A stretch of DNA of 64,000 bases, taken from an uncultured delta proteobacterium (GTDB lineage Bacteria; Myxococcota_A; Polyangia; Fen-1088). The position numbers and the translations under genes were made by a program. Each line of letters starts with the position of its first letter. The stretch's first letter is position 1. Below, in pieces: positions 1 to 64,000 of this stretch. The stretch spans positions 96,001 through 160,000 of the forward strand of contig CAWCMR010000011.1 in assembly GCA_963796685.1 (NCBI GenBank), written 5' to 3'. Below the pieces are notes generated by a model. The model ran no database searches, was not told the DNA's origin, and saw only the letters and a list, made by a program, of their open reading frames with translations.

Positions 1-2517
1 CGAGCGGTGGCGCGACGAGCATGGGAGGCGCCTCGGCTGGTGGCGGCTCGGCAGGCACTTCGACAACCGGAGGCGGTGGCGGGAACCGGGACGCAGGGAC
101 TGCGAACGGAGGCTCGGGCGGCGGTGCGGGCGCGACCAGCACGGGCGGCACCACGGCGACGGGCGGCGCGTCCGCCACGGGACCCTACGTGTGGAAGAGC
201 GTTCGCACCGGCGCGGGCGGTGGCTTCATCGTCGACATCATCTTCAACCCCAAGCAGAAGGATCTCCATCTACGCCAAGACCGACATGGGCGGCGTGTAC
301 CGCTTTCATCCGGCCGATGGTACCTGGATCCAACTGCTGGGCTGGGTGGGCCCGGACGACTGGGGCATCACCGGGGCCGAGAGCGTGGCGACCGACCCCG
401 TGGATCCGACCCGCCTCTACATCGCGGGCGGAACCTACACCAACGGCTGGGATCCCAAGAACGGCGTGATCCTGCGCTCGACGGATCAGGGCAACACCTT
501 CCAGATCACGCAGATGCCTTTCAAGATGGGCGGCAACATGCCGGGCCGGGGAATGGGCGAACGCCTGGCGGTCGATCCCAACAAGAACAGCATCCTCTAT
601 TTCGGTGCGCGCGATGGCAACGGGCTGTGGAAGAGCACGGACTTCGGCGCGACCTGGAACAAGGTGGCCGGCTTCCCGGACAGCGGGCCCTACTGCGAGG
701 ATGCGAGCGATACCAACGACTACCTGAATCACCCGGTCGGCATTCCATGGGTCATCTTCGATCCCGGCACCGGCAGCGCGGGTAACGCGACCCAGACGCT
801 CTACGTGGGCGTTGCCGAGAACGGAAGCGGCAAGCCCAACCTCTTCCGCAGCACCGACGCGGGAGCATCCTGGGAAGCCATCCCGGGCCAGCCTACCTGC
901 ACCGTGGCCGGGAACATCGTCACCTGCACCGGCGGTGCGACGTGGGACATGAGCAAGACCGGCGACGACGGAACCCTGCAATGGACCACCACGGGCTATT
1001 TGCCCAAGCAGGGCAAGCTCGATTCGGACGGCACCCTGTACGTCACGTACAGCAACTGGGATGGACCCTACAAGGGCAACGTCGGCGACGTGTGGAAGCT
1101 CGTGCCGGGCACGTCGACCTGGACGCAGATCAGCCCCGTGCTCGGCTCGAAGGCTCCGTCCGACCTGTGGTGGGGCTACGGCGGGCTCGGGGTGGACCTG
1201 CAGCACCCCGGCACCTTGGTGGTGGCGACGGTGAACTCGTGGTGGCCCGACGGCAATATCTTTCGCAGCACGGACGGCGGCGCGACCTGGAAGGCGCTGT
1301 GGGCCTGGTCGAGCTACCCGAGCCGGACCCTCAGCTACACCATGGACATCACCAGCGCGCCCTGGCTGAACCTGGGCGACACCAACCCCATCGAGCCGGT
1401 GCCCGCGGTCAAGATCGGTTGGATGATGGAGGGCATGAACATCGATCCGTTCGATTCCGACCGCATGTTGTACGGCACGGGCGCGACGCTCTATGGAACC
1501 ACCAACCTGACCCAATGGGACAGCGGTGGATCGATTGCCATCAAGAGCACCGCGGTCGGCATCGAGGAGACCTCGGTCCTGGGGCTGGTGAGCCCGCCGA
1601 GCGGCACGGCGCACCTCTTCAGCGTGGTGGGGGATGTCGGAGGGTGGCGGCACGACAGCCTGGATGCGCCGCCCGCCACCGTCTATGCGATCCCCTACTC
1701 GGGGACGTACAACGACATCGACTTCGCCGAAAGCAGCCCGACCTTCATGGTTCGCGTCGGCACGGGAAACCCCACTGCCTCGCCGTCCTACCACGGCACG
1801 GCCTTCACCTACGACGGAGGCGACAACTGGTTCGCGGGCAATTCCGATCCGGTGGATGGAAAGGGCGGCGGCACGGTCGCGGCCGCGGCGGACGCGAGTC
1901 GCGTGGTGTGGGCCGGTAGCGGCGCCCCAGCGTCCTATTCGACCGACAACGGCAATTCCTGGAAGGCGTGCGCCAACCTCCCGGACGACTCGACCGTGGC
2001 CTCGGACCGGGTCAACGCCCAGAAGTTCTACGGCTTCGGCGGCGGAAAGTTCTGGACCAGCAGCGACGGCGGCGCGACGTTCGTCGCCTCGTCGGCCACC
2101 GGCCTGCCCGACAGCGGGAAGATCAAGGCCGTGTTCGGCCACGAAGGCGAAGTTTGGCTGACGGGCGGAACCCAGACGAGCGGCGGCTCGACCGAGTGCA
2201 CGACGTGCGGGCTTTGGCGCACCACCGACTCGGGCGCGACCTTCACCCAGATCGCCGCCGTGTCCGGTGCCGAGGCCGTGGGCTTCGGCATGGCCAAATC
2301 CGGATCCGGCGCGCCGGCCGTCTACCTCGCCGGTACCGTGAGCGGCGTGCACGCCATGTTCCGCTCCGACGACGCCGGCGCGACCTGGACGCGCATCAGC
2401 GACGACCGACACCAATTCGCGACCATCCAGGTCATCATCGGTGACCCCCGCATCTACGGTCGCGTCTACGTCGGCACCAACGGCCTCGGCATCATGTACG
2501 GCGACCTCGCGCAGTAG
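1..2517 (+). CDS. GH74 xyloglucanase; 5' end lies outside the window; +1 frameshift at ~266
   Basis: A Gly/Ser/Thr linker, then YVWKSVRTGAGGGFIVDIIFNPKQKDL (frame of ORF 21..785), continues as IYAKTDMGGVYRF in the frame of 7..2517. GGNMPGRGMGERL, several SxDxGxTW BNR repeats and GDPRIYGRVYVGTNGLG are typical of GH74. Extra C in GATCTCCATC. Confidence 0.9.
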   Translation, partial: RAVARRAWEAPRLVAARQALRQPEAVAGTGTQGLRTEARAAVRARPARAAPRRRAARPPRDPTCGRAFAPARAVASSSTSSSTPSRRISIYAKTDMGGVYRFHPADGTWIQLLGWVGPDDWGITGAESVATDPVDPTRLYIAGGTYTNGWDPKNGVILRSTDQGNTFQITQMPFKMGGNMPGRGMGERLAVDPNKNSILYFGARDGNGLWKSTDFGATWNKVAGFPDSGPYCEDASDTNDYLNHPVGIPWVIFDPGTGSAGNATQTLYVGVAENGSGKPNLFRSTDAGASWEAIPGQPTCTVAGNIVTCTGGATWDMSKTGDDGTLQWTTTGYLPKQGKLDSDGTLYVTYSNWDGPYKGNVGDVWKLVPGTSTWTQISPVLGSKAPSDLWWGYGGLGVDLQHPGTLVVATVNSWWPDGNIFRSTDGGATWKALWAWSSYPSRTLSYTMDITSAPWLNLGDTNPIEPVPAVKIGWMMEGMNIDPFDSDRMLYGTGATLYGTTNLTQWDSGGSIAIKSTAVGIEETSVLGLVSPPSGTAHLFSVVGDVGGWRHDSLDAPPATVYAIPYSGTYNDIDFAESSPTFMVRVGTGNPTASPSYHGTAFTYDGGDNWFAGNSDPVDGKGGGTVAAAADASRVVWAGSGAPASYSTDNGNSWKACANLPDDSTVASDRVNAQKFYGFGGGKFWTSSDGGATFVASSATGLPDSGKIKAVFGHEGEVWLTGGTQTSGGSTECTTCGLWRTTDSGATFTQIAAVSGAEAVGFGMAKSGSGAPAVYLAGTVSGVHAMFRSDDAGATWTRISDDRHQFATIQVIIGDPRIYGRVYVGTNGLGIMYGDLAQ

Positions 2518-2535
2518 CCGGCCGGCCTCACCTCG

Positions 2536-2595
2536 GGCCGTGGCCGACGGCAATTACAATCGGCCACGGCCACGGCCACGGCCACGGCCACGGCC
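2536..2595. repeat. (CGGCCA)n hexamer run with an upstream inverted arm (hairpin-forming)
   Basis: CGGCCA x5 plus CGGCC at 2561-2595. GGCCGTGGCCGA at ~2537-2547 is complementary. A related element lies at 58030-58082. Confidence 0.8.
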
Positions 2596-2632
2596 TTCTG
2601 CGGCTATCGCGGGATTGGGGGTAGAGCGAGGC

Positions 2633-4105
2633 GCCAGCTACGCACGTGCGCGCTCCGATCCCCTCGCCCCGCGCAAGGGCTAGGGTGAGGGGCCAGGGCA
2701 CGCTCTCGCATGGCCGAACCCCTCACCCGACGCGCTTCGCGCGTCGACCTCTCCCCGCTTCGCGGGGCGAGGTGAATCTTCCGCGGCCACGCGCCTGGGG
2801 TCCGGCCAGCTACGTACGTGCGCGCTCCGATCCCCTCGCCCCGCGCAGCGGGGAGAGGGCTAGGGTGAGGGGCCAGGGCACGCTCTCGCATGGCCGAACC
2901 CCTCACCCGACACGCTTCGCGCGTCGACCTCTCCCCGCTTCGCGGGGCGAGGTGAATCTTCCGCGGCCACGCGCCTGGGGTCCGGCCAGCTACGTACGTG
3001 CGCGCTCCGATCCCCTCGCCCCGCGCAGCGGGGAGAGGGCTAGGGTGAGGGGCCAGGGCACGCTCTCGCATGGCCGAACCCCTCACCCGACGCGCTTCGC
3101 GCGTCGACCTCTCCCCGCTTCGCGGGGCGAGGTGAATCTTCCGCGGCCACGCGCCTGGGGTCCGGCCAGCTACGTACGTGCGCGCTCCGATCCCCTCGCC
3201 CCGCGCAGCGGGGAGAGGGCTAGGGTGAGGGGCCAGGGCACGCTCTCGCATGGCCGAACCCCTCACCCGACGCGCTTCGCGCGTCGACCTCTCCCCGCTT
3301 CGCGGGGCGAGGTGAATCTTCCGCGGCCACGCGCCTGGGGTCCGGCCAGCTACGTACGTGCGCGCTCCAATCCCCTCGCCCCGCGCAGCGGGGAGAGGGC
3401 TAGGGTGAGGGGCCAGGGCACGCTCTCGCATGGCCGAACCCCTCACCCGACACGCTTCGCGCCTCGACCTCTCCCCGCTTCGCGGGGCGAGGTGAATCTT
3501 CCGCGGCCACGCGCCTGGAGTCCGGCCAGCTACGCACGTGCGCGCTCCAATCCCCTCGCCCCGCGCAAGGGCTAGGGTGAGGGGCCAGGGCACGCTCTCG
3601 CATGGCCGAACCCCTTACCCGACACGCTTCGCGCGTCGACCTCTCCCCGCTTCGCGGGGCGAGGTGAATCTTCCGCGGCCACGCGCCTGGGGTCCGGCCA
3701 GCTACGCACGTGCGCGCTCCAATCCCCTCGCCCCGCGCAGCGGGGAGAGGGCTAGGGTGAGGGGCCAGGGCACGCTCTCGCATGGCCGAACCCCTCACCC
3801 GACGCGCTTCGCGCGTCGACCTCTCCCCGCTTCGCGGGGCGAGGTGAATCTTCCGCGGCCACGCGCCTGGGGTCCGGCCAGCTACGTACGTGCGCGCTCC
3901 GATCCCCTCGCCCCGCGCAAGGGCTAGGGTGAGGGGCCAGGGCACGCTCTCGCATGGCCGAACCCCTCACCCGACGCGCTTCGCGCGTCGACCTCTCCCC
4001 GCTTCGCGGGGCGAGGTGAATCTTCCGCGGCCACGCGCCTGGGGTCCGGCCAGCTACGTACGTGCGCGCTCCGATCCCCTCGCCCCGCGCAAGGGCTAGG
4101 GTGAG
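2633..4105. repeat. Tandem array of 172/180-bp REP/BIME-like units, left part (8 units)
   Basis: Marker CATGGCCGAACCCC at 2709, 2889, 3069, 3249, 3429, 3601, 3781, 3953 (spacing 180 or 172). Each unit has CCTCKCCCCGC-loop-GCGGGGMGAGG hairpins and a GGGTGAGGGG/CCCCTCACCC inverted pair. Confidence 0.97.
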
Positions 4106-4126
4106 CATCTGTGTTCCTAGTCAAGG

Positions 4127-5795
<1,669 letters not shown>

Positions 5796-5816
5796 GTCGG
5801 CCGAGGCGGTTCTCCT

Positions 5817-7028
5817 CTACGGTGCCTGCGCGCCGCTGTCGACGGCAGCGGCGGCGGCTTCGAGGCGGCTGAGCAGCCAGGGGGGATACGTGCCGGTGTA
5901 GCGCTTGCCTTCGACGAAGAAGGTGGGCGTGCCCTGGATGTCGAGACGGTTGCCCTCGTCCACGTCGAGGGCCACGCTGCGTGGGCCTTCCTCGCGCAGG
6001 CAGGTCTCCAGCGCCGCGGGATCGAGGCCGAGGTCGTGCGCGATCTCGGCGTTGGACCGCGAATGCAGCGTGCGCGCTTCGGCGAACAGGTAGTCGTTGG
6101 CCTGCCAGAAGCGGTCCTGTCGGCCGGCGCACTCGGCGATCATGGCGGCGAAACAGGAGTTGAGGTGCATGGGGGCCTTGATGGCCGAGTTGCAGCTCTG
6201 GTCGAGGGGGTAGTGGCGATGGACCAGGCGAAGCTGCTTGGGGAAGCGTTCGAGCAGGGCCCGCAGCTGAATGTGGGCCTGGCGGCAGTAGGGACATTCG
6301 TAGTCGCTGAATTCGATCAGGGTGACGGCGGGCTTTTCCGCGCCGATGAAGTGCCCGCCGCCGGGTTCGATGCCGTGGGGCAGGTTGGGGGCGACGGGGC
6401 GTGGCCGGCTGGCGTCCTTGGGGGCCTTCCAATAGGACGGGTACGCGACCAGGACGGTCGCCGTGAGGGCGCCGAGGATGGCCAGGGCAAGGAGGGCGCG
6501 CCCGGTTCGCTCGCGCAGCATGCGCAGGGGGGCGGCGAAGGCGGCGCGCAGGCCCACGGGGCGCCCGGCGATCAGGACGCAAACCAGGAACAGCACGTTC
6601 GCCGCGTAGGTCCCAAGGCACAGGATGCAGACCGCGCTGACCAGAAAGGCCGAGATGGCCCCCAGGACGGCGCTCGATGCAGTGAAGAGGATGGCGAGGT
6701 AAAGGGCGCAGCCGACAGCCAACAGCGAGCGTCGCCGGAGCGCGCCCCACAGCGCGACCACCGTGGCCAGGGCGTAGCCGAAGATGCCCCACGCGGCCAG
6801 GGGAACGCCGAAGAGCATGGCATAGCGGCTGCGCGCGACGATGTCGCAGTTCACCTTGCGGTCGATGGCACAGAAACTGTGGAAGGTGGGATTGGTCTGG
6901 AGCTTGAAGTGGATCTGCTCCAGCAGGATGGACAGGACCAACCCGGCAAGGCAGAAAAGCAGCGCCAGCCACCACGGCCAGCGGGCGGTGGCGGGGGCGG
7001 CATCGTCGGGGATCGGCCCTCGTTTCAT
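5817..7028 (-). CDS. VKOR-DsbA (thioredoxin) fusion membrane protein
   Basis: FCAIDRKVNCDIVARSRYA and CILC in a TM region (VKOR); EFSDYECPYC, RHYPL and IQGTPTFFV (DsbA). Confidence 0.9.
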   Translation of the reverse strand: MKRGPIPDDAAPATARWPWWLALLFCLAGLVLSILLEQIHFKLQTNPTFHSFCAIDRKVNCDIVARSRYAMLFGVPLAAWGIFGYALATVVALWGALRRRSLLAVGCALYLAILFTASSAVLGAISAFLVSAVCILCLGTYAANVLFLVCVLIAGRPVGLRAAFAAPLRMLRERTGRALLALAILGALTATVLVAYPSYWKAPKDASRPRPVAPNLPHGIEPGGGHFIGAEKPAVTLIEFSDYECPYCRQAHIQLRALLERFPKQLRLVHRHYPLDQSCNSAIKAPMHLNSCFAAMIAECAGRQDRFWQANDYLFAEARTLHSRSNAEIAHDLGLDPAALETCLREEGPRSVALDVDEGNRLDIQGTPTFFVEGKRYTGTYPPWLLSRLEAAAAAVDSGAQAP

Positions 7029-7080
7029 CGAGGCACTACCCCTATCACAACATGGCAGTCAGGCCCAGAGCGCGTACCGG

Positions 7081-8076
7081 TCAGATGCACACGCGGTTTC
7101 GTCCCGAACGTTTGGCGGCATACAGCATTTCGTCGGTGCGTTTCATCAGCTCGGCGGCGGTCTCATTGGGTCTCGCCAACGCGCCCCCGACCGAGACGGT
7201 GACTCGGATGGGAGCGTCCTCGCTTTCCCGCAGTCCGCTCGCCTCGACCATGGCGCGGAACTTTTCGGCCACCAGGCGCAATTCGTCCTCGTGCACGTTG
7301 GTGATGATAGCGGTGAATTCTTCGCCGCCCCAGCGGGCGATGGTGTCCAGCCCGCGGCAGTTCGACGACAGGGTGCGGGCCACCATGCGCAGCACCTCGT
7401 CGCCGAGCTGGTGTCCGGCGCTGTCGTTGACCAGCTTGAAGCGGTCGATGTCGATCATCAGGGTGCCGAAGGACCAGCCAAAGCGGCCGAGCTCGGCCAG
7501 CCGCCGGTCGAGCTGCATGTCGAAATGGCGACGGTTGGGCAGCAGGGTCAGATCGTCGATCATGGCCAGGTGCGAGAGCTCCTCGATGAGTTGATCCTGG
7601 CGCCGGTCGTCGACGGTGCTGCGGAAGATCTCGACCGCGCCCACCAGTCGGTTTTGCCGATCGCGGAGCGGGATAGTCCTGATTCTGACGGGAATGCGGT
7701 GGCCCTGCTTGTGCTGCAGAAAGGCGTCGGCGTCGATGGGCACGCCGGTGTCCACCGCGCGCTGAAGCGGGCAGCCGGTCGTGCACAGCAGGCGTCCGCT
7801 GCCATCAATGTGGCACAGCCACCGGTTGCCGCAATGGTCGCCGACGACCTCGCTGCGCGCGAAGCCGGTGATCCGCTCGGCGCTGCGGTTCCACAGCAAG
7901 ATGCGCTTTTCACGGTCCACGAAGTAGATGCCGTCGTCGACCTGGTCGAGAATGCTGTGGTACAGGGACACGTCGAGCGTGAACCCCAACCCGGGTTGGA
8001 TGAAGGGAAGCGGCGTCGCGAGCAGCGGTCCCTCGATGACGATGGGGCTGGGGGTGGATATTTCGCTTGACGTCAT
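7081..8076 (-). CDS. PAS-GGDEF diguanylate cyclase
   Basis: PAS segment WNRSAERITGF; DDLTLLPNRR, DIDRFKLVND and RWGGEEF. Confidence 0.93.
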   Translation of the reverse strand: MTSSEISTPSPIVIEGPLLATPLPFIQPGLGFTLDVSLYHSILDQVDDGIYFVDREKRILLWNRSAERITGFARSEVVGDHCGNRWLCHIDGSGRLLCTTGCPLQRAVDTGVPIDADAFLQHKQGHRIPVRIRTIPLRDRQNRLVGAVEIFRSTVDDRRQDQLIEELSHLAMIDDLTLLPNRRHFDMQLDRRLAELGRFGWSFGTLMIDIDRFKLVNDSAGHQLGDEVLRMVARTLSSNCRGLDTIARWGGEEFTAIITNVHEDELRLVAEKFRAMVEASGLRESEDAPIRVTVSVGGALARPNETAAELMKRTDEMLYAAKRSGRNRVCI

Positions 8077-8109
8077 AAGCAGTGCAACTCCTTTAAGGGA
8101 GCTTGAAGT

Positions 8110-8667
8110 CTATTGCTCTCGGCAGAACTCGGCGAGGGCATAAGTCGAAACCAGCGCGTGCACCGCTCCACTTGAAAGAAGAGTGCTTTGGTAGAGTTTA
8201 AAGGACGTGACCGGCCAACGCGCTCCGTTGTAGGCCTCGTGACGTGTAAGGAATTGTGTCAGGGTCTCGTCCGGTCTCTCGGTGAAGCGGGCCAAGGTGA
8301 GATGGGGAGAAAATCCCGCGCCTTCGCCGTGGGGGTCGCCTTCCAGGCAGCCGTCGATCGCGCGCTTGAGATGGACCAGCGGCTCCGGTGGATCGAGCCC
8401 GAGCCACAGCACGCGCGCCCGCTTGCTCGCGCCGCCGGGAAACACGCCCGCGCCTCGCAACGCCAGCTCGAAAGCAGGGGCGCGTACGCGGGAGAGCCGT
8501 TCGCGGATGTCGGCCAGGGCGTCGTCCGGGGTTTGCCCCATGAAGCGCAAGGTGATGTGCAGTTGGTGTGGCTTGACCCAGCGGGCTTTGCTCACCTGTG
8601 CGCACAGGGCGGCGACTTCGTGCCGAATGGGCTCCGGCAGATCGACCGCGACGAACAGGCGTAGCAT
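8110..8667 (-). CDS. thpR: RNA 2',3'-cyclic phosphodiesterase (2H family)
   Basis: RLFVAVDLP; two HxT motifs (LHITLRF, PHLTLAR). Confidence 0.9.
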   Translation of the reverse strand: MLRLFVAVDLPEPIRHEVAALCAQVSKARWVKPHQLHITLRFMGQTPDDALADIRERLSRVRAPAFELALRGAGVFPGGASKRARVLWLGLDPPEPLVHLKRAIDGCLEGDPHGEGAGFSPHLTLARFTERPDETLTQFLTRHEAYNGARWPVTSFKLYQSTLLSSGAVHALVSTYALAEFCREQ

Positions 8668-8670
8668 GGC

Positions 8671-9808
8671 TCAGGCGCTTTCCAGGCGATCGGCGATGGC
8701 TCGCAGCGAGTCGATGTTGGAGACGTCGTGGGGCATGAGCGGAACCGTGGTGATCTCCACGCCGGGCGACTCGCTCGACAGGCGTTCGAGCTTCGCGCTT
8801 CTGCGCGTGGGCGATCTTGGTCAGGTACTGCGCCAGCTCCGTCAGCTTGAGCGCGGCGCCGTCCACCTCCTGCGCCGACGCGTCGGCCATGGCGGGCAGG
8901 GCCGCGACCTGCTCGCGCAGAAGGGTCGTCGTGACCGGGTCGGGCTCTTGCAGGGTGCGATTGGCGATGTAGCAGCACAGCGGCGAACCGGTTTCGCGCA
9001 AGCGGCGCGCGAAATAGAGGGCCTCGTTCACCGACGCGGTTTCAGGCGTCATCACCAGGATGAAGCCGACCTCGGGCCGTTTGAGCACGGCCTCGATCTC
9101 GCGCGCCCGGCTGAGAAAGCCGCCCAGTACCTCGCGGATATCGAGGAGGAACGCGCCGAGATCGTCGAGGAACTTGCTGCCCATGAGCTTGCCCGCGCGG
9201 CGGAGGATCATGGCGCCGCCCACGCCCAGGCGTTTGAGCGAAAAGCGGCTCATGCGTGGATCGGGGCGGGCGAACCACTGCAGGGCCGGGCTGGCGATGG
9301 CATCGGCCAGGCGTTCGGGGGTTTCCAGGAACTCGAGCGCGTTGGCCGTGGGGGGCGTATCGAGCACGATGAGGTCGTACTCGCCGTCGCGGCGAAGCTC
9401 GTAGAGCGCCAGGGTGGCAGCGTACTCCTGCGATCCGGTCAGGTTGGTGGTGACATGCCGATAGAGCGAGTTGGAAAAGATATGATTGCGCAACTCGGGA
9501 TCGGCCACCTGCTCCTCGACCAGGTGGGCGAACGCGGTGGTGGCATCGACACGCATGGCGTGCAGCATGTTGGGCGAGGAGATCCCCAGCGCAGCCGCGG
9601 TGTCGGCCCCGATGGCGGTCGGCGTGGGGCCGAGATTGGCCACGCCCAAGGCATCGGCCAACCGGGGAGCGGGATCGATGGTACACACCAGCGTGCGCAG
9701 GCCCGCCCGGGCCCCAATCACCCCGAGCGCGGCGGCGGTCGTGGTCTTGCCCACGCCGCCCGGTCCCACACACACCAGCGTCTTCTTGGTGGCGAGCCGC
9801 TTCTTCAT
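8671..9808 (-). CDS. ArsA/Get3-family ATPase (BagB-like); +1 frameshift at ~8792
   Basis: GPGGVGKTT, TIDPAPRLADALG, GSQEY and LDTPPT. The C-terminus continues LERLSSES...DRLESA* in the shifted frame. ATGA overlap with the upstream gene. Confidence 0.85.
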
Positions 9809-10626
9809 CGGCTCACACGGACGACGAGCGCGGTGACGTTGTCGGGGGCTCCCGTGGCATTGGCCGCGTCGACCAGGGCGTAGCAGGCCGATTCCACATC
9901 GGGTTGCGACAGCATGATCTCGGTGATGCGGTCGTCGGGCACGCAGTCCCAAAGGCCGTCCGAGCAGAGGAGATAGAGATCGCCGTCGCTGTAAGCGTTC
10001 ATGTAGACCGTGGGCTCGAGGTCGGGCTTGCTGCCGAGGGCGCGCGTGATGACGTTGCGGTTCACCAGGGCGGCGATCTCTTGCGGCGAGATGGCGGGCT
10101 GGGCGTTCTTCATCTCCTCGATGATCGAGTGATCGCGGGTCAGGCGCGAGGCCACGCCGTTGCGGACGCGGTAGATGCGCACGTCGCCAGCGTGGGCGGC
10201 CACCAGATGCTCCTCGTCGAAGGTGAGGGCCGCGATGGTGGCCCCCATGCGGTACCACGCCGGATCCTTGCGCGACTCTTCGCGGATCTTTTGGTTGGCC
10301 ACCTTCATTCCGACGCGCAAGAGGTTGACGGCGCGGGAGAAGCGCGGATCCATCGGGAAGGGCCAGGATTCCGGCGCCGAGGTTCGATTCTCGCGGCAGA
10401 ACGCCTCCAGGGCGTCCACCGCGATGCGCGCGGCCACCTCGCCCGCCGCGCGACCGCCCATGCCGTCCGCGACCACGAACAGCCGCTCGTCGAGGTAGAT
10501 GCCGAAGACGTCTTCGTTCGCCTCGCGCACCTGGCCGGCGTGGCTGGCCGCGCCCGCTTCCAGGCGCAGCGTCACCGGCAGGAACTGATGGGAGCCGTCG
10601 GGTCTGGTTTTGGTCGAGGGAGGCAT
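9805..10626 (-). CDS. PP2C-family Ser/Thr phosphatase
   Basis: VREANED, VADGMGG, HAGDVR, LLCSDGL, DNVT. Confidence 0.93.
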   Translation of the reverse strand: MPPSTKTRPDGSHQFLPVTLRLEAGAASHAGQVREANEDVFGIYLDERLFVVADGMGGRAAGEVAARIAVDALEAFCRENRTSAPESWPFPMDPRFSRAVNLLRVGMKVANQKIREESRKDPAWYRMGATIAALTFDEEHLVAAHAGDVRIYRVRNGVASRLTRDHSIIEEMKNAQPAISPQEIAALVNRNVITRALGSKPDLEPTVYMNAYSDGDLYLLCSDGLWDCVPDDRITEIMLSQPDVESACYALVDAANATGAPDNVTALVVRVSR

Positions 10627-12096
10627 TCAGGATTTTGTCAGGGCTTCGCGCCAGCAGCCGAGGATCCGATCGCGCTCGGTCTGGTCAAGGCGGGGGTGAA
10701 AGGTCGACACACCCAAGTCTGGCTGCTTACCGGGGTCGCTGTAAAGGCCCAAGCCAAGGGCGGCCAGGCGGCCGGCCCCGAGGGCGGTCGATTCGACCAT
10801 GGCCGGCCGGACGATGTCGGCGCCGAGAAAATCCGCTTGCATTTGCATGAGCAAGTCATTGACGCTGGCGCCACCGTCGACGCGCAAGGAGGTGATGGGG
10901 TGCCCGGCGTCGCGCTGCATGGCCAACGCCAGATCGACGTTCTGCAAGGCCATGGCCTCCAGCGCGGCCCTGGCGAGGTGGGCCGCGGTGGTGCCGCGCG
11001 AGATCCCGCAGATGACTCCGCGCGCCTCCGGGCGCCAGTGGGGCGCGCCCAGCCCGGCCAGCGCCGGCACGATGGTCACCCCTCCCGTGTCGGACACCGA
11101 GGCCGCCAGGGTCTCGATCTCGGAGGCGCTCTTGATGATGCCCAGCCCGTCCCGCAGCCACTGGACCAGGGCGCCCGACACGAAGGCGCTGCCTTCGAGC
11201 GCGTAGCTCGTGCCGCGCGGGGTTTGCCACGCCACCGTGCCCAGCAGATGGTGCTGCGACAGCACCGGCTTCTCGCCCACGTTCATGAGCAGGAACGATC
11301 CGGTGCCGAAGGTGCACTTGGCCTGCCCGCGCGCAAAACAGCCCTGGCCGAAGAGCGCGGCCTGTTGGTCGCCGGCGATGCCCGCGATGGGCGTGCCGTC
11401 TGGCAAGCCATGCATGCCAAGGGTGACCGCCAGGTTGCCCGAGGATGGGCAGACGCGCGGGAGGAGGGTGGCCGGCACCTCGAAGAGACGGCAAAGCTCG
11501 GCGCTCCACTCGAGGCGGGCGAGGTCGAGCAGCAGGGTGCGCGAAGCGTTGGTGACGTCCGTGATGTGGCTCTTGCCGCCGGAGAGCCGCCACACGAGGA
11601 AGCTGTCGACGGTGCCGAAGGCGATCTCGCCCGCCTCGGCGCGCCGGCGGAGAGCGGGAAGGTTCTCCAGCATCCAGGCGATCTTGGTGCCCGAGAAATA
11701 CGGATCGATGAGCAGCCCCGTGGTGCGCTGGATGAGGGGCTCGTGCCCGGCCGCGCGCATGGCCTCGCAGCGTTCGGCCGTGCGGCGATCCTGCCACACG
11801 ATGGCGGGGGCCACCGCGCGCCCGGTGGACCGCTCCCACATCACCACGGTCTCGCGCTGGTTGGTCACGCCGATGCCGGCGATGGATCCCGCGGGGGCCT
11901 GCGCGCGCGCCTGGGCAAAGGCCGACACGACCGAGCGCCAGATGGCCTCGGCGTCGTGCTCGACCTGGCCGGGCGCGGGATAGCTCTGCGGGATCTCGCC
12001 GTAGCCCTTGCCGCGAATGCGCATGGCCTCGTCGAGCAAGAGTACGGTCGTGCCCGTGGTTCCCTGGTCGATGGCGAGAATGAGTCGTTCGCTCAT
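10627..12096 (-). CDS. glpK: Glycerol kinase
   Basis: AIDQGTT, TNQRET, WQDRRT, DPYFSGTK, GDQQAALFG, VDGGA. Confidence 0.97.
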   Translation of the reverse strand: MSERLILAIDQGTTGTTVLLLDEAMRIRGKGYGEIPQSYPAPGQVEHDAEAIWRSVVSAFAQARAQAPAGSIAGIGVTNQRETVVMWERSTGRAVAPAIVWQDRRTAERCEAMRAAGHEPLIQRTTGLLIDPYFSGTKIAWMLENLPALRRRAEAGEIAFGTVDSFLVWRLSGGKSHITDVTNASRTLLLDLARLEWSAELCRLFEVPATLLPRVCPSSGNLAVTLGMHGLPDGTPIAGIAGDQQAALFGQGCFARGQAKCTFGTGSFLLMNVGEKPVLSQHHLLGTVAWQTPRGTSYALEGSAFVSGALVQWLRDGLGIIKSASEIETLAASVSDTGGVTIVPALAGLGAPHWRPEARGVICGISRGTTAAHLARAALEAMALQNVDLALAMQRDAGHPITSLRVDGGASVNDLLMQMQADFLGADIVRPAMVESTALGAGRLAALGLGLYSDPGKQPDLGVSTFHPRLDQTERDRILGCWREALTKS

Positions 12097-12929
12097 GAGC
12101 CGTCCTTTTCAGCGCTCGCGTGCGCCGCGGGTCTCGCGTGCAAGGTCAAGAAGCGCACCACCGCTTCGCACAGCTGCGCGTGCTCGACATCGACCGCGAC
12201 CAGGTGCCCCGATCGGGGCAGCCACAGCCGTTCCACGACCTCGGACGCAAGGCTGCCCGCCAGCTCGAAGGACGCTTGCTGGGGAACGGTGCGATCGCGC
12301 TCGCCGTGTACGACCAGCGCCGGGGGGTGGATGAAGGTGAGGTCGCGGCGCACCACCTCGGCAAGCTCGATCACCTCGACGATTCCCGCCAGGGGCATTT
12401 CGGTGAGCGTGGGGTTTTCCATGCGGACTTTCTCGTCGGTGACGTCGCTGCCTCCATGCTTGCGAAGCGTGGCCAGGGGGCCGCGGCGAAGGAAGCCGGG
12501 CAGATGCGTCCAGGCGCGGGCCAGCGCAATGTGAACGTCGCGTAGCCGCAGCGGCGCGGACATGACCACCAGCGCCGAGACGTCGTGCGGGTGCAGGCGC
12601 GCCAGCCGCAGGGCCAAAAGCCCGCCCATGGAAAATCCCACCAGCGCCACCGGCCTTGGTCCGAAGCTCTCTCTCAGGCGGTCGAACGCAGCCTCCGCCG
12701 AGGCGAGCCAGTCTTGCCATTGCGTCGTCGCCAGGACGGCGGCACTTTCGCCGTGGCCGGCGAGCATCGGGGCGGACACCGCGAAGCCCGCGCCGGCCAG
12801 GCCGTGCGCCAGTGGCGCGACTTCGTAGGGGGTGCCGGTGAAGCCGTGCAGGCACAGCACCGCCGGCCCGTTGCCGGGGAGAAAGATTGGCGATTTGTCG
12901 CCGCTGCCGGGTACGCGCACCGGGGTCAC
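12093..12929 (-). CDS. Alpha/beta hydrolase (carboxylesterase/monoacylglycerol lipase-like)
   Basis: LHGFTGTP, nucleophile elbow GFSMGG, GERDRTV, SGHLV. Confidence 0.88.
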   Translation of the reverse strand: MTPVRVPGSGDKSPIFLPGNGPAVLCLHGFTGTPYEVAPLAHGLAGAGFAVSAPMLAGHGESAAVLATTQWQDWLASAEAAFDRLRESFGPRPVALVGFSMGGLLALRLARLHPHDVSALVVMSAPLRLRDVHIALARAWTHLPGFLRRGPLATLRKHGGSDVTDEKVRMENPTLTEMPLAGIVEVIELAEVVRRDLTFIHPPALVVHGERDRTVPQQASFELAGSLASEVVERLWLPRSGHLVAVDVEHAQLCEAVVRFLTLHARPAAHASAEKDGS

Positions 12930-12994
12930 GAGACGCCAATCATAGTGGGGGACGCGCGGCGGGGAAAGCTCCGCCCCCCTGAAAACAATTCGCC

Positions 12995-13110
12995 CCGCGT
13001 CGCCCCGCGCAGCGAGGCGGGCGAGGGGCGCGCGAAAGAGCGAGCGCGTCGGCCCCTCACCTGCCGCGCTTCGCGCGGCGTCCTCTCCCCGCGTGACCGC
13101 GGGGCGAGGA
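12995..13110. repeat. Degenerate REP-like doublet (same family as the array)
   Basis: CGCCCCGCGCAGCG...; GGCCCCTCACC...CCTCTCCCCGCG-TGAC-CGCGGGGCGAGG. Confidence 0.7.
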
Positions 13111-13215
13111 GATATGGCCGCTGCGCGGCCGCCAGGAAGCCAATCCGGGTTTCAGTCGCAGGCTTCTCAATACCTTGCACTCGGCACCCCTGAAACCACC
13201 TCGCCCCGCGCAGCG

Positions 13216-13260
13216 GGGGGACTGCGAGCGAGAGCGAGCCAGTCCCCCGTAAGATACAAG
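13216..13260 (-). mobile_element. Solo 45-bp remnant of the IS110 left end, including the core
   Basis: Identical to 5314-5358 (GGGGGACTGCGAGCGAGAGCGAGCCAGTCCCCCGTAAGATACAAG); fused to a REP half at 13193-13218. Confidence 0.88.
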
Positions 13261-13319
13261 GAGCAGTCACGGTTTCGCACTCGGCACCCGCCCGCTCCGA
13301 TCATGGTGAATAGTGCGGG

Positions 13320-14096
13320 CTACGTGTCGGCGGTGAAGGCCGGTTCGGCGACGACCTGGCGCATCAGCGTGTCGACCTGGCCGAGCTGGCTTTCGCTGCC
13401 CTGCACGGCCAGCCAGATGCAGCCTTCGGCGCCGCCGACCCCGCCCGCCCCGGACAACACGGCGTGGGTGCCGGTGGCGAGATGGAGGGCGTCGATCTCG
13501 GTGAACACCAGGCCCGGCAAGGGGCATAGCCTTGGCCCCTTGGCGTCGCCCGAGGCCAAGCGGTTGGCGAGGTCCAGCAAGCTCCCGTGAACGCGCTTCT
13601 CCAGGCCGACGGGTATGATCAGCTTGGTTCGACGTCCCATGACGGCCGGGAGCACGGCAGCCATTGGACCACCGTCGGGATGATCGATGAAGTTGGCCGC
13701 CTGACCGGCAATCACGTCGATGGCGTTGGCGCCCTTCACGATGACGTCGTTCTCGCCCAGCTCGCCCGCCACGCCGAAGATGGTCTCGGTCCGTTTCCAC
13801 ACGCCCTTGTCGATGACGACATCGCCGGGAAAGCCGCTGCTGTCGGGCAGTCGGCCGTGCGCGGCCGTGATCCACGCCGGAGACACGGTGACGCCGCGAA
13901 AGAAATGCTGGCGGGAAAAGCCCACTGCCTGGCCAAGGTGCGACAGGATCTCCTCGGCGACGTAGCCGTTGGTCGTGCCGGCCACGATGACCAGCCGGCC
14001 GCGGTGCAGAACCTGGGTTACGAGTGGGTGCGAAACCAGCGCCTTGGCGATGAGGCGCTTTCCCGCGGCGGGGGTCAGTGGATATTGTCTAATCAT
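13320..14096 (-). CDS. Conserved hypothetical protein (possible sugar isomerase/CoA-transferase-like fold)
   Basis: ORF starting MIRQYPLTPAAGKRLIAKA with AGTTNGYVAEE, KGANAID and PVGLEK; globular composition. Fold is a guess. Confidence 0.7.
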   Translation of the reverse strand: MIRQYPLTPAAGKRLIAKALVSHPLVTQVLHRGRLVIVAGTTNGYVAEEILSHLGQAVGFSRQHFFRGVTVSPAWITAAHGRLPDSSGFPGDVVIDKGVWKRTETIFGVAGELGENDVIVKGANAIDVIAGQAANFIDHPDGGPMAAVLPAVMGRRTKLIIPVGLEKRVHGSLLDLANRLASGDAKGPRLCPLPGLVFTEIDALHLATGTHAVLSGAGGVGGAEGCIWLAVQGSESQLGQVDTLMRQVVAEPAFTADT

Positions 14097-14203
14097 GGCT
14101 CGAGGCAGCCCCTTCCGCGCCAAGCATGGCACGATCGCCGGTTTTGCGATGCGGGAATTTGGCGTGCCGCCGGCGAGCCTCGCTCGGAGCGGGCGCACGC
14201 GCT

Positions 14204-15046
14204 ATGCTGGCCAGCTTGAAGTCACCTCGCAGCCTGGCCGTGACCTTGTTCGCCATCGCCCAGGGTGCGGTTTCGCCCGTATTGGCCGACGACCTCTCGC
14301 TCTCGCCCGGCCAGGCTCTTGCGGCGCGCGCCGGTGCCATGTCCGAGCCCGAGCGTGTCCGCTCGCTTTCGGCGTTGCCGCTCGGCGAGCGCGGGGCATT
14401 CTTCCGCTCGCTGGGGGTGGCCGACATCGTGGCCTTCGGACGCCAGTCGCTGGAGGGACTTGGCGTCTACCACGCGCGCGTGACCCGCGAGGAGCGCGTC
14501 CACGGCCACCTGTGCGGCCCCGATGTGGTCGAGGTGACCGTGCGCGAGAAGCCGCATGCGGTGCTGCTGGAGTTCGTCGCTGGCGCGCACAAAGGACGAC
14601 GTGCGCTCTACAACGTCGAGCTGCGACCGTACCAGATGCTGGCGCGCGAGTCGGGCATCCTCGGCCTGTTCGCCATGTGGCTTTCGATCGACAGCAGCAT
14701 CGTCCGTCGCTACACCAACCACACCATCGCCGAGGTTGGGTTCGGGGCCATGCTCGACGTCATGCAGGCCGATCAAGCCAAGGCGGCCACCGTGGGAGGC
14801 TACCATCGCAGCGACGAGGGCATCGACGGGCGGGGATTCTACTGCATGTTCTTCTCGGCGCCGAAGGGCGCCAACGACCTCTACGCCACACGGCTCCGCT
14901 ACTGCGTGGACAGCACGCTGGAGTTGCCTATGAAGATCGAGGTCTTCGACGACAAGGGGCGGCGCGAGTACGTCGAGTACCAGGATCTGCAGAGGCGACT
15001 GACCGTGAAGAAGGATTTCTTCACCCCGCGCGGAGCGGGTCTCTAG
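14204..15046 (+). CDS. Exported DUF1571-like protein
   Basis: Signal peptide; REERVHG, TNHTIAEVGFG and LELPMKIEVFD...EYVEYQDL resemble DUF1571. Confidence 0.6.
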   Translation: MLASLKSPRSLAVTLFAIAQGAVSPVLADDLSLSPGQALAARAGAMSEPERVRSLSALPLGERGAFFRSLGVADIVAFGRQSLEGLGVYHARVTREERVHGHLCGPDVVEVTVREKPHAVLLEFVAGAHKGRRALYNVELRPYQMLARESGILGLFAMWLSIDSSIVRRYTNHTIAEVGFGAMLDVMQADQAKAATVGGYHRSDEGIDGRGFYCMFFSAPKGANDLYATRLRYCVDSTLELPMKIEVFDDKGRREYVEYQDLQRRLTVKKDFFTPRGAGL

Positions 15047-15059
15047 CCTCCTCTAGCCC

Positions 15060-15782
15060 TCAGCCGCCTGGCGCGGTCACGACCACGCGCCAGGGGAACA
15101 GGCGCTGTACGCGATGGCCGGCAGGGTAACCTGCCTGCAGGCAAGCCGCCTGCAACTCGGGTACGCGGAAGCCCTTGCGAATCGACAGGCGCCCGTCGGC
15201 GTAGACGAAGCTCTTGTGGAAGGCCACGCCGGCGAGAGCGGTGTAGAGCCAATAGGCTGCGGCCGAGCGTTCGAGGTCGTTGATGAGCATGCGCCGTCTC
15301 GCGGCGAGACGCAGCTTGCGCAGAACCTCAACCACGTCGTCGGGCGGGATGTGATGAAGCACGTGGTTGCAGTAGACATAGTCTGCGGGCTCGTCCAGCC
15401 CGGCCAGGTCGTCGATGCTGCCTTGCCGGATGCGGACCTCGGGGTAGGGCGCGAGGGTTTGCCGTGCGCGGGCCACCGCGCGCGGATCGCTGTCCATGCC
15501 CACCAGACGCAAGTCGACGCCGGCGCGGGCGCCGGCCCGGGCCAGCGATGCCAGCACATCGCCGCCGCCGCACCCGATCTCCAGCACCGTGGCGGGACCA
15601 CCGATGCGCGCGGCATCCGCGACCACGTGGCGGCGAAGCAGGCCGCGCATGCGCGAGAGGGTCTTGTTGATGAGCGCCAGATGCGCGTAGCTGCGGCGCA
15701 GTTTCTCGGCATCGCAATCGCGAGCATCGATGGCCTCGGCTACATAGATTCGATGCTCGAACCGGGAGCCCTTGCCCGGCAT
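15060..15782 (-). CDS. SAM-dependent methyltransferase (type III PKS-associated)
   Basis: VLEIGCGGGD, NHVLHH, INDLER, DGRLSIRKGF. Confidence 0.88.
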   Translation of the reverse strand: MPGKGSRFEHRIYVAEAIDARDCDAEKLRRSYAHLALINKTLSRMRGLLRRHVVADAARIGGPATVLEIGCGGGDVLASLARAGARAGVDLRLVGMDSDPRAVARARQTLAPYPEVRIRQGSIDDLAGLDEPADYVYCNHVLHHIPPDDVVEVLRKLRLAARRRMLINDLERSAAAYWLYTALAGVAFHKSFVYADGRLSIRKGFRVPELQAACLQAGYPAGHRVQRLFPWRVVVTAPGG

Positions 15783-16900
15783 CACGGGCCCCCCGGATGC
15801 TCCAGCAGCGCCGACTCGAGGGTCAGGCCGGGGCCAAAGCCGCATGCGTACACCAGGCCGGCTTGCGGCTCTCGGCGCACGCGATCGAGCAAGAACCACA
15901 GGGTGGTCGAGCTCATGTTGCCGCACGTGCGGAGCACCTCGCGCGGGATGGCCAGGTCCGACGCATCGATGGCGAGCGCCCTTTGCGCCTGTTCCAGGAT
16001 GGCGGGGCCGCCGGGATGAATGGCCCAATGCCGGATCTGTTCTCGGCTGGCACCCAATTCGTGCAAGAGCGCCTCGAACGCGGAGGGCAGATGCTTGCGC
16101 AGCAGATGGGGCACCCGCGGCGAGAGCGTCATGTGGAAACCGTGGTCGCCCAAGGTCCAGGTCATGTCCTCCTCTCCGCTCGCGAGCAGAAAGGCCCCCG
16201 CGCCCCGCACGGCGAGCGGCGTGCCTTGCCCGAGGTGCGCGTGAGCGTCGCCGCCCACCAAGGCCGCGGCCGCCCCGTCGGCGAACAGGGAATCGGCGAT
16301 CAAGGTCTCCGGGTCGGTGTCGAAGTGGACGTGCAGGCTGCACAGCTCCACGTGGACGATGAGCACCAGGGCCGAGGGATCGGCCTTGCAGATGAGGTGG
16401 GCGAGCTTCAAGGTCGAGAAGCCGGCGTAACACCCCATGAACCCCACATGGGTGCGGTGCACCCGCGGCGAAAGGCCGAGGGTGCGAGCCAAGTGGATGT
16501 CGAACCCGGGAGCCGCGAAGCCGGTACAGCTGGCGGTCACGAGATGCGTGACTTGGGCCGGCCATGCGGAGGGAGCGAGCGCCTGGCACGCTTGCACGGC
16601 GAGCCCTTTGCTTTCGCGGTCGAAGAGCTCGTTGCGCGCCCGGGTGGTCGGCTCCGGGCGAAGGTCGCGTGTGCGGGGAAAGAACGTGCGCTCTTCCATC
16701 GCTCGCCCGTAATCCGCGATGACCGTGTGGCGCCTTTCGATGCCGGACGCCATGAGCAGGCGCTCCACGAAGGCGAGCGCCTCGGGCTCGTCCTCAAACA
16801 CCTGGCGTGCGATGTCCACGGATTGCTCGCGCGTGCAGACGTGTCCCGGCAAGGCCGTGGCGGTGGCGAGGACGCACGGGTTCTTGGCTGGTCCGATCAT
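15782..16900 (-). CDS. Type III polyketide synthase
   Basis: Cys-His-Asn triad (FMGCYAG, WAIHPGG, GNMSS); ELCSLH, LFADGAAA, GFGPGLT. Confidence 0.95.
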   Translation of the reverse strand: MIGPAKNPCVLATATALPGHVCTREQSVDIARQVFEDEPEALAFVERLLMASGIERRHTVIADYGRAMEERTFFPRTRDLRPEPTTRARNELFDRESKGLAVQACQALAPSAWPAQVTHLVTASCTGFAAPGFDIHLARTLGLSPRVHRTHVGFMGCYAGFSTLKLAHLICKADPSALVLIVHVELCSLHVHFDTDPETLIADSLFADGAAAALVGGDAHAHLGQGTPLAVRGAGAFLLASGEEDMTWTLGDHGFHMTLSPRVPHLLRKHLPSAFEALLHELGASREQIRHWAIHPGGPAILEQAQRALAIDASDLAIPREVLRTCGNMSSTTLWFLLDRVRREPQAGLVYACGFGPGLTLESALLEHPGGP

Positions 16901-18033
16901 GCGGTCTCCTTGGCCCCAGAGGCGTCGCGGACGCGCGTGCGGCGGGCCACCGCAGGCATGAGCCACGGTACCAAGGCCAGCGCGGTCATGGCGGCGCGGG
17001 CAAAAGCGGGGCGTTGCAGGAGGCGATGGAGCGGCATGGCGTTGCGCAGGACCTGGTCGGCCATGGTGCGTGCTTCCTGGGCGTAGAGCAAAGGCGCGGT
17101 GGCGGGCGGAGAGCGCAGGATGTGGCGGGCCGCCAGGGCACCGGTGGCCATGGCAAACGACATCCCGGTGCCGGTGAAGGACGGCAGCATCGCGAACTGA
17201 TCGCCGACCACGAACAGCCCCGGCTCGGCGCTGGCGTCGCAATGGCCATAGGGCAGATTGGCGATGGTCTTGGGCCGGTTCCACCGGGGCGCGGCCTGGG
17301 CGAGCACCTGGGCGAGCAACGGCGCACCATCTGCCAGGGCATCGAGCAGGGCCAGCGGCCCCTGCCGGTGCCGTTGCAACAGCGCCGGTTGCACGAGCAG
17401 GCTGACCGTGGCCAGATCGTCGGCCACGCGGGCAATGCCGCCGTATCCCCCGGCGAAAAAGAACAGCGCCAGGGTTTCTTCGAGGGCGCGCAGCAGCTGC
17501 GGGCCAAGGCGGTCAAAGCTCATCTTCCAGCCGAGCAGGGGGGGACCAGGGGCGGCCCGTCGTTCGTGCAGCTTGCCCGCGCTGTGTTTGCCGGTGGCCA
17601 GGACCAAGGTGCGCGCCGAGAACGTGCGCCCTGGGGTGGCCAGCTCGAAACCGTCTCCGACACGGGCCACGGCACGCACGTGCGCGCCCATCTCGACCTC
17701 CACCCCGGCGTCGCGTGCCGCCTGCAACAGCCAGCCGTCGAGAAAGGCTCGGCTGACGCTTCGTCCTGCGAAGGGCAACTGCAAGCACCAACTCCGGCCC
17801 CGGTTCTCCAGGCGGAGGGTGCGCAGGGTGGCCGCCTGGGCGCGCGCCCAGGGAAAGTCGAGGGCGTCGAGGCGCGCCACCGCTTCCGGCGAGAGGAACT
17901 CGCCACACACCTTGTCGCTTGCCTGCGGGCTGCGCTCGAGCAGGCGACAGCCGACTCCGCCGCGCGCGAGCGTGAGCGCGGCCAAGCAACCCGCGGGGCC
18001 ACCGCCCAGCACCAGCACAGAGCCCGAATCCAT
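16897..18033 (-). CDS. FAD-dependent oxidoreductase/monooxygenase
   Basis: GGGPAG, KVCGEFLSPE, ATGK, VGDQ...SFTGTGM. Confidence 0.9.
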   Translation of the reverse strand: MDSGSVLVLGGGPAGCLAALTLARGGVGCRLLERSPQASDKVCGEFLSPEAVARLDALDFPWARAQAATLRTLRLENRGRSWCLQLPFAGRSVSRAFLDGWLLQAARDAGVEVEMGAHVRAVARVGDGFELATPGRTFSARTLVLATGKHSAGKLHERRAAPGPPLLGWKMSFDRLGPQLLRALEETLALFFFAGGYGGIARVADDLATVSLLVQPALLQRHRQGPLALLDALADGAPLLAQVLAQAAPRWNRPKTIANLPYGHCDASAEPGLFVVGDQFAMLPSFTGTGMSFAMATGALAARHILRSPPATAPLLYAQEARTMADQVLRNAMPLHRLLQRPAFARAAMTALALVPWLMPAVARRTRVRDASGAKETA

Positions 18034-18048
18034 CGAAGCACGACCAGG

Positions 18049-18355
18049 CTAGCCGCCCTGGCCGCCAGCGACCCGGGCTCGCGCTGCCGAGAGCTCGCCC
18101 ATCACGTGCGACACCACGTCGCCCACGGTTCGAAAGGTCGCCGCGGCCTCCCGGGTGATGCGCACGTCGACCAAGTCCTCGAGCTCGAAGATCAGCTCGA
18201 CGGCAGCGAAGGAATCCAGCCCCAGATCGTCGCGCAGGCGGGCGGATTCGGTCAGCACCAGCGAGGCGGGCTCGCGGGCGGCGACCTTGACCAGGGCTGC
18301 GCCCAGCTTCTCGATGATGTCTTCGCGTGAAGGGACAGCGGAGAAGCTCGGTCAT
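18049..18355 (-). CDS. Acyl carrier protein; probable +1 frameshift near 18345
   Basis: DLGLDS phosphopantetheine motif and ELIFELED. The ATG overlapping the KAS stop (ATGA) is out of frame by one base. Confidence 0.85.
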
Positions 18356-19626
18356 GATTCATATCTCCCGAAGAGCAGCGACACGTTGATATTGCCGAAC
18401 CCGAACGAGTTGGAGAGCGCCACGCGCGTGCCGGCTCGCGCCTCGAACGCCGTCGCCGCGGTGACCACGTGCAAGGCGCAAGCCGGATCGGGTGACGAGA
18501 GATTGGCATTCGGGGGCACCACGCCGGCTTCCAGGGCCTTCACGCAGGCCAGGGCTTCCAGGGCACCGGCCGCGCCCAGGGTGTGTCCCGTGACGGGCTT
18601 GATGGACGAGACAGGCGTGCGCGCGAGCTCTTCGCCGAACACCAGGCGCATGGCCCGTGCTTCTGCGATGTCGTTCTCGCGCGTCCCGGTGCCGTGCGCG
18701 TTCACATAGCCGACGCGGTCGGGCGTCATGCCGGCGTCGCGCAAGGCGGCCCGCATGGCGGCGGCCGCGTCCTCCCCATCGGGCCGGGCATGGACGGGAT
18801 GGTAGCCACCCAGGCTCTGCCCGTAGCCGCACACGCGCGCGTAGACGCGAGCGCCTCGCGACGTCGCGTGGTCCAGGGATTCGAGCACCAAGGCGCCGGC
18901 GCCTTCGCCGAGCACGAAGCCGTCGCGCCGTTCGTCGAAAGGCTTGCAGGCAGCGCCGGGAGGCCCGGGTGCCTGGGACAGCACGCCCAGCAACGAAAAC
19001 GCGGTCAGGGAAAAATGCGTGAGGGGCGCTTCGGCCCCGCCCGCAACGATCACGTCGGCGTCGCCACACTGGATGGTACGCAAGGCCTGACCGAGGGCGT
19101 GGGCGGAGGATGCGCATGCGCTCGTGACCACGAAACCGGGACCGCGCAGGGCGAGGGCCTCTGCGATCTCCGTGACCATCGCGGTGGCCGACACGCGGGG
19201 AACCGTGTGGGGATGGACGCGATTTTCGTGGGTGCGCAGCACGCGCCACATCTGCTCTTCTTGAAACTGGATGCCGCCGATTCCCGACCCCAGGATCACG
19301 CCGACTCGCTCGCCCAGCGCCGCGTCTGCCGGCAAGGAAAAGCCCGCGTCGCGCCAGGCTTGCCGGCAGGCGACGGAGGCGAGCCTCACCACCCGTTCGG
19401 CACCGCGCGCCCCCGTGGCCCGCGCGGAATCCTCGAGCTCGCCATCGTCCACCGCGGCTTCATAGGGCGGGGCAGGCATTCCTTCGGGCTTGGCCACCGT
19501 GCGGCGGACGGCCGAGGTCCCGCTGCGGACGCGTTCCCAGAAAGTGGCGACGTCGCAGCCGGCCGCACTGGCCACCCCCAAGCCCGTGACCACGACATCG
19601 TTCCTCGCGCGATTTTTTTCCGGCAT
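18352..19626 (-). CDS. Beta-ketoacyl-ACP synthase II (FabF-like, cluster-dedicated)
   Basis: VVVTGLG; Cys-His-His triad in TSACASS, NAHGTGT and TGHTLGAAG; SNSFGFG. Confidence 0.93.
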   Translation of the reverse strand: MPEKNRARNDVVVTGLGVASAAGCDVATFWERVRSGTSAVRRTVAKPEGMPAPPYEAAVDDGELEDSARATGARGAERVVRLASVACRQAWRDAGFSLPADAALGERVGVILGSGIGGIQFQEEQMWRVLRTHENRVHPHTVPRVSATAMVTEIAEALALRGPGFVVTSACASSAHALGQALRTIQCGDADVIVAGGAEAPLTHFSLTAFSLLGVLSQAPGPPGAACKPFDERRDGFVLGEGAGALVLESLDHATSRGARVYARVCGYGQSLGGYHPVHARPDGEDAAAAMRAALRDAGMTPDRVGYVNAHGTGTRENDIAEARAMRLVFGEELARTPVSSIKPVTGHTLGAAGALEALACVKALEAGVVPPNANLSSPDPACALHVVTAATAFEARAGTRVALSNSFGFGNINVSLLFGRYES

Positions 19627-19774
19627 CGCGTTGGTTTGATGCCGGGGAGGCCCGCGTGGAGTCGGTCGCCCCCCTGACCGCTGTCGCACTAGGCGCTTTC
19701 AACAGTGAAAACCAGTACTTCGAAGGATAGATTGGGGTCCATGATGGGTCCATACTCTTCCTTCTCGCACTTCC

Positions 19775-19845
19775 CTCGGCATGGTTTTGCCCGACGCCGG
19801 AGCGAGCGACCTTCGGCCATCCCACGCTCATCGCCTACCTGCGCA
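19775..19845 (+). pseudogene. Degenerate, internally deleted copy of the mepA 5' region
   Basis: 19812-19845 matches 21274-21307 at 31 of 34 nt; 19775-19810 resembles 21049-21084. Confidence 0.65.
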
Positions 19846-19855
19846 TGACGCCATG

Positions 19856-19884
19856 TTGTCATGCTTGACCGGGTAGGGTAGACT
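19856..19884 (+). promoter_or_regulatory. Sigma70-type promoter, probably leaderless
   Basis: TTGTCA-17 nt-TAGACT, ending 6 nt before ATG 19891; no SD sequence. Confidence 0.6.
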
Positions 19885-19890
19885 GTCCGC

Positions 19891-20307
19891 ATGAGAAACC
19901 CTCATGCTGTCGCGCTAGGTCGCCTTGGTGGGCGAAAAGGGGGAGCGGCTCGCGCATCCCGCATGTTGCCTGACCGTCGGAAAGAAATCAGCAAGCTGGC
20001 GGCATCGGCGCGGTGGGACGGGCGTTTGCCCGAGCTGTTGCGCCCTCTGTTTTGGTCGTATCGCTTCGAGGATCTTCGGCTTCCCGCCTCGAAAGACCTG
20101 GTCATGCTGCACGTGCTGATCTATGGAGATACCAAACAGCGCAACTGGCTCCGGCGTAGGTTTGCCCCCGAGGAGATTCGGCGATGGATCTCGGATTGCA
20201 AAGGCAAGGGTTTGACTGTCGCGCAGATGAGCCCGTGGATTTCAGCGAACATCGCCAAGCGATGGCAGTCGAGCAGCGAAGGTGCTTTGATCTGGGAAAA
20301 CCGTTGA
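19891..20307 (+). CDS. Putative antitoxin: basic ALGRLGGRKGG N-terminus plus DUF6922-like domain
   Basis: LRPLFWSYRFEDL...HVLIYGD...WLRRRF; translationally coupled to a nucleotidyltransferase. Confidence 0.65.
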   Translation: MRNPHAVALGRLGGRKGGAARASRMLPDRRKEISKLAASARWDGRLPELLRPLFWSYRFEDLRLPASKDLVMLHVLIYGDTKQRNWLRRRFAPEEIRRWISDCKGKGLTVAQMSPWISANIAKRWQSSSEGALIWENR

Positions 20308-20984
20308 TTGCTCATTGGGAAGCTCTGCCGGCTCGGCAACAAGCCGTTTTCCGGGCTTGCGCGAAGATCTCTCGACGGTGGGGTGCCTACCTCGCCGGTG
20401 GCACCGCGCTCGCGCTTCATCTCGGGCATCGACAATCGGAAGATCTCGATTGGTTCACTCCCCAAACCGTTGTCCCCGACGATCTTCTCGTCGACGTGCA
20501 CGGGTTAGGCTTCCCGACCACGGTCAAGCAGAACGATGAAGGGACTTTCCTGGCAACGGTGGGCGATGTGAAGTTCAGCGTCTTTCGCTATCGCTATCCG
20601 ATGATCGATTGCTTCGTCGAGGTCGATGGCATCAATCTGGCTTCAGCCCGTGACTTGGCGGCGATGAAGTTGGCCGCGCTCATGGGACGGGCGACGAAAC
20701 GCGACTACATCGACGTCCATGTCTTGCTGACCGAAGGGCATCTGTCCTTGCCGGAAATGGTTCGAGCCTTCGAGCAAAAGTACCCGAAACACGAGGCGCA
20801 CGGCGCTCTTCGTGCGCTCACGTTTTTCGGTGACGTCGAGGGAAACATGCCGATCATGTTGGCTCCGACGACCTGGGAGAAAGTCACGACCGATCTTGCG
20901 CGACTGGTTCGACGATATTCCGACCAAGCCTCGCGAACCTTCACCGGCCAGGCCCCGAAGAAGCCGGTTTCTAAACGTTCTTGA
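20304..20984 (+). CDS. AbiEii/AbiGii-family nucleotidyltransferase toxin
   Basis: YLAGGTALALHLGHRQSEDLDWF, AMKLAAL..R...RDYIDV; TTG start overlaps the upstream TGA. Confidence 0.88.
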   Translation: MIAHWEALPARQQAVFRACAKISRRWGAYLAGGTALALHLGHRQSEDLDWFTPQTVVPDDLLVDVHGLGFPTTVKQNDEGTFLATVGDVKFSVFRYRYPMIDCFVEVDGINLASARDLAAMKLAALMGRATKRDYIDVHVLLTEGHLSLPEMVRAFEQKYPKHEAHGALRALTFFGDVEGNMPIMLAPTTWEKVTTDLARLVRRYSDQASRTFTGQAPKKPVSKRS

Positions 20985-21024
20985 TTGGCGAACCGCTGAC
21001 AACACGCGCAGATTGAGACTTCCG

Positions 21025-21897
21025 ATGTGGCCGACAGTCGTTCTTCTACTGGGCGTGGTTTTTTCCGACGCCGGCGCAACCGACGCTGGGCCGGCGGGGG
21101 TCGAGGCACCTTCCGTCCGGACCTTCGATTCGCGCTGGAGCCACGTCACCGCTCCCAAGCCGGGGCCGGCCCTATCCATCGGTCAGCCCGGCGCCGGGTG
21201 CGTGCAGGGCGCGGTGGCGCTGCCTTTGCGCGGCCCGGGTTGGATTGTCGTGCACCCCGAGCGCCATCGCGAATTCGGTCATCCCATGCTCATCGCCTAC
21301 TTGCGCAAGCTCGCGGCCCTGGCCCGCAAGGACAAGCTGGGTCTGCTGGTCGTGGGCGACCTCGGCCAGCCGCGGGGCGGGCCCGCGCCAAGCGGGCACC
21401 GCAGCCATCAAACCGGCCTCGATGTCGACATCTGGTACGGACCGTCGCTGCAGCCAATCGTTCCGGGCAAGCAGCCGACTCCCCGAGCGCCTTCCGTCGT
21501 GGACCTGCACACGGGCAAGATGCTGCGGGCGTGGAACAGCCGCGTGGAGCGGTTGATCGAGGTGGCGGCGTCCAGCCCGGGCGTGGATCGCGTCTTCGTT
21601 CACCCCGCGGTCAAGCGCGCCCTTTGCGACGACAAGGCCCTGCGCGGCCCGTGGCTTGGGCGCCTGCGACCCTGGTGGGGACACCAAGATCACTTCCACG
21701 TGCGCCTGCAATGCCCGGAGGACAGCCCTGACTGCGTCGCGTCCCATCCTCTTCCCGAGGGCGATGGTTGCGATGCGCTCAAATGGTGGTTCTCCGAGGA
21801 CGCGCGCAAGACCGCGGCCAAGCGCGGCCCACCCGGAGAGAACGCGCCCGCTATGCCGGAAAAGTGCGAGGCGGTGCTGGGAGAGAAACCTAAGTAA
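21025..21897 (+). CDS. mepA: Penicillin-insensitive murein endopeptidase
   Basis: GCVQGA, FGHP, GDLGQPRGG, GHRSHQTGLDVDIW, RPWWGHQDHFHVRL. Confidence 0.93.
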   Translation: MWPTVVLLLGVVFSDAGATDAGPAGVEAPSVRTFDSRWSHVTAPKPGPALSIGQPGAGCVQGAVALPLRGPGWIVVHPERHREFGHPMLIAYLRKLAALARKDKLGLLVVGDLGQPRGGPAPSGHRSHQTGLDVDIWYGPSLQPIVPGKQPTPRAPSVVDLHTGKMLRAWNSRVERLIEVAASSPGVDRVFVHPAVKRALCDDKALRGPWLGRLRPWWGHQDHFHVRLQCPEDSPDCVASHPLPEGDGCDALKWWFSEDARKTAAKRGPPGENAPAMPEKCEAVLGEKPK

Positions 21898-22369
21898 TCG
21901 AGCGCGCCAGCGGCACGAAGCGACCGGCGCGGACCGTGCCAGCCGCGGCGATGGCGGAATGGACGGCGGGCACGGCGAGCCCCAGCCGGCCCGACGGGGC
22001 CTCGAGCGGTAGCAGCTTCTTCTGCGCGTCGATCCCCGCGGGCGTCTTTTGCAGCACGAGCACGTCCAGCGCCAAGGGCGTGGTGTCGCCGGGCAAGGCC
22101 CAGGCGATGGTCACCTGATCCTCGCCCACCAGCACGGACACGCCAGGCGCCTGAGGCAGGGGGATGTTTGCCGGCGGCACCTCGGTTTCGCGCAGGGGCT
22201 GCCAGGTCGATACCAGGGTCGCCAGTCGCGCTTGCGCGCGGGTGCGCGTGGCGATATCGGAGCCGCCGTCGACCAGGGTGCGATAGATGGAAATCGCTTC
22301 GCCGATGCGGCCCTGGCGTGCGCACAGCTCGGCCATGGTTTCGGTTTCGTAGAGGTGATCGGTGGTCAT
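21890..22369 (-). CDS. Hypothetical protein with an N-terminal TPR-like motif
   Basis: TETMAELCARQGRIGEAISIYRTL; coupled to ribF. Confidence 0.65.
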   Translation of the reverse strand: MTTDHLYETETMAELCARQGRIGEAISIYRTLVDGGSDIATRTRAQARLATLVSTWQPLRETEVPPANIPLPQAPGVSVLVGEDQVTIAWALPGDTTPLALDVLVLQKTPAGIDAQKKLLPLEAPSGRLGLAVPAVHSAIAAAGTVRAGRFVPLARSIT

Positions 22370-23361
22370 GAGCAGATTTCCCTCGTGCGTGCGATGTCGG
22401 CCTGGATGGCCGCGACCAGCTCGTCCACGCTTGCGTAGCGGCGTTGCTCGCGCAGATGGGCCACGAAGGCCACCCGCATGCGGGCGTCGTAGAGATCGCC
22501 CGTGAAGTCGAGCAGGTGCGCCTCGATGTACAGCACCGGATCGCCCGGCTTGGTGAAGGTCGGGTTGGTGCCGATGCTGATGGCCGCGGCGAAAAGGGTC
22601 GGGTCGCCGTCGATTCGGCGTGCCCTCCCGGCATAGACGCCGGGTCTGGGCAGGATCTCACCCTCATAGGCGAGATTGATGGTTGGCACGCCCAAGGTTC
22701 GGCCACGGCCGGCGCCGCGCACCACCTTGCCGTCGATTTCGAACGGTCGTCCGAGCAGAAGGGTGGCCCCTTCCACGCGGCCCTCGAGCACGAACTCGCG
22801 GATCTTGGTCGACGAGCAGACGAGGCCATTGGCGGTGACTTGCGGAATGACCGAAACGCCGATGCCGAGGCGTCTGCCCGCGCGGGCGAGGAGGTCGGTG
22901 TTGCCGCGCCGATCTTTGCCGAAGCTGAAGTCCGCCCCGACCACCACGTGGCGCGCGCCCATGTCCATGGCCAAGACCCTTTCGACGAAGTCCTCGGCCG
23001 GCATGCTGGCGAGCTCGGCGGTGAAAGGCTCGACCAGGACGACTTCGGCGCCCGCTTCTTGCAAAAGCTCGATGCGGCGGTGAAGGGGGGTCAGCATGGG
23101 CGGCGCCAGGCTGGGGGCGAAGAAGCGCGCGGGGTGCGGGTCGAAGGTCAGGGCCACGGCCTCGCCGCCCGAGGCACGCGCGATGCGCCGGGCTTCCTCC
23201 AGCAGCGCACGGTGGCCGAGATGAACGCCGTCGAAATTGCCGATGGCCACGGCCGGGCCGCGCAGGGCTCGACCCAGCTCTTCGACCACGTGGTTGCGAC
23301 CTCGAACGGAATGCACTCTTCCGGGATACCGGGCGCCACCTCCTTCGTCAACTATCCTCAT
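22366..23361 (-). CDS. ribF: Bifunctional riboflavin kinase/FAD synthetase (start uncertain, possibly 23316)
   Basis: IGNFDGVHLGH, TFDPHP, SSTKIR, GRTLGVPTIN, IGTNPTF, EAHLLDF. Confidence 0.95.
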   Translation of the reverse strand: MRIVDEGGGARYPGRVHSVRGRNHVVEELGRALRGPAVAIGNFDGVHLGHRALLEEARRIARASGGEAVALTFDPHPARFFAPSLAPPMLTPLHRRIELLQEAGAEVVLVEPFTAELASMPAEDFVERVLAMDMGARHVVVGADFSFGKDRRGNTDLLARAGRRLGIGVSVIPQVTANGLVCSSTKIREFVLEGRVEGATLLLGRPFEIDGKVVRGAGRGRTLGVPTINLAYEGEILPRPGVYAGRARRIDGDPTLFAAAISIGTNPTFTKPGDPVLYIEAHLLDFTGDLYDARMRVAFVAHLREQRRYASVDELVAAIQADIARTREICS

Positions 23362-23399
23362 TCTCGACTTCTGTCCCGCTTTCGCATCTGATCGCGCCC

Positions 23400-24680
23400 A
23401 TGACCAGGGCTACCAAGCCGCGCGATTGGCCTTTGCTGGACCCGGCGCTCTTCGCCGGAGCGCTGCTGCTCTATGCCTTCGCCATGCCGCTTGGTCTGGC
23501 CCGCGTCGAGGGGGCGTCCCAGGTTGCGGCCGGTATCGCGCTCGACTCGAGTGCTCAGCCGGCGTTCTTGGCCCTGCTCGCCGTGCGCGTGGGGCAGTAC
23601 CTTCCGCTGGGTGACGCGCCCCTGCGCGCCAATCTGGTCTCCGGGGTGTTTTGTGCGCTGGCGGTGGCGTGGGTTGGGCGCCTGTGCTTGCACGCGTGCG
23701 CGCTGCTGCGGCCGCCGATTCATGCGCGGCAGGAGGCGCGGGACTTCGTGCACGAGCCTATTGCCGCGACCGGGGCAGCGCTCGCCGCCGCCTTTTCGCT
23801 CTCGATTTTCGATCTGGGCACCACGTCGGGAAGTGCCGCGGCGACCTTCGTCCTCTTGGTGGCGGCCCTTTTGCCCGGCTTCGCCCTCCTGCGCGACCAC
23901 GACCGTTCGGCGGCGGGATACCTGCTGGCGAGCCTGGCCGGGCTCTCGGCCGGGGTCGACCCCGTGGCAGGCCCCTTGCTCTGGCCGCCCCTGGTTGCCC
24001 TGGCGGTCTGGTCGTTGCGCAAGGGCGCGCGCTGGCCGCTCCTGGCCCCGCTGTGTTTTGTGGCCGCCTGGGGCACCTCGGCCCTTGCCTGCGTGGCCAC
24101 TAGCACCGCGCCGCTCACCTTGGCCAGGCTCGTCGCCCCTTTGGGACGGCTCGGGACAAGTGGCGCGGGCCAACCTTGGGTGGCCGCTGTCGAGCTGGCG
24201 GACGAAGTGGGGGTGGTCGGCTCGCTGCTGGCCGCCATCGGAATCGTGGTCCTGGCCTCCCGCGCGGCGGCGCTGTCGGCGTGGTTGGTCCTGACCCTGC
24301 TCACGTCCCTGCTCTTCGCGCACCTCGCCCAGCGGACGGCGATCTGGGCGCCGACGCGTGCGGCGCTGCCCTTGGCCATCGCCGTGACCTGCGTGTTCGC
24401 GTGTACGGGTCTCTTGCACGTGTCGAGCCGACTCGGAAGGGCACGGGTGGCCGCGGCCTTTGCCCTCGCGGCCATGGTGGTGCTGTCGCCTGCGCTGGAC
24501 AGCGGCCGCGGCCGGCACAGGACGGCCTCGCCCATGCGCCTGCTCGATCGCGCGCTCGAACGCGCCGAGGTGAGCTCGGTGGTGTGCCCCGGCAGCCCCG
24601 AAATGGACGGGCTCTTTCGCCTGGCCCGCGCCCAGGGCCTGCGTCCCGATTTGGTCATCGGCCGCTGCGGCGGCAAGTAG
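23400..24680 (+). CDS. Multi-pass membrane protein (DUF2723/GT-C-like)
   Basis: About 10 hydrophobic segments; LPLGDAPLRANLVSGV. Confidence 0.6.
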   Translation: MTRATKPRDWPLLDPALFAGALLLYAFAMPLGLARVEGASQVAAGIALDSSAQPAFLALLAVRVGQYLPLGDAPLRANLVSGVFCALAVAWVGRLCLHACALLRPPIHARQEARDFVHEPIAATGAALAAAFSLSIFDLGTTSGSAAATFVLLVAALLPGFALLRDHDRSAAGYLLASLAGLSAGVDPVAGPLLWPPLVALAVWSLRKGARWPLLAPLCFVAAWGTSALACVATSTAPLTLARLVAPLGRLGTSGAGQPWVAAVELADEVGVVGSLLAAIGIVVLASRAAALSAWLVLTLLTSLLFAHLAQRTAIWAPTRAALPLAIAVTCVFACTGLLHVSSRLGRARVAAAFALAAMVVLSPALDSGRGRHRTASPMRLLDRALERAEVSSVVCPGSPEMDGLFRLARAQGLRPDLVIGRCGGK

Positions 24681-24803
24681 CCGCGCCGGGCAAGGGTCGA
24701 AAGTTGCACAGATAATGGGCGCTTGACCGAGGGGGTGGGGTGCTTACCTATCCCGCTGTAACTGATTCAACGCCTTCTGACGCAAAACAAAGGGACGCAT
24801 ATC

Positions 24804-26729
<1,926 letters not shown>

Positions 26730-26853
26730 CCCATCGAGACCCACCGCGCAGCCGCAGCCCTCCAGGTTCTTGGGCGGGCGGGCTGCGCGATTTGCGAGGA
26801 GGGTCGGTTACGGTGACAGGCATTCTAGCCTGCGCTTCTGCTAGAAAGAGGCG

Positions 26854-27939
26854 ATGCTACAGACGCTTGTGCACCTTCCGTCAAAGCCGCTCTTCGTTCT
26901 GGCCCTGATCCTGGCAGTGGTCTCGGCGCTGTGGAACGCGCGTGCACGTCGGCGCGACCCCAAGACGCCACGCACGTCGACGCCGCTTTACCTGCTCGTG
27001 GGCGCGTGGCTCCTGCTCGGGCTGCGCGGCGGCTCGTGGATTCCCTCGGGCGGCATGTTCGCCCACGATTGGAAGCCCGTGCCCATCTTCTCCTACGGCG
27101 TGATGCTGGGCACATCCATGGTCGTCGGTTGGTTCCTGGCGCTCCGACTGGCCAAGCAAGACGGCATTCCAAGCGAGCAGGCGGGCGCCATCTACATGTG
27201 GACCGCGGTGTGGGCCATCGTCGGCGCGCGCGTGCTCTACGCCATCACCGAATGGCAGGAGTTTTCCAATCCCCTCGACGTCATCTTGCTGAACAAGGGA
27301 GGTCTCGTGGCCTACGGCGGCCTCATCGGCGGGTTCCTGGCCAGCTGGTACGGTTGCCACAAACGCAAGATCCACCTTCTGCGTTGGGCGGACGTGTCGG
27401 CGCCGTCGGTGGTGCTGGGAACGGCCATCACCCGCGTGGGCTGTCTTCTCTACGGTTGCGACTACGGGAAGCGCACGGCCATGCCGTGGGGAATTCGCTT
27501 CCCGCCCGAGGCGCCGGCCTGGCAGGATCACGTGGCCAACTTCGGCCTCGACAAGTCGTCGCCGCTGTCGTTTCCCGTGCATCCCACGCAGATCTACGAG
27601 TCCTTGGCCGGCTTAGCCATCTTCGCCGTGCTCATGTACCTGCGCCGGGTGCGCAAGTTCTCGGGCGAGGTCTTCGTGGCCTGGGTGGTGGGCTACGGCG
27701 TCTTGCGCTCGATCATCGAGGTCTACCGCGGCGATTCCGACCGCGGCAACGTGGGCGTCCTCTCCACCTCGCAGTTCATCGGCGCGATTTCGGTGACGGC
27801 CGCAGGCGTGTTGCTGTACGTCCTGTACAGGAAGTACAAGGCCAATCCAACCGCGCTGCGTTTGTGGGAGCAGCCGCTGCCCGAGGCCGCGGGCTCCGGC
27901 CAAGCACGGCCCACGCGGCGCAAGCGCAGGAAGGGTTGA
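26854..27939 (+). CDS. lgt: Prolipoprotein diacylglyceryl transferase
   Basis: SYGVML, GGLVAYGGLIGG, RVGCLLYGCDYG, HPTQIYE, IEVYRGD. Confidence 0.93.
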   Translation: MLQTLVHLPSKPLFVLALILAVVSALWNARARRRDPKTPRTSTPLYLLVGAWLLLGLRGGSWIPSGGMFAHDWKPVPIFSYGVMLGTSMVVGWFLALRLAKQDGIPSEQAGAIYMWTAVWAIVGARVLYAITEWQEFSNPLDVILLNKGGLVAYGGLIGGFLASWYGCHKRKIHLLRWADVSAPSVVLGTAITRVGCLLYGCDYGKRTAMPWGIRFPPEAPAWQDHVANFGLDKSSPLSFPVHPTQIYESLAGLAIFAVLMYLRRVRKFSGEVFVAWVVGYGVLRSIIEVYRGDSDRGNVGVLSTSQFIGAISVTAAGVLLYVLYRKYKANPTALRLWEQPLPEAAGSGQARPTRRKRRKG

Positions 27940-28021
27940 AATGGCCTGCCCGATCGCGCACGAGACGCCGGGGGGCCATTTGATGTATAAAGTCGCTGCC
28001 ATTTGATTTGTGGGGGAGAAG

Positions 28022-28597
28022 ATGAGTCTCAAGCGCAGCCACGCCAGCACGCGAACAGGTTCCGGTGCAGGCTCCGATTCCGGGAGCAAGCTCGGGCGAC
28101 AGGAGTTCTTCGACGAGCTCAAGAAGCACGCCCAAACGGGGCAGGTGTTCACGCCGGTCGACGTTTCCATGGCCATCGGTGCGAGCGAGGCCGCGGTGTC
28201 GCGCGCCTTGCTCGGCTTGGCCGCCGAGGGGTACTTGGAAAAGGTCGAGACGGGGAAGTACCGCTCGACGCCTTTTCAAGAGGTTCCGCAGGCCGAGTTT
28301 CTCAAGGCGCTGGCCCGCGCCTCGAAGACAGACTCAACGCGTCAGCGGGATCTCTCCGAGATTTCACGGCTCAAGCAGAACAACGACGTCATGCGGGCCA
28401 AGCTCCTCGGGGCCCTGGCCGAACGCGATCACTACCTGGCCGCGCTCAAGCGGCACGGCATCGATCCGGGGCCGCTGCCCGCGCCCGCCGCACCTGCAAC
28501 GACTCCCCTCGGGTCGGCCTCTGCTGCGACTTCTTCCGATGGCGACGGTGGGGCCCCTTCCGCGGAAGCCCCTGCGGTCGAGCAGACCTCCGGTTGA
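28022..28597 (+). CDS. Winged-helix plus coiled-coil protein
   Basis: FTPVDVSMAIGASEAAVSRALLGLAAEGYLEKVETGKY followed by a heptad-rich helix; strongly GC3-biased codons. Confidence 0.65.
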   Translation: MSLKRSHASTRTGSGAGSDSGSKLGRQEFFDELKKHAQTGQVFTPVDVSMAIGASEAAVSRALLGLAAEGYLEKVETGKYRSTPFQEVPQAEFLKALARASKTDSTRQRDLSEISRLKQNNDVMRAKLLGALAERDHYLAALKRHGIDPGPLPAPAAPATTPLGSASAATSSDGDGGAPSAEAPAVEQTSG

Positions 28598-28632
28598 CCT
28601 CCTCATCCCATTGACGTGAGCCGCGTTTCTCG

Positions 28633-29570
28633 GTGCAGTTGCGCTTTTCCATTCGCGCAAGGCCGGGCGGAGTGTCTTCCGGCCCCGGCGCACCCGTAAT
28701 CGAGTGCGTGGTCACCGTGCCTTTCGCGCACGGCGAAGCGGTCGTCGGCCGAGGCCGCGACGCGACCATCGAGCTGCCGTTCCCAGCCATTTCGAGCCGA
28801 CATGCTCGCGTCTTTCGCGACGTCGGCGGGTACCGCGTCGAGGATCTGGGGAGCGCCAACGGCACGCTGCTCGGCGGCAGGCGCCTCGTGCCCCACGTGG
28901 CGGAGGCCATCGCGGTCGGGGACGTGGTGGAGGTCGCGGGGGTCGAGTTGCGTTTCGAGGGCGAGCGGGCCGCCGAGGAGCCCGGCAATGGGTCGTTCGA
29001 TTCGAGCTGGCTTGGCCGAGGAGGGGACCTCGACGCTGGCGCGCCGGCTGGTTCACGGCCTGTTCATGGCTTGTCCGCCGGCCGAGTGTGCGCGGCTGGT
29101 CGTCGAGGCTGGCCCGGCGGTGGGGCGCGAGCTCGTGCTGCTTGCGTGCGAGCGCGAGCTCAAGGTGGGACGTGGCAAGCAGTGCGACCTGGTCATCCCC
29201 GACGACGATGTCTCGCGCGAGCACGTGGCCTTCACGCGCCGAGGCGACGGTGTCATGGTGCGCGATCTCGGGGTCGAAGAACGGCGTCGAGGTAGAGGGG
29301 CAACGGGTGGACGGCGTTCGCATTCTGCGCGACGGGGAGAGCGTGTGCATGGGGAAGACCAGACTGCGTGTGGTCGATCCGGAAGAGCGCTACCTGCGCC
29401 AGATGGAGGCGGGCGACGCGGTGGCGCCTCCCGCTCCGGCCGCCGTGTCGGCCACGCATGCGGCAGCCGCGCCCGCGCGCAGCCGTCTGCCCTTGGTCGC
29501 GGGTGCCCTTGCCGTCACGGCGCTCCTCCTCACCCTCGGACTTGTGCTAGCACTGGTGTTCGCGGTCTAA
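28633..29570 (+). CDS. Double-FHA membrane-anchored protein; two +1 frameshifts (~29000, ~29272)
   Basis: FHA1: VGRG..ISSRHA..DLGSANGT. FHA2: VGRG..VSREH..DLGSKNG, split across frames. C-terminal TM helix. Confidence 0.8.
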
Positions 29571-29591
29571 TCCGAAGTCCCATCCCAATTC

Positions 29592-30578
29592 ATGGAAGTT
29601 CGCGTTCCCCTGACTTTTCGTCCGACCTATCAACCCTTGGTGTGGGGAGGGCGGCGCATGGAGGCGTGGGGGCGGATCCTGCCCGAGGGCCCCATCGGCG
29701 AGGCCTGGGAGCTGGCCGATCATCCACGCGGCATGAGCGTGGTTGGCGAGGGGCGCTTCGCCGGCCTGACCCTGCACGAGCTGGTGGGCCGCGCCGGCGT
29801 GGCGCTGGTCGGGGACGGCTCCCGCAGCGGCGAGTTCCCCTTGATGGTGAAGCTCATCGATGCACGCCTGCGTCTCAGCGTGCAGGTTCATCCCGATGAA
29901 GCCGTGGCTCGCGCCCTCGGCGTGGGCCAGCACGGCAAGACCGAGTGTTGGGTGTTCCTGGCGGACGGTGGGGAGATCTACCAAGGCACGCGGCCGGGAA
30001 TCGAACGCGCCCAGTTCGAGCGCGCCCTGGCGGAGCACCGGGTGTCGGACACGCTCAATCACTTCCAGGCCCGTCGGGGCGATGTCTTCTTCCTGCCTGC
30101 GCGTACCGTGCACGCGCTTGGCGAAGGCTGTCTGCTTTACGAGGTCCAGCAAACCTCGGACATCACCTTTCGCGTGTACGACTGGGATCGCCTGGGTCTC
30201 GACGGGAAGCCGCGCCCGCTGCACGTGGTCGAGTCGATGGCCACCATCGATTTTGGACGCACGGGGTTTGGTCCCCACGCGGCGGAGCCGTGGCGGCCCA
30301 TCCGCGAGGACGCACCGGGGTGCGAGCAGCGAACGCTCGTGGCGTGCCCGTACTTCACCCTGCGCGAGCAGCGCGTGCGCGGGTACGTCGAACAGCCCAC
30401 CGTGGAAGCTTGCGTGGTCGTGACCTGCGTGGCCGGTCAAGGCGCGCTCTCGACCCCGGCGGGCCGGGTGGAGTTGCCTCCGATGCGGACCGTGCTCGTC
30501 CCGGCGGATGCGGGCTCGTGGCGCGTGGACGTACCCACCGGTAGCGCCGACCTGCTGGTCGCCACGCCCAAGCTCTGA
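29592..30578 (+). CDS. manA: Mannose-6-phosphate isomerase, type I
   Basis: VWGG, GEAWE, LSVQVHP, GKTECW, TVHALG, EVQQTSDITFRVYDW. Confidence 0.9.
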   Translation: MEVRVPLTFRPTYQPLVWGGRRMEAWGRILPEGPIGEAWELADHPRGMSVVGEGRFAGLTLHELVGRAGVALVGDGSRSGEFPLMVKLIDARLRLSVQVHPDEAVARALGVGQHGKTECWVFLADGGEIYQGTRPGIERAQFERALAEHRVSDTLNHFQARRGDVFFLPARTVHALGEGCLLYEVQQTSDITFRVYDWDRLGLDGKPRPLHVVESMATIDFGRTGFGPHAAEPWRPIREDAPGCEQRTLVACPYFTLREQRVRGYVEQPTVEACVVVTCVAGQGALSTPAGRVELPPMRTVLVPADAGSWRVDVPTGSADLLVATPKL

Positions 30579-30587
30579 GTAGGCCCT

Positions 30588-32186
30588 CTACCGTCGCTTG
30601 CGTGCCTTCTTGCGGGCGTTGCGCGCGTCCTTGCGCTTGCGCTTTTCCTTGGCGCGATCGATGTTGCGGGTGGGCGCCTGGAAGTGGCCGCGCTCGCGCG
30701 ACTGCATGTTCATCATGGAGGCGAGCTGGTCCATGTCCATCCCGCCCAGCATCTTCCTGGCTTGGTTGAGCTGCCCGAGTTGCTTGAAGCCGGGGATCTT
30801 GCCGAGCAGGCCTGACGACGCCCCGAGCTGCATCATCATCTGGCGCATCATCGCGAAGCGGTTGAGCAGATCGGCGACCTCGGACTCCTTGCGGCCGCAG
30901 CCGCGCGCCACGCGGGTGATGCGACTTTGATCGAAGAACGCGCTGCGCTTCTTCTTGCGCTTGCCGCTGTCGATGATCTCTTCCCAGCTGGTGATGACGA
31001 ACATCTCGGGCTGGCGCCGTTCGGCGTCGGTCATCGACGAGATGATGGAGCCGATGCGCACCAGCTCCTTGTCGTCGACCTGGATGTTGGCGTCGGCGAT
31101 GCCCGGGATCTTCTCGACCATCTCGGACAGCGGGCCCATCTTCTTCAAGATCGAGATCTGTTCGAGGAAGTCGTTCATGTCGAACTTCCCCTTGAGCATG
31201 CGCAGGGCGTCCTGCTCGGCCTTCTCCTCGTCGACGACCTCCTCGAACTGTTGCACCAGCCCGACCACGTCGCCGCGGCCGAGAATGCGGCTGGCCATGC
31301 CGTCAGGACGGAATTCCTCGAGGCGATCGAGCGACTCGCCCATCCCGACGAACTTCACCGGCTTGCCGGTCACCGCCTTCACCGACAACGCCGCGCCGCC
31401 GCGGGCGTCGCCGTCGAGCTTGGTCAGGATCACGCCATCGTAGCCCAGCCAATCGTGGAAGGTCTTGGCCGTGGCCACGGCGTCCTGGCCGATCATGGCA
31501 TCGATGACGAAGAAGATGTTGGCCGGGTTGGTGCGACGCTTGATCTCCTTGAGCTCGTTCATGAGCAGCTCGTCGATGGCGAGGCGGCCGGCGGTGTCGA
31601 AGAGGACGGTATCGCGGCCGTGCTCGGCGGCGTAGCGATGGGCCTTCTCGCAGATGAGCGGCGGGCTTCCACCCGGCTCGGCGTACACGGGCATGTTCAG
31701 CGTCTGGCCCAGGACCTGTAGTTGCTCGATGGCAGCCGGGCGGTACACGTCGGCGGCGACCAGCAGCGGCCGGCGCCCGCGCTTCTCGAGATAGCGCGCC
31801 AGCTTGCCGACGGTGGTGGTCTTGCCGCTGCCCTGCAGTCCGACCATCATGATGCCGGTCGGGCCCTTCTTGGCGAAATGGATTTCCGAATCGACCGCGC
31901 CCATCAGTTGGATCAGCTCGTCGTGGCACAGCTTGACGAAGTGGTCCTCGGGGCTGACCCGGCGGACCTTTTCTTTGCTGGTGGCGCGCACCTTGACGAT
32001 GACGCCGACGGCCTTTTCCTTCACCTGCTTGCAGAACGCCTGCACGACCTCGAACCCGACGTCCGCCTCGAGCAGCGCGGTCCGCACCTCGACCAGCGCT
32101 TCGTCCACGGTTTTGTCGTCGAGCTCGGCCAGGCCCTGGAACTTCTGCTTTGCGGACCTGAATCCCTTGGTAAGTGTCTCAAACAT
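30588..32186 (-). CDS. ffh: Signal recognition particle protein
   Basis: ALLEADV, GLQGSGKTT, DTAGRL, TKLDGDARGGAALS, Met-rich M domain. Confidence 0.98.
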   Translation of the reverse strand: MFETLTKGFRSAKQKFQGLAELDDKTVDEALVEVRTALLEADVGFEVVQAFCKQVKEKAVGVIVKVRATSKEKVRRVSPEDHFVKLCHDELIQLMGAVDSEIHFAKKGPTGIMMVGLQGSGKTTTVGKLARYLEKRGRRPLLVAADVYRPAAIEQLQVLGQTLNMPVYAEPGGSPPLICEKAHRYAAEHGRDTVLFDTAGRLAIDELLMNELKEIKRRTNPANIFFVIDAMIGQDAVATAKTFHDWLGYDGVILTKLDGDARGGAALSVKAVTGKPVKFVGMGESLDRLEEFRPDGMASRILGRGDVVGLVQQFEEVVDEEKAEQDALRMLKGKFDMNDFLEQISILKKMGPLSEMVEKIPGIADANIQVDDKELVRIGSIISSMTDAERRQPEMFVITSWEEIIDSGKRKKKRSAFFDQSRITRVARGCGRKESEVADLLNRFAMMRQMMMQLGASSGLLGKIPGFKQLGQLNQARKMLGGMDMDQLASMMNMQSRERGHFQAPTRNIDRAKEKRKRKDARNARKKARKRR

Positions 32187-32350
32187 CGGGCGCGCAATCT
32201 ACCACAGGCCAGCCCAGTCGCAGCCGGCGCGATTGTGGGGACACGATTGGGGCGGTTCCGCGCTGCCTGCGGAGCCGACGAGGCCTCGGCCGCACCGCAC
32301 GCGCAGGTCCTGGATTCACGCTTGAAGATGCGACGGCCCAGGCTACCCTG

Positions 32351-34474
32351 ATGGAAGACATGCCCAGGTGCGGGGAACTGGTACCGGTGGCTCTTTTCTT
32401 GCTCGGCCTCTCCGCTTGCTCGAGCCGTGGCGGCAAGCGCGTGGACACGGCCCCCGCGGTCGCGCCTGACGCTACCCCCCTGGCGCGGAGCCTGGTTTTG
32501 GCCGAGGAGCCAAGCCTGCCGGGAGCGCCCATTTCCACGTCCAGCCTGCCTTCACCCCTGACCTTCTGCCCGGAGACCATGCCCCTCGACCTTGGCCTGA
32601 AGGTCATCGAGAAGACCTATGTATGCGGCGAGTTGCTCCACGCCACGGGGAAGCTTTTGGACCTTTGGCGAGATCCCTGGACCGGGCTGCCCTACGACAG
32701 CCTTCCGTGCGGTGGGCCCCACGCGACCAGTCCGACCGGCGCCAACCCGGCCTGGGGCGTGCTTCCGCAGCTGGCCTTTTCCGACCTTTCAGCGTTCGCC
32801 GAGGACGCAACCCGGACGAGCACGACGGTCGACTGGGAATTCGTGGATCGGGCGCCCGACGGCACCCTTCCCAGCCTGCTGTGGGCTTTGAGCATTACCC
32901 TGCGCCTCGATCATGGCGGCAAGTCCGGGGCGCAGAATCTGTTCGGCGGCCTCATGTGGCAGGCCAAGGCCGACGTCAGCCGCTATGCCCAGGTTCGCAT
33001 CCGCTACCGCACCTCGGCGGTCGCGTCGGCCTGGCAGCTCAAGCTCAATTCCGGGACCGCCCGCGCGGTCGAGCCCGCGGTCATCCTTCCCGGCTCGACG
33101 GCCTGGACCGATCGGACCTTCTCCATGGCCACAGACTTTCCAGGCACGGACGCGTCCCATCTCAATTACCTCACCTTCGCGTCGTCCTTCGCGGCCAGCG
33201 GCGCGAATCCGACCCTCTGGATCGACCAGGTCAGCTTCGTGGCCGATCCGTCGCGGCTGGCCGACTGCAAGGTCTCGTGCCCAGCCCCGTTGCCGGCCTA
33301 TCCCGATCTCGCCTGCTTCGAGCCGCAGACCGGGGCGGTCGACATCGCCAATGCCCTGACCTTCCTGAGCGCGGCCTCCGCGGCCGAGTTGCTGGATGAC
33401 GCGACAGCCAAGGCGGGCGCAACCCGCATCCTCGAAAGCCTGGAGTCCTTTCCGGGAGCCCTTCCCGGAGCACGCGCCGATGGCCAGGCCTACGCCGGTG
33501 GGGGATGGTTCCAGGATTGGCACTCGCCGGTGTCTTTGATGCCGAATCCCCGCAACCGAGTGGCGAGCCTGGCCGCCGAGTCCCAACTCGTCGCGGCTCT
33601 GATGGTAGTGGAGACCACGTGGCCGGACCTGGCCGCGCGCGCCACGGCCCAACGCAAAAGGGTGGACCTCTCGGTGCTCTACGACGGTCGTTCTGGTTGT
33701 CCAGGATTGCTGCTGCCCGGCTTGGACCGCTGTGGAGGCCTCGAAACGGATGGGCAAGTGGAGCGCTTCGGCACGGACCATCTCCTGGGCGCGTTCTTGG
33801 CCGAGGCTACCGGCGCGACGCCCCTTTGCTTCTGGACGAGCGGGCTGTCGCGTCGCGGTTGCGCGCTGGCAGGACCGAAGGAGGCGCCTTGGTACGATGC
33901 CGGCGGCCTCTGCGCCAACGCCGCCATCCCGGCCAGCGACGGCGGCGGACCTCGTTTGCAGCTCGCGGGGCTGCTTTATCTTGCGAGCGACCAGATCTCC
34001 ATGGGACCGCTTTCGCTGGAGGCGTCCGCGCGGCACATGCTGCACGCGCAGTATCGATTCGCCCTCGAGAACAACCTGGCCTTGGCGGGATGGTCCGACG
34101 CCTCCGACCCCGACGCTTGCGCCACCCTGTCGTGCTCCGGATTCGCGCCGGACAAGGTCACGCCTTACATCTCAGGCATGGCGGCCTCGGATTCGTTTCC
34201 CGAGGCCTACCACATGCTGCGCGCCTTCCACCTCCTGGGCGCGGACGCGTGCCTCGACACCGGCACCGATGGCATTCCCCTGGGTTTGCACGATGGTTTC
34301 GATCAAGCCGGCGCCCGCGCCCGCGACAGCTACCGCTATCTCGATGCGGGCTGGACCGAGCTTGGCCTCCTCAATGCGTGCAAGGACAACCTGGTTCGGC
34401 GGCGTTTCAGCCAACATCCGGTGGCCAAAGCGGGCTACGGGCGCTTGCAGTCCGGCGTCCTGCCGTGTCCGTAG
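32351..34474 (+). CDS. Lipoprotein with a CBM-like insert and a GH144/glucoamylase-like (alpha/alpha)6 domain
   Basis: Lipobox LSAC; TGLPYD; CBM-like segment ending LWIDQVSF; C-terminal GWSDASDP, GLHDGFD, YRYLDAG...N...VRRRFSQHP. Confidence 0.55.
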   Translation: MEDMPRCGELVPVALFLLGLSACSSRGGKRVDTAPAVAPDATPLARSLVLAEEPSLPGAPISTSSLPSPLTFCPETMPLDLGLKVIEKTYVCGELLHATGKLLDLWRDPWTGLPYDSLPCGGPHATSPTGANPAWGVLPQLAFSDLSAFAEDATRTSTTVDWEFVDRAPDGTLPSLLWALSITLRLDHGGKSGAQNLFGGLMWQAKADVSRYAQVRIRYRTSAVASAWQLKLNSGTARAVEPAVILPGSTAWTDRTFSMATDFPGTDASHLNYLTFASSFAASGANPTLWIDQVSFVADPSRLADCKVSCPAPLPAYPDLACFEPQTGAVDIANALTFLSAASAAELLDDATAKAGATRILESLESFPGALPGARADGQAYAGGGWFQDWHSPVSLMPNPRNRVASLAAESQLVAALMVVETTWPDLAARATAQRKRVDLSVLYDGRSGCPGLLLPGLDRCGGLETDGQVERFGTDHLLGAFLAEATGATPLCFWTSGLSRRGCALAGPKEAPWYDAGGLCANAAIPASDGGGPRLQLAGLLYLASDQISMGPLSLEASARHMLHAQYRFALENNLALAGWSDASDPDACATLSCSGFAPDKVTPYISGMAASDSFPEAYHMLRAFHLLGADACLDTGTDGIPLGLHDGFDQAGARARDSYRYLDAGWTELGLLNACKDNLVRRRFSQHPVAKAGYGRLQSGVLPCP

Positions 34475-34698
34475 CTGAGTCCGTAGCTGCCCAGGGCACC
34501 GGCAGGTCGGGAGGTGAGCTGAAGTGCGGGCTCCATTCTGGAACCTCTCGATTGTGCCCGTAGGTCTCAATTTTCAGTAAACTCCTGCGTGGCTCGCGGC
34601 ACTAAGAGTACGAAGGAGAAGCAGCCTTGGACCTTGTCGCGCACCAGTTCTCCACCCACTTCACCCATGCGAAGATCATCGGTATATATTCCGTGGTC

Positions 34699-35919
34699 AT
34701 GCGCTCCTCGGTTTCCTCGTTGACCGGGTCAAGCTGTGAGCGCGAGAGGGGGCTTGGGGTTGCCTTCCTGCTGCCCATCCTGGTCGCATCAGCCATGGGG
34801 TGCGGACGCATTCCAGGTTTGCTGGATCCGGCGAGACAAGCGCCGACGGACTCGTCCGACCATGGTGACCGTCGCGGAGACGGCGGCCTGGACGCTCCCA
34901 AGACAACCGATACCGCGGCCGGCAGTGGGGGAGCCGCGCGAGATACGAGAGCGGACGGCGCGGGCGGGGTGGTCGGCGCGGGTGGAGCCGCAGGCGCGAC
35001 AACCAGCTGCAGCGGGGTGGTGGCGACGACGGCCACCCGCCAACCTGCCGACGTCCTTCTCGTGCTCGATCGCTCGGGATCGATGAACTACCGAATCGAC
35101 GAAGAGTGCTCCTGCGATCCGACGAGCAACCCGAAAGTCATTTGTGCCGACACGGTGAATTGCCAGACACGTTGGGCAAGCCTGGTGGCAGCGCTCGACA
35201 GCGGACTATCCTCCACGCCATTTCTGCGTTGGGGGCTCAAGCTCTTCTCTTCGCCCAACGGGGGCTCGTGCGATGTCACGAGCAGCATCGAGGTACCCTT
35301 CGGAGACGGCGCAACCAGCGCGATCCAAACCCTGATCGCCACCATTACGCCCGCGGGCGACACGCCGACAGCGGCCGCCATTGCCACGGCGACCGGCTAT
35401 CTCAAAACCCAAACCGACCCTAACAACAAGGTGATTTTGCTCGCCACCGATGGAAAGCCCAACTGTGGAGGGCCCGAGCCGTCCGTCTATGACGAGGACG
35501 TGGCAGGGACCATCGACGCCATCACGGCAGCCATCAACGCAGGATTCCTGGTCTATGTCGTCGGCATAGGCACGGGCACGAGCGCGGACAACTTGGACAG
35601 CTTTGCTCAGGCGGGGGGAACCCAGAATCACTATTCTGCCCAATCGCCGAGTGATCTCACCTTGGCGTTGGATGCAATCAGCAAGGCGGCGACCTGTACC
35701 TACGCGCTCGTCCCGGTGCCGCCCGCCCCCAGTAAGGTCGGGGTCTACCTCGACAAGGACATGGTTCCCCAAGACGCCAGCAACGGTTGGACCTTCGGCG
35801 CGAGCTCGCAGACGGTGATCTTGCACGGCACCTTCTGCGACCAGGCGCTCGACGAGTCGCCCGGTGCTGTCCAAGCCCTCTTCGCCTGCGACGCGCCCCT
35901 GCCAGTGAGTCTACCGTAG
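34699..35919 (+). CDS. vWA-domain Cys-rich lipoprotein (CglB-like)
   Basis: AMGC lipobox; MIDAS DRSGSM, TPT, LATDGKPNC, VYVVGIG. Confidence 0.8.
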   Translation: MRSSVSSLTGSSCERERGLGVAFLLPILVASAMGCGRIPGLLDPARQAPTDSSDHGDRRGDGGLDAPKTTDTAAGSGGAARDTRADGAGGVVGAGGAAGATTSCSGVVATTATRQPADVLLVLDRSGSMNYRIDEECSCDPTSNPKVICADTVNCQTRWASLVAALDSGLSSTPFLRWGLKLFSSPNGGSCDVTSSIEVPFGDGATSAIQTLIATITPAGDTPTAAAIATATGYLKTQTDPNNKVILLATDGKPNCGGPEPSVYDEDVAGTIDAITAAINAGFLVYVVGIGTGTSADNLDSFAQAGGTQNHYSAQSPSDLTLALDAISKAATCTYALVPVPPAPSKVGVYLDKDMVPQDASNGWTFGASSQTVILHGTFCDQALDESPGAVQALFACDAPLPVSLP

Positions 35920-36098
35920 TCGTGAAGCCCCCGGCCCTGGTTGTCCCACAGGAACGACCAGGGCCTCGCACCATCAGCCGATCGGGGCGCGTGGTACGAC
36001 GGGCCGATACGGGACCGGTTGTTCGACGGCCCCACCGCGCCTTCGCGACCTTGCGCAGCCGCTGCGTTCGTCGTAGTCTTACCGGTAGGAGTATTACC

Positions 36099-36332
36099 AT
36101 GCGGGTCACGTCGAAAGGCCAAGTGACAATCCCGATCGCGGTCCGCGATAGGCTCGGCATCTTGCCGCATACCGAAGTCGACTTCGAGGTGCACGGGAAT
36201 ACCGTGCGACTTGTGAAGGCCGCCGCGAGAGGTGCGACCGGCAGAGGGGCCAGCGTCGTGGCGCGGCTGCGGGGCAGTGCAGAGGTGAAGATGAGCACCG
36301 ACGATATTCTCGCACTGACGCGGCAGCCCTGA
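36099..36332 (+). CDS. vapB: AbrB/MazE-family antitoxin
   Basis: MRVTSKGQVTIPIAVRDRLG; near-palindrome CTTACCGGTAGG just upstream. Confidence 0.9.
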   Translation: MRVTSKGQVTIPIAVRDRLGILPHTEVDFEVHGNTVRLVKAAARGATGRGASVVARLRGSAEVKMSTDDILALTRQP

Positions 36333-36739
36333 TGAAGCCCACGCTGGTGGACAGCAACATCCTTCTCGATGTTGCGACAGGCGACCCGACCTGGGCGGAC
36401 TGGTCATCACAAGCCCTCGAAGCAGCGGCGAACGAGTCGCCTTTGGTGATCAACGCGCTCATCTACGCGGAGGTGTCGATCGGCTACGAAAGGATCGAGC
36501 AACTCGAGCAGGCGATTCCCAGTAACACCTTTCGGAGGGAACCACTGCCCTATGAGGCGGCCTTTTTGGCAGGCAAGGCGTTCCTGAAGTATCGTCGTCG
36601 CGGCGGCCAGCGAACGTCCCCGCTGCCGGACTTCTACATCGGCGCGCACGCCGCGGTTTCGAGCTTCCGCATCTTGACGAGGGACCCTCGGCGGTATCGG
36701 ACGTACTTCCCGACCGTGGACGTCATCTCACCCAAGTAG
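36332..36739 (+). CDS. vapC: PIN-domain toxin
   Basis: LVDSNILLD, IYAEVS, LPDFYIGAHA, LTRD. Confidence 0.93.
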   Translation: MKPTLVDSNILLDVATGDPTWADWSSQALEAAANESPLVINALIYAEVSIGYERIEQLEQAIPSNTFRREPLPYEAAFLAGKAFLKYRRRGGQRTSPLPDFYIGAHAAVSSFRILTRDPRRYRTYFPTVDVISPK

Positions 36740-36826
36740 GCCCGTCGAACGGCTTGCCGTTCACCGGGGCAGAGGGCAAGGTCGCATGTCGGACACGCCC
36801 GACGAACTGCTGCACTATGCGGAGGG

Positions 36827-37918
36827 TCAGGTCCCTTGCTTCTTGCTTTGCCACCACGCGATCCAGCGCTGGCGCGCCTCTTCGCGGTCGCGCTCGGGAA
36901 GGTCGTAGTGGTAGCCGAAGTACTCGCCGGAGATCTCGTACAGCTCGTTGGAGGCGAGCAGGCGCAGCTCGGGATCGCGGCTGGCCAGGGCTTCGAGAAG
37001 CCATTCCGTGCGCGAGAGGCTTCCCATCTTGGCCCACCAATCCTGCCAGCGTTTGGCCTTCATGCCCACGTCCTCGCAGCTCAGGGCCACCAGCGCGGCG
37101 TGCGCCGCCGTCGCGATGCCGAGATCCTCGGCCTCCAGGATTTCGGCGATGGCGGGAACAGCGTTCTTGTCGCGCAATTCGGCCAGGGCGCGTAGCGCAC
37201 CCGTGGCGACGACGGCGTCGCCTGTTTCCGCCTTCCTCTCCAGGGCGCGCCGAAAGGCGATCACGCGCGGGTCGTGAAGGCGTCGGGATAGGCGTCGCAG
37301 GGCCGTCCGTCGCGCGCTCTCGTTGCCCAGGCGCGCGGCGGCCAGCAGGGTCTCCACCGGATCGACCCCTCCCGCCATGACCGGCGTGGGCGTGCGCATG
37401 TCGCGCGCACTGTCGCCGGCCACGGCGCGCGCTTTGTCGGTGCCGACCAGCTTCGCCAGCAGGGACAGATAGCGCGGCGGCATGGGTACGTCGTACAGGG
37501 CGTGCACGTGGGCGCGAAAGCGCACCTCGCACACCAGAGCCGGCTCGATGAGCAGCATGCGCTCCGCGGCCCAGGCCACCAACGCGTCGTGATCGTGCTC
37601 CGGCCGGACCAACACATCGAGCACATCGCCTTGCTTGGTCCGGGGTACGGCGCCCAGCTTCTGCGCCGTGGCGCCATCCATCCATGCACTCGCTGCCCGA
37701 TCCGGTCTCGCTGCGAGCATGCCCGGGGACGCCAGCGGGATCCCGATGAGCTCGGCCAGGTGACTGGTCAGCGTCTCCTCGTCGGTGGCGCGCAACTCCA
37801 GCAGTGCGCTGTCGAGGCCGCCGCCGTAGAGTTTCTTGCGCTGCTCTGCCTGCGCCGCAGCGTCGCGCGTGATCACTCCGCGGCGAACGAGGGCCTGGGC
37901 GATTTCGGACAGGGGCAT
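36827..37918 (-). CDS. GspE-N/MshEN-like domain plus HEAT-repeat protein
   Basis: IAQALVRRGVIT...GGGLDSALLEL (degenerate MshEN), AQKLGAVP, HEAT-like helices and WQDWW. Confidence 0.65.
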   Translation of the reverse strand: MPLSEIAQALVRRGVITRDAAAQAEQRKKLYGGGLDSALLELRATDEETLTSHLAELIGIPLASPGMLAARPDRAASAWMDGATAQKLGAVPRTKQGDVLDVLVRPEHDHDALVAWAAERMLLIEPALVCEVRFRAHVHALYDVPMPPRYLSLLAKLVGTDKARAVAGDSARDMRTPTPVMAGGVDPVETLLAAARLGNESARRTALRRLSRRLHDPRVIAFRRALERKAETGDAVVATGALRALAELRDKNAVPAIAEILEAEDLGIATAAHAALVALSCEDVGMKAKRWQDWWAKMGSLSRTEWLLEALASRDPELRLLASNELYEISGEYFGYHYDLPERDREEARQRWIAWWQSKKQGT

Positions 37919-37943
37919 GGCGGCTGATCCCGGCGCATCGCCG

Positions 37944-38528
37944 TCATCGTTCGTCGAGGATGACGTAGGTGCCCGACAGGTGGTCGTGCAGGGCGCGGCG
38001 TTCGCGATCGAAAATGCACCACAGGAAACCCAGGCCGGCCAGGCCCAGCGAGAGCACCATGGCGAGGAAGCGCACACAGGCGACGAGCGGTCCCGGGGCT
38101 TGCCCGCGCGAGGAAATCACGCGCAAACCGAGCAGCCGCTTGCCCGGCGTCTGGCCGAGGACGCCACCCAAGTAGATTTGGTAGAGCGCGCTCAATCCGA
38201 AGAGCAGGCCGACCGCGCCCGCGGCCATGGGGTTGCGATCGAGCAGGCCCGCCATGACGAAGTCGGGACCGAATTCCTTGGCCGTGGGCAAGTGAACGCC
38301 GAGCACGAGCGCCGCACCCACCGTCACCGCCACCGCAATCGTCAGGACGAGCGTCAGGTCGACGAGGGAAGCCAGCAAGCGCCGCGGAAATCCCGCGGCT
38401 CGCACGCGCAGCACCTGCGTTTCTCGGCTGTGCATCTTGGCGCCACTCGATACCGCCCGCACGGGAACGCCCGTTCCCACGGATTCGCTCTGGATTCCCG
38501 TCTCGACGACGGCCGCGTAGCTAGTCAC
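37944..38528 (-). CDS. RDD-family membrane protein
   Basis: AGFPRRLLASLVD, GQTPGKRLLGLRV, RRALHDHLSGT. Confidence 0.9.
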   Translation of the reverse strand: MTSYAAVVETGIQSESVGTGVPVRAVSSGAKMHSRETQVLRVRAAGFPRRLLASLVDLTLVLTIAVAVTVGAALVLGVHLPTAKEFGPDFVMAGLLDRNPMAAGAVGLLFGLSALYQIYLGGVLGQTPGKRLLGLRVISSRGQAPGPLVACVRFLAMVLSLGLAGLGFLWCIFDRERRALHDHLSGTYVILDER

Positions 38529-38593
38529 CTGCCCATTTTGCGAAGGCCGGCCTCCGGCCGCAAGTTTATTGGTTCATTGTCTTGGAAACCCAG

Positions 38594-39316
38594 CTAATCC
38601 AGCCCGCCGGCAGCGGCCTGGGCCAGGGCCACGGCCACCATGGCGGCCGTCTCCGCGCGCAAGATACGCGGGCCGATGGAAACGGGCAGGAAACCAGCCT
38701 CGACGGCAACGCCCACCTCGGCATGGGAAAATCCGCCCTCGGGTCCGACGAGCAGCACGGCCCTTTTCGGGCCGCCAGCGAGCGCGGCGCGGAAAGGTCG
38801 GGTTCTCTCGCCTTCCCACAGCATGAAGCGGTCGCCTTCCGTGCTCGCGACCTTCGCCAGGGCAGGGGCCAAGGCGAGGCAATCGAGGATCTCGGGAACA
38901 TCGGCGCGGCCGCACTGCCGGGCCGCTTCTTCGGCGATGGTGCGCCAGCGCTGGCTGCGGTTGGCCGGCGGGTTGACCATGCCGTACTCGGAAAGCACGG
39001 GCACGATGCGCGCCACCCCAAGCTCGGTGGTCTTTTGCACGATGAAATCCATGCGCTCGCCCCGCGGCAGCGATTGCAGCAAGGTGATGGCGCAGGCGGG
39101 CCCGGGAACCTGAAAACGCTCGCCGAGGGAAATCTCGACCGACGCCTTGCCCACGGCTTCGATGCGCGCCTCGATGACGGTCCCTGTACCATCGAAGACC
39201 TGGAGCGCCGCCCCGGGCGCGAGGCGCAGCACCTTGATCAAGTGGCGGTGGGCGGCATCGTCGATGGTGGCGCGGGCGCCTTGCAGCTTCTCCGGGGTGA
39301 CGTAGAGGCGAACCAT
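38594..39316 (-). CDS. rsmE: 16S rRNA m3U1498 methyltransferase
   Basis: HLIKVLRL, QKTTELGV, EAARQCGR, VGPEGGF, RILRAETA. Confidence 0.95.
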   Translation of the reverse strand: MVRLYVTPEKLQGARATIDDAAHRHLIKVLRLAPGAALQVFDGTGTVIEARIEAVGKASVEISLGERFQVPGPACAITLLQSLPRGERMDFIVQKTTELGVARIVPVLSEYGMVNPPANRSQRWRTIAEEAARQCGRADVPEILDCLALAPALAKVASTEGDRFMLWEGERTRPFRAALAGGPKRAVLLVGPEGGFSHAEVGVAVEAGFLPVSIGPRILRAETAAMVAVALAQAAAGGLD

Positions 39317-39323
39317 GCTCGCT

Positions 39324-40253
39324 CTAACCTGCGCTTGCCCTGCCGAGCAGCAGGCCGGTCCACTCGCCTTCGTTTTGCCGCGCGTCCAAGGCCAAGCCGG
39401 TGGCAGCGTAGGCGGCCAGGACCTCGTCCGCCTGCTCGCACAGAATGCCGGAGAGGATGACGCGGCCGCGGGATGCCAGCTTGGCCGCCATGGCGGGCGC
39501 CAAGTCGCACAGCACGTCGGCCTGGATATTGGCCAAGATGACATCGAAGCTTGCCTCGGCCTTGTCCAGCGTGCCGGTCGTCAGGGCGACGGTGGTCACG
39601 TGGTTGCGCTCGAAGTTCTCCTGGCTGCACTCGGTGGCTTCGGGGTCGTTGTCGATGGCCAGCCCGGCTGCCTCGGGCCACAGCCGCGTGGCCACGATGG
39701 ACAGGATTCCCGAGCCACAGCCGAGATCGAGAAAGCGCGCGATGCGGGGAACGGCCTCGTTGACCTTTTCGGCCAAGGCGATGGCCAACCTCGTCGAGGG
39801 ATGGGCGCCCGTGCCGAACGCCCGCCCCGGATCCAAGTCGATGACGAGCTCGCCCGCAGGGGCCGGACCGGGATCCCAACTCGGACGAACCGTGAAGCGG
39901 CGGCCGACACGCGTGGCGCGAAAAAACTGCTTCCAAACGTCCCGCCACTCGCTTTCGTCGGCCTGGCGCTCGCGGACGACCACCGGATCGACGGACAGGC
40001 CCGACGCGCGCGCGGTGGCCAGCGCATCGTGCGCGCTGGCCAGCACGAGCTCGCGATCCTCGGGCTTGCACAGCGCAATCACGGCGGTGCGGCCGGGCGC
40101 AACGGAAAGCAGGGTTCCGGCATCGCGCAGCTCCACGCCTCCGACCAGGGGCCCGACCTCGGCCGCCAGCACCTCGGCGGCCTCGGCCTGCGTCTCGAGC
40201 TGGATTTCGATCCAGTACCGCTGCCGGGTCGATGGCTCGGATCCTTCAGACAT
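39324..40253 (-). CDS. prmA: Ribosomal protein L11 methyltransferase
   Basis: WKQFF, LDPGRAFGTGAHPST, LDLGCGSGILS, ANI, ILSGIL. Confidence 0.95.
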   Translation of the reverse strand: MSEGSEPSTRQRYWIEIQLETQAEAAEVLAAEVGPLVGGVELRDAGTLLSVAPGRTAVIALCKPEDRELVLASAHDALATARASGLSVDPVVVRERQADESEWRDVWKQFFRATRVGRRFTVRPSWDPGPAPAGELVIDLDPGRAFGTGAHPSTRLAIALAEKVNEAVPRIARFLDLGCGSGILSIVATRLWPEAAGLAIDNDPEATECSQENFERNHVTTVALTTGTLDKAEASFDVILANIQADVLCDLAPAMAAKLASRGRVILSGILCEQADEVLAAYAATGLALDARQNEGEWTGLLLGRASAG

Positions 40254-40263
40254 GAAACGTGAC

Positions 40264-40340
40264 GGCCCCTCACCCGCTTCGCTGCGCTCAGCGACCTCTC
40301 CCCGCTTCGCTCCGCTGCGCGGGGCGAGGCGGGTGAGGGT
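40264..40340. repeat. Single REP-like element
   Basis: GGCCCCTCACCCGC...CCTCTCCCCGC...GCGGGGCGAGGCGGGTGAGGG. Confidence 0.85.
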
Positions 40341-40347
40341 CAGACGG

Positions 40348-40563
40348 TCAGCGGATCACGCGCCTCTTGGCCTCGCGCCTACGCCGCTTGCGCGCCTCGC
40401 GGATCTTTCGCTTGCGCTTGACCGAAGGCTTCTCGTGGTACCTGCGGCGCTTGATCTCCTGCAGGATGCCCTCTTTCGACATCTTCTGCTTCAGGATCTT
40501 CATCGCTTTTTCGATGGAATCCCGAACTTCTACTTCGAGGGGGCGTCCGAGCAGTGTCTCCAA
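40348..40563 (-). CDS. rpsU: 30S ribosomal protein S21
   Basis: SIEKAMKILKQK..EGIL.EIKRRRYHEKPSVKRKRK; TTG start after GGAGG. Confidence 0.93.
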   Translation of the reverse strand: METLLGRPLEVEVRDSIEKAMKILKQKMSKEGILQEIKRRRYHEKPSVKRKRKIREARKRRRREAKRRVIR

Positions 40564-40603
40564 GCAATCCTCCAGGTGGGGCGGTCGAATTTGTGAAGGG
40601 TGA

Positions 40604-40633
40604 GTATTAACCACTAGAGATGCTCTCGGTCAA
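40604..40633 (-). promoter_or_regulatory. Possible sigma70 promoter of rpsU-prmA-rsmE
   Basis: TTGACC-18 nt-TAATAC on the minus strand in an AT-richer intergenic region. Confidence 0.4.
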
Positions 40634-40800
40634 GGCTCGTCTAGCGGGGACGGCGCGTTAGCGAAAAACTTTACCGTATCGCAGATTACCAAAAAAAATG
40701 TTTACCTTTTCACTTTTGCATCGTATTCCAATAAGCAAGCAGGTTGTGAGAGAGCCTCGCGTACAGCGTTCTGTAGGACAGTTCGGAAGGAGAAGCGCCA

Positions 40801-40983
40801 ATGATGGGGGCAAAGGTATTTACGGCTACCAAGGCGAAGGATCGCGATGAGCTCGGGGAGGTTCTGACACGGTGGATTCACGACAATCCCAAGGCTCGGA
40901 TCATCGACAAGGTCGTGACCCAGAGCTCGGATCGAGAGTTCCATTGTCTCAGCATCACCATCTTCTACGAGATGCAGCCCTAG
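40801..40983 (+). CDS. Small conserved hypothetical protein (60 aa)
   Basis: AGGAG RBS; KVFTATKAKDRDELGE...VTQSSDREFHCLSITIFY, recalled as a small myxobacterial family. Confidence 0.75.
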   Translation: MMGAKVFTATKAKDRDELGEVLTRWIHDNPKARIIDKVVTQSSDREFHCLSITIFYEMQP

Positions 40984-41143
40984 CCAGGTCGGCGGCAGGT
41001 CGATAGTTTCCTGAGGTAAGCAACGGGCAGCACCGTGCCGGACGGTGCTGCCGGTGGCGTGGTGCTCTCTGTGGCGGTGTCACGGCGGATGGCTTCACCG
41101 TCGTAGGTGCGGTTGCACACGCGTCCATGCCATACTCACGCCG

Positions 41144-41998
41144 ATGCGATTCGGTTTCCTGGTCAGGCAGGGCAATCCCGAGGCCGAGAGTCTCGCGGCC
41201 GGATTGGCGAATCTGCTCGACGGGCAAGGCGCGCAGGTCCTGTTCGTCTCGGACCACGGGCAGGGTGCGCCGGCCGGTTATCCATCCGTGCCGGGCGCGG
41301 ACATCGGGGCGCGCATTGACGCCATGGTCGCGCTTGGTGGCGACGGTACCTTCCTCTACGGTGCCAAGCTGGTCGCCGACCACGATGTCCCGTTGCTCGG
41401 CCTCAACCTGGGCAGCCTGGGATTCCTCACCCCCTATGCCATCAGCGAGGCCAGCGCCGCTCTCGTCGCGGCCGCCCAGGGGCGCCTACCGGTCGAAGAG
41501 CGCATGCGCCTGCTCGTCACCTTGCACGCCAAGGACAAACCCGCCGAGAGTCAGAGCGCGCTCAACGAAGCCGTCATCAACCAGCGCGAGGTCGCGCGCT
41601 TGATGGATCTCCTGGCCACCACCAACGGCGACACCATCACGACCTACAAGGCCGACGGGCTCATCCTTTGCACCCCCACCGGATCGACCGCCTACAACCT
41701 CTCGGCGGGTGGCCCCATCTTGAGCCCCGATCTCGAGGCCATCATGCTCACGCCCATCTGTCCCCACACCTTGTCCAACCGGCCGCTGGTGGTGCGCGCG
41801 GACATGGGCGTCACGGTGACCAATGTCTCGCGCTACCAGGGCGTGCTGACCGTCGACGGACACTGGAGCCGCGAGGTGATGCCCGGCGATGTGGTCGAGG
41901 TTCGCAAGATGGAGCGGCGCCTGCGGGTGTTTCGCCCCGGCCATTCCTTCTTCAAGATCCTGCGCCAGAAGCTTTCGTGGGGAGAGCGCAAGGCCTGA
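41144..41998 (+). CDS. nadK: NAD kinase
   Basis: [41 protein letters not shown]. Confidence 0.96.
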
Positions 41999-42042
41999 CC
42001 CGAGCGCGCAACTTCAACCGCCCCCTTGCCGACAAAGACACC

Positions 42043-43711
42043 ATGCTGACGCTGCTGCGAGTTTCCGGTTTCGCGCTCATCGACGAGGTCGAGCTGTCGC
42101 TCGGCCCCGGTCTGACCGTCATCACGGGCGAGACCGGCGCGGGCAAGAGCATCTTGGTCGAGGCCTTGGGGCTTTTGCGCGGCGGGCGGGCGCGGGCGGA
42201 TTCTGATTCGCACCGGCGCCGAGGAGGCGCGGGTCGAGGCAGTGTTCGACATGCCCGCCGATTCGCACATGGCGCGCGCCCTTGTCGACGACGGTCGCGA
42301 CGTGGGGGACGGACTGGTCGTCCGCCGCGCCATCGCGCGCACCGGGCGCGGGCGCATTCATCTTGGCGGGGGGCTCGGCACGGTGGCGGATCTCGCGGCC
42401 ACGGTGGGCCGGCTGTGCGACATCACCTCGCAGCACGATCAACAGCTGCTCATGGATCCGGACAGCCAGCTCGCCATCCTCGACGCGTTCGCGGGCAACG
42501 CGGCCACGCTGGCCGAGGCCAGGCAGGCCTTTGCGGCCCTGTCCGAGGCGCGTGCGGCGCTGGCGGTCTTCGACGCCGACGCGAAATCGCGCAGCGAGCG
42601 CGAGGATCTGCTGCGCTTCCAACTGGGCGAGCTGGCCGAGGCCGATCTGAAGGTCGGCGAAGACGAGGCCCTGCGCGCCGAGCGCGAGCGCTGCAAGGGC
42701 GCGGAGAGATTTCTCGCGGCGTGTACGCGGGGCGAGGACGTGCTCTATTCGGGCGAGGACGCGGCAGCCGGCCGCATCGTCGCGGTGGCGCGCGAGATCG
42801 CCGCCTTGTCCGCGCTCGACCCGTCGCTGGCCCCGGTCGTCGAAAATCTGCAGGCCGCGCAGGCCCAGGTCGAGGACGCCGCCTCGTCCCTGTCGCGCTA
42901 CGCGGGCAAGCTTCGCTTCGAGCCCGAGCGCCTGGGCGAGATCGAGGAGCGCCTGTTCCTCATCGGGCGCCTCGTGCGCAAGCACGGCGGCTCGGTCGAG
43001 GCGGCCATCCAGCGTCGTGAGGATATGGCGCGAGAGCTGTCCGAGCTGGGGTCGTTCGAGGAAGGCTTGGCCGTCCGGCGCGCGGCCGTCTCCGAAGCCG
43101 AACAGCGCATGGGGGAGCTGGCCGGGCAGCTCGGCGAGAAACGGCGCAAGGCCGCGCGGACCTTGGCCAAGCGGATCGACGAGACCCTGCGCGACCTGGG
43201 ACTGTCCGGCGCGCGCGTCCCCATCGCGGTCGAGGATCGCGAGAGCCTGGGCGGCAGCGGGCGTGACCGCGTGCGCTTTCTCTTCGCGCCCAATCCCGGC
43301 GAGGAACCCCGTCCGCTGGATCGCATCGCCTCGGGCGGCGAGCTATCGCGCGTGATGCTGGCCGTGACCCAGGCCCTGGCGCGCGAGGGACAGGCCACGA
43401 CCTATGTCTTCGACGAAGTCGATGCCGGGGTCGGCGGCGCCACGGCCGAGGTCATCGGGCGCAAGCTGCGCGCCATTGCCCAGCACAAACAAGTCCTGGT
43501 GGTCACCCACCTGGCGCAGATCGCGGCCCTGGCCGACCAGCATGTCAAGGTGACCAAGGAAGCGACCAAGACGCGAACCTCGGTTCGGGTCGCGCTGCTC
43601 TCGGAAAGCGAGCGCAAAGACGAGATCGCGCGGATGCTCGGCGGGGCCACCGTAACTGCGCAGGCCTCGGCCCACGCCGAGGAGATGTTGCGGCGGTCGA
43701 AGGGGATGTGA
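42043..43711 (+). CDS. recN: DNA repair protein RecN; +1 frameshift at ~42201
   Basis: [10 protein letters not shown] in the first frame; [18 protein letters not shown] and VTHLAQIA in the second. Follows nadK. Extra T in GATTCTG. Confidence 0.93.
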
Positions 43712-43741
43712 AAGCACAGGGGCCGCGCAGCGGCCCTATCG

Positions 43742-43809
43742 CCTCGCCCCGCGGGCACGCGGGGAGAGGCCGACGCGCGAAGCGCGGCCGGTGAGGGGTT
43801 CGGGCATGC
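43742..43809. repeat. Single REP-like element (inverted half of the array unit)
   Basis: CCTCGCCCCGCG..CGCGGGGAGAGG..GGTGAGGGGTTCGGGCATGC. Confidence 0.85.
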
Positions 43810-43869
43810 CTTGAAAGGACTGGACCCACGGGCTTGACGGATCGAGCGCCTTGCGATCATATTTTCAGG

Positions 43870-46194
43870 GTGCGTTGGGTCTCTCTCTGCGTCGGCGCCT
43901 GGTCTTTCGCGCTGGCAACCACGACTCCCTACGCCGCCGACGATGCTGCCGTCACGCCCGCCGTCACGCCCAAATACGAGACGGTCGTCGTCGCCACCAC
44001 GCCCGTGCTCGGCTCCTTGCTGGCCAGCGATCGGGTCGCTGCCAACGTCCAAACGGCCACCGCCGAAGCCATCGATGCGAATCGCGACGTCGACCTCGCC
44101 GAATTCATGAACGAATCCTTGGCCAGCGTCACGATCAATCAGGTGCAAGAAAGCCCGCTCGCCCCCGACCTGCAATACCGCGGCTTCAGCGCCTCGCCCG
44201 TCTTGGGCGCCTCGGAGGGGATGTCGGTGTTCTTGAACGGCGTTCGCCTCAACGAATCGTTCGGCGATGTCGTGAGCTGGGATCTCATTCCGCCCGGTGC
44301 CATCCGCTCGCTGAATTTGATGCCCGGGTCGAACCCGCTCTTCGGTCTCAACACCCTGGGCGGTGCCCTTTCGATGGAGACCAAGACCGGCTTCGACTCT
44401 CCAGGGGTCGAGGCCGTGCTGTCGGGTGGCTCTTGGGGCCGTCGGATTCTGTCGGTCGCGGCCGGCGGTCACGGCGAGCACTGGGGCATTTTCGGGGCAG
44501 GGCGCCTCTTCGACGAGGACGGCTGGCGGCAGCACTCGCCCTCGCGGGCGCTGAACGGCTTTCTTTCGGCCGCCTACCAAAAGGGCGGCTCGACGCTCGA
44601 CCTGTCGCTCGTCGGAGCCGGGACCGTGATAGACGGCCTCGGTCCCTCGCCGATTCAGCTCCTGGCGCAGGAGCGCAGCGCCGTGTTCACCTATCCCGAT
44701 GAAGACCGCAACCGGATGCTGATGGCGATCCTGCGCGGAGACCGGCCCCTGTCGTCGACCGCCCACCTTTCGGCCACGGGGTACTACCGTGTCAGCCGCA
44801 CGCTGACCCGCAATGGCGATCAAGGCGCGTGGAATCCGTGCACCTCCGCCGGCCAGACCGGCTTCGTCTGCGCCGAGGGCGGCACGGCGGTCGTCCTCGA
44901 TCCTTCCGGTGCGCCCGTGCCCTTCGACGCCGGCAATCCTTACGACGGGTCGGACCACACCACCAATACCCACCAGATCGGCTTCGGCGGGAGCGCGCAG
45001 GGCAGCTTCGAAGCGACGGTGGCCGGTCGCGAGAACCATCTGTTCATCGGCGGGAGCGCGGACGAGGGGCTGATTCGTTTCAGCTCCCGGACGCTGCTTG
45101 CCCGCCTGAGCGACGCGCGCGAAGTGGTCGATACCGACCTCGTCGATCCCACGTCCCCGGTCGCGGTGGACGGCACGGTGAGGAACCTGGGAATCTATGC
45201 CAGCGACACCTTCGCGCTCTTGCCGGCGCTGTTCCTGACCGTATCGGCGCGGTTCGACCATTCGACCCTGTCGCTGCGCGATCGACTGGGCGGCGCTCTG
45301 GGGGGCGACCACGGCTACAGTCGTCTCAACCCCGCCGCCGGTGTCTCCTACCAGCCACGCCCGCAAATCGGCGTCTACGGCAGCTACAGCGAATCGGCGC
45401 GCTCGCCCACGCCGATGGAGCTGACCTGTTCGAGCCCGACCTCTCCCTGCCGCCTGCCCGACGAATTCGTCTCGGATCCGCCGCTGGCCCAGGTGGTGGC
45501 GCGCACCCTCGAGGCAGGCGTGCGCGGACACCTCGAAGGTGGGAGGCTCTTCGTCGACTACGCCGTTTCGGCCTTCCGCACCGCGAGCAGCGACGACATC
45601 CTGTTTGTCAGCGCGGGACCGCTCACCAGCGAGGGTTACTTCGCCAACGTCGGCGATACCCTCCGGCAAGGGGTGGAGGCGCATCTCCGTGGCGGCCTTC
45701 GCCTGGGGGCCCGAACCGGACGCTTGAATTGGTCGGCGAGCTACACCTACCTCGACGCGACCTTTCAGACGCCGTTCCTCGCGCCGAGCCCCCACCATCC
45801 GCTTGCCGTCGACGGACAGATCGACGTCGCGGCCGGCGCGCGCTTGCCGTCGACCCCGGCCCACGTCGGCAAGGCCACGCTCGCCTGGATCGCGCCCTTC
45901 GGGCTAGCTCTCGGCGCCACCGTCCTCGGCAACAGCGGCCAATCCTATCGCGGAGACGAGGCGAGCCTGCTGCCCCAGATCCCGGGGTACCTGCTCGTCA
46001 ACCTGCTCGCCGACTACGCCTTCACCCGCTGGACTTCGGTCTTCGTCCGCGTGGACAACGTCCTTGGCGCCTCCTACGCCAGCTTCGGGGTCCTGGGTGA
46101 TGCCACGCCGGTGTTCCCGACCTTCACCGATCCACGGTTCCAAAGCCCAGGCGCCCCGCGCGCGGTCTGGGTCGGCATCGATGTGCACGACTGA
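43870..46194 (+). CDS. TonB-dependent receptor
   Basis: TonB box ETVVV; plug PDLQYRGF...NGVRLNESFGDVVSWDLIP...NTLGGAL; C-terminal VDNVLG...PGAPRAVWVGI. Confidence 0.92.
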   Translation: MRWVSLCVGAWSFALATTTPYAADDAAVTPAVTPKYETVVVATTPVLGSLLASDRVAANVQTATAEAIDANRDVDLAEFMNESLASVTINQVQESPLAPDLQYRGFSASPVLGASEGMSVFLNGVRLNESFGDVVSWDLIPPGAIRSLNLMPGSNPLFGLNTLGGALSMETKTGFDSPGVEAVLSGGSWGRRILSVAAGGHGEHWGIFGAGRLFDEDGWRQHSPSRALNGFLSAAYQKGGSTLDLSLVGAGTVIDGLGPSPIQLLAQERSAVFTYPDEDRNRMLMAILRGDRPLSSTAHLSATGYYRVSRTLTRNGDQGAWNPCTSAGQTGFVCAEGGTAVVLDPSGAPVPFDAGNPYDGSDHTTNTHQIGFGGSAQGSFEATVAGRENHLFIGGSADEGLIRFSSRTLLARLSDAREVVDTDLVDPTSPVAVDGTVRNLGIYASDTFALLPALFLTVSARFDHSTLSLRDRLGGALGGDHGYSRLNPAAGVSYQPRPQIGVYGSYSESARSPTPMELTCSSPTSPCRLPDEFVSDPPLAQVVARTLEAGVRGHLEGGRLFVDYAVSAFRTASSDDILFVSAGPLTSEGYFANVGDTLRQGVEAHLRGGLRLGARTGRLNWSASYTYLDATFQTPFLAPSPHHPLAVDGQIDVAAGARLPSTPAHVGKATLAWIAPFGLALGATVLGNSGQSYRGDEASLLPQIPGYLLVNLLADYAFTRWTSVFVRVDNVLGASYASFGVLGDATPVFPTFTDPRFQSPGAPRAVWVGIDVHD

Positions 46195-46328
46195 CAGGGT
46201 AGGCTTTCGATCCTCATAGAAGGCGATAGTAGCTCAAGACGACCGGCTGGCGATGGTGGGCCTGCAGGCACGCAAGTTCGATGAACCCTGGCCTGCACGG
46301 GGCCATCCAAACAAGTGGAGGTCTTGCC

Positions 46329-47210
46329 ATGCACATCTTTTGCTGCGTCTTGTCCGCAGTGCTTGGCGTCTATCCCGACACCTATGTGCCGGACAGGCCA
46401 GTGGAATTTGCCCCAGCCGCCTCGCGGCTGCCGGCAAGCGCCGCCATTCCAGAGGAAGTACCGACCAGTCGCGCCAAGCTACCGCCGCGACCCGAGGCGC
46501 ACCCTCGGCGCGACTGGATGCTGTCTCTCGAGGGCGTCACGCATGCGCCCATCGACATGGGCGTCCAGGCCAGTCTCGAGACGCCCATTCGTGTGCGCCT
46601 TTCGTTCGGTTACGGTTGGGTCCCCTCGACTTACAGCGGTCTTCTGACTGGCATTGCCGCGTCCGCGAGCGGCGACGCGCAGGTGGGTGCGATCTTGAAT
46701 CACACGAGTTATCAAGGCCGCACCTTCCGCGGGCAGGTTGGCGTGCGGCCATTTCGTTCCCTTGGCCTGTATGCCGATTTCGGCTACGCCAGGTTGAGCA
46801 TCGACGGATCGCTGGACCTTGCCGCAAGCGGCGTTCCTTTTTTGCAAGCCCTTGGGGGCGGCTACCAAGCTCACACCACGGTGGACATGTGGCTGGTCGA
46901 GATCGGTTCGCAACGTGAGCTCTGGGACAGCGTCGTCATGGGGTTGGCGTTTGGCGTGATGGGGACGTTTGACGCAAGCACCAACATTACGTCCCAAAGC
47001 GGCGCGCCGACCAGCCCAGCCCTGGGGCAAGCCGCGAAGCAGACAGATGCCGCCCTGAAGGCCTATGGTTTCGTCCCCACGATTACCCTTCGCCTGGGCT
47101 TTGATTTCTTTTCGCTGACTCCCGGGTTTCTTGCCCAAAGTCGCCCCACCGGATGGTGGCAGACCCCCGCGGGTTCGGCGGGGCCGGCGAGTCCGGCGAG
47201 TCTGGATTGA
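46329..47210 (+). CDS. Exported, probable outer-membrane beta-barrel protein
   Basis: GGAGG RBS; amphipathic strands ending VPTITLRLGFDF. Confidence 0.6.
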   Translation: MHIFCCVLSAVLGVYPDTYVPDRPVEFAPAASRLPASAAIPEEVPTSRAKLPPRPEAHPRRDWMLSLEGVTHAPIDMGVQASLETPIRVRLSFGYGWVPSTYSGLLTGIAASASGDAQVGAILNHTSYQGRTFRGQVGVRPFRSLGLYADFGYARLSIDGSLDLAASGVPFLQALGGGYQAHTTVDMWLVEIGSQRELWDSVVMGLAFGVMGTFDASTNITSQSGAPTSPALGQAAKQTDAALKAYGFVPTITLRLGFDFFSLTPGFLAQSRPTGWWQTPAGSAGPASPASLD

Positions 47211-47259
47211 CGGGCAGCGGTCGATTCGGCATACCTGCGTCGCGCCGATCCATCGGCAG

Positions 47260-48159
47260 TCAGATGTGATTACGCGCCAGCGGCTCCGTGATCAGCGGAC
47301 CGGCCAGTAAGTCCTCTGGAACAGGTCGCAGGTCCCACACCAGGCCGAGCAGCTCGAGACCGCGCAGGACGTAGTAGGTCAGGTCGAATTCCCACCAGTA
47401 GAACCCCTGCCGGGCCGAGCTCGGAAAGTGGTGGTGGTTGTTGTGCCAACCCTCACCCGTGGTGAGAATGGCCAACAGCCAACTGTTGCGGGACTCGTCT
47501 GATGTGACGTAGCGCTGCCGTCCGACAAGGTGGGCGAAGGAATTGATGGCAAACGAACCGTGCCAAAGAAAGATGGACGAGACCCCAAAGCCCCAGAGAA
47601 GACCGTGAATTCCCCCAAGGAAGAGGCAGAGAAGCGCGACGGCGATGATGGGGATCGCTTGAATGCCTTCTCGGTCGAGAAAGCGAAGCTCGGGATACTT
47701 GTAAAGATCGGGAATGAGCGTGGGATCGGTCGTGTTCCATCTCTTGCTGAAGAGCCATCCCATGTGCGCAAAGGCAAAACCGCGGAGCTTGGCGGAGTGC
47801 GCATCCTGCTCGGTGTCGGAGTACTTGTGGTGCCAGCGGTGGTGGCTCGCCCACCACAGCACGCCCTTCTCGGCGCCACTTTCGGCTCCCAGCGCAAGCA
47901 GGAACTGGAACACGCGCGAGGTGCTGAAGGAGCGATGGGCGAAATAGCGATGATACCCGGCCGTGACCATGATCATGCGTATGTAGTAAACGCAGACCGC
48001 CAATAGCAATCCCCTCCAGGACCAACCCGTGAGTATCACGCCAATCAACGTGGCCAGATGAACAACCAACAGGGCATGGGGGCAGTATTTGAGCTTTTCC
48101 TGCCAAGTTTCGGGCCTGGCCGAGGGAACAACCGGGGGATGGAGAACAACCTTATCCAT
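47260..48159 (-). CDS. Delta-9 acyl-CoA/acyl-lipid desaturase
   Basis: His boxes HRYFAH, HRWHH and HNNHH. Confidence 0.95.
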   Translation of the reverse strand: MDKVVLHPPVVPSARPETWQEKLKYCPHALLVVHLATLIGVILTGWSWRGLLLAVCVYYIRMIMVTAGYHRYFAHRSFSTSRVFQFLLALGAESGAEKGVLWWASHHRWHHKYSDTEQDAHSAKLRGFAFAHMGWLFSKRWNTTDPTLIPDLYKYPELRFLDREGIQAIPIIAVALLCLFLGGIHGLLWGFGVSSIFLWHGSFAINSFAHLVGRQRYVTSDESRNSWLLAILTTGEGWHNNHHHFPSSARQGFYWWEFDLTYYVLRGLELLGLVWDLRPVPEDLLAGPLITEPLARNHI

Positions 48160-48411
48160 TGATCAAGTCTGGGGCACCGGCGTGCAGAACCCGCCCATCG
48201 TTGTGTCACGATCCCTCCATGATTTGACGTTGACTCGACACCGCCGCCGGCCAAGGCGCGGGGCCTTGCGAGCCGCTGGGCCACTGTGGCGAAGGGCGCG
48301 TTGGCGGTCCGGTCGGTGGACCGCTGGAAGACGGCCGGGCAAATGCGCGGCATTGGTGCCAAGCTTTCGTTCATGAAGCAAGGCGAGCTTCTGCGGGTGA
48401 GCGCTCCGTCC

Positions 48412-48882
48412 ATGTCGATCCGTTTTGCGCGGTTCGAGGACGTGTCGGGGATTCTTCGGCTGATCGAGCGCGCTCTCGAGCACGGTTGCCGCGACGACTA
48501 CGACGAGCGCCAGCGACGCTCGGTCTACGTCGGATACGCGTCGACGATGTTCATCGAAGCGCTGGGCCCGTTCGAGACCCTGGTGGCGGAAATCGGCGGG
48601 CGTTTGGTCGGTGCGACGCAGATCGATCCAAGGACCGGCGTGTTGCGCGCGCTCTTCGTGGACGCCGGATTTCAGGGGCAAGGCGTGGGGCGTGCGCTGC
48701 TCACGGCCATCGAATCGCGTGCCCGCGCCGCCCACTGTCAGCGTCTTTGGGGCGCGATGTCCCTGAACGCGGTCGGGTTCTACCGACGAGCCGGATTCTG
48801 CGCGCAGGGTGGACCTGAGGGACTCCGTGGCACCCCCACCAGGGTGCCGGTGTTATGGATGGAGAAGCTTCTTGGCAAGTAG
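48412..48882 (+). CDS. GNAT acetyltransferase (start uncertain)
   Basis: LFVDAGFQGQGVGRALL, SLNAVGFYRRAGF. Confidence 0.88.
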   Translation: MSIRFARFEDVSGILRLIERALEHGCRDDYDERQRRSVYVGYASTMFIEALGPFETLVAEIGGRLVGATQIDPRTGVLRALFVDAGFQGQGVGRALLTAIESRARAAHCQRLWGAMSLNAVGFYRRAGFCAQGGPEGLRGTPTRVPVLWMEKLLGK

Positions 48883-48906
48883 AGAGACAGAAACGGGGGA
48901 GAGAGG

Positions 48907-49503
48907 ATGAGAAGTATCATTGCAATCACCCAAGTCACGCTGGACGGTGTCATGCAGTCGCCTGGTGGCCCCGAGGAGGATCCGAGGAACGGGTTCACCC
49001 ACGGAGGCTGGGCCATGCCCTTCTTGGACGACGCCGGGAGCCAGGCCATTGGCGAGACCATCGCCGGTAAGTTCGACATGCTTTTGGGGCGCCGGACCTA
49101 CGAGATCTTCGCCGCCTACTGGCCAAAGCACGGCGACCATCCGATCGGGATGGCGTTCAACATGGCGACGAAATACGTCGTCACGCGCAGCCTCGACCAA
49201 CTCGACTGGGAGCACTCGCGGCCCATAGGTGGTGACGTCGTGGACGAGGTCCGCCGGCTGAAGGCGTCGGATGGGCCGGCGTTGCACGTTTGGGGCAGCG
49301 GCGAATTGCTGCAGACGCTGATCGCCGCCGAGCTCGTCGACGAATATCGCATCTGGGTCTTTCCGTTGGTGCTCGGCGAAGGAAAGCGGCTGTTCGGAGA
49401 TGGCGTCCCGCCGCGCCGACTCTCTCTGGTCGCATCGCAAAGCACGCCAAAGGGCGTTCTCCTCAACAGCTACCGACCCGCCGGGTCTTCTCGAAAGGCG
49501 TGA
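48907..49503 (+). CDS. Dihydrofolate reductase/RibD C-terminal family protein
   Basis: TLDGVMQSPGG, LLGRRTYE, WGSGEL, PLVLGEGKRLF. Confidence 0.9.
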   Translation: MRSIIAITQVTLDGVMQSPGGPEEDPRNGFTHGGWAMPFLDDAGSQAIGETIAGKFDMLLGRRTYEIFAAYWPKHGDHPIGMAFNMATKYVVTRSLDQLDWEHSRPIGGDVVDEVRRLKASDGPALHVWGSGELLQTLIAAELVDEYRIWVFPLVLGEGKRLFGDGVPPRRLSLVASQSTPKGVLLNSYRPAGSSRKA

Positions 49504-49655
49504 CTCGGCGTTTGGCCGTGCACGCCCGCCGGGTCTCGAGGTGGTGTATCCTGACCGGCGGCGAGCCGCGATGCTGTCCAAGATCCTACACGAGTTGCAG
49601 TCCGAGAGCGCGAAGTGGGAGCGATGCAAGGGATTCTTCAGTTAGGAGTGCATCC

Positions 49656-49895
49656 ATGGCTTCGCTCTTTTCCAGTCGCCGCCTGCCCGGAACGCGCTTC
49701 GTGGAATTCGACTCGCGCAGGTGCCAGGCCTGCTGGTCCTGTGTCGACGCCTGTCCGAAGCACGTGATCGGAAAGGTGTCGGTGCTCTGGCACAAGCATG
49801 CTGCGCTTCGCAAAGGCGAGGACTGCGCCGGGTGTTTCAAATGCGTGGCGGTCTGCCGGTCAGGTGCCTTGCAACAACGGATCGTGGCACGATGA
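49656..49895 (+). CDS. 2x[4Fe-4S] ferredoxin
   Basis: CQACWSCVDACP and CAGCFKCVAVC; AGGAG RBS. Confidence 0.85.
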   Translation: MASLFSSRRLPGTRFVEFDSRRCQACWSCVDACPKHVIGKVSVLWHKHAALRKGEDCAGCFKCVAVCRSGALQQRIVAR

Positions 49896-50123
49896 GGTCG
49901 GCCGCGGCCTGGGCCGCCGCCGTAGGCTTCGACCACCACCTCGTCGAGCGAGCCTTCGTGGAGATCCACGACAAGATCGTGATCGCGATATCCGTCCTGC
50001 TTGCGCTCCACGTTTGGCAGAGGCGTTCCCGGCTACTGCCGCGCCCGCGCTCAATGGGAGGAGGACGGACCTAGGCTGCGAAAGCCGTCACGGCGATCGG
50101 CAGGTCAGCGCAGCGGGCTTCCG

Positions 50124-50600
50124 TCAGCCGCGCCGGGCCTTTTCGATGGCGGCAATGTCGATCTTCTTCATCGGCATCATGGCCTCGAAAGCACGCTTGG
50201 CCTCGTCGCCGCCGGCCGAGAGCGCGTCGGTCAGGGCGCGCGGCGTGATCTGCCAGGAAAGGCCAAAGCGATCCTTACACCAACCGCACGCGCTCTCCTG
50301 GCCACCATGGCCGACGAGGGCATTCCAGTAGCGATCCGTCTCCTCCTGCGTGTCCGTCGCGATCTGGAACGAGAAGGCCTCGCTGTGCTTGAACACCGGG
50401 CCGCCGTTGAGGCCGAGACAGGGAATGCCGAGCACGGTGAACTCCACCGTGAGCTCATCGCCCTTCTTGCCCCCCGGATAGTCGCTCGGCGCCTTGTGAA
50501 CGGCGGTCACCTTGCTGTCCGGGAACGTGGCGGCGTAAAAGCGCGCCGCCTCGTGTGCGTCCTTGTCGAACCAGAGACAAATCGTGTTCTTCGGTTTCAT
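50124..50600 (-). CDS. VOC/PhnB-like (3-demethylubiquinone-9 3-methyltransferase family) protein
   Basis: TICLWFD, LNGGP.F, ACGWCKDRFGLSWQI, MKKIDIA. Confidence 0.92.
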   Translation of the reverse strand: MKPKNTICLWFDKDAHEAARFYAATFPDSKVTAVHKAPSDYPGGKKGDELTVEFTVLGIPCLGLNGGPVFKHSEAFSFQIATDTQEETDRYWNALVGHGGQESACGWCKDRFGLSWQITPRALTDALSAGGDEAKRAFEAMMPMKKIDIAAIEKARRG

Positions 50601-50748
50601 GTTCGTGTCTCCTCTTGCGCGTCGGAACACTCTTGTGTGTTTGAAGTCTGTAAACCGCCTGAGGAAAAGCCAGGGCGAAATCGAATATCGGATCGGCTGT
50701 ACACGATGGTAAGCCGTCGTCTCTTCTCTTCGCCACGTGGGCCCAAGC

Positions 50749-51012
50749 TCATAGGACGCAGATGGAACCGGCGATGCACTGCCAGCGCCAGGCACCCTGG
50801 TCGTCCTTCTCGCAGGTGCAGGCGAGGTTGCGATGGCCTTCGGCCTCGCAGGGCCAGCGGCAGGTCGCGTGCTTCTTCTTGCACGGCGATCCATCGGTGG
50901 CGGGGGCGCGGGGGCAGCCCGGGGCGGACCTGGCGCGCGACCAGGCGATCGCGGAAGACATCGCCACGGCGAGCACGATGATCAGGCCGAGAGCTGGCAC
51001 GGGTTTGCGCAT
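50749..51012 (-). CDS. Small secreted Cys-rich protein
   Basis: Signal peptide and 8 Cys in about 55 residues. Confidence 0.55.
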   Translation of the reverse strand: MRKPVPALGLIIVLAVAMSSAIAWSRARSAPGCPRAPATDGSPCKKKHATCRWPCEAEGHRNLACTCEKDDQGAWRWQCIAGSICVL

Positions 51013-51027
51013 GGATGGGATTGTAGA

Positions 51028-51186
51028 TCAGGTGCGCCACGACGGTGGGTTGTTTGGGGCTCGCGCCCCGAGCCGGGCTACTTGGGCGTCAGGCGGGCAG
51101 ACGATCACAAGGGTATCCATGGCCGTGCGACCCCCGCAGGAGGCAAGCAGGCAGAGCGCGAAAGCGAGCAGCAACCGGAGAATCAC
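51028..51186 (-). other. Short ORF with a lipoprotein signal, probably a gene fragment
   Basis: ILRLLLAFALCLLASCGGRT followed by only ~35 residues. Confidence 0.3.
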
Positions 51187-51280
51187 GTTCTTGTGATGAA
51201 GTATCGTAGCATCTTCGCATACACAGATTGGCGTGCAACTTTGCGCGTGATCGCCACGCATCGCCGATGCGCCGGCGCCC

Positions 51281-51922
51281 TTGGCCACCTACCGCGTGGG
51301 CAAGCTGGCGCGTCGGATGCCGTGGATGCGCGTCGCCATGCCGTCGGGTTTCTTCGAGCGTGGCCTGCGCCGGCTCGCCGACTTCTCCGCCAAACAGGAC
51401 GGCAAGGGAGGCGCGGATGACATTCCCGCAAAGCTCATCAGCTCCGTCCCGCGAGATGCGGTCCCCGGCGCGACCATGACCAGCAGTACCCAGGACGGTA
51501 AGCTCACCATCAACGTCAAAGCAGCGCTCGGTGCCAAGACGCAGATCTTCAGCACATCGCTGTTCTTCGACAAGTGTGTGGATGCCAGCGGCTACGCTGG
51601 GATCGAGCTCTCCATCAGCGGCTCGCTTTCCGGTTGCTCGTTGACGTATGCCTCGGTGGATCCCGAGCACCAGTTCTATCGTGCCGGTGGGCCGTACCCG
51701 CCGCAAACGCGGATCTCTCGAGATGATGTGAAGTCACAGCCCAAGAAGATCGTCGCGCCCTTCCGGGGCTCCGACATCGTGGGAAGCCCACCCACGCCGA
51801 CCGATCCGAGCAAGCTCGCCTTCATCCAGTGGCTGGTCATCGCGCCGGTCGCGGCCGACGATGGTAGCGCCCCACCTTGCGCCGGGAGTATCGTCATCGA
51901 CGACGTCAAGCTGTACCGCTAA
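51281..51922 (+). CDS. Carbohydrate-binding (CBM11/CIA30-like) domain protein; 5' end uncertain
   Basis: CVDASGYAGIELSISG, FIQW, IVIDDVKLY. Confidence 0.55.
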   Translation: MATYRVGKLARRMPWMRVAMPSGFFERGLRRLADFSAKQDGKGGADDIPAKLISSVPRDAVPGATMTSSTQDGKLTINVKAALGAKTQIFSTSLFFDKCVDASGYAGIELSISGSLSGCSLTYASVDPEHQFYRAGGPYPPQTRISRDDVKSQPKKIVAPFRGSDIVGSPPTPTDPSKLAFIQWLVIAPVAADDGSAPPCAGSIVIDDVKLYR

Positions 51923-52556
51923 CTTTCCAGGATGCCGAGGTTATCAGTATGCGGTTATCGCCCTGGCTGAGCTCTTGGCAACCGGGGAAGGCAGATGCAA
52001 CAACCTCCTTCACCTTCTCCCAATTCTGCTTGTCGAGCTCGATGTAGTTGAAAGCCAGTCGGCCGCCAGGTGAGAGGCTTTCCCGGCACCGCATCAGGAA
52101 GGGCGGAGTAGTCACAAAGCCAGGCACTTCCCTGCCCTTGAATACGTCAACAAAGACCACGTCGTACTTGCGCTCATTTTGCGCCATGAACGACTCGGCG
52201 TCACGACACACATGCTCCAGCTTCGGCGAGTCGCCCTCGCCGAGGATCTCTCGCGCCCACCCGAGCTCCGTTTTGTCCTTTTCCACCAGCGTGTAGCATG
52301 GGTCGTATCCTCGCGCACGCATGACCTGCACGATGCTGCCCAGGCCCGCCCCGAGTACGAGCACGCTCTTTGCCGCCGGCAAGAACTCTCGCAGGTGCCT
52401 TTCTACTGCCACGGCCGGGAAGTAGCGGTCGCCATCGGAGTACAAGGCGCCATCGGTCAGGAGCTGGAACCGATTGCGGTACAGGAGCAACTCGAGGTAA
52501 CCGCTGATATTGCTTGCCGACCGTCTTAGCGGTACGGGTTGGAGGTAACTCAGCAC
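51906..52556 (-). CDS. Spermidine synthase-like SAM methyltransferase (start uncertain)
   Basis: ALYSDG, VLVLGAGLGS, DAESF, YDVVFVDVF, LSPGG. Confidence 0.8.
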   Translation of the reverse strand: MLSYLQPVPLRRSASNISGYLELLLYRNRFQLLTDGALYSDGDRYFPAVAVERHLREFLPAAKSVLVLGAGLGSIVQVMRARGYDPCYTLVEKDKTELGWAREILGEGDSPKLEHVCRDAESFMAQNERKYDVVFVDVFKGREVPGFVTTPPFLMRCRESLSPGGRLAFNYIELDKQNWEKVKEVVASAFPGCQELSQGDNRILITSASWKVSGTA

Positions 52557-52989
52557 TCTTTGATAAAAGGGGATGTGAATGACTAGCCTCCGGCCGAAGG
52601 GATCGGTGCCTCACTGCATGGGCACTATCACGTCTACGGATCCCGACGTCACGGCGAGATTGACGTTGGTTCCGAGCAGGACGAGGGTGCCGGCGAAGGT
52701 GCCCGTCAGGTGGCCGAATCCGGCTGCCGGCGGGTCCATCGTGAACAAGCCAGAGCACGCCTGGGGGATGCTCCCCGTCAACCAAGTCCCGGTGGTGTTG
52801 CTCAAGCCGAAACCGAACGTTCCGCTGGCCGACGTCATCCCGCACGTGGTCGCTATGCTGGTCGTGCCCGGCGCAACGTAAATGTCCATGCTCAGCCCCT
52901 GGAAGTCCGGGACCGTGGCGGCGGTGCCGACCAGCGAGATGGCGAGGTTGCTCCCGAGATAGCGATTGTTGTCACCGCCGAGCCCGAGA

Positions 52990-53391
52990 ATGATCGTTCC
53001 CCGCTTCCTCGTGCCGTGGCTGGCGGCCGGGCTGGCTCTCGTGGCCGAGCCCGCGAAGGTCATCGCGGCCGCGGCAGAGCCGGATTTCGATCCGGCCACT
53101 GTCTACGCGGTCCGGTTCCAGCCGCCGGGTGCGGGGCTCGTGGAGACGGTTCGCAGCAACTTCAATTTTCTAGGCGTCAATTTGCTGGGCGGAGCGGTAG
53201 GGGTACGGTTCTCTCGATTGGTGGAGGGGGAAGTCGGAGGGATTCTGATGCAGGGATTGTGTGAGGGTGGAACATCTCTGTTTGCCCGCGCCGGGGTGTC
53301 GCCAAGTCTGCTCAAGGCGCGAGCCGAGGGCACGCATTGGAATCCGGCTTCAACCTGCGCTTGCTGTTCAGCATGGGCCCCGCATGGATGA
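52990..53391 (+). other. Exported protein, probably a fragment or frameshifted beta-barrel
   Basis: Signal-peptide-like MIVPRFLVPWLAAGLALVAEP; an out-of-frame ELGLTIGLVLR* ends at 53482. Confidence 0.35.
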
Positions 53392-53506
53392 AGGAGACCA
53401 GTGCATACGCAGCTAGCGCAACCTGGTCCGACCGGGAGCGGGTCATGGAGCTGGGTCTGACGATCGGCCTCGTTTTGCGATGACCACGTCCTTTCCCTTT
53501 GGCTTC

Positions 53507-54964
53507 CTACTTCATCGTCAACAGTCCGGAGCCGCGGATGTACCTGCCGCCGAACAACATCTCCAGGATGGCTTGAATGCGCTGGTCGAAGATCTGGTGG
53601 CCGCCTAGCGCTTGAATCGCCAGGCGCATGCTGAAGTTGTAGCGCTCGACGATGATCTCCAAATCGAAGGGCTTGGCGCTGTGCATTTCTTCGATGACCT
53701 GCAGATCATGCTTCGCCGCGCGCAGCGCCTTCATCATCAGGATATCGTGGCGTTCGGGCACCCAAACCACGAGGTTGCGAAAGCGCAGGTCCGGCTTGTA
53801 GCGACGCTCTTCGTAGGAGACCGGTGCATAGGGCCCGGGTGCCTGCTCGAGCGGGATCTTGAGTGTCGTGCTGGAAACGAGCCGGACGATGCGCGCGTCG
53901 AACGGCGAAAGGCTGTTGATGTCCTTGGTCGCGCTCCGCGCTCCGTGGGCAAGCAACGCAGCCGCGCCACCGATGATCTCCATCACCACCGGCTCGTGGA
54001 GCATGCCGTCGATTTCGGTGAGAAATGCCAGGATCTGCTCGCGTCCGAAGGTCCTGTTTGTAGCAGCCTCCAGCCTGGCTTGCGGCGAACAGGGCTGGAC
54101 CTCGCTCGCGACCGCAGGGTCTCCGCGGGCCGACGTAAGCTGGGTCAGCACTTCGAGCATCGACGCCTGTCGTTCTGCCGGGGCCTTGGCCATCGCCTGC
54201 AGAATGATGGCTTCCACGGCGGGAGGAAGGTCGACCCGGTAGGTCGTGGGGGCGACGGGCTCGTCGGCGATGTGCTTGCTGATGACGACGAAAAGACCAT
54301 CGCCATCGAAGGGGCGCTTGCCGGCCACCATCTCGTACAAGATCACACCCAGGGAATAGATGTCGCTGCGGGAGTCGATGTCCTTCAGGCTCAGACACTG
54401 CTCGGGCGACATGTAGAGAGGCGTGCCGAGAAGGGCACCGGTTTGGGTCTTGTGGACTTGCTCCAGCGTTCGCCGTTGCAGCTTGGCGATGCCAAAATCC
54501 AGGACCTTCACTTGCTTCCTGCCTGGACGGCGTGGATCCGCGACCAAGAAGAGATTGTCGGGTTTCACATCGCGATGGATCACGCCGTGGGCGTGGGCCG
54601 CGGCCAGCGCCTCGGCCACCTGGCTTCCCCAGTCGAGCACGTCATCCAGCGCGACTGGACCGCGGTCGAGCACCTGCTTGAGCGTTTCACCCTCGAGGTA
54701 CTCCATCACGATGTACGGAGAGCCCCCCTCGATCAGGCCCGAGTCGTAGATGTCCACGATGTTGGGATGGCGAATGGCATTGGCGGCGCGGGCCTCGGTG
54801 ATGAAGCGGCTGACGATCTGCGTATCCTCGGCATCGCCCGCGGACAGCACCTTGATCGCGGCGTGGCGGCCTATGCCGGGATGGACGGCCAGGTACACCC
54901 TTCCCATCCCGCCTTCTGCGATAAGACGCTGGACTTCGTAGTTGCCGATGGTCGTCCCAATCAC
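53507..54964 (-). CDS. Ser/Thr kinase fused to a C-terminal DUF6036-like nucleotidyltransferase domain
   Basis: Kinase motifs EGGMGRVY, AIKVL, HRDVKPDN, DFG and SPE; then IIGGAAALLAHGARSATKDIN, DILMMKALRAAKHDLQ. No TM segment. Confidence 0.85.
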   Translation of the reverse strand: MIGTTIGNYEVQRLIAEGGMGRVYLAVHPGIGRHAAIKVLSAGDAEDTQIVSRFITEARAANAIRHPNIVDIYDSGLIEGGSPYIVMEYLEGETLKQVLDRGPVALDDVLDWGSQVAEALAAAHAHGVIHRDVKPDNLFLVADPRRPGRKQVKVLDFGIAKLQRRTLEQVHKTQTGALLGTPLYMSPEQCLSLKDIDSRSDIYSLGVILYEMVAGKRPFDGDGLFVVISKHIADEPVAPTTYRVDLPPAVEAIILQAMAKAPAERQASMLEVLTQLTSARGDPAVASEVQPCSPQARLEAATNRTFGREQILAFLTEIDGMLHEPVVMEIIGGAAALLAHGARSATKDINSLSPFDARIVRLVSSTTLKIPLEQAPGPYAPVSYEERRYKPDLRFRNLVVWVPERHDILMMKALRAAKHDLQVIEEMHSAKPFDLEIIVERYNFSMRLAIQALGGHQIFDQRIQAILEMLFGGRYIRGSGLLTMK

Positions 54965-55039
54965 GCGCGAATAGGCTGCAGTATCGGCGCGATCCGAACC
55001 GTCTGCAACACGATCCCTGGCAAGGAGAGGCCGCACGCG

Positions 55040-55094
55040 CAGGTTCACGATCTTCTGCCCGCTCGCCGACTGGCGAGACCGGGCCGCTTCCGCG
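55040..55094 (-). pseudogene. Fragment paralogous to the 3' part of the small gene at 58295-58474
   Basis: CAGGTTCACGATCTTCTGCCCGCTCGCCGACTGGCGAGACC resembles 58334-58374. Confidence 0.6.
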
Positions 55095-55192
55095 CCCCGT
55101 GGGGGGGGGCAGAGTCTTCCTCCCCGACCTTGCCAATCGTCGAATGCAGAGCCTGCATTGACTAAACTTCATCTTCTCTGTAGGAACAATGG

Positions 55193-56032
55193 ATGATCTT
55201 CACGCGTACGGCTGCTCCGGTCCTCATGGCCTTGCTTTCCTTGGCGACGGTTGGGTGCGGCTCTTCCGAGAGCGGGGCAGACGGTGCTAGGAGCTCGAAA
55301 GACGGCGGGGTCGTGGGCTCGGGCGGGCAGGTTGGTGGTGGGGGTGATGCGTCCGGCACGGGGGGAGTTGGCGGCAGCTCCACCGGTACCGTTGCGATCA
55401 GCGTGCCCGGCCTCGGCGCCGCTGGATTCAATTACACACAGGGAAGCTATCTCATCGGCTTCGTATTCCGGGCGAACACCGCTATCAGCATCACCCAACT
55501 GGGCTACTACGACTCCAACCTGACCGGCGGCGTTGAGACGTTTCAGCCGCATGCGGTCGGAGTGTACGAGCTGAGCACGCACACTCTTCTGGGGTCGGCG
55601 ACGGTGCAGCCATCCGACCCGGTGACCGGAGTCTTCCACTATGTTTCGCTGACCACTCCCATTGCGCTCAATACGACGGGTACCTACGCGATTGTCGGAG
55701 TCACAGGCACCGACAAGTATTCGGTCGGGATAACTGCAAAGGAGGCGCCGGTGAACGCGGCGATCACCTATTTGAGCGGCGCCGGCTACGGCCCAAGCAA
55801 CAACAACGCCACGATGACCAGCACACTCGTTGAGCCCAACGCCTTCGACGCGGGAAACATCTTCGGTCAGCCTGTTCCGACCGGCACTCTCTGCGACTTC
55901 GGACCCAACTTCATGTTCGTGCCGAGCTCAGGTGGCAGCGATGCTGGCGTGGACACCTCCACCCCAACTCCTTTGGATTCTGCGGCCACCAGCGACAGCC
56001 CGGCCGCCAGCCTGGACAGCTCGACCGGTTAG
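55193..56032 (+). CDS. Lipoprotein with a DUF4082-like beta-sandwich
   Basis: TVGC lipobox, Gly/Ser linker, IGFVFRANTAISITQLGYYD, FGPNF. Confidence 0.7.
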   Translation: MIFTRTAAPVLMALLSLATVGCGSSESGADGARSSKDGGVVGSGGQVGGGGDASGTGGVGGSSTGTVAISVPGLGAAGFNYTQGSYLIGFVFRANTAISITQLGYYDSNLTGGVETFQPHAVGVYELSTHTLLGSATVQPSDPVTGVFHYVSLTTPIALNTTGTYAIVGVTGTDKYSVGITAKEAPVNAAITYLSGAGYGPSNNNATMTSTLVEPNAFDAGNIFGQPVPTGTLCDFGPNFMFVPSSGGSDAGVDTSTPTPLDSAATSDSPAASLDSSTG

Positions 56033-56073
56033 GGCGGAAGGCAGCACAGCCCTCGCCTGTGCTCTTCTCGTGT

Positions 56074-56250
56074 TTCTGGGCAGACTCGCACGCCCCTCAT
56101 TTCGACGAGGCTCGCAGCCGTCCTTCGAGTCGATCCAGGACTTCACTCCAGGGTCTTGCCTCGTTGGCATCACCAGCCCGATGGGCGGCCAAGCGTTCTA
56201 GTGCAGCGGAACCTGATCGGCGCTGGCCACGATCCGATCCCATAGAGCCT
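56074..56250 (-). pseudogene. Decayed copy of an addiction-module antitoxin 3' end plus RelE start
   Basis: Near-identical to ~60029-60225, with an internal deletion and a stop at 56198. Confidence 0.8.
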
Positions 56251-56497
56251 GGTCATGAGCCAGGACATCGCGCAGACCTGCGATGCCTCGCCATTCCACG
56301 ATGGGGTAGCGCCCTCTCACCTCGGCAGGGATCCCTTTCGCTGCCTCTCCCAAGACGAAGAGGTTGAACATGACGGCGTCCAGAATTTGTTGGTTGGAGG
56401 CCAAGCTCGCCGCGTCCGGGATGCCCGTGGCGTATGCGTGCGCCCTTGTGGCCGCAGCGAGCATGTCGCGCAGACGGATGAGGTAGTCACGCGACAT
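56251..56497 (-). pseudogene. HepT/DUF86 HEPN toxin, 3'-truncated and chimeric
   Basis: [13 protein letters not shown]...LGEAAK...[13 protein letters not shown] (RxxxxH), then switches into antitoxin sequence. Confidence 0.8.
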
Positions 56498-56778
56498 GGA
56501 TGGCTTCGCGCTCGACACGCTCACGTAGCTCGGTCCTCAGGGCCCGCTCTGTTACCAAGTCCACGCGGCGACCAAGCAAGTCCTCGAAGAAAGTGCTTCA
56601 GACCCATGTAGTGGCCGAACGTGGCCGCGCCCCGGAAGGACACCAACAGGTCGACGTCGCTCTGCTCGTGGTCCTCGTCGCGAGCCACGGAGCCGAACAG
56701 CAACAGGGACTGCACGTCGAAACGCGGAAGCTCGCCCGCGTGGGACCGAATGGTTTTGATGATTCGCTCGCGTTGCAT
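56487..56778 (-). CDS. MntA-type minimal nucleotidyltransferase antitoxin; +1 frameshift at ~56590
   Basis: [20 protein letters not shown]; C-terminal [12 protein letters not shown]...EAIHVA* in the shifted frame. Confidence 0.8.
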
Positions 56779-56861
56779 GACCTTGGGAAGAGTGTACGTC
56801 GCACGCGATGGAAGGCCAAGGCCAAGGCCAGGCTCGTCGCGGACCTGTCCTTGCCGCCCTC

Positions 56862-56920
56862 TTGACACGTTCGCATATTCCAATAACAATTCGTGTCACT
56901 TGCCCGCCACGGAGGCGCCT
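56862..56920 (+). promoter_or_regulatory. Repeated promoter/leader motif, copy 1
   Basis: TTGACA-16 nt-TAACAATTCGTGTCACTTGCCCGCCACGGAGGCG. Confidence 0.55.
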
Positions 56921-57003
56921 GTAAACACTCGTGGCATACCGCCAAGGCGTCGATATCGCCGCACGGGTGCGAGACGCCCTCTCTGGATCCCTGACGCCAT
57001 CGC

Positions 57004-57991
57004 ATGAACCTGGTCGATTCACTCTGTGCCCACGCGAGCCCGGTGGTTGCCTTTCGGGCAAGGCGGCTGCTCGGCGGCGAGTCGGAGCGCTCGTCCGCCT
57101 TGCGCAAGCTGCGCCGGGCGATCGGCTCGTCGGAGATGGCGACGCGTCTCCTGATGGCTCTGCACGGCGAGCGCTTCAACCCCTACCGCAAGTGGCAGGG
57201 GCCGCACTGGACGTTGTACTCGCTGGCGGAGATCGGGTTCCCTGCCGGGGATCAGAGGCTGCTTCCCCTGCGCCAACGCGTGATCGACTGGATGTTCGCG
57301 CCAGCCTTCCTGAAGGCACCAAGCACGGTGGTCTTCCCAGGCCAGCCCAAACGACCGCGGCACTGCGCATCGATGGAAGGCAACACCCTCTGGTCGCAGC
57401 TCGTGTTGGGCATCGTCGATGACGAGCACGTGCCGCTTCTCGTGGACCGCCTGATCGCCTTCCAGTGGCCGGACGGAGGATGGAACTGCGACAAGCGACA
57501 GGACGCGTGCGTATCCTCCGTGCAAGAGACGCTGCTCCCGCTTCGGGGACTGGCCGCGTGGGCCCGTGCCACGGGAGACGAGCGAGCGCGGGGGGCCGCG
57601 AAGCGCGCGGCGGAGCTCCTGCTCGATCGGCGCCTGCTCTGGCGCAGGCGGGATGGCGTGCTCATCGGGCCCGAGTGGGGAGGTCCCGTCGACAAGGTCC
57701 ACCAAGGTCCACTATCCCATCCGGTTCTACGACGTGCTGAGTGCGCTGCTCGTGATGACGGAGATGGGCGTCGTTCGCGATCGGCGCTGCCAGGATGCCC
57801 TCGATCTCCTGGAACGGAAGCGTCTCGCCGACGGCTCGTTCCCGGTCGAGTGGACCAACGTGAAGCAGGCCGACCGGATCGAGACCCGCGCGACCTTTGC
57901 CGACTGGGGCCCGCTCCACAAGAAGAAGGGCAATCCCCTGGTGACCGTGGACGCGCTCTACGTGCTCAGGGAGGCCGGCCGAGTAGGGTGA
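57004..57991 (+). pseudogene. Prenyltransferase/squalene-cyclase repeat-like protein, frameshifted by a 10-bp duplication
   Basis: YRKWQGPHWTL, QWPDGGWNC, HYP.RFYDVL, LADGSF; CAAGGTCCAC occurs twice in tandem at 57693-57712. Confidence 0.7.
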
Positions 57992-58029
57992 AGCGGAGGT
58001 AGCCACGCGACCTGGTACGGGGCGAAGGT

Positions 58030-58082
58030 CGTGGCTGTGGCCGTGGCCGACGTGATCTTGTTCGGCCAAGGCCACGGCCACG
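58030..58082. repeat. Hexamer-based (GTGGCC/GGCCAC) hairpin
   Basis: Arms 58030-58050 and 58062-58082 are complementary. Confidence 0.75.
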
Positions 58083-58294
58083 TGGACGACCACGAAAACG
58101 ACCGCCCTTCGTCGCTCCTCTGGGGGCAAGCATCGGGCGTGGAAAGGGGGCTCCTTCTGAAGCCGTCACAGCAGAGCCACCGAGGCGACGAGACCGAAGA
58201 AGAAACCTCCGCGCTTCTTGCCGAGCTTCATGACTTTCCGAGGATTGGCCGATGCCTCACCGACCGTGATGCTGCGGGGGAGAACGATTCCTTC

Positions 58295-58474
58295 TTAAGG
58301 CGCCTTCTTGGCCGTCCCGGCACGCCTGGGTGGCAGGTTCACGACCTTCCGTCCGCTCGCCGCCTGGCGAGACCTAGCTGCTTCCGCGATCTTGCGCAGG
58401 TCATCGTTGGACGTCTTCGCAATCGCCTCGCGAATGGCGTGAATCTCCTCGATGATGGGATCGGATAGTGGCAT
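58295..58474 (-). CDS. Small DPIxEEIHxIR protein (probable TA-associated)
   Basis: LSDPIIEEIHAIREAIAK...RQAASGRKVV; fragments recur at 55040 and 59906. Confidence 0.6.
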   Translation of the reverse strand: MPLSDPIIEEIHAIREAIAKTSNDDLRKIAEAARSRQAASGRKVVNLPPRRAGTAKKAP

Positions 58475-58534
58475 CGGCCTAGTCTCTGCCAAGGATGTTG
58501 CCTGTACGGCGGAATGGAATCCAGCAGGGAAATG

Positions 58535-59210
58535 TCATCGAGTGCCGTTCTTCTCGAGGGAGAACCGAACGAGGTCTCCCATATAGACCGCATAGACCTT
58601 GGCAGCCTGCTCATCGACCCAGATATCGTTGGTTCGAAGAGCCAGCCCGTGCAGCACGCGGACGGGCGTGAAGGTAAACTGCTTTAGATCGTAGCGCCCG
58701 ATGACCGACTTCCCCTTCTGCCAGTCAGCCGACGAGGCCCAGATCTTCCCTGAAGCCGTGGCCTGGAGCGGATTCACCAGCTCATACGGCAGCGGCTCGA
58801 AGTTACCTTCAACCTTCTTCACCGCGCCCGATCCCGAATCGAGCAGGTAGTATTCGGCACTCTCCGGGCCCTGGAAATTCCAATCGCTGGGAAGTCCCCG
58901 CGGATCCGCGCGTGCGCGTTTCACCAGGATCCCTCCTGGGGTCGGCAGCATGGGCAGCATCTCATTGGCGGTGGGGATTTCGACGCGGCTCAACTCTCTG
59001 GTCTGAAGGTCGATCCGCGCGAAGTAGCTCGAGTGCCCCCATGAACGGAGATCCGTTTTGTCGACGACGATGGCTCTCCCATCGAGCGAAACAAGCGGCG
59101 TTGACATCTTCCCTGCGACAACCAAGTCGACTTGGCCGCCCGGGGACACGCGCCAGAGCCCCTCTTTCTCCTCTAGCTCGCCAACGATGTACCGGAAACC
59201 GCCGTATTCG
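58535..59210 (-). pseudogene. Beta-propeller protein, 5'-truncated
   Basis: GLWRV, PLVSLDG and IWVDE..KVYAVY.GDLVRF; the N-terminus of the called ORF is really MNT/HEPN DNA. Confidence 0.5.
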
Positions 59211-59219
59211 CTGGCCCCG

Positions 59220-59313
59220 CCATTGCGTCGAACCGCTCGCGCGTTCGGGCTTGTTCCTGGATGGCAGCGATGGCTTCCAGGATGTCGAGCAAGCGGTCGC
59301 AATCGGCTCTCAC
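59220..59313 (-). pseudogene. HepT/DUF86 N-terminal fragment
   Basis: GTG overlapping the MNT stop: RADCDRLLDILEAIAAIQE..., truncated after ~30 codons. Confidence 0.65.
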
Positions 59314-59615
59314 AGGACCACAGCGTCGGCAAGAACCCGCTCACGAAACCGATCGCCGAGGCCCCGCGCACTGACCACGTCGACCCGGCAACCCAGGACG
59401 GCCTCCAGATCCAGCACGAGCTCACCATGGTCCATGAGGCTGCGCCCACTATCAAAGTCGACCACCAGGTCAAGGTCGCTGCCCGCGACCGCATCGCCAC
59501 GGGCGACCGAGCCAAACACCCGCACATTGCGTGCACCATGACGACTCGCCAGCGCGAGTATCTGATCCCTGCGCTCTCGAAGATGGTCGAGCGTCAGTCC
59601 CGGCATCTGCTTCAC
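59310..59615 (-). CDS. MntA-type minimal nucleotidyltransferase
   Basis: HGARNVRVFGSVARGD...SDLDLVV...LGCRVDVV. Confidence 0.9.
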   Translation of the reverse strand: MKQMPGLTLDHLRERRDQILALASRHGARNVRVFGSVARGDAVAGSDLDLVVDFDSGRSLMDHGELVLDLEAVLGCRVDVVSARGLGDRFRERVLADAVVL

Positions 59616-59905
59616 CCGATCACTAGGCTACGCCGCTCCGAGCGCTGGCGCAACTGCCCCACGACGTCGTCGACGTCGTGTCCCCCACGACGTTCGCCGG
59701 AGGTCGGGACGTCGAACCGGCGGCAGCTCACGGGCACGACCATCGGCTCGCGCGCACACGGCGGCCTGGCAGAATCGTCGAAAGCCTTCACGAAGGCCAT
59801 TTGTCGAGGACACGAACACGCAAGCTCATCGAGTGCGCGTGTTCCATGAGGAATCCGAGCACGCCGGTGTCGGGCGAGGATTGGCCCACGGAACACCGGC
59901 CGTGA

Positions 59906-60055
59906 CATCGCCTCGCGAATGGCGTGAATCTCGTCGACGATGGGATCGGATAGCTCGATAAATTCACCACCAAGACCCGACTGTTCGCGGTCGTACCACA
60001 GCGCTGCCTCGAACATGTCCAACTCCGCTTCTGGGCGGACACGGAGCGCTCTCAT
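59906..60055 (-). pseudogene. RelE/ParE toxin N-terminus fused to a DPIVDEIH gene fragment
   Basis: MRALRVRPEAELDMFEAALWYDREQSGLGGEF joined to LSDPIVDEIHAIREAM. Confidence 0.75.
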
Positions 60056-60300
60056 TTCGACGAGGCTCGCAGCCGCCCTTCGAGTCGGTCCAGGACTTCA
60101 CCCCATGGCCTCGCCTCGTTGACATCACCAGCCCGATGGGCGGCCAAGCGTTCCTCAAGGATCTGACGCTGCCACTCGTGCAGCGGAACCTGGTCGGCGC
60201 TGGCCGCGATGCAGTCCCAAAGCGATTGCACATAGTCGATCTTGTCCTCGACCGTGAGCTCGTCGAATCCTGAAGGCGGCATGGGCAATGGCTGGGGCAT
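60052..60300 (-). CDS. Addiction-module antitoxin (TIGR02574-like)
   Basis: FDELTVEDKIDYVQSLWD...EWQRQILEERL...RPWGEV; TATACT 6 nt before the ATG. Confidence 0.88.
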   Translation of the reverse strand: MPQPLPMPPSGFDELTVEDKIDYVQSLWDCIAASADQVPLHEWQRQILEERLAAHRAGDVNEARPWGEVLDRLEGRLRASSK

Positions 60301-60362
60301 GACCAGAGTATACAGCGCCAGGTTCGTGCAAGGCACCGCCTAACGGGCCTTCGTCACTCCTC

Positions 60363-60422
60363 TTGACACGCTCCGCCTCTCCCGATAACAAGCCGTCTCA
60401 CTTGCCCGCCACGGAGGCGCCT
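60363..60422 (+). promoter_or_regulatory. Repeated promoter/leader motif, copy 2
   Basis: TTGACA-17 nt-TAACAAGCCGTCTCACTTGCCCGCCACGGAGGCG. Confidence 0.55.
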
Positions 60423-60428
60423 AAAACC

Positions 60429-60484
60429 ACCTCGCCCCGCGCAGCGGGGAGAGGTCGCCGAGCGCAGCGAGGCGGGTGAGGGGC
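60429..60484. repeat. Single REP-like element
   Basis: CCTCGCCCCGC-GCA-GCGGGGAGAGG...GGGTGAGGGG. Confidence 0.85.
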
Positions 60485-60491
60485 TGCCCCG

Positions 60492-60749
60492 GTGTGGTAC
60501 AGGACGGTCTCGCGGCACGCCTGTTTCCGTTCGTGCGCACCGGCGACAGCGACGAACCCAGGGCCATCGTGGTCGCCCCCCGGATTCTCGTTCGGCAGGC
60601 CGGTCTTGGCGAAAACCGGCATCCCGGCCAGCACGGTGGTCAGTCGCCTCAAGGCTGGAGAGTCCCTGGACTCGATAGCGTCCGACTACGGCATCACCCC
60701 CGAACAAGTCACCGATGCCATCCGCTGCGCACTCCCGGCCGCTGCCTGA
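60492..60749 (+). pseudogene. DUF433 antitoxin C-terminal part (VapB45-like), 5'-truncated
   Basis: FSFGRPVLAKTGIP...RLKAGESLDSIASDYGITPEQVTDAIR. Confidence 0.75.
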
Positions 60750-60908
60750 GCCTTGGGTCTTCTTCCTCGACCGCCCCCTTGGGGCCGCCTGGTGTTCGAA
60801 GCACTGCGCGCCATCGGCGAAACCGTCGAGGCACACGACACCCACTTCTCCAAGAATGCGACTGACGTGGAATGGCGGGGCGTCGTCGGGCGCAAAGAAT
60901 GGGTCTAG
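60742..60908 (+). pseudogene. VapC45-like PIN toxin fragment
   Basis: PEPWVFFLDR.LG, then ALRAIGETVEAHD.HF....DVEW...VG...W* (frameshifted, truncated). Confidence 0.65.
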
Positions 60909-61043
60909 GAGCAAGTAATTCCGGCCTTCACGGGCCGAAGCAAGGAAGACACCTCCTCCTGGCGAAACCGGGAGGAGGTGGCGCCACCGACCATCTTGCT
61001 GGCGCACAGACGGCAGCCCTGGCAGAATCTCTGGGAGACGAAC

Positions 61044-61295
61044 ATGCAGGCCCACCGAGTGCATGTCACCATTCCCGAAGACCACAAGGTCATGATCGAA
61101 GTTCCCGCGGAAGTGCCCACGGGCGACGCCGAGGTAATCGTACTGTCCAGCGCATCCCTGGGCGCGCCCCAGCCTGCCGACACAACCTTCGCCGCGCGTT
61201 TTCGTCCAAACCCGGCCTTGGGGCCGATTGTATTCCATGAGGATCCGACCACGCCATTGTCGGAAGAAGATTGGCCTTCGGATCTGCGGCCGTGA
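61044..61295 (+). CDS. Small putative antitoxin
   Basis: GGAG RBS; HVTIPEDHKVMIEVPAEVPTGDAEVIVL; acidic tail DPTTPLSEEDW; GTGA-coupled to a PIN gene. Confidence 0.7.
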   Translation: MQAHRVHVTIPEDHKVMIEVPAEVPTGDAEVIVLSSASLGAPQPADTTFAARFRPNPALGPIVFHEDPTTPLSEEDWPSDLRP

Positions 61296-61677
61296 CGCCG
61301 GTCGTTCTCGACACCTGCGTGCTTTGGCTCGCCGGCCAGCAGGATTCGCTGAGCGCAAACGCTCGTGGCGTTCTTGCCGACCCGACCGTGGCATTGCACG
61401 TTCCGCCATCTCGGCCTGGGAGATCGCAATCAAGTCGCGGAAGGGGAAGCTTGCGTTACCCAGCGCAACGGAAGCTTGGTGGCAAACCTTCCTAAACAGC
61501 TTCGGCGTGCATGAGGTTGCCGTGACCGGAGCCATCGCGATGGGTGCAGTCGCCGAAGAACTTCCCCACGGAGATCGAGCCGATCGCATAGTTGTGGCAA
61601 CTGCTCGCAGCCTCGGCGCAAAACTTCTGACCGCGGACAAGATCCTGCGAGAGACGATCCCCTTCGTGGTTTGGTAG
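61292..61677 (+). CDS. vapC: PIN-domain toxin; frameshift at ~61403
   Basis: VLDTC..W, SAISAWEIAIK..KGKL, HGDRADRIVVATA, LLTAD. Confidence 0.75.
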
Positions 61678-61732
61678 CGTCGTCGGCGACACCGACAGCA
61701 ACATCGGTGGCCGCCAAGGGCCGGGCATGGTT

Positions 61733-61775
61733 CCCATCCGCGACCATGGTCCGTGCGACGAAGGGGTAGGGTTGT
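61733..61775. repeat. Dispersed ~43-bp repeat; second copy at ~63868-63914
   Basis: CCCATCCGCGACCATGGTCCGTGCGAsGAAGGGGkAGGGTTGTTT occurs twice. Confidence 0.8.
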
Positions 61776-61974
61776 TTTTTTTTGTGACCATCACCGATGT
61801 CCCGGTCATCGCGAGATCCTGACCGCATCGCCGGGGATGGATGCTCTCAGGCTCATCCGCCAATCTCCAGGAGGTACCTGGCGTTCGCGACACTTTGTCG
61901 CGAGGAGTGTCGCGAGAACCGGGCGGCGATGGCGCGAATCGCCTCGCGACAGAGTGTGGTGAGAAGTGTCGCGC

Positions 61975-63474
61975 TCATGGCTTCAGCACCTCGTATCTCG
62001 TGGATGAGCTCGCGCCCACCTTGCGCAACAATCCAAGCTCGGCCAGCTGCTTGAGGTGGCGCTGTGCCTTGCGGGCATCGAATCCCAAGTGCTCGGCATA
62101 CTCCATCCGCGTGACAGAAGTCTTCGTGGCCAGAAACGCCCAGCCTTGCTTCTCGTCGACGTTCAGGGCCCTCAGCACGTCGGCGTTCAAGGCACCAACC
62201 GCCGCCTGGGCGTGTCGGTAGATGGTCAGGTTCAGGTAAAGTCCATCGAACGCATACTTCGGCACGGGCAACCCATACCTGTCAGCAGCCTCGCCGAAAG
62301 TCCGCATGCCAAAGCCTCGCCCCTCCACCAGTCTTGTTCCGCCAAACGCGAACTGCAACTTGGGATTCCGGTTGTACATCGGCGCGGTGAATGCCTGCAT
62401 CTGCGCCACCGTGATGGGAGAAAGTGGCGCGCCTGGACTGCGCACCGTAACCGAATCCGACGTCACCACCAGATGGCAAGTAGCCCCTACCAGGTCGTAA
62501 TCACGATGCACGAGAGCATTGATGACCGCCTCTCGCACCAGCTCGAAGGGCAACGAGGGACGCTCCCGGCGGGTCATCCTGCTCCGGTCAATCACGGTCG
62601 GCAGCTTCGGACGTAGCCACGCCTCCATGCGGTCGGGAATCAGGATAGTCGGCCCATCGAAGTCCCGAATCTCGTGCGTGCCGTCGGGAAACTCTATCGT
62701 GGCATTCAGACCGGCGTGGTGCAAAACCTCGCGCGGGGCCTTTCCAAAAAGCAGCAATCCAAACCCAGTCGGTACCAGCTTCGAGCCGCGATGGCGAAGT
62801 AGTCCCTGGCGCTCAAGCCGTTGCAGAAACGTGGCCGACGTCGCCTTGTCCGGAATTTTCGTGCGTTCGCGATAGCGAGCCAAAGCGGCTGACGCCAAGT
62901 CGTCTAGCACCGCGCCAGCCAGCGCTTCATCCCAAGGTGAGAGCGGCGCGTGCTTGACGGCCTTCCCATCCTTGGCCTCGGCCGCGCGTTGCAATGCCTG
63001 GGCGATGAACTCCTTGTTCGCCTGACCTATTTGCTCCTGCAAATCAAGATCGAACAGGTAGACCTTGATGCCGTTCTCCTCCAGATACCGAATACCCTGT
63101 CGGTCCACGGCGGGGTCGGGGTCTTCGATGCCCACCCAAACCTCGGCAATCCTGGCGTCTACGATGCGTTCGGCACAGGCCAGTTTGGGATGTTTTCGCG
63201 CTCCTGGCGCGCAAGGTTCCAAGGTAGCGAACAACACCGAGCCATCGAGGCGCTCGTCACGATGCTTGCGCTCGAGCAGCGTGTATTCCGCATGGTCGCC
63301 GTGGCGAAGCTCGCCACGAAACGCGGTGTCGAGCGTTCCGTCCGGTTTCACCAGGACGGCACCCACCAACGGGCTCGCCTTCTTGTCGGCGCGCGGCTCG
63401 TTGACGGACAGCTTCATCACGTCGATGGCTTTCTCCATCATCTTGCGCGGGTCGAATTTGGACTTGGTGGGCAT
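61975..63474 (-). CDS. Zn deaminase (RibD/dCMP-type) - HATPase_c_4 (RecG_C-like) - wHTH fusion
   Basis: PLVGAVLV, HAE, TLEPC...C and DPDP; then REAVINALVHRDY, SPG, RNPKL and EGRGFGM; C-terminal wHTH AQRHLKQLAELGLLRKVG...TRY. Confidence 0.88.
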   Translation of the reverse strand: MPTKSKFDPRKMMEKAIDVMKLSVNEPRADKKASPLVGAVLVKPDGTLDTAFRGELRHGDHAEYTLLERKHRDERLDGSVLFATLEPCAPGARKHPKLACAERIVDARIAEVWVGIEDPDPAVDRQGIRYLEENGIKVYLFDLDLQEQIGQANKEFIAQALQRAAEAKDGKAVKHAPLSPWDEALAGAVLDDLASAALARYRERTKIPDKATSATFLQRLERQGLLRHRGSKLVPTGFGLLLFGKAPREVLHHAGLNATIEFPDGTHEIRDFDGPTILIPDRMEAWLRPKLPTVIDRSRMTRRERPSLPFELVREAVINALVHRDYDLVGATCHLVVTSDSVTVRSPGAPLSPITVAQMQAFTAPMYNRNPKLQFAFGGTRLVEGRGFGMRTFGEAADRYGLPVPKYAFDGLYLNLTIYRHAQAAVGALNADVLRALNVDEKQGWAFLATKTSVTRMEYAEHLGFDARKAQRHLKQLAELGLLRKVGASSSTRYEVLKP

Positions 63475-63921
63475 AGGTTACGACTTTTGCAGCCGCAGGC
63501 TCACCCGGTGCAAGGTGGTACCAGTGCGCGGACGCATCCACCCGTTGCCGATGATGTCGGGGATGACGTCGGTGAGCTCGGGGACTGTCTGAGCAGCAAC
63601 CTCCCCTGAAAGTTCCGCGTGGTGATTTCGACGAGGGCGTGCTCCGGAACGAATCGCGGTGGTCTGGACATACGTTGCTATCGGCCTGGAGGCGGGAAAG
63701 TTGCGCGTGCTTCCCCAGAAATCTCTGGCACCTTCTCCGGTGCCTCGAGCGGTGGGGGGCCAGCGTTCTTTTGGAAGGCGCACCCGGTGGAAGGCCAAGA
63801 ATCAGACTCCGGGGTCCTGACCGATGGTCGTTCAGCGCAGGCCGTGGCGTCCGGGGCCGGGCGTGTTTCCCATCCGCGACCATGGTCCGTGCGAGGAAGG
63901 GGGAGGGTTGTTTCTTTCTAC

Positions 63922-63977
63922 CTGACACCCCAAGCGTCGCCCGATAACAATGCGTGTCACTTGCCCGCCATGGAGGC
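63922..63977 (+). promoter_or_regulatory. Repeated promoter/leader motif, copy 3, followed by RBS and ATG at the window edge
   Basis: CTGACA-17 nt-TAACAATGCGTGTCACTTGCCCGCCATGGAGGCG, then GGAGGT and ATG at 63994. Confidence 0.55.
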
Positions 63978-64000
63978 GGGACTGGAGGTACCCATGCGAA

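Follow-up and report, generated by a model that had tools for sequence, protein, structure and literature searches.

Gene, protein and neighbourhood

The window, a 64,000-nucleotide stretch of DNA from an uncultured delta proteobacterium, carries near its right edge a gene for a 499-residue protein that combines a zinc deaminase, a GHKL-type ATPase module and a winged helix-turn-helix (wHTH), together with two DNA sites downstream of it and a pair of direct repeats. In window coordinates, the features are as follows.

61975..63474, minus strand: deaminase-GHKL ATPase-wHTH gene (P0001), 499 aa, from ORF translation, Pfam and the AlphaFold model
62986..63453, minus strand: RibD-fold Zn deaminase domain, aa 8-163 (H61, E63, C88, C100; R53, R93, D118-P-D120-P), from structure match and conservation
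62215..62985, minus strand: linker subdomain plus PF13749 GHKL-type ATPase, aa 164-420 (E315 and N319 invariant), from structure match and hhalign
61978..62214, minus strand: winged helix-turn-helix, aa 421-499, from the AlphaFold model and structure match
62038..62076, minus strand: recognition helix, aa 467-479, in which Q471 and R472 co-vary with the site, from the AlphaFold model and helix-site comparison
61943..61975, minus strand: site 1 (unit, unit, inverted unit), beginning on the stop codon's last base, its middle unit degenerate in the window copy
61884..61916, minus strand: site 2, intact, with the unit CTCGCGACA, the sole strict match in the 7.3-Mb host genome
61784..63743, no strand assigned: 1,960-bp unit holding the gene, both sites and 269 bp upstream, 99.4% identical in the congener G076
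61718..61781, plus strand: left copy of a 64-nt direct repeat, abutting the 1,960-bp unit
63854..63917, plus strand: right copy of the repeat, 92% identical; G076 has one copy only

The gene had been predicted, from the sequence alone, to encode an intact deaminase-ATPase-wHTH fusion devoid of the RibD reductase domain, and this description was borne out throughout. The reading frame contains no internal stop; the zinc deaminase motif set is complete (H61-A-E63, P87-C88...C100); the module given as REAxxNAxxHRDY/SPG/RNP/GxG reads R314-E315-x3-N319-x3-H323-R-D-Y, S346-P-G, R369-N-P and G387-x-G389; and the RibD model TIGR00326 aligns to aa 32-160 only, with 56 bits against a cut-off of 156. The AlphaFold model that the original prediction had called for, built with 116 relatives of 29-82% identity (pLDDT 92.8, pTM 0.86), gave the domain boundaries listed above, with the wHTH at the C terminus. 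Pfam placed dCMP_cyt_deam_1 at aa 14-115 (E 8.9e-10), Inv-AAD at aa 77-149 and HATPase_c_4 at aa 330-418 (E 7.1e-11), all over cut-off, while wHTH models matched aa ~434-499 below cut-off only. By structure comparison, aa 8-163 resembled Bacillus subtilis RibG (2b3z; VIA Z 20.8, rmsd 2.0 Å, 142 residues), aa 147-454 the AlbA_2-ATPase protein DIP2311 (3lmm; VIA Z 23.0, rmsd 2.9 Å, 236 residues), and the modelled wHTH many wHTH chains (Z ~9-10); the linker/PF13749 part also matched an AlbA_2-HATPase of the host's own genome in hhalign (98.6%). The AlbA_2/Schlafen domain itself is absent, with no PF04326 match at E 0.05 and a deaminase at the N terminus. Residues E63, E315 and N319 are kept in all 116 relatives, H61 and C100 in 115 and C88 in 114, and to judge from this conservation both deaminase and ATPase look catalytically alive. 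Two family members (P0166, P0252) have an additional N-terminal part of 180 aa that opens with two CxxC pairs and has no Pfam match. No system model of PADLOC-DB 2.0.0 matched the protein over its full length; the GHKL part hit Aga_SIR2-PNTD and pAgo, the wHTH hit CARF3, SoFic and Csa3, and none of the PADLOC deaminase models matched. The ESM Atlas returned only generic deaminase clusters (0.83-0.84).

The ATPase module had been regarded as a GHKL-like sensor. According to the available text of 10.64898/2026.05.29.728809, PF13749 binds and hydrolyses ATP via E314/N318 of RzAgo, drives tetramer formation and is required for defence; the two residues bind ATP-Mg, the ATP-driven tetramer is the active state, and E314A abolishes defence. 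E315 and N319 correspond to this pair. A switch of oligomerisation driven by ATP therefore seems the better description of the module, which is not clearly a sensor. The same source reports that PF13749 accompanies 58.6% of prokaryotic Schlafens and that PF13749 proteins occur in restriction-modification (RM) operons, either stand-alone or fused to HsdS. Like these Schlafen-ATPases ('Schlatpases', AlbA_2-PF13749-(HTH), including RzAgo and DIP2311/3LMM), the present protein has a linker plus PF13749 over the Pfam cut-off, the E-x3-N ATP-Mg pair in 116/116 members and a C-terminal wHTH, and its family occurs stand-alone or HsdS-fused in type I RM operons, locus L072 being an HsdS fusion. It differs from them in that the Schlafen RNase is swapped for a deaminase, that there is no Argonaute sensor, and that a distinct wHTH is accompanied by cognate downstream sites. 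In the available part of PMC13056530, only DUF262 and Ig-like Schlafen fusions protected, and HisKinase fusions among the seven tested gave no defence in Escherichia coli, which counts against a simple transfer of Schlafen-ATPase function to our protein.

The 1,960-bp unit lies at a different spot of the same hotspot in G076, where it adjoins GmrSD and type I hsdR/hsdM genes, and its 99.4% identity compares with 96.9% for the flank. Integron cassette or IS ends were considered for this unit and rejected, the unit ends not being inverted repeats. A 57-nt piece is present in three copies ~3.5 kb apart (56872-56928, 60374-60430 and 63933-63989) and in six congeners at similar hotspots, and reads as a reused -35/-10 promoter with a ribosome-binding site. 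The decayed toxin-antitoxin genes noted nearby by the original prediction are indeed there as partly decayed neighbours, namely a DUF433 fragment, a frameshifted PIN gene, an addiction-module antitoxin, and MNT and HepT pieces. The window copy is not inside a type I RM operon; it adjoins a type II-like methyltransferase cluster of four genes just beyond the window's right edge, 1.7 kb upstream of the gene. This cluster, at L085:11207-16948 with all genes on the same strand, encodes a HATPase_c_3 plus histidine-kinase ATPase protein (794 aa), a receiver-like protein (375 aa, no Pfam match), a 241-aa protein and a type II-like DNA methyltransferase (498 aa), and looks like a two-component-controlled RM system. 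Elsewhere, the window encodes a Ser/Thr kinase fused to a DUF6036 nucleotidyltransferase (53507-55048), and around 2700-5800, as well as genome-wide, it carries an abundant GC-rich palindromic repeat of ~56 nt in REP-like arrays with a ~180-bp period.

Distribution of the family and relation to RibD

Matches were found for 3037 proteins among 8000 scored candidates, a count that can include single-domain matches, and 379 of 391 GTDB pattern matches encode relatives; the locus set analysed below comprises the best 80 of these 379, drawn from many bacterial phyla and two archaea. The member at L042 comes from a named isolate, Methanolobus psychrotolerans. The family is patchy and mobile: within the host's order it is present in 3/89 genomes, against 40/41 for RibD. 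No match was found on plasmids at E 1e-30 or in phages at E 1e-10. Defence context was sought as the original prediction had suggested, and type I hsd genes (members of BLAST clusters represented by HsdM, HsdS or HsdR) lay in 43/80 loci, three of them small remnants, compared with 292 of 20,000 random 21.5-kb windows of the host, a control of windows rather than genes in one genome. The script had counted 44, from which L073 was dropped since its gene is a PLD-helicase. The family gene sits between hsdM/S and hsdR on one strand in 24/80 relatives, and in L053 between type III res and mod. The other 37 loci show no hsd gene, many of their flanks being short; ten of them have type III RM, DUF1156, Eco57I, RhuM, HerA, HD-CE, AEP-TOTE or similar neighbours in a scan that covered part of the neighbours, with 8 kb on both sides in only 21 loci. 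No partner gene is fixed across the 80 loci. The hsdS-hsdR slot also hosts CBASS (SAVED, SMODS), SIR2-HerA, TIR, KwaB, OLD, GmrSD, Abi_C and RhuM cargo (for example, L037:2-2505, L020:2220-5320 and the TIR genes of L012 and L026).

That the protein is a deaminase of riboflavin synthesis or of another housekeeping pathway, extended by a regulatory tail, is suggested by the closest solved folds, RibD/RibG, with which the family shares the HAE motif, the zinc cysteines, the phosphate Arg/Lys and the D-P-N-P loop; R93 is kept in 112/116 members, D118 in 115 and D/N120 in 104. Yet the host carries a separate, normal nrdR-ribD-ribE operon elsewhere in its genome, and the original prediction's concern that homologues might sit in riboflavin or housekeeping operons found no echo, as the host's own reductase, RibE and NrdR matched 0/80 loci. 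Open reading frames of 30 other ribD loci matched only two of the 80, both at distant flanking genes. The family is also often broken, 10/80 loci being frameshifted or incomplete (some at contig ends), and the equivalents of RibD Asn28, His47, His81 and Thr85 are altered, the His47 position being R53 in 115/116 members. The CxxC-insert His, found in 30/31 RibD sequences (all of the host's phylum), is not among the common residues of the 116 family members or 56 deaminase fusions, and the Thr of PCxHxG(R/K)TPPC, invariant in the 31 RibD, varies in both; these are traits of RibD and RibD-like enzymes (PMC3239186, PMC3668577), and the available text of PMC3239186, which defines RibD-like enzymes by the insert His, mentions no conflict role for them. 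In place of the reductase, the C-terminal part matches 3LMM. The protein is not RibD, and the housekeeping reading is in our judgment extremely improbable. The same differences, namely the missing reductase, the altered residues and the location outside rib operons, set the family apart from both RibD/RibG and fungal Rib2, whose fold, Zn site, phosphate Arg and ribose D-P-N/D-P loop it shares.

With the deaminase of a TPR protein as query, 56 long proteins were found, of which 36 bear no other Pfam domain and 20 do, including NACHT, TPR, TIR, LRR, EAD7 with PRTase, and reverse transcriptase; three of these 20 look metabolic (SAH hydrolase twice, radical SAM). A search for longer proteins containing the family yielded a single fusion, failed to recover the one with HsdS, and is hence weak. 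P0278 is a retron reverse transcriptase of the RT-protease/RT-TIR type (E 1.6e-123), a single-gene kind that also includes RT-Toprim; the deaminase fills its effector slot, which makes it a candidate new retron type in the single-gene type XI/XII/I-C group; P0270, P0275, P0283, P0307, P0288, P0295 and P0318 join the clade to TPR, NACHT, TIR, LRR and PRTase-EAD7 domains. A quickly computed tree, with 37 domains from the family, 30 from fusions, 19 from RibD and 3 others (subsets of the 116, 56 and 31), places family and fusions together on one side of a branch, apart from RibD (SH-aLRT 95), and the two have E26, R53-G-E55 and K97 in common. The deaminase would thereby represent a RibD-derived effector clade also used by retron RT, NACHT, TIR and TPR proteins. 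The available NACHT effector list of 10.1101/2022.07.19.500537 contains no deaminase. The predicted effector swap and defence role are supported as far as context goes, by embedding in type I RM loci, by a module common to Schlafen-ATPases and by the fusions of the clade; protection or toxicity itself is a prediction.

With the roles of RibD residues taken from the available parts of PMC3668577 and PMC8256712, the ribose- and phosphate-binding residues (D118, D/N120, R93) are kept, whereas the ring-binding ones are altered. Since contacts to the 2'/3'-OH and phosphate are kept, the residues point to a free ribonucleotide rather than DNA as substrate. RibD acts on ring-opened GTP, deaminating it at the C2 position of guanine, so a guanine nucleotide would overlay on the RibD substrate; R53 appears to sit where a ring oxygen is read, and a triphosphate could be held by the basic residues that the family has gained. 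A guanine ribonucleotide, with GTP converted to XTP, is our tentative guess, more likely wrong than right; possible alternatives are CTP or the modified purine nucleotides with which phages counter restriction.

Paired sites and their code with the recognition helix

The original prediction of a single-gene system did not include the DNA sites at 61884-61975 or the RM context, and is better replaced by a gene plus a cis DNA element, predicted to be read by the wHTH and usually inside RM operons. The DNA 3' of the stop codon is conserved among relatives and contains a 33-bp three-part site, in which a 9-bp unit is repeated 12 bp on and then followed by an inverted unit. In a survey of 82 loci (the 80, the window and G124), of which nine with no wHTH end read were left out, a strict site lay within 150 bp downstream in 57/73; an upstream three-part operator, as in C proteins, was seen in only 1/71, and shuffles gave 0/3650. 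An intact pair, scoring at most 10 (best shuffle 14), was present in 53 loci and missing from 20, the spacing between its sites being 62 bp in 44; the accepted range of 60-64 was picked after seeing 62. The pair in the window, which scores 13 and is spaced by 59 bp rather than the 62 of most relatives, fails the cut-off. Given this spacing and the degeneracy of its site 1, the window copy may be weakened. Site 1 begins within 12 bp of the stop codon in 34 of the 53 pairs and 14-60 bp after it in 19. The site followed 0/27 other PF13749 genes (control set: 26 scanned, 19 of them with AlbA_2). Two Schlafen-ATPase genes of the host's own genome, at L003 and L004, likewise have no three-part site 3'.

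Two residues of the modelled recognition helix predict the site bases in 53/53 loci. Residue 471 corresponds to base 5 (R/K with G, 14/14; Q/L with C, 33/33; M with T, 6/6) and residue 472 to bases 7-8 (R with AC, 31/31; N with CC, 19/19; F/Y with CA, 3/3). Nine helix types fit this one two-position code, as do 20 of 362,880 permutations, and independent pairs agree in direction in 7/7 cases for each position. A tree built from the remainder of the protein (51 rows, without two frameshifted ones) shows 24 changes of helix type, compared with 26.9 in shuffles; being physically linked, helix and site could have been swapped together by linkage alone. Among 13 close homologues, the wHTH is 52% identical, compared with 78-86% for the other domains. 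In a reverse search by site pattern alone, 120 metagenome stretches were recovered, 65 of them with a family gene upstream, and R occupied position 472 in 49/49 readable helices within 130 bp (46 QR, 2 ER, 1 GR). Since the other 55 have no family gene upstream (28 of these with at least 600 bp upstream), sites persist alone. Non-cognate sites trail the cognate pair, often 55-64 bp apart, as if each swap of helix and site had left the previous site behind. These patterns suggest that wHTH and site diversify jointly by a two-residue code. L162 and L172 carry four or five different site types in succession, and at L162, L198 and L244 deaminase-only reading frames (~130 aa matched) end 7-20 bp before a site.

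The repeats might instead act as RNA, in the form of a 3' UTR hairpin, a terminator or an antitoxin like AvcI, which is an RNA antitoxin, and the window's stretch does fold at z -4.7. Any inverted repeat folds, however; the distances of 12 bp and 62 bp are conserved even though the spacers drift in sequence, no Rfam match and no terminator were found for the site region, and the code involves those helix positions with which HTH proteins read double-stranded DNA. We consider an RNA role very unlikely.

A weightier alternative is that the wHTH controls the downstream restriction gene, repressing, roadblocking or activating hsdR or the next defence gene in the manner of C proteins, with deaminase and ATPase serving as a nucleotide-sensing switch or side activity. 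hsdR lies within 500 bp in 24/71 loci and another defence gene in 15, orphan sites often persist before hsdR (8/28), and C proteins themselves diversify and exclude each other, one of them being a roadblock (PMC12707154, available text). By contrast, intact pairs are present in 18/22 loci where no co-oriented gene follows, 14/24 before hsdR (p 0.11) and 14/15 before other defence genes; that pairs are kept whatever follows makes the protein itself a more plausible target of control than hsdR. The downstream gene moreover varies (hsdR, radC, mod, DUF1156) and is not part of the 1.96-kb mobile unit, which does include the sites, and the deaminase keeps its catalytic residues and belongs to a clade that fills the effector slot elsewhere. 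Altogether, we regard control of a neighbouring gene as unlikely, while giving it appreciable weight.

A possible mode of action

The reading that we prefer, and hold to be probable, is a defence effector that binds its own sites; within RM clusters, the protein would likely serve as a back-up effector against phages. ATP would assemble a dimer or tetramer through the GHKL domain, as in RzAgo, and the oligomer would bridge the two sites, whose 62-bp spacing, about six helical turns, places them on the same DNA face. Bound to the sites through the wHTH, the small number of molecules would be parked on the chromosome and kept inactive. With site 1 at the stop codon, bound protein could roadblock its own transcript, stalling RNA polymerase at the end of the reading frame, and so keep the protein pool near the number of sites; in the 19/53 pairs with site 1 14-60 bp past the stop codon, it is too far away for a roadblock within the reading frame. 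LacI reportedly provides a precedent for a bound protein that stalls RNA polymerase, with tmRNA tagging, and resembles the present case in having a site at its own gene's end. Should a phage destroy the host DNA, or should a DNA mimic directed against the RM enzyme displace the wHTH, the freed oligomer would deaminate a free ribonucleotide and stall the cell; release from DNA as the trigger is, in particular, a doubtful element. A DNA-parked, self-limiting oligomer would fit the guardian systems embedded in RM loci described in PMC12707154, as far as its available text goes.

The converse, in which DNA sites activate the effector (for example, upon island amplification or excision) or the deaminated nucleotide signals to a neighbour, draws on the ATP-driven tetramer being the active state in RzAgo, which in-phase sites could template, and on neighbours that include SIR2-HerA, TIR, CBASS and Abi_C genes. 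An always-present, one-copy site would require a second switch, though, and a fixed partner gene is lacking, and we rate this reading, in either form, as distinctly improbable. In full, the silencing model would amount to an immune module of toxin-antitoxin type, with a chromosomal DNA site in the role of the antitoxin; it would comprise an ATP-assembled deaminase tetramer clamped, in self-limiting fashion, on two in-phase sites at its own gene's end, converting GTP to XTP upon host-DNA loss or a DNA mimic, with wHTH and site co-diversifying by the two-residue code, an ordered trail of old sites, and a RibD-derived clade shared with retrons and bacterial NLRs; as a whole it is speculative, and we think it rather unlikely to hold in every part.

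Nucleotide-deaminase effectors of bacterial immunity include dCTP deaminase/AvcD, RADAR RdrB, Cad1 and Kongming KomA. The proposed output here, a nucleotide pool altered by deamination, would be the same, whereas the domain differs in belonging to a RibD-derived clade with E26, R53-G-E55 and K97 and a predicted ribonucleotide, possibly guanine, substrate. PrrC/RloC and PARIS are likewise accessory effectors in type I RM loci, proposed to fire on RM inhibition or host-DNA breakage (PMC12707154, available text); our system differs in its GHKL rather than ABC ATPase, its deaminase in place of a tRNase and its sequence-specific wHTH with a cis site. By analogy, the protein may function like a Schlafen-ATPase or a PrrC-type accessory effector, yet it is a member of neither family. 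With RM C proteins it shares an HTH, paired operators and diversified specificity; those proteins are small and bind upstream of their own gene, whereas here the sites lie downstream and the protein carries two enzymes.

In the literature searched, no description of the deaminase-GHKL-wHTH architecture, the sites or site-based control was found, in keeping with the original prediction, which knew of no characterised system of this architecture; supplementary NACHT, retron and Schlafen tables may list deaminase fusions. The word 'deaminase' is absent from the main text of 10.64898/2026.05.29.728809, PMC13056530, PMC13552941 and 10.1101/2022.07.19.500537. New in the present analysis are the paired three-part sites directly 3' of the stop codon and their code with the wHTH helix.

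With these findings, a deaminase joins the effectors borne by a GHKL module employed by more than half of prokaryotic Schlafens, and a RibD-derived effector clade common to retron and NACHT/TPR proteins is identified. We know of no earlier case of immune deamination of a guanine nucleotide, which, if true, would be a new immune chemistry. Together with the helices, the sites represent a naturally occurring code between wHTH and DNA that spans at least nine helix types. If the 150 bp 3' of the reading frame are omitted in cloning, the phenotype may be missed or distorted, and the cis sites make control of the protein directly and cheaply testable.
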